A DNA stretch of 20,000 nt from an uncultured virus (IMG/VR IMGVR_UViG_2865217878_000004) (IMGVR_UViG_2865217878_000004), one strand, 5' to 3'; counted from the first letter of the stretch, positions 1-20,000 are shown. The notes: generated from the sequence alone by a model not told the origin. Translations and numbers: made by a program.

Positions 1-12
1 GTGCTGCCTGTG

Positions 13-432
13 TCAATCCCGCCGCACTGGCCACGGCGAGGCGGCGAGAAGGCCGTCCATCAGGAAGGGCCGTGGGCGTTGACCTTCCACCTGCCGCGCG
101 AAGACACGTTCGCCGCTGCCCAAGTCCCGCCAGGTCAACACCTGCCGTCGAACGGGGCGTATCGGTCGTCGGCGCGGCCCATACACACCGGTCCCCTCAT
201 GAACGTACCGCGCGTAGTCCAGGTCGCTGAACACCTCACCCAGCACTTCTCCCGGTCGGTCGGTGATCTCGGACTGGATGCTGGCACGGAGCGGGCCGTT
301 GCCTGGACAGCGCGCGCGTGCGGAGGCTTCGACCGCCTCGGTGACCTCTCGAACCATGGTGCCGACCCAGCCTGCTGCGGACAGTTCACGGTCGATCACG
401 CCGTTGTCCAGCTCGATGCGGATCTCGCTCAT
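13..432 (-). CDS. HK97 gp10-like neck/tail completion protein
   Basis: 139 aa. ARARCP..GPLRASI..DYARYVHEGTG..RPRPFL matches the HK97-gp10 family pattern; lies downstream of the head-tail joining genes. Confidence 0.75.
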   Translation of the reverse strand: MSEIRIELDNGVIDRELSAAGWVGTMVREVTEAVEASARARCPGNGPLRASIQSEITDRPGEVLGEVFSDLDYARYVHEGTGVYGPRRRPIRPVRRQVLTWRDLGSGERVFARQVEGQRPRPFLMDGLLAASPWPVRRD

Positions 433-543
433 CGCAGATCACCCAGTCTCTTGCTGCTCGTCCTGTGGTGGCCGACTCGCTACCTGCGTACCGGCCGAGC
501 CGCGGACGTGCCGGTCTTCCCCCTCACCGCGCATCGCCTTCGT

Positions 544-1083
544 CTACGCCTCGACGGTGATCGTCAGCAGGACTCCGGCGCAGCCACCTTGGGGGCCAAG
601 GGGGCGTTCGGTGTCGGGTTCGACGGTCACGTCCTGCAGGGCTGAGCAGCAGGCCACCGCTTCGCGGAGCAGGCGGGCGTCGGCGAGGAAGCCCCAGAAC
701 TCGGCCGCGCGCTGCTGGCAGTCCGGGGCTGATTGGCCGTCCGGGGCGGTGACGGCGACGCAGCGGGTCACGCCGAGTTCGATTACGTGGCGTCCGCGCC
801 AGGACAGGCAGCCGCGGGAGGTGCGCCGGTTTCCGGCGAGGTCGGCGACCGGGTCGCGGCGGATCCAGCGCACCCATGCCTGTCCGTGGCCGCCGTCGCA
901 GTCGCAGCCGCACCAGTCCAGGGCGGGGAGGCGTTCGCCCCAGGTGAGGCAGCAGGAGCAGACCGGCCGTTCGGCTGCGGTCAGCGTTGCGCACAGACAG
1001 GCGTGCAGGCCGGACAGGATCGGGCCGAGGAGCGGGTCGGCGTCCGGGGGCAGGAGAGGCTCGTGCTCGACTGGCTGGGTCAT
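544..1083 (-). CDS. Cys-rich neck/tail-terminator-like structural protein
   Basis: Start moved to the ATG at 1083 (MTQPVEH), which forms an ATGA overlap with the upstream stop. 179 aa with 14 Cys and motifs GQAWVR, ELGVTRC, PLGPQGGC. Function inferred from synteny. Confidence 0.6.
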   Translation of the reverse strand: MTQPVEHEPLLPPDADPLLGPILSGLHACLCATLTAAERPVCSCCLTWGERLPALDWCGCDCDGGHGQAWVRWIRRDPVADLAGNRRTSRGCLSWRGRHVIELGVTRCVAVTAPDGQSAPDCQQRAAEFWGFLADARLLREAVACCSALQDVTVEPDTERPLGPQGGCAGVLLTITVEA

Positions 1084-1898
1084 CGCTTGGCTCCTGGGGG
1101 ATAGCGACGCGACAGGGGCGCTGGGGGAAGGTCGAGGGAGTAGACGGCCGGGCGTTGCTGGCCGGGGGTGGGGTTGACCAGTTGGACCCAGGAGTAGATG
1201 TGCGGCATGTGGGTGCGCAGCGTCTCGGCCCAGTCCCCGTCCGGCACGATGTCGTAGGTCACGCCCTCGCGCTGAACGGTGCGCACGCCGCGCGGCAACG
1301 CACAGCCGGTGGCGCCTGGGGTGCACGCTTTGTCGATCTCGCAGGCAAGGCGGCCGACCGCGCGGCGTCCGCCGATGGGCACCTCGAGGCCGCGCAGGTA
1401 GGTGACGGAAAGCGTTCCCGGGGCGGTGTCCGGCAGCGTGAGGTCCTGGTGGTGCGGCCAGCACGCCCCGTCCGTACGTGCGAGGAGCGCGCCGACCGCC
1501 CGAGGAAGCACGGCGTAGGCGGTGGTTGGCAACTCAGTGCCGGCGTGGCGTACGGCGAGCACGCTGTGCACCGGCCCGTGCAGGTAGATGGCGCAGCGGG
1601 GGGTGCACCCGCATCGCGTCTGTCCGCAGCCGCAGGGCGTCTCGCCCCAGTGCCCGGCGCCGAGCCCGGGAGACGTCCTGCCGGGGGATGACGCCGCGCA
1701 CCGGATGCCGCAGGGGCGTTCGACCTCCTCGCACAACCCGTATCGCCCTCCGGTCAGCCGCCAGAGCACGTCGGTGGCCTCCTGCACGGCCGCGAGGTGA
1801 TCCTCGGTCCACTCCCCGGGGTCGTCCGGCCAGCCGGGGCAGCAGGACGGATCGACCGGCCACGGGGCGCAGGGACCGTCCTGCACCTGATCCGGCAT
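1080..1898 (-). CDS. Head-to-tail adaptor/connector
   Basis: ATG 1898 has a GGAGAG RBS (alternative start 1910). CAPWPVD..ATDVLWRLTG..LACEIDKAC..CALP..VQREGVT resembles actinophage adaptors; the position fits. Confidence 0.7.
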   Translation of the reverse strand: MPDQVQDGPCAPWPVDPSCCPGWPDDPGEWTEDHLAAVQEATDVLWRLTGGRYGLCEEVERPCGIRCAASSPGRTSPGLGAGHWGETPCGCGQTRCGCTPRCAIYLHGPVHSVLAVRHAGTELPTTAYAVLPRAVGALLARTDGACWPHHQDLTLPDTAPGTLSVTYLRGLEVPIGGRRAVGRLACEIDKACTPGATGCALPRGVRTVQREGVTYDIVPDGDWAETLRTHMPHIYSWVQLVNPTPGQQRPAVYSLDLPPAPLSRRYPPGAKR

Positions 1899-1919
1899 GG
1901 CTCTCTCCATCTATGTCTG

Positions 1920-1955
1920 CGGTTCGGCCGGCACCGAGTGGTGCCGGCCGAACCG
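1920..1955 (-). terminator. Perfect 16-bp stem-loop; likely terminator/attenuator or mRNA stabiliser
   Basis: CGGTTCGGCCGGCACC-GAGT-GGTGCCGGCCGAACCG, 4 nt after the stop at 1960. No U-tract, which is common in actinomycetes. Confidence 0.7.
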
Positions 1956-1959
1956 GCAG

Positions 1960-2763
1960 CTACTTCGGCTCCGTCTCCTTCTTCTCCGGGCTGCTGGCGC
2001 GTCTCGGCTCGGAGCGGCGTGCCGACGCCTGCGGCCGCGGCTGCGACTGTGGCGGCGGGGTCTGCTGGCCCGGAGGCGGGGACTGGGGCTGCTCAGGTTC
2101 CGGCTCGGGAGCGGGCGGAGCCGGGGGCTGCGGCTCCTCGTTCCCGTCCTGGTCGGGGGCTGCGGTAGCGATGGTGATGGGCACCGTCGCAGCGGTGAGC
2201 ACGCGTGCCGAGCCGTGGCCGACCGCGCCCTGGACGCTGAACTCGTAGGTGGTGTCCGGCTCCAGGCGGCGGATCGGCACGACGCGTTCGTAGCCGCGCA
2301 GTTCCTTCTTCAGCCAGTCGTGCTCGGGCTCGTCCTCGGTGGCCTGGGCCCGGTAGCGCAGCACCCAGCCGTCCGGCTCGGTACGCTCCTGTGAGTTTCC
2401 CGAGTAGTCCCAGGCGATGACGATGGTGTCGGTGGTCGGCTCGCCCTTGGCGCCGAGGCCCTCGACGACCATGTCGTACTCGATGCCGTGATCCGGGTGG
2501 ATCCCGTCCACCTCGAAGACGGTCGGCTCCACCCAGACCATGCGGTCGATGCCGGGCTCGATCGGCTGTGAACCCTCGGCGAGGACGAGGTCGCCGTGGT
2601 CGCCCGCGAACACCTCGGCCGGGATGTGGACGTAGGAGACCGGGTTGCCGATGTGGTACCGGATGCGGCTGCGGTCTTCCTGCGCCCACCACATCACCCG
2701 CTGGAGCACGGCCGCTCGGGTGTCGGGATGGACGACGAGGTAGGTACCGGTCATACGGGGCAT
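1960..2763 (-). CDS. Fibronectin type III domain protein, probable virion decoration protein
   Basis: AAGGAGG RBS. FN3 signature IVIAW..WVLRYR..LEPDTTYEFSVQG, followed by a Pro/Gln/Glu-rich tail. Confidence 0.75.
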   Translation of the reverse strand: MPRMTGTYLVVHPDTRAAVLQRVMWWAQEDRSRIRYHIGNPVSYVHIPAEVFAGDHGDLVLAEGSQPIEPGIDRMVWVEPTVFEVDGIHPDHGIEYDMVVEGLGAKGEPTTDTIVIAWDYSGNSQERTEPDGWVLRYRAQATEDEPEHDWLKKELRGYERVVPIRRLEPDTTYEFSVQGAVGHGSARVLTAATVPITIATAAPDQDGNEEPQPPAPPAPEPEPEQPQSPPPGQQTPPPQSQPRPQASARRSEPRRASSPEKKETEPK

Positions 2764-2766
2764 GGG

Positions 2767-4569
2767 CTATCGCCTCCTTGGCCGACTCGACCGGCGGCTG
2801 CGCGGCGCGGCGGCTGGCAGCGGGATGGTGACCTGCTGCTCGGTGCAGCGCGCCGGCTCGGCCCCGGACACGCAGACGGTGACGGTGTGCGCGCCGGGGG
2901 CCAGGACCTGTTCCGCGGTGACGCCGCTGGCCGGGACGTCCACGACCGGCTGGTCATCCCACTGGATCGTGTAGGTCTCGCTGTCGGTCACGGTCACCGT
3001 GATCACAGCTGAGTTCGCCGCCTGGCCGGGGGCGACGGTGAACTGCGGGCCGGTTCCCGGCTGCTGACCGCCCGGGGTGAACGTGGTGCTCGCGATCACG
3101 GCCAGGTCGGCGGTCGAGGTCGCCGTGATCGTCTGGTCGCCGGAGATGTTCTCGTCGTAGGCGTGGGTGGACTGCGTCTGCCCGGCGGGAACGACAGTGA
3201 CCGGCGTGCCGTCGCCCCAGTCCACCTCGATGTCCGCCTCCGCCGGGAACCCGGTGAGGGTGATCAGCGCGGTGCGGCCGGTGGCATCGGACGGGTCGGC
3301 CTCCGCAGTCAGGGTCGGCTCCGGGGGCTCCTGACCGCCGCCCGGGGTGAACGTGGCGCTGGCTGTCACGGACGGGTCGGCCTGGCTGGTGACCGTGATC
3401 GCCACCTCGCCGGTGACGCTCTCGGCGAAGGCGTGGGTCGCCTCAGCCGTGCCGGCCGGCAGCGACTCCGGCTGTGTGCCGTCGCCCCAGTCCACCGTCA
3501 GCGCGTCCGCGGCCGGGAATCCGGAGAGGGTGATCAGCGCGGTGCGGCCGGTGGCGTCCGCCGGGTCGGCCTCCGCAGTCACCGTCGGCTCGGCGGGAGC
3601 CCCCTCACCGGGGGTGAAGGCGGCGTTGGCCCGAAGCTGTGGGTCCGTCTCGGAGGTGAGGGTGATGGTCACCGTCCCCGTGACGTCCTGTGCGTAGGCG
3701 TAGGTGAGTTCCCCCTCGGCCGGGTGCCCGGTCTCCGGAGCCGTGCCGTCGCCCCAGTCGATCGCCACCGTGCTGTCGGCGGGGAAGCCGCTGTAGGACA
3801 GGAGCGCGGTGCGGCCGGTGGGGTCGCTGGCGTCGGCGGTTGCCTGGGCGGTTGGCTCCGTCCCGCCGCCGTCGAACGGCACGGTGACCTGCTGGCTCGT
3901 GGTGCGGGAGGCGTCGACCGTGTCGGTGGCGGTAACGGCGTAGTCGCCCGGGGTGGTGAACGCGTGACCGGTGGGCGTCTGCCCGTCGCCGGGGTTGGTC
4001 TGCGGCTCGGTGCCGTCGCCGAAGTCGACCAGCGCCTGATTGCCCTGGTTGTCGATCAGCGCGTTCACCGACATCCCGGTGGTGTCGGCGGTGTCCTCCT
4101 CGATGGTGAGCGTGATGTCGGCGACCTCGCCGAACGGCACGGTCACCTGAGCGGTGCCGGTGCGGGTGGTGTCGTCGGCGTCCCTGGCGGTGACGGTGTA
4201 GTCGCCGGGGGCCGCGTACGGGTGGGGCGTCGCCTCCTGGCCGTCACCGGAGTTGGACCCTGCGGGGGTGCCGTCGCCGAAGTCCAGGGTCACGGGGCCC
4301 TGGCCTCGGTTGTCCACGGTGATGGAGGCGGTCATGCGCGAGGCGTCGGTGGTGTCCTCGCCGGCGGTGACCTCCATCTCCTCCGGCTCGCCCCCGACGT
4401 CGAAGGGCAGGGTGAACGTGACTTCGGTGCGCGCCTGGGGGTTGTCGGCGTCGGCGACGACGGCGGTCTTCGCCCCGGGGGTGGCGTACTGGTGGGAGAC
4501 CTGCCCCTGCTCGGGGCCGTTCTCCACCGGGCTGCCGTCGCCCCAGTCGATCGTGGTCGGTCCAGCCAT
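2767..4569 (-). CDS. Protein of about 7 tandem PKD/Ig-like repeats, probable tail decoration/adhesin
   Basis: AAGGAG RBS. Six D(W/F)GDG motifs plus a degenerate QWDDQ, most followed by a HxY/F-type motif; acidic and Thr-rich; short Arg-rich C-terminus. Confidence 0.8.
   Translation of the reverse strand: MAGPTTIDWGDGSPVENGPEQGQVSHQYATPGAKTAVVADADNPQARTEVTFTLPFDVGGEPEEMEVTAGEDTTDASRMTASITVDNRGQGPVTLDFGDGTPAGSNSGDGQEATPHPYAAPGDYTVTARDADDTTRTGTAQVTVPFGEVADITLTIEEDTADTTGMSVNALIDNQGNQALVDFGDGTEPQTNPGDGQTPTGHAFTTPGDYAVTATDTVDASRTTSQQVTVPFDGGGTEPTAQATADASDPTGRTALLSYSGFPADSTVAIDWGDGTAPETGHPAEGELTYAYAQDVTGTVTITLTSETDPQLRANAAFTPGEGAPAEPTVTAEADPADATGRTALITLSGFPAADALTVDWGDGTQPESLPAGTAEATHAFAESVTGEVAITVTSQADPSVTASATFTPGGGQEPPEPTLTAEADPSDATGRTALITLTGFPAEADIEVDWGDGTPVTVVPAGQTQSTHAYDENISGDQTITATSTADLAVIASTTFTPGGQQPGTGPQFTVAPGQAANSAVITVTVTDSETYTIQWDDQPVVDVPASGVTAEQVLAPGAHTVTVCVSGAEPARCTEQQVTIPLPAAAPRSRRSSRPRRR
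3256..3591. repeat. Near-identical ~65-bp direct repeats between adjacent PKD units
   Basis: gagggtgatcagcgcggtgcggccggtggc..gggtcggcctccgcagtca..gtcggctc at about 3256-3321 and 3526-3591 (270-bp period); a weaker copy lies near 3800. Confidence 0.8.
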
Positions 4570-4584
4570 GGCGATTCTTCTCCT

Positions 4585-6246
4585 TCAGGCCGTGGTGGCG
4601 TTGTCGATGTCGAGCTGTATGGTCATGCCGCTGGGATCGGAGGTGTCCGCTCCTGCGGTGGCCTGCGGCTCGGTGGGCTGCCCGGCGCCGGTGTTGTCGA
4701 TGTCGAGCTGGACCGTCATGCCGCTGGGGTCGGACGGGTCGGCGGCGGCGGTCACCTGCGGGCCCGGCTCGTCTTGGCCGAGAGGCACGGTGACCGGCAG
4801 CTCGACGGCCGCGGTGGGCTCGGCGACCGAGGCGACACGGATGGTGTAGTCGCCCTGGGCGGTGTAGGCGTGCTCGGCGGTGCCGGACTCGGGCACCTGC
4901 TGCACCGGGGTGCCGTCGCCCCAGTCGATCGCCACCAGGCCGTTGCCGGTGTTGTCGTAAGTGACAACGGCGGTCATGCCGGTCGGGTCGTCCGGGTCGG
5001 CTTCGACCTCGGCGGCGGGCGCCTGGGCGACGGGTACGCGGATGGCCTCGCGGGTGCGGTAGGTGGGCAGGTCTCCGCGCCGGGCGGCCACGTAGTAGAT
5101 GTTCGGGAACTGGTAGGTGTGCAGGACAGAGACGGTGCCTGCCGCGCTGACCGTGACCTCCTCGGCGGCGGTGCCGTCGCCCCAGTCGACGGTGGCGGTG
5201 CGGTTGGCGTGCGAGGGCAGGCCGATGGTCGCGGTGATCTCGAAGGGGTTGTCGGGGTTGTCGCCGCTGAGGGTGAGGGTGGGTTCGTCGGCCGGCAGCG
5301 GGATCGTCACGGACCGAGTGGCGGTGACTACCGGGGTCTGGGCGTCCGCGACGGTGATCGGGTACTCGCCGTCCCCTTCGTAGGTGTGGGTGACCCAGGT
5401 GCCGTCGGCAACCTGCTGCGGCTCGGAACCGTCCGCCCAGGTCACCAGCACGGGGCCGAGGCCATGGTTGTCCGCCCGCAGTCGGACGGTGCGGCGCGGC
5501 GTCTCGTTGACGACGCCGGTGACGTACAGGTCGGCCGGGTCGGGCACGGGACGGTCCACCGGCAGGCACTCGGTCTCCGGCTCCGGCGGACGCAGCGTGG
5601 TGACGGGGATGAGACGGCGGTGCTTGGTGGGCGGCATCGGCTGAGGCAGCGGACCGGGAACTCCGTTGGCGTCCGCCCAGACCTGGTAGGGACCGCGTCG
5701 CCAGCCGTTCGGGGCGCGGGTCGTCCCAGTGAACGTGGTGGTCAGCGCAGCGTTCGCCACTTCGAGATCGCCTTCGGAGGCGCCGACCACGCGGGGGTAG
5801 AGCAGGTAGCCCCAGCGTCCTTGTGCGACGCTGCCGGTGCACACATCGTCTTCGGAGCTGACCGCCATCCACAGCTCCAGTGCGAATCCGACCTCATTGG
5901 TCGACAGGCCCGAGCTGTCGCCGGTGTCGTAGCCGATGATCTCCTCGCCGTCGTGGACCAGCTCGACGCTCGGGTCGATGATCTGGGCGAGCACCGGGTT
6001 GACCGCACACAGCACGATCTCCAGCTCGTAGTGGGAGAATGTGTTGGTGGCGGGGATGTTCAGGCAGGTCCCGCCGTCAGCGGCGGGCTGGGATATCTCT
6101 TCACCCTCAGTGAACTGCGCGCTCTGCGAGACGCTGACGAAACCGCGGGTGACGATCTGGCCGCACTCGCCGTAGACGGGGCGGCCACACACATCAAGCC
6201 TGGTAAAACGGGCGACGAGGCCACGGTAGAGACGTGCCTCAGGCAT
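4585..6246 (-). CDS. Major tail (tube) protein with C-terminal PKD/Ig-like repeats
   Basis: ATG 6246 has a GAAGGAG RBS. N-terminus TRLDVCGRPVYG..GFVSV..GEEI..WGYLLYP..WRRGPY is typical of actinophage tail tube proteins; then 3 W(G/A)DG repeats and two half-repeats. Confidence 0.8.
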   Translation of the reverse strand: MPEARLYRGLVARFTRLDVCGRPVYGECGQIVTRGFVSVSQSAQFTEGEEISQPAADGGTCLNIPATNTFSHYELEIVLCAVNPVLAQIIDPSVELVHDGEEIIGYDTGDSSGLSTNEVGFALELWMAVSSEDDVCTGSVAQGRWGYLLYPRVVGASEGDLEVANAALTTTFTGTTRAPNGWRRGPYQVWADANGVPGPLPQPMPPTKHRRLIPVTTLRPPEPETECLPVDRPVPDPADLYVTGVVNETPRRTVRLRADNHGLGPVLVTWADGSEPQQVADGTWVTHTYEGDGEYPITVADAQTPVVTATRSVTIPLPADEPTLTLSGDNPDNPFEITATIGLPSHANRTATVDWGDGTAAEEVTVSAAGTVSVLHTYQFPNIYYVAARRGDLPTYRTREAIRVPVAQAPAAEVEADPDDPTGMTAVVTYDNTGNGLVAIDWGDGTPVQQVPESGTAEHAYTAQGDYTIRVASVAEPTAAVELPVTVPLGQDEPGPQVTAAADPSDPSGMTVQLDIDNTGAGQPTEPQATAGADTSDPSGMTIQLDIDNATTA

Positions 6247-6429
6247 GACGTACTCCTTCATTGAGGGCCGTGGTGAGCGGCAGCGGGCGGAGGTCGTTCT
6301 CCGGGGTGGTGCGGCCGCGAGTCGTCAACCTCCGGCCCAAGAGGGGAGCTGTCCGAGGGCCCGGGAGGGGTGGGTGGGTTGCGGATCTACCGGCTGTTCG
6401 AGGAGCCGGCAGGCTCTTGAGGGCCGCCA

Positions 6430-7254
6430 TCACCACTCACTGCTTCCGGAGGGAAGCTGGAGAAGGACGGCTGCGGCGTAGCAGTCGGCGTCCAACGCGT
6501 AGGTGCGCTCCGCGATTGCGATACGGGTGTTGGTTTCCGGGGTGACGGCCTGGTGGGCGAAGGGGGCGCTGCGGCGTGCGGTGACGGTGCCGGTGGCGAT
6601 CAGCCAGCACCGTCCCGAGACGGGGTCCGGCTCGGCGGGTTCTGAGGGGTCGTCGAAGTAGCCGCCCCCGAACGCGATGCGGCTGCCGAGCTCGGTTCGC
6701 ATCATCGGTCCGTTCGGCGTCACCTGCCGCGCCGCCGCGAAGTGCGGCTGCGTCCAGCGAGGAGCGTGAACGGTAGGCCGCCCGGCATAGTGCAGGGCCG
6801 CGTCAGCCTCCAACGCCCCGAGTGCGGTCAGAAGCGGAACCGGCTCGGTGCCCAGGGGAAGCCGCGGGTCAACATCGGCGATCTGAAGCGAGAAGACGCG
6901 CTCCACCTCGCGCGGTTCGATCAGATGCAGGCGGCGCAACGCGGTGCCCTCGGGGTCAGCGAAACCGACCGTCGAGCACTCCAGCCGCGTGTAGACCGTG
7001 AACGGTCCGCCGCCGTTGACCCAGGTCACCCCCTCGGCCTCAGGCTTGTCGTGGCTGGTGCCTCCGGGCGCGGGCTGCGGGCGGGAACCGATCACGTGCC
7101 CGCCTTGCGCACAGGCATCGGTGGCGTAGGTGACGCCGTCGAGCTGCCAGCGGCCGTCCTCGGTGATGACCCGAGCCACGCTGAGCAGGCCGTAGGTGTA
7201 GGTCTCAAGGGGCGGCGGGTCGACTTCCACACTTCCCGGGACCGGGATCGTCAT
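6430..7254 (-). CDS. Second capsid protein (major capsid pentamer-type)
   Basis: ATG 7254 has a GGAG RBS. YGLLSVA..RWQ.GV.Y..PFTVY..C..VERVF..ALGALE..GGGY..N..IAERTY. Directly follows the major capsid gene, as in Rosebush-like hexamer/pentamer pairs (from recall). Confidence 0.65.
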   Translation of the reverse strand: MTIPVPGSVEVDPPPLETYTYGLLSVARVITEDGRWQLDGVTYATDACAQGGHVIGSRPQPAPGGTSHDKPEAEGVTWVNGGGPFTVYTRLECSTVGFADPEGTALRRLHLIEPREVERVFSLQIADVDPRLPLGTEPVPLLTALGALEADAALHYAGRPTVHAPRWTQPHFAAARQVTPNGPMMRTELGSRIAFGGGYFDDPSEPAEPDPVSGRCWLIATGTVTARRSAPFAHQAVTPETNTRIAIAERTYALDADCYAAAVLLQLPSGSSEW

Positions 7255-7270
7255 TGCGTCTCCAGATGGG

Positions 7271-7355
7271 TCCAGCGAGGCGGCCCGGAGCTGGGTGACG
7301 GAGCCGAGCAGCACAAGGGAAGAAAGGTGCGCTCGCGCAGCTCCGAGCCGCTGGA
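7271..7355 (-). terminator. Large nested stem-loop between the two capsid genes
   Basis: 14-bp arms at 7280-7293 and 7338-7351 (one G-U pair on the mRNA) plus an inner stem 7306-7314/7327-7334. Confidence 0.6.
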
Positions 7356-7366
7356 TTGAGAAGAAG

Positions 7367-9250
7367 TCAGGCCGCCAGGGCGGGGACAGGAGCGGGGGCG
7401 GCGTAGGTGACCGACTGGAAGGCGCCGGACAGGCCGTTGGCGAACAGCGGGATCGTCAGGGCGTAGGAGGTGCCGCCTCGAATGCAGACCTGGACGCCTT
7501 CTTCCGTGAAAAGGCTGGTGAAAACGTTGTGCGTGAGACCGTCGTGGTCGTACACCCCGTCCAGCGAGATCACATCTGCCTGCAGGCGGAAGAACGTGCC
7601 GGCCGGGTACAACAGCACGCGCACTTCGGTCGGCCACGCGGTGTGCACCAGACGGCCACCGAATCCCGCCTCATCGCCGTCGGCGTAAGCGTCCTGCCAG
7701 TCGTACACCCACTGCGGCGCCACCCCGGCGTTGCGGAGGTAGGCGTCGAGCTGCTGATCAGAGATGGACCAGCGGTTGTCGATGCCGGCCTTCTTCCTCA
7801 AGTCGCTCTTCAAGATCCCTTTCAACCACAGCGGTGCGATGAGTTCCAGCGTCGCGTTCGGCGCCAGCCGCTCGCGGTAGCGCTGCTGCATGACCTGGTG
7901 CTCCAGAATCGACAGCACCGACTCCACCGCGCCCGGTCCGTGCAGATCCACGACTGCCGCCTGAGGGTCCGGGGTACCCACTGCAGGGAGGGCGACCGGC
8001 CTGGACAATGCCTCCATCCGCGCGAGCTGCCAGGCGTTCATCTTGTGGCTGTGCACCGCGAGCGCGCCTTCGGTGAAGCGCGCGATGCGCTCCGGCCACC
8101 CGCGCTGGGTCAGGATCGGCGTACGCAGGCACACCCCGTCCGCATCCAGGCGGCACTCGACAAAGTCGTCATCGCACGGGACTTCCAAGCACGCTTTGCT
8201 CTCTCCCGCGACAGCCTGGGCCTCGGTCTGATGGAAGCCGACACTGCCCCAAATTTCGGCCCAGTCGAACTCGGCCGGGTATCTCAGCCCACCACGGGTT
8301 GCGGTCAGCGTCGGCAGATCCACCATGCCCTGATCGGTGATACGCAGCTCGGTCAGGTCGTAGAGGGTGAGGCTGGGCGCACACCAGCCGCCGGCCGCGA
8401 CCAGTGAGCCGCCCTCCAGCCGCGACTCGTCCGTGACGAAGTCGATCTTCGAAAGGCCCTCGTCATGGTTGGTCGGGTCCAGGACAGTGACCTCGTCCGG
8501 GGAGGCGCGGATCAGGCGCGCGACTGGGATCTGCTGCCGGTCCCGGCTGCGTGAGTTGATCAGCGGCCTCAGCCGTTCCTCCCACACCGAGCCAAAGGCC
8601 CCCAGGGTCTCCAGGCGTTGCCCGGCGGTTACCTGCCGACCGCCGCCGCCAGTTACATCGGCCGAGGCGATCAGGGTGTAGGAGTCCTGCCAGGACTCGG
8701 CGTCGTCCGGCTGCTGGGGCGGCGGCGTGGAACGCAGCCCCAGCGGGACACGAGGCGGTGCCGAAATCGGCACTCGGCCGGAAGAGACGGAGAGTTCCGC
8801 ACCCGCTGCGGCAGGCTGCGGGTCGGAGGGACCTGCCGGAGCGGAGGTACCGGTCGCGTCAGCCTCAGCGGAAGGGGCCTCCGGTTGAGCTACCGGCTCC
8901 GGACCGGTCGGTTCCAGCTCCGGATCGGCAGCAGGCTCCGAGGGAGGCGGGGGCGCGAGGGCCTGGATGCGGGCCTGGGCGTCCGCTATCCGCTGTACGC
9001 GCTCCTCGACAGCAGCGGTGTACTCGTGAACGCCGTCAGCGACGCGGGCCAGTGTCTCCAGGGAGTCCACCGCAGCGTCGTTGACCAGGCTGTCCTCGAC
9101 GGTGGCCTCGTTGAAGCGGGCGTGGATGTCCGCCGTCAGAGCGACGAGATCGAGATCGGCTGCCTCGGCCAAAGCGGAGCGGATGATGTCGGCGTGCTGC
9201 TCGACCGGTTCATCAGCGAGCCTGGCCAGCAGGTTGTCGAGGAAGCTCAC
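7367..9250 (-). CDS. Major capsid (hexamer-type) protein with long N-terminal scaffold/delta-like region
   Basis: GTG 9250 has an AAAGGGG RBS (the ORF track starts at 9292). Helical N-terminus, a P/A/E linker, then SLVAAGGWCAPS..YD..RGG.RY..KACLEVPC..RGWPE..QWVYDWQ..LYPAGTF..LFTEEG. Confidence 0.88.
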   Translation of the reverse strand: MSFLDNLLARLADEPVEQHADIIRSALAEAADLDLVALTADIHARFNEATVEDSLVNDAAVDSLETLARVADGVHEYTAAVEERVQRIADAQARIQALAPPPPSEPAADPELEPTGPEPVAQPEAPSAEADATGTSAPAGPSDPQPAAAGAELSVSSGRVPISAPPRVPLGLRSTPPPQQPDDAESWQDSYTLIASADVTGGGGRQVTAGQRLETLGAFGSVWEERLRPLINSRSRDRQQIPVARLIRASPDEVTVLDPTNHDEGLSKIDFVTDESRLEGGSLVAAGGWCAPSLTLYDLTELRITDQGMVDLPTLTATRGGLRYPAEFDWAEIWGSVGFHQTEAQAVAGESKACLEVPCDDDFVECRLDADGVCLRTPILTQRGWPERIARFTEGALAVHSHKMNAWQLARMEALSRPVALPAVGTPDPQAAVVDLHGPGAVESVLSILEHQVMQQRYRERLAPNATLELIAPLWLKGILKSDLRKKAGIDNRWSISDQQLDAYLRNAGVAPQWVYDWQDAYADGDEAGFGGRLVHTAWPTEVRVLLYPAGTFFRLQADVISLDGVYDHDGLTHNVFTSLFTEEGVQVCIRGGTSYALTIPLFANGLSGAFQSVTYAAPAPVPALAA

Positions 9251-9322
9251 GCGAGCCCCTTTCGCAGGGGTGTCGTCGAGCTCTCGGCCCACCAGCCAGC
9301 AGAGCAGAGGTCGTGGCTGGGA

Positions 9323-9340
9323 AGGGTAGGCGCGTGTACG
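9323..9340 (-). promoter_or_regulatory. Putative late promoter motif CGTACACGCGCCTACCCT, copy 1, upstream of the capsid gene
   Basis: Identical to 9646-9663; ends in the TAnnnT -10-like hexamer TACCCT. Confidence 0.7.
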
Positions 9341-9398
9341 CGCCCGTCACGCCTCGGCGGGTTGGGCCCGTCGCCTCTCGAAGGGGTCAGGCGACAGT

Positions 9399-9617
9399 TC
9401 AGGTCCCCGCTGGCGGCACGACCAGTTCCAGAACCTCATTGGTCCTCGTGTTGATCTTCTCGACCTTGCCGCCGTTCCGGTGTTGGGCGAGCAGCGCGAG
9501 GTTCTGGTCGTAGTAGGGAACGCGCCCACCGTGCTGATCGGTGTGGAGCCAGGCGACGGGCACACCACTGGCCAGCAACGGCCTGGCCGCTTGACGTCCT
9601 CCGCAACCGCACGCCAT
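9399..9617 (-). CDS. Small protein with MACGCGG N-terminus
   Basis: GAGGAGG RBS, its own promoter motif, 72 aa, located between protease and capsid genes. Confidence 0.75.
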   Translation of the reverse strand: MACGCGGRQAARPLLASGVPVAWLHTDQHGGRVPYYDQNLALLAQHRNGGKVEKINTRTNEVLELVVPPAGT

Positions 9618-9645
9618 GACCTGCCTCCTCGTTTCCGGGGCTGGC

Positions 9646-9663
9646 AGGGTAGGCGCGTGTACG
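9646..9663 (-). promoter_or_regulatory. Putative late promoter motif, copy 2
   Basis: CGTACACGCGCCTACCCT about 30 nt upstream of ATG 9617, preceded by a tandem CGAACA. Confidence 0.7.
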
Positions 9664-9767
9664 TGTTCGTCGGGACAACCAGGACGTGATGGCGCGCTCG
9701 GCGGGGGCTCAGCCCGGCAGGTCGACTCCGTGGGCGTAGCGGTGGGCGCCGGCCGGGCCGGGGCCTG

Positions 9768-10529
9768 CTACGGCTTCCGCTCGCGTTCCTCGTCGAACAG
9801 GCCGTCGCACAGCTCGGTTAGCTCCCACGCCTGCTTCACGAGCGTGTCGACGATCTTCTCCAGCTTCTTCTCCCGCTTCGCGCCGGCAGGAGTGCTGTCC
9901 GGGTCGGTGACGATTCCGCCGATGAAGTGGGCGAGGTGGTTCAGCACGGAAGCGGTGAGGCGCAGCTGACTGATCGCGTCGAGGTCCGGCTCGGCCACCG
10001 GGCCGTGCTGGGTTGGGTAGCCGTTGGCGAGGCGTTGGGTCACCCGGGTCTGGGTCAGCCGCAGTCCAGCGGCCACGAGCCTGGCCAGTTGGACGCTCTG
10101 CGGCGGCACCACAGGGGTATCGGCGTCAGCCGGGCCAGGCGGAGCGTCCCCGGGGAAGCCCACGACGCTCGCCCCGAGCAGTTCCAGGATCTCCTCGGTG
10201 CACCGCTTCGGCCGGGCGATGCCCTTCTCGTCCAGGGGCAGCACGTCGAAGGTGTCGTGATCGGGCGCCGGCCCCCCGTACGGCGGGTAGTGCCGAACCA
10301 CCGTCACCGGCGGGCCGAACTCCCGCACACAGGCCCGCACCAGGGCCTCCGCCGCGTTGATCAGCCCGGCGCCCAGCTCCAGGTCGGTGGCAATCACCAG
10401 ATGACCGCCGTCGTTCGTCGGCCACACCCGCAGCCGCACGTGAGTGCGGTGGCCGTTGATGTCCGGGAAGTGCCAGGCATGGTCATCACGGATCGGCGAC
10501 AGCCGCGTCGGGGTGGGCAGTTCGGGCAC
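9768..10529 (-). CDS. Hypothetical protein (accessory/moron)
   Basis: GTG with a GAGAGG RBS; 253 aa with an alpha/beta N-domain, Pro linker and helical C-domain; GC-rich third codon positions. Confidence 0.7.
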   Translation of the reverse strand: MPELPTPTRLSPIRDDHAWHFPDINGHRTHVRLRVWPTNDGGHLVIATDLELGAGLINAAEALVRACVREFGPPVTVVRHYPPYGGPAPDHDTFDVLPLDEKGIARPKRCTEEILELLGASVVGFPGDAPPGPADADTPVVPPQSVQLARLVAAGLRLTQTRVTQRLANGYPTQHGPVAEPDLDAISQLRLTASVLNHLAHFIGGIVTDPDSTPAGAKREKKLEKIVDTLVKQAWELTELCDGLFDEERERKP

Positions 10530-10760
10530 AGGCGGTCCTCTCGTCGTGCAGCAGACAGACGACGATTACGCTAGCCAGCAGCCCGGCGCACACGCCCGAA
10601 CCCGGAACTTTGGCCGGAACTCCCGTCCCGCCCGACGGAGACGTGACCGCTCCGGCTGTACGGGGAGACCACCGGGGCGGAATGCCATTATCGCAGTTCA
10701 GGCCCTACTTTGTTGATTTTCCGGCGACTAGCCAGGGCGAAGTAGCACCTGCACACCCTG

Positions 10761-11321
10761 TCAACGGCGGGTGACGTTGAACCCGCTGTCATGGAGAGCA
10801 GCGGTCCACTTGTCGCGGTCGAACCACTTCATGATGTCGGGCACCTGCGCGGTGATGCCCTTCATACGCGCGTCCCAGTCGTGGCCGGCCGATCCGCGGC
10901 TGCCGTCGCACCCGGGGCAGCCATCCTCACCGTGGATGTGACCAGCCAGCCACGCATTCACGATCGCGTTCAGAACCACCGCGTACAGGTCGCCGCCGGT
11001 CTCGGCCAGGGCATCGGGAACGCTCCCCAGGATCAGCGCCAACTCGGGGTTGTCGATCGGCGGCATGGGCGCCTGCCCCACCCCGTGGGCCGCGCTGCCG
11101 CTCTTGAAGTCCCGGTGCTGCTGGGCGATCGTCTCGGCGAGCCCGGCGGCGTCGAAGTACCGCCAGGCGGAACGCACCTGGATGCCCATTTGTTCAGCCA
11201 CCGCGTTGACGTTCTTTTCGATGACGTCCGCGACCGTCCCAGACCGCACAGTGACTCCTCGCCGGGCCAGCTCGGCAAGCGTCTGCGCTACCGCTTCCTT
11301 AAACGCCTTGGTGTTCCTCAC
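10761..11321 (-). CDS. Hypothetical protein with HTH-like segment and His/Cys cluster (accessory/moron)
   Basis: 186 aa; VNAVAEQMGIQVRSAWRYF is HTH-like; HIHGEDGCPGC..H cluster. TACTCT-N7-GTG suggests a leaderless transcript. Confidence 0.7.
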   Translation of the reverse strand: MRNTKAFKEAVAQTLAELARRGVTVRSGTVADVIEKNVNAVAEQMGIQVRSAWRYFDAAGLAETIAQQHRDFKSGSAAHGVGQAPMPPIDNPELALILGSVPDALAETGGDLYAVVLNAIVNAWLAGHIHGEDGCPGCDGSRGSAGHDWDARMKGITAQVPDIMKWFDRDKWTAALHDSGFNVTRR

Positions 11322-11417
11322 CCACAGCAGAGTAGGCCCTCACAGGTGGCTCCCGAGCCGGAGAGCCGGCTGGCCTCGACCATGATCAATCTCACCGCTC
11401 CCATGCCGACGCCACCG

Positions 11418-13934
11418 TCAGGCGCGGGACTCGGTCATCTCCTCACGCATGAAACCGTCGGCAATGTCCCGGATGTACGCGGAGAGCCCGCCGACGTCAT
11501 CCACCCAGTTCAATGACGGAACCGCAGCCCCGAATCCGGGCGCTGGATCATCCTCCTTGGAGTCGGCTGCGACAGTGGTGGGCGTGAGTCTCCGTGGCGG
11601 GCGCACGCGGCGGGACGCGGTCTGAACGCGTAGGGCCTGGATCGATCGATGCGCGTCTTGAACCCGGCGGCGGAACTCCGCTCGGCGGGCGTGTTCCGCC
11701 TCGACCGCATCGACAAGTCGGCTGAACGCCTTCGGGGAGAGGCCCTCCGGCTCGTCGAGGGAGCGGGGTCGGATACCGGCGGCGATCAGCGCCCAGGGGC
11801 GACCGGCTGTGTCGCGCTGTTCGAGCGGGGCCAACAGCGGCTGGTAGTCCACGGTGGCGGAGGCGGCCAGGGCCTGCCGTTCTTCCTCCGGCAGATCGAC
11901 CGAAATCTCCAGGAACCCTGGTGTGTTGACTGCGTGCGCGCCGACCATTTCCAGTTGCCCGTTGATCACGCGCCAGTCGCCGGACCAGTCGGTGATCCCG
12001 AGTGCGTTGGTCTGGGGCACCCGCAGGTGCGGCAGAATCGCCCCGGCGACCCAGATACCGTGGGCGTCCTCGCCACAGGCGACGACCGCTCCCTGGGCGC
12101 AGGTGTTGTCGTAGTGGTCGATAGCTGCGGCAGCCGACAGACGCTGGTGGGCGTGCCGGCTGGCGAAGGTGAGCTGACCGACGCGAATGATCTCGCTGGT
12201 GTCGGTTTCTATCGCTCGCCGCAGGAAGTATCGGTATCCGCTGGACGAGCGGGGTGGGGTGATGGCCTGTCCGGGATATGAGATGTGCTGGGCCGTCCAG
12301 TCGGCGATGTGGCCGTACAAGCGCCCGGAGGCTTCCACCACCGGTCGGGTGTAGCCGGAGAGCTGCGGGTCGGCGAGCCAGTGGCGCGGTGGGCGCCAGA
12401 CGTTGCCCTCCGGCTCGCGGATCACGACCAGATCAGTGACCGCCGCGGCCAGGAGCGCCACGCGTGCTTCGTCTTGGCTTGATCCGATGGTGATGTCAGG
12501 ATCGTCGAACGCGATGCTCGCCGCCTCGTACAGGTCCGCCACGGCGTTGAGAGCCTGTTGCCGCTGCTGCTCGGTGATGTCCGGTTCGGAGCGCGCGCCG
12601 TTGAGCGCGGCTTGCGCGGAGGTAACGCCTCGCCAGACCAGCCTGAGTTCCCCGTCGATGACGTCGGCTACACCGAACCGGTAACTGGTCGCGTTCTGCG
12701 GCGGCCCGTCCGCGATCAGGAACGCGCGTGACATCTGACCCGGGTCGAACTGGTCGCTCCCTTCGGGAGCGGCCCACTGCCGCACGCGGTTCATCGCGGC
12801 CGCGCCGTCCCACTGTGTCTCCCGCGGTGCCCACGGCAGCGTGACATCCACCGCCAGCACAGCGCCGGACGCCGCGATCGGAGCCTCTGGCGGGTTCTGG
12901 GCGGTCGGCGCGCCGGCGGCCGTCAGCAGGTCCCAAGGAGTGCCACGCACCTCGTCCCGCAGGGCTGGCATCTCCGACAGTCCTTCGATATCCCACCAGG
13001 CGATGACTTCGATGCTGTCGCCATCCGGGTCATCCGGGTTGAGCACAGCCCGGTCCTCGTGGTCCATGTTCAGCGGCACGTCCGCCTCGGCGTCGACCAA
13101 GGCGATGTGGCCGCGGTACACCCCGTTCGCGGAGGTCCACTCACCAGCGATGGGCGCTGAGGACGGCAGCGCGACGCCGGTCTCCTCGCTGAATTCCCGC
13201 ATCGCGGCGTCGAGAGGCGTCTCGCCCTCTTCGATGTGTCCGCCGGGGAACTCCCAGGTTCCGGCCGCCGGATCGTCCTCGGCGAGAGCGCGCTGGATCA
13301 GCAGCACTCGACCGGTGTCCAACGCTTTGACCGCCAGACCGGCCACAGTGGGGACAGCGACGGCGTCCGCCAGGCCCTCTGACGGCAGGCCCTCCGGCGT
13401 GGCGCGAGGCTCGGCCATGTCGATCTGCGCGTTGGGGAAGGCAGGGTGAGCCAGCAACGTCGCGCCCATGATGCGCCAGCGGTCCCACAGCTCGCCGGAC
13501 TCGCCCTCGCTCTCCACCGGGTCGCAGTCTGGGAAAATCTGCCCGTCGTCGCCGACACACACCATGCGGGGCTGAACGCTGTCGACATCCGCGCTGACGA
13601 ACCGCAGGTACCCCTCGCGTATCTTGCGGGCCAGCCGAGGCCCGTCAGGGTCCTCCATGTCGATCTGGCCGCGGCCCCACACCGCATCCCCGTCCCGCCA
13701 GACTTCATCCAGGCGCATCAGACCCACCTCCGCGCCGCGATGACCCTCATCGATGCGCCACTGCACGCCGACGCTCAGCGGCAGCGGCCGGACCGGCACC
13801 TCGTCGTACGGGGTGAGCATGCGGCCGTCAGCGGACCAGGTGTTCGTCCAGGTGATCGGTCCTTCCCAGGTGCCGTCGTCCTGGACGGAGATGGGCAGCG
13901 CGGCGGCTCTCAAGGATGTCCACGGGCTACGCAT
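11418..13934 (-). CDS. Multidomain capsid maturation (prohead) protease with inserted Nudix hydrolase domain
   Basis: AAGGAGGAG RBS; lies between portal and capsid. N-terminal protease-like domain (DGR..LPL..GH..VSAD..PAF), Nudix box GGHIEEGETPLDAAMREFSEETGV, a WDG..ADVIDG domain, and a C-terminal YGHIA..HYDNT..GEDAHGIWVAG..SGDWR..VNTPGF domain. Confidence 0.8.
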   Translation of the reverse strand: MRSPWTSLRAAALPISVQDDGTWEGPITWTNTWSADGRMLTPYDEVPVRPLPLSVGVQWRIDEGHRGAEVGLMRLDEVWRDGDAVWGRGQIDMEDPDGPRLARKIREGYLRFVSADVDSVQPRMVCVGDDGQIFPDCDPVESEGESGELWDRWRIMGATLLAHPAFPNAQIDMAEPRATPEGLPSEGLADAVAVPTVAGLAVKALDTGRVLLIQRALAEDDPAAGTWEFPGGHIEEGETPLDAAMREFSEETGVALPSSAPIAGEWTSANGVYRGHIALVDAEADVPLNMDHEDRAVLNPDDPDGDSIEVIAWWDIEGLSEMPALRDEVRGTPWDLLTAAGAPTAQNPPEAPIAASGAVLAVDVTLPWAPRETQWDGAAAMNRVRQWAAPEGSDQFDPGQMSRAFLIADGPPQNATSYRFGVADVIDGELRLVWRGVTSAQAALNGARSEPDITEQQRQQALNAVADLYEAASIAFDDPDITIGSSQDEARVALLAAAVTDLVVIREPEGNVWRPPRHWLADPQLSGYTRPVVEASGRLYGHIADWTAQHISYPGQAITPPRSSSGYRYFLRRAIETDTSEIIRVGQLTFASRHAHQRLSAAAAIDHYDNTCAQGAVVACGEDAHGIWVAGAILPHLRVPQTNALGITDWSGDWRVINGQLEMVGAHAVNTPGFLEISVDLPEEERQALAASATVDYQPLLAPLEQRDTAGRPWALIAAGIRPRSLDEPEGLSPKAFSRLVDAVEAEHARRAEFRRRVQDAHRSIQALRVQTASRRVRPPRRLTPTTVAADSKEDDPAPGFGAAVPSLNWVDDVGGLSAYIRDIADGFMREEMTESRA

Positions 13935-13994
13935 GAACCTTCTCCTCCTTCGACTCTCGGTCTGATGCGCCCGGCAGCGACGAGTGATCGCGCA

Positions 13995-15872
13995 TCACGC
14001 CGCCTGATCGCATCCGGCTTGTTGGATGGCGCGGGCCAGGTAGTCGCGGTGGTGGTCCTCGCGAGCCAACAAGAGGGCGCGGACGTAGTGATCGATGGCT
14101 TGGTGGAGGCAGTGCTCCTCGGGGGTGGCCGCGATGAACTCCCTGTAGGCACCGGCGAGCATCTGGTCGAGCTGGTCTTGCTCTGCGCCCAGCACGACGT
14201 GAATGCGGTGCAGCGGCACATCCCGGTACTGGCCGCGCAGGCTGCGGCTTCCTCGGTTCAACAGCCACTGGCCGGCTCGTTCCAGCGCTCGCAGTACAGC
14301 CATGTCCAGGCAGTTGGTCCGCCACTCCATGTCAGCGGCGGAGGCGGTTACCACCGCCGGTGGTTCAGGCGGGCCGGAGCGGGGAAGCTCGGCCGGCTCG
14401 GGACGAGATGCCACCGGGGCGCGGGGTCCTTCCGTCCGTGCCGGCTGGTCCAGGCCGGGTATTGCCATGCCCAGCGCGGTCAGCGCGGCTGGCGCGAGCT
14501 GCGGAGTGGAAAGGGCGAGCTGCAGCAACAGGCGACGGCGTTGCTCCTCCTCGTCCGGCATGTCTTCCGTCGAGAAGCCGAGTTCTCTGAGATAGGCGGC
14601 ATCGCTGAGCACACCGCGCTCATGAGCCTGGGCTGCTTCTGGGCCGCGGTTGGGGCGCTGGCGAAGGTCGGAAGTGTCGTACCAGACCGCGTACCGGCCG
14701 GGCTCGGGAACGCCGAGCGCTTCCAGAGCAGGCCGGTACCAGCTCGTGGTGAGCGCGTCGCAGATCAACCCGAGCTTGGGCTCGACATGCAGTTTGATCC
14801 CGGATTCCTCGATCAGCCACTGCCCCCAGTGGTTGACATTCCCCATCCCCAGAAGGATCTCCGGCGGCATGTCCATGCCGATGGCGACCCGGCGTATCGC
14901 GGCGTCGCGCAGCGGCAGGATCTGTTCGTCCAGCGGCGTGGCGAAGGTGAGGTGCTGGAGCTTGTCGCGTACCTCCCCGGGCGCGGTCAGCAGCAGCGGC
15001 ACGATGCTCGCAGCTGAATCGCGGTCCCTCAGCGGTACGGCCATGGATTCCAGCAGCGCCTCGGCGACCGGTGAACCATGCATCGGGTTGGGCCCGTCGC
15101 TCTGCGTCGGGGCAGCGGGCACGACATCCTGCGAGGCCAGCAGCAGACCGGCTCCGGCGAGCCGGGAGTCCGTCGTCGCGATGACGTGAGCGGACAGGCC
15201 CTGAAGCTCGCGCAGCGGGTCGCGTAGCGCGTGCATCGGGCTGTCGGCCCGGTAGGCCAGTCTCGCGTGCGGGTGCCACAGCCGCACGATGGTCGAGGAC
15301 TCCGGGGAGAGGTCGATCCGGGCGGTCGGCCCGTCCGGGAGCTGTACCCGTACCCGGTCGGCTCCCAGCGTGGTGACCTCGTCCGGGGAAGCGATGTGCC
15401 AGCGCCGCTCGCCGTCCGCGTCGAAGCCGATCAGATAGGACTCGCCTGGAACATCGAGGTGGATCGACAGGCGCCGCAGCATCTCTGACTGTCCGGTCTG
15501 CCCTCCGGCCAATTCCTCCAGCGGGGCCAGCAGACGAGCCACCAGTTCGGGGTCAGCATCCGCGTCCTGGGCGTCGACCGGGACAGGCTCGGAGGAACCG
15601 TCCGGATCGATGCTGCCGGCGTAGAGCCGCGTCCGGCTGCAAGCGTTCGCGGCCCACCGCGTGCCGGAATGGATCTCCGGAACGGCGTCGTACAGCTCCC
15701 ACGCCTGAGCCTGCCAGCCCTCCTTGCGACCGACGGCGGCGCGAACCTGGCTCCGGGAGACCAGCGCGGCCGAGGCAAGCACGGCTGTGCCAGCGGGCCG
15801 GTAGCGGACCGAGCCGTCTCCGAGATCAACGACCTCGTGCTTGGTGCGTCGGTGGATCTGCCACCAGGCCAT
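13995..15872 (-). CDS. Portal protein
   Basis: GAGGAGG RBS; WQAQAWELYDAVPEI..SRLAGAGLL..DMPPEILLG..NHWGQW; lies between terminase and protease. Confidence 0.88.
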   Translation of the reverse strand: MAWWQIHRRTKHEVVDLGDGSVRYRPAGTAVLASAALVSRSQVRAAVGRKEGWQAQAWELYDAVPEIHSGTRWAANACSRTRLYAGSIDPDGSSEPVPVDAQDADADPELVARLLAPLEELAGGQTGQSEMLRRLSIHLDVPGESYLIGFDADGERRWHIASPDEVTTLGADRVRVQLPDGPTARIDLSPESSTIVRLWHPHARLAYRADSPMHALRDPLRELQGLSAHVIATTDSRLAGAGLLLASQDVVPAAPTQSDGPNPMHGSPVAEALLESMAVPLRDRDSAASIVPLLLTAPGEVRDKLQHLTFATPLDEQILPLRDAAIRRVAIGMDMPPEILLGMGNVNHWGQWLIEESGIKLHVEPKLGLICDALTTSWYRPALEALGVPEPGRYAVWYDTSDLRQRPNRGPEAAQAHERGVLSDAAYLRELGFSTEDMPDEEEQRRRLLLQLALSTPQLAPAALTALGMAIPGLDQPARTEGPRAPVASRPEPAELPRSGPPEPPAVVTASAADMEWRTNCLDMAVLRALERAGQWLLNRGSRSLRGQYRDVPLHRIHVVLGAEQDQLDQMLAGAYREFIAATPEEHCLHQAIDHYVRALLLAREDHHRDYLARAIQQAGCDQAA

Positions 15873-15896
15873 GCTGTATGCCTCCTCCCGGGCGTG

Positions 15897-16274
15897 TCAG
15901 CGCCGCCGCTGATCGCGGAGCGTCAGGACGAGCTGGACCGGGGCTATCTCGTGCTGCTTCACGGGAGGCGGAGCGTCGAGCCAGGAAGCTCCGAGAGCGA
16001 CAAGATGGGAGGCGGTCAACGCCCCCGCGGCATAGACGAACAGCGCGGCGTCATGCCACCAGTAGTGAGCTGCGGCCGCACCGGCCGCGATCCAGATGGA
16101 GGCGCACCACTGGCAGCGGATCAGCTCGGACACCCACCGCCATCCGCTGGACTTCACCCCGCGCAGCTCGACGACCGCGCGCAGGGGCGCGGTGATGGTG
16201 TCTTCAACGACGAGCCGAGTCAGGCGCGCGATGGCGCCGAGCGTCAGCAACGCAATGAGAACTGTCTCGGTCAC
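15897..16274 (-). CDS. DUF1360-like membrane protein
   Basis: Start moved to GTG 16274 (VTETVLI). ARLTRLVVEDTITAPLR and ELIRCQWCASIW motifs with about 3 hydrophobic segments. Confidence 0.75.
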   Translation of the reverse strand: MTETVLIALLTLGAIARLTRLVVEDTITAPLRAVVELRGVKSSGWRWVSELIRCQWCASIWIAAGAAAAHYWWHDAALFVYAAGALTASHLVALGASWLDAPPPVKQHEIAPVQLVLTLRDQRRR

Positions 16275-16280
16275 CCCGGG

Positions 16281-16318
16281 AGGGTAGGAGCGTGTACGGG
16301 GGCGACCAGATGTGTACG
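16281..16318 (-). promoter_or_regulatory. Putative late promoter motif, copy 3 (leaderless)
   Basis: CGTACACGCTCCTACCCT (17/18 match), then 6 nt, then the GTG start. A second CGTACAC lies 20 bp upstream. Confidence 0.7.
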
Positions 16319-16371
16319 GTGGCCGCCAGCAACAGGGCCGCCCCGCTACGACGCCAACTCGAAGGACGACC

Positions 16372-16869
16372 ATGGGAGCAATTCAGGAACCCGCCCCGGC
16401 CATGGGTCCCTACCGCGTGGAGCTCCGAAAGGAGTCGTTCTACCTCAGTCGCGCCGACGCCGTACCGGACTTGATCAGCGCGTCCAGCCGCTACGAGCTG
16501 AAGGTGCCGTCCGAGGACGCGCCGGCGCTTCTCTCCGCGCTGGACCAGGTCACGGGTCACCCGTCGTGGGGCAAGTGGCCGCGCCCGGCCCAGGACGAGC
16601 GGCCGGACACCACTTGGGCGCTCCCGCCGGGCAGCGACGGCCCAGCCCCAGACCCACACTGGACCGTTACTCCCACGGGACCCGCCCTCTCCATCCGCGG
16701 CCCATGGATCGTCTACTACGAGACGGACCGTGCTTTCCTCTCCACCGAGATCTGTTACCGCGACCTGGAGGAACTCCGCGAAGCGCTGGTGAATCTTTCT
16801 CCGGAAGAGTCGCCGGGAACCCATCCGAAGGGGCACCCTTCACCTTCGCCAGCCGAGCGGTCTCGCTGA
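16372..16869 (+). CDS. Hypothetical protein (opposite-strand accessory gene)
   Basis: ATG 16372 with a GAAGGA RBS; 165 aa; GC3-rich codons; divergent from the DUF1360-like gene. Confidence 0.6.
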   Translation: MGAIQEPAPAMGPYRVELRKESFYLSRADAVPDLISASSRYELKVPSEDAPALLSALDQVTGHPSWGKWPRPAQDERPDTTWALPPGSDGPAPDPHWTVTPTGPALSIRGPWIVYYETDRAFLSTEICYRDLEELREALVNLSPEESPGTHPKGHPSPSPAERSR

Positions 16870-17222
16870 ATCTCCTCTTCAACGATGGGTGCAGCCGCGC
16901 CGAACTCCCTTGCGTGTAGCCAGCCAGATGGTGACGGCTGCGGCTGCCACTCCGATGATCTGGTGCAGAGAGCTGTCCGCTCAAACCATGCACTGCCGGG
17001 ACCGTTGATCTCGGCGCGCACGGTGCCGTCCTTGGCCAGACTGACGGTCTGGGTCGGCTGGCCGTCACGGAGGTTGCAGAGATCCGGACGGAATGAACGA
17101 TCACCTACGGTCACAGCTGGTGGGGGAGCCGGCTGTGGTCGTTGACACGCCTGCGGCGTGCTGAAGATCACTCGGTTGGGAACCTCCCCTGTCGCTGAAC
17201 GGAACCTGCAATTCTGGTCCGC

Positions 17223-17726
17223 ATGGAGGCGAACGGTGCACAGGTCAACATCGGTGCTGTGCAAGCGGCTTGGGATCAGGCGACCGGACTGCGGCAGGCG
17301 GACAACAACCCGGCGGCGCTGGCGGAACTGGCCGAACGCATCGCAGCAGCCACAGACCAGTACGGCTGGCGCGAGTTGGCCCGAGGCACGGTGTTCTTGA
17401 TTGGCGGAGCGTTGGTTGAGATTGCCGTTGACGCCCCCGGCGCCGAGCAATTCCGCCGGGAGTTCACCGATGTGCTGATGACCAAGCTCAAGCGATCTCA
17501 GTTTGTGGACCTCGCCGACCTGCCGATGGTTCGCCGGGTGGTGACTGTCGCCCTCGAGGGACGCGACGTCGTTGCCTGGAGGGATCAGGCTGGCCCGGTT
17601 GGCGACAGCGAGCGGCGGGCGCTTACGAGTGCACTCGCACTCATCAGCGATTTCGTGGATCGGGTCGATGGCCCGGGATCGTGCGAGCGTCGAGTGCTGA
17701 AGGCTCTCGGCAATGCCCTTGACTGA
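17223..17726 (+). CDS. Hypothetical alpha-helical protein (opposite-strand accessory gene)
   Basis: 167 aa with normal globular composition in a visibly lower-GC segment; convergent with terL. Confidence 0.65.
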   Translation: MEANGAQVNIGAVQAAWDQATGLRQADNNPAALAELAERIAAATDQYGWRELARGTVFLIGGALVEIAVDAPGAEQFRREFTDVLMTKLKRSQFVDLADLPMVRRVVTVALEGRDVVAWRDQAGPVGDSERRALTSALALISDFVDRVDGPGSCERRVLKALGNALD

Positions 17727-17887
17727 GCCCGCGAACGGACCGCCGGTGCCCGCGGTCATGGTCGGCGACGGATTCGGCGACTCCTCGCGTCCGGCACGGG
17801 CGACTCACCCTGCTGGACGCACGCGAAGTCGTCGATACGAACGGGCCAGAGGGCGCGTTCCAGCACTCACCTGGGCCCGGAGCGTCG

Positions 17888-19429
17888 TCAAGGGCCGGTG
17901 CGGCCGAGCCGGACAGATCCCAGCCCGCCCGGCTGAGCAGAAGCCTGGGCCAGAGAGATTCCCGCCGGGGAGCTGATGACCTGAGCGGTGTTCGGCGGGC
18001 GTAGCAGCCCGTAGGCGAGATACACGCTGGCGTCGATCCGGCCCGGAGATTCCGATGACCCCGGCTGCCAGGTCGCCCACTCCATCTCCAGCTCCGGCAG
18101 GTACGCGGCGGTGCGCACCCGGTCCTCCCGCCACTGCTGCGCGATCGGCTCGGCGCGCAACGCCTTGCCGACCTTCGCATGGACCGGTTGGACGTACGGG
18201 GGGAGTTGTCCACTGGGGATCGCATTCTCGCGCTGGAGGGCGTCCCAGGCTGTTCGGATGGCCAAGTCGACCATGTCGCCGCCGTAGTTCCGCTCGACGA
18301 GGACGATCTGCGCTCCGGTCTCCGCGGCCAGAAGGCAGGCGGCGCGCGCCCACTCGGCCGACGACATCGCTTTCGTGTGGTCGTGGGTGAGGTAGAGGCG
18401 CTGGTCGGAGCCGAGATAGCCGCCGACGACGCCTGCGGTGTCCCGGCCACCGCCGGACGGATCGACGGCAACCGCGATCCGCTGCGGCGTGACACCGGCG
18501 TCGAAGTGGCGCTGACGCTGGAGGATGTCGGTGGAGAGGAGCGCGCCTTCGAGGGGTTGAGGGTCGAGCTGGTAGAGGGCAGCCCAGTCCCGCGCCTCGA
18601 TCTGAGCCCGCCTCGCTGTCCAGTGCGCGCGGGCCGCTTCGATGTCGTCCACCGGGATCTGCGGGTGCGGCAGTGGGTCGCCGACCGCGCGGCCGAGCGC
18701 GTCGTGAGGAGAGGTGGCGAAGGCCGGCAGCGCGATGACCCGCCAGAGGCCGCCTTCTTCCTGGCGGCCGTCCCGCTCGAGCACGCGATGGGCGAGGTCA
18801 TCCCAGTGCCAGGGGGTGAGCATCATGCACAGCGGCGCACCCGGCGACAGGCGGGTCATGAAGTCGGCGCTGTACCAGCTCCAGACGCGATCCCGGATCG
18901 CACGGGAGTCCGCTTCGGCTCTGTTCTTGTGCGGGTCGTCGATCACGGCGAGATTCGCCGGGAAGCCGGTCACGCCTCCGCCGACGCCGACGGACTTCAC
19001 GCCTCCGCCGGTCTCGGTCTGCCAGTCGGTGACCATCGTGGAGCCGGCGGCGAGCTTGAGGTTCCAGCGCCAGCCGTGTGCGTCGATGAGACGGCGGATG
19101 GCGCGGCCGCGGTGCATCGCGAGCTGCTGGCCGTAGGAGCCGATGATCACACGGTCGTGAGGGCGGCGAGCCAGCCACCAGAACGGGGTCCAGACGGCGG
19201 CGAGCGTGGATTTCCCGGACTGGGGCGGGAGCATCAGCAGTAGCCGTGTGGTCTCTCCGGTGGCCAGGCGCGCCAGCTCCAAGGCCATGTATTCCAGATG
19301 GGGCCGGGGGAAGAAGCGGGCATCGAGGTAGCGGGCGATGGTCGCGGGGTCGTTCAGCGCGTCCTGGTTGGCCTGGCGAGCGGCCTGGGCCAGCCGGGCG
19401 AGGGCTCGGTGGTCAAGCGCGTCAGCCAC
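17888..19429 (-). CDS. terL: Terminase large subunit
   Basis: Walker A PPQSGKST, Walker B AVIDDPHK, motif III LTPWHWDDL, nuclease residues VAVDPS, VERNYGG, SPGRIDA. Confidence 0.93.
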   Translation of the reverse strand: MADALDHRALARLAQAARQANQDALNDPATIARYLDARFFPRPHLEYMALELARLATGETTRLLLMLPPQSGKSTLAAVWTPFWWLARRPHDRVIIGSYGQQLAMHRGRAIRRLIDAHGWRWNLKLAAGSTMVTDWQTETGGGVKSVGVGGGVTGFPANLAVIDDPHKNRAEADSRAIRDRVWSWYSADFMTRLSPGAPLCMMLTPWHWDDLAHRVLERDGRQEEGGLWRVIALPAFATSPHDALGRAVGDPLPHPQIPVDDIEAARAHWTARRAQIEARDWAALYQLDPQPLEGALLSTDILQRQRHFDAGVTPQRIAVAVDPSGGGRDTAGVVGGYLGSDQRLYLTHDHTKAMSSAEWARAACLLAAETGAQIVLVERNYGGDMVDLAIRTAWDALQRENAIPSGQLPPYVQPVHAKVGKALRAEPIAQQWREDRVRTAAYLPELEMEWATWQPGSSESPGRIDASVYLAYGLLRPPNTAQVISSPAGISLAQASAQPGGLGSVRLGRTGP

Positions 19430-20000
19430 TCTTGCCGCCCTGGTAGAGCCGAAGCACCCCCTCGGCCATCTCCTGAGCGCGCAGCCGCTTCTCCTCCTCG
19501 CTCAGCCCTTCGAACTCGCTGATCTCGATGGGGCCGCCGTCTTTGCCGGTGACCTCCATCAGCACCTTGTCGGGCTGATCCAGTGCGATTCGGCGCATCC
19601 GTTCGATCGCCTCGACCCAGCGCGGCACGATATGGGCGTCGAGGGGTTCTCGGGTCTCGGCGATGTGCTGGATGGTGCGGGCGACCAGAGTGGAGGTGGC
19701 GCGAGCAAGATCCATCAAGATCCGGCACAACTCTTCATCGCGCTCACGAATCCGCTCGCGGCGCTGACGCGACCGCTCCGCGTCGTAGGCTGCGACACGT
19801 TCCTGCCAGAGGTGGACAGCGGCCTGCTTCTGGATGACGCTCACCGAGCAGCCGTAACTTGCTGCTATCTCGCTGTAACTGCGCTGGCTCGGGGTGGTGT
19901 CGAGGAAGAGGGAGAAGCGTCCGAAGGCCTTCGCGGATTCGCCAGGCTGGCGTTCCCAGACCTCGCGGTCCGGGTGCAGGGCGATCCGCTTCAGGGCCAT
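19422..20000 (-). CDS. Terminase small subunit-like protein (start at window edge)
   Basis: WERQPGESAKAF..RSYSEIA..WQERVAAYD HTH-like N-terminus, coiled coil, EVTGKDGGPI motif; overlaps the terL start by 8 nt. Confidence 0.7.
   Translation of the reverse strand: MALKRIALHPDREVWERQPGESAKAFGRFSLFLDTTPSQRSYSEIAASYGCSVSVIQKQAAVHLWQERVAAYDAERSRQRRERIRERDEELCRILMDLARATSTLVARTIQHIAETREPLDAHIVPRWVEAIERMRRIALDQPDKVLMEVTGKDGGPIEISEFEGLSEEEKRLRAQEMAEGVLRLYQGGKSG

Follow-up and report, generated by a model that had tools for sequence, protein, structure and literature searches.

A PKD domain divided between a phage tail-tube protein and the product of the next gene, and its possible completion in trans

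Introduction

The window analysed here is a stretch of 20,000 nucleotides from an uncultured virus (IMG/VR IMGVR_UViG_2865217878_000004), a Streptomyces prophage, in which one PKD domain appears to be shared between two neighbouring genes. The question that this raises is how the halves are brought together, if they are. The original prediction offered two readings: (a) that the downstream protein is translated separately and docks on the tail tube by completing the beta-sandwich in trans, and (b) that the UGA stop codon between the genes is read through to give one extended tube protein.

Results

The tail-tube protein

The features of the locus are collected in Table 1. The 558-aa product of the upstream gene matches phrog_792 'major tail protein' (E 6.3e-70, residues 6-366), and a tblastn search with it matched 855 phage records, with genes annotated 'major tail protein' among the matches listed. 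In the AF2 model (pLDDT 91.1), VIA-align superimposes residues 8-222 on the solved tail-tube chain 8rk3_q (Z 11.1, 170 aligned, rmsd 4.7); the model also aligns with the YSD1 major tail protein 6xgr (Z 10.0, 168 aligned) and with 9fkb, 9d93 and 9jgh (Z 8.6-9.0), all of these tube-fold matches covering model residues ~1-223. In BFVD the GMA2 major tail protein is a match to the tube model (TMt 0.80). By its model the 558-aa protein has a tail-tube fold. Distant relatives consist of the tube domain only, ending at PPEPECGCQSLSS. Foldseek against the PDB with the whole model returned Ig/FN3 arrays only and not the tube fold; a PDB sequence-profile search gave PKD/collagenase and similar matches only, none of them to the tube domain. 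With the PKD domain profiles (PF18911 / PF00801) the whole protein passes the Pfam gathering score at 31.2 bits (PKD) and 28.1 bits (PKD_4).

Table 1. Positions of the features of the split-domain locus, counted from the first letter of the window
Feature	Position	Strand	Basis or remark
Tail-tube (major tail) protein gene, 558 aa	4585..6261	(-)	Tube domain, three Ig/PKD-like domains and two orphan tags
Tube domain, ~aa 1-235	5557..6261	(-)	Structural alignment, BFVD match
Three complete Ig/PKD-like domains, ~aa 240-495	4777..5544	(-)	Pfam PKD and PKD_4; AF2 strand pattern, Ig/FN3 matches
Tag 1, orphan strands A-B (AAADPSDPSGMTVQLDIDN)	4693..4749	(-)	Two strands in both AF2 models
Tag 2, orphan strands A-B (AGADTSDPSGMTIQLDIDNATTA), C-terminus of tube protein	4588..4656	(-)	
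TGA stop of tube gene	4585..4587	(-)	
15-nt spacer, AGG AGA AGA ATC GCC	4570..4584	(-)	ATG follows at 4569
PKD-array protein gene, 600 aa	2767..4569	(-)	Pfam PKD_4, E 8.9e-14, 51.7 bits (above gathering score)
Socket: N-terminal half-domain, aa 1-57, strands C to G	4399..4569	(-)	
Six further PKD-like domains, ~aa 58-585	2815..4398	(-)	Last domain atypical
Basic C-terminal tail (AAAPRSRRSSRPRRR)	2770..2814	(-)	

The tube gene sits between the capsid genes and the head-tail adaptor, not beside the tail chaperones and the tape measure. Since the annotation of Arthrobacter phage Tank has the same gene order, with no other tube-sized gene before the tape measure, this displaced position is a family trait.

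The junction and the PKD protein

Translation and the PKD_4 profile confirm the predicted anatomy, in which two orphan first halves (tags) end the tube protein and a second half (the socket) opens the next one. The tube protein ends ...AAADPSDPSGMTVQLDIDNTGAGQPTEPQATAGADTSDPSGMTIQLDIDNATTA, followed by TGA; the PKD protein begins MAGPTTIDWGDG, at strand C, and the break falls in the B-C loop. The two genes are in the same frame on the minus strand and the spacer carries an AAGGAG, both as originally read from the sequence; the motif (4580-4585) shares one base with the end of the stop codon and is 10 nt upstream of the ATG. Recorded homologous proteins begin at the same Met, with the same MAGPTTIDWGDG.

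The AF2 models predict a C-terminal beta-hairpin extension on this structural tail protein, with strands at residues 502-507 and 517-522 of the tube model and at 92-97 and 106-112 of a model of the hypothetical readthrough chain. Even without the socket, tag 1 forms a confident hairpin in the tube model (pLDDT ~80), so it may have another packing partner. In tag 2, D, D, G, T and N are invariant across 11 loci.

The PKD protein has an incomplete beta-sandwich at its N-terminus. In the readthrough-chain model the socket supplies five strands only (pLDDT 81-92), and it is the best-conserved part of the start of the protein, with a mean column identity of 69% (11 loci). A socket profile aligns weakly (E about 0.1) with residues 48-91 of the solved PKD domain of ColH (95 residues). 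Within the array a tag-like motif followed by WGDG occurs five times (regular-expression search). Basic tails similar to that of the window's protein end all eight complete downstream PKD proteins, and also fused tube-PKD proteins.

Do tag and half-domain make one PKD domain?

The first 60 aa of the PKD protein match only positions 40-76 of the 85 positions of PKD_4 (18.5 bits). When tag 2, the junction (TGA read as W) and the half-domain are joined, the match becomes one stretch from position 3 to 76 (23.4 bits), comparable to that of an intact domain, the third Ig-like one of the tube protein (21.8 bits, positions 3-66). None of the three scores reaches the Pfam single-domain cut-off of 27.

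The AF2 model of the readthrough chain folds tag and half-domain into one seven-strand sandwich. Residues 86-212 of this model (tag 1 and socket) align to a single FN3 domain (1lwr) over 88 residues with Z 8.5 and rmsd 3.2 Å, a Z-score equal to those of the intact neighbouring domains (8.7 and 8.5). In the model the socket is filled by tag 1, not by the terminal tag 2, for which pLDDT is ~35. A single-chain fusion of this kind speaks for the compatibility of the two pieces and not for binding, as AF2 tends to complete familiar folds.

Split and fused relatives

Relatives were gathered with a 12-row alignment, a 37-row alignment being too diverse as a query; a search of viral contigs with the single protein found no relative. 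Orphan tags end 19 of the 91 tube-bearing homologue clusters, just after [DN]N, and in 18 distinct loci (window included) the next gene opens at strand C, with M[AS]GP.TI[DN]WGDG or MTV.IQWDAD. These loci include a clade only 38-39% identical to the window's protein. The 18 are not independent, as several are close relatives. Recurrence in 17 further distinct loci means that the split is not due to chance. Conservation of the split point also rules out a sequencing error or a private nonsense mutation; fused and split homologues both exist, which removes the possibility, raised with the original prediction, that all homologues are fused and the TGA is private.

The frame of the downstream gene relative to the tube gene is 0 in 6 of the distinct split loci, +1 in 9 and +2 in 3, as expected by chance, and all three frames occur within one close group (95% tube identity). 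The stop of the tube gene may be TGA, TAA or TAG; one in-frame locus (L087) has TAG directly followed by TAA. Spacers measure 9-16 nt, with the exception of one of 86 nt (L050), and those of the related loci that were inspected contain GGAG- or GAGG-like Shine-Dalgarno motifs.

In the split loci the tube protein carries one to three copies of the tag, a ~20-residue beta-hairpin; the window has two. Tag and socket adjoin and co-occur in 18/18 loci and differ together between the two main clades, ...DN[TA] accompanying IDWGDG and ...WNNA accompanying IQWDAD. In two close groups pN/pS is 0.25-0.26 for the tags, 0.15-0.19 for the socket and 0.12-0.22 for the tube domain; these values, which are point estimates from 21-55 codons, indicate that tags and socket are under purifying selection. 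An FN3 protein (L010) also carries orphan tags, and so does a neck-region protein, at its C-terminus (L087, L088). In the window itself a scan revealed no other incomplete Ig-like domain and no other tag.

In four fused relatives (P0010, P0013, P0020 and P0007) Ig domain 2 is followed directly by the same 'GFP-type' PKD domains, with neither tags nor socket, and three of them have the basic tail at their end. Relatives in which tube, PKD array and basic tail form a single chain are an argument for association of the split pair. Streptomyces sulphureus DSM 40104 contains a prophage of each type, split (L003) and fused (L005). On a tree of the tube proteins, which included three rows lacking the tube domain (P0089, P0092 and P0094; P0089 is a socket-first PKD protein), the fused and split states interconvert, with five changes of state.

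Among cultured phages, tblastn searches with the socket region and with the Ig domains plus tags gave no match, and the split was not found; blastn gave five short matches, to PKD repeats. In Frankenweenie, gp35, which follows the capsid gene, contains a PKD domain that is intact and not split. A literature search found no description of a tube protein with a split PKD or Ig domain.

Discussion

Fold completion is probably what attaches the PKD protein to the tail: with a probability of roughly 0.6, the locus encodes two separate polypeptides, and a hairpin of the tube protein completes the half-domain of the PKD protein and fastens it to the tail. Translation of the PKD protein would begin from a separate ribosome-binding site, close behind the tube gene's stop. 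The C-terminal arm of the tube protein would offer an A-B hairpin, the PKD protein would supply strands C to G, and insertion of the hairpin into the incomplete sandwich would complete the PKD domain. A fibre some six and a half domains long, with its basic tail, would then be held non-covalently on the exterior of the tube, with one or both tags occupied. Attachment may be helped by adjacent, coupled translation, and the fibre would probably serve in adhesion to the host envelope. Reading (a) is supported in part: separate translation and then docking in trans would fit all of the comparative evidence, physical binding being what we infer from sequence.

Under reading (b), leaky or programmed readthrough of the UGA would give a ~1164-aa tube protein, with the split domain completed in cis in some subunits, much as in SPP1 gp17.1*. 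The window's genes are in frame and separated by a TGA, the AF2 readthrough chain is foldable across the junction region, and the addition of FN3 to a tube protein by recoding is established in SPP1 (PMC6316719). However, the in-frame arrangement is no more frequent than chance would give, one of the in-frame loci has two stops in succession, other stops occur and close relatives differ in frame, and the second gene has its own Shine-Dalgarno-like motif and an ATG at which the recorded proteins begin. Decoding of the in-frame spacer would also pass through AGG AGA AGA, codons that are rare in high-GC actinobacteria. Readthrough is thus refuted as a conserved mechanism, and we consider it very improbable as the explanation of the locus, while at a low level it could still occur incidentally in this particular prophage. 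Nor do the loci show the fixed frame offset expected of a programmed frameshift extension of the gp17.1* type: all three offsets occur, and the downstream gene has its own initiation signals. It is unlikely, though less so than readthrough, that tags and half-domain are leftovers of gene fission by recombination between PKD repeats, with no binding through them and the PKD protein acting elsewhere or attaching by another surface. PKD arrays recombine easily and the fused and split states interconvert, tag 2 is disordered in the AF2 models, and tag-socket binding is itself proposed from sequence. Yet clades with as little as 38% identity retain the same break point, both pieces have a pN/pS well below 1, the tags are duplicated rather than decaying and occur on other virion proteins, and the socket is conserved as described above; from Ig-fold topology, a five-strand sandwich lacking the central B strand is unlikely to be stable alone.

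The confident hairpin that tag 1 forms without the socket, the tags on several proteins in relatives, and the presence in the window of two tags but one socket-bearing gene would all be accommodated if the tags docked a different partner (for example adjacent tube subunits, a protein of the neck or a surface polymer of the host) and the socket were completed by another donor. We think this quite unlikely, given that the scan of the window revealed no other tag and no other incomplete Ig-like domain, that tag and socket adjoin and vary together across the split loci, and that together they match one PKD profile. A SpyTag-like isopeptide lock was also rejected: no Lys is invariant in the socket, which makes a covalent lock unlikely.

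The proposed arrangement has counterparts among known systems. In SPP1 a +1 programmed frameshift adds an FN3 domain to the tube protein gp17.1*, at a ratio of 3:1 (PMC6316719). The likeness is an optional decoration of Ig/FN3 type at the C-terminus of the tube protein, on some subunits only and thought to aid adhesion (PMC6316719); the difference is that SPP1 makes one longer chain by frameshifting, whereas the window's two chains are initiated separately and bear no frame relationship to each other. Among solved structures the nearest precedent is the Tuc2009 baseplate, in which a C-terminal beta-hairpin of BppU (~25 residues) completes a beta-sheet of BppA domain 2 (PMC4742702), so that fold completion keeps an accessory protein on the virion and the composite resembles an Ig-like (titin) domain. 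The earlier remark that reading (a) was without description in phage tails needs softening to this extent. The Tuc2009 case is at the baseplate whereas ours is proposed on the tube, the incomplete sandwich is C-terminal in BppA and N-terminal in the PKD protein, and the Tuc2009 pair is described neither as a sequence-recognisable PKD domain cut between adjacent genes nor with tandem tags or fused or split relatives. BppA and BppU were not among the nine PDB matches (E up to 10) obtained with the socket profile, the one profile used.

In chaperone-usher pili (Fim, Pap, Caf1) an incomplete Ig-like fold is completed by a segment from another polypeptide. Pilins lack the C-terminal G strand, receive one N-terminal strand, and polymerise with the help of a chaperone and an usher, both of which they require. 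In the present case strands A and B are missing and the donor is a C-terminal hairpin. The comparison is an analogy only, and no chaperone or usher gene was found among the 14 ORFs scanned in the window. The C-domain of lambda gpV and T5 pb6 provide Ig-like domains on tube proteins in cis. In these and in the fused relatives such domains project C-terminal to the tube fold, as here, but the chain is covalently continuous, whereas the window's lineage interrupts it inside a domain. SpyTag/SpyCatcher, an engineered split of CnaB2 in which a short tag and a larger partner reassemble and are locked by an isopeptide bond, shares the division of a beta-sandwich into tag and partner; unlike the present pair it is engineered and covalent.

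We hold at about even odds the wider proposal of a portable, non-covalent 'plug and socket' of actinophages, in which a ~20-residue A-B tag, single or in tandem, is placed on tube, neck-region and FN3 proteins, a single socket-headed PKD fibre is thereby presented at several sites of the virion, and lineages switch between fused and split forms. If it is true, it would give phages a new and general means of building and re-wiring the decoration of the virion, and would be a ready-made tag-and-catcher pair for protein engineering; the pair is small, recognisable in sequence and naturally diversified, and could serve as a tool for protein assembly. In annotation, a domain cut off by a stop codon does not have to mean a pseudogene or recoding. 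Should the tags indeed dock the fibre, decoration of the tube would be added after translation, a third route beside Ig domains in cis (lambda, T5) and the frameshift of SPP1. The amount of decoration could be set separately from the amount of tube protein, and transfer of a 20-residue tag could bring one fibre to a different site on the virion. It would also explain the adjacent 'hypothetical' PKD proteins in many Streptomyces prophages.

A PKD domain divided between two genes

The original prediction had the tube protein (the tail-tube, or major tail, protein) ending in orphan first halves of a PKD domain and the next gene, which encodes a PKD array (the PKD protein), opening with an orphan second half. 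The open reading frames and the Pfam profile PKD_4 confirm this arrangement. The first 60 residues of the PKD protein match profile positions 40-76 of 85 only (18.5 bits), and a composite of tag 2, the junction and this half-domain (TGA read as W) matches positions 3-76 as a single stretch (23.4 bits); tags 1 and 2 are the orphan A-B strands near and at the C-terminus of the tube protein. For comparison, domain 3 of the tube protein, which is intact, scores similarly (21.8 bits). As all three scores lie below the curated cut-off of 27, the profile alone gives modest support for one composite domain. The two genes are in the same frame across the TGA, and the predicted AAGGAG ribosome binding site is present in the spacer, overlapping the final base of the stop codon at a distance of 10 nt from the ATG.

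Features of the structural module and of the split in the window
Feature	Position	Strand	Description
Tube protein gene	4585-6261	minus	ORF, 558 aa, C-terminus ...AAADPSDPSGMTVQLDIDNTGAGQPTEPQATAGADTSDPSGMTIQLDIDNATTA; phrog_792, E 6.3e-70
TGA stop of tube gene	4587-4585	minus	read from sequence
Spacer, tube to PKD gene		minus	15 nt, AGG AGA AGA ATC GCC; downstream gene in frame
PKD protein gene	2767-4569	minus	ORF, 600 aa, N-terminus MAGPTTIDWGDG
Large terminase		minus	
Portal		minus	
MuF-like head protein with NUDIX domain	11418-13934	minus	838 aa; phrog_21470 and phrog_859
Major head protein		minus	phrog_777
phrog_779 protein		minus	
FN3 protein		minus	
Head-tail adaptor		minus	phrog_783
phrog_810 protein		minus	
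Neck1/gp10-like protein		minus	

The AF2 model of the 558-aa protein (82-row alignment, pLDDT 91.1) has a tail-tube fold at residues 8-222, which superimpose on 8rk3_q, a JBD30 baseplate entry [Z 11.1, 170 residues, rmsd 4.7], and on the YSD1 major tail protein 6xgr (Z 10.0, 168 residues). The next structural matches are tails or tube proteins of HFTV1, Bxb1 and one further phage (Z 8.6-9.0), and BFVD returns actinophage 'major tail proteins' (Teamocil, E 4e-14; GMA2, TMt 0.80). Distant relatives consist of the tube domain only (~225-240 aa). Gene order is non-canonical [13-9292 (-)], with the tube gene between the capsid genes and the head-tail adaptor, upstream of the latter; Arthrobacter phage Tank (L086) has the identical annotated order and no other tube-sized gene before the tape measure.

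Conservation of the split and reading frame

The split point is conserved in homologues. Among 94 homologous clusters, 91 carry the tube domain, and 19 of these 91 (16 identified by regex, three by eye) terminate 1-5 residues past the strand B [DN]N with one to three orphan tags; the end point falls in the same alignment column in 10 of the 12 closest sequences. At the DNA level, 12 of 29 closer loci are split (10 distinct) and 17 are not. Seven loci belong to a deep clade with only 38-39% identity to the protein of the window; every one is split, and one of them, L089, lies on a 142,477-bp viral contig. Wherever the split is present, the gene after the tube gene opens at strand C, with M[AS]GP.TI[DN]WGDG or, in the deep clade, MTV.IQWDAD, and proteins recorded from other sources that begin with this half-domain have the same starting methionine.

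The prediction had offered a second route, leaky readthrough of the UGA to give one longer tube protein. This is not borne out for the family, and we reject it as the family mechanism. In 18 distinct split loci (window included, duplicates counted once) the downstream gene is in frame 0 in six (window, L001, L003, L018, L087, L091), +1 in nine (L004, L010, L048, L049, L051, L088, L089, L090, L092) and +2 in three (L019, L050, L093), so that the in-frame share equals chance expectation. Stops are likewise mixed: TGA, TAA (L050) or TAG (deep clade), with TAG followed directly by TAA in L087. The close group L089-L093 (95% tube identity) alone contains all three frames, and indels in the spacer are thus tolerated. 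Spacers measure 9-16 nt, with GGAG- or GAGG-like motifs in those inspected. In L050 (1636-1724) the spacer is 86 nt long and contains an extended G+C-rich hairpin (-48.1 kcal/mol, z -3.76) that may be a terminator or attenuator lowering expression of the downstream protein. An incidental UGA leak in the window's own prophage may occur, but nothing in these data requires it.

Structural model of the proposed joint

The hypothetical readthrough product was folded as a 304-aa chain (14-row alignment, pLDDT 74.4). In this model the N-terminal half-domain of the PKD protein (strands C to G, the 'socket') has five strands (pLDDT 81-92) and tag 1 has two (pLDDT ~75); tag 2 is disordered (pLDDT ~35). 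Model residues 86-212, corresponding to tag 1 plus socket, match the single FN3 domain 1lwr (88 aligned, Z 8.5, rmsd 3.2 Å) on a par with the complete domains next to it (Z 8.7 and 8.5). The model thus indicates that sterics and topology allow one tag and the socket to combine into a single seven-strand sandwich; it represents a familiar fold in cis and is silent on trans affinity and on which tag is used.

Relationship of the tube and PKD proteins

In fused relatives such as P0010, P0013 and P0020, which have the PKD array on the tube chain, Ig domain 2 is followed directly by PKD domains of the same 'GFP-type', with a basic tail at the end and without tags or socket. A basic tail also ends all eight complete downstream PKD proteins of split loci. 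The split form is therefore the fused form plus an inserted segment (tags, stop, ribosome binding site, ATG, socket). In the window this C-terminus reads RSRRSSRPRRR [2770-2814 (-)], similar to the tails of fused relatives; the following FN3 protein also ends in a long Pro/Gln-rich, basic tail [1960-2200 (-)]. On two contigs, Streptomyces sulphureus DSM 40104 has one locus of the split type (L003) and one of the fused type with a terminal basic tail (L005), which together make a naturally occurring pair suited to experiments.

In a FastTree phylogeny built from residues 1-330, which in error also took in three PKD-only rows, the tag-ending state requires five changes (two of them forced by well-supported branches); its distribution is clustered (none of 500 shuffles gave so low a number) and it adjoins fused sisters. 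In small samples from three close groups, pN/pS is 0.26, 0.26 and 0.25 for the last tag, 0.15 and 0.19 for the socket (0.40 in one two-locus group) and 0.08-0.22 for the tube domain; a fourth, divergent group is saturated. Orphan A-B tags also occur inside the FN3 protein of L010 (L010:9880-11238) and at the C-terminus of a neck-region protein in L087 (L087:10742-11413) and L088 (near 10908). No further orphan tags were found elsewhere in the window, whose homologues of these proteins (1960-2763, 544-1464) lack the tag. Fusion, interconversion, selection and portability are evidence that the tube and PKD proteins belong together.

Genomic context

The window (G+C ~70%) reads as a phage structural module and is probably a prophage within an actinobacterial chromosome, since its own PKD protein is recorded on a 7.86-Mb contig. 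The NUDIX hydrolase domain (PF00293, E 6.7e-18) is embedded at residues 206-302 of the MuF-like head protein, whose phage Tank counterpart is annotated 'portal protein'; it might be a virion-associated enzyme delivered along with the DNA. Conserved cysteines are unusually abundant in the virion proteins of 5557-6261 (-), 1080-1910 (-) and 544-1464 (-), including invariant C66 and C85 and a PPEPECxC motif in the tube protein and CCPGWP, CGCG and CGC in the adaptor, which hints at disulphides or metal sites.

Discussion

The closest solved case is that of Tuc2009, where, in the published description of the complex, a 25-residue C-terminal BppU hairpin 'completes one of the beta-sheets' of BppA domain 2, giving a composite similar to a titin Ig domain (PMC4742702). 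SPP1 gp17.1*, as its account describes it, reaches a similar end point but by a +1 frameshift (PMC6316719), and chaperone-usher donor-strand complementation is an analogy only. In the literature searched, we found no account of a tube gene and the gene after it sharing a split PKD domain.

Separate translation with completion of the beta-sandwich in trans is the best explanation, to which we assign a probability of about 0.6. The two proteins would be translated separately, probably with coupling, and the socket would then receive strands A and B, of which B is the central strand of one sheet, from the C-terminal hairpin of the tube protein. A PKD fibre would in this way be fastened to the tube; by analogy with other Ig-like decorations, the basic tail and PKD array suggest a role for the fibre in adhesion to the host envelope.
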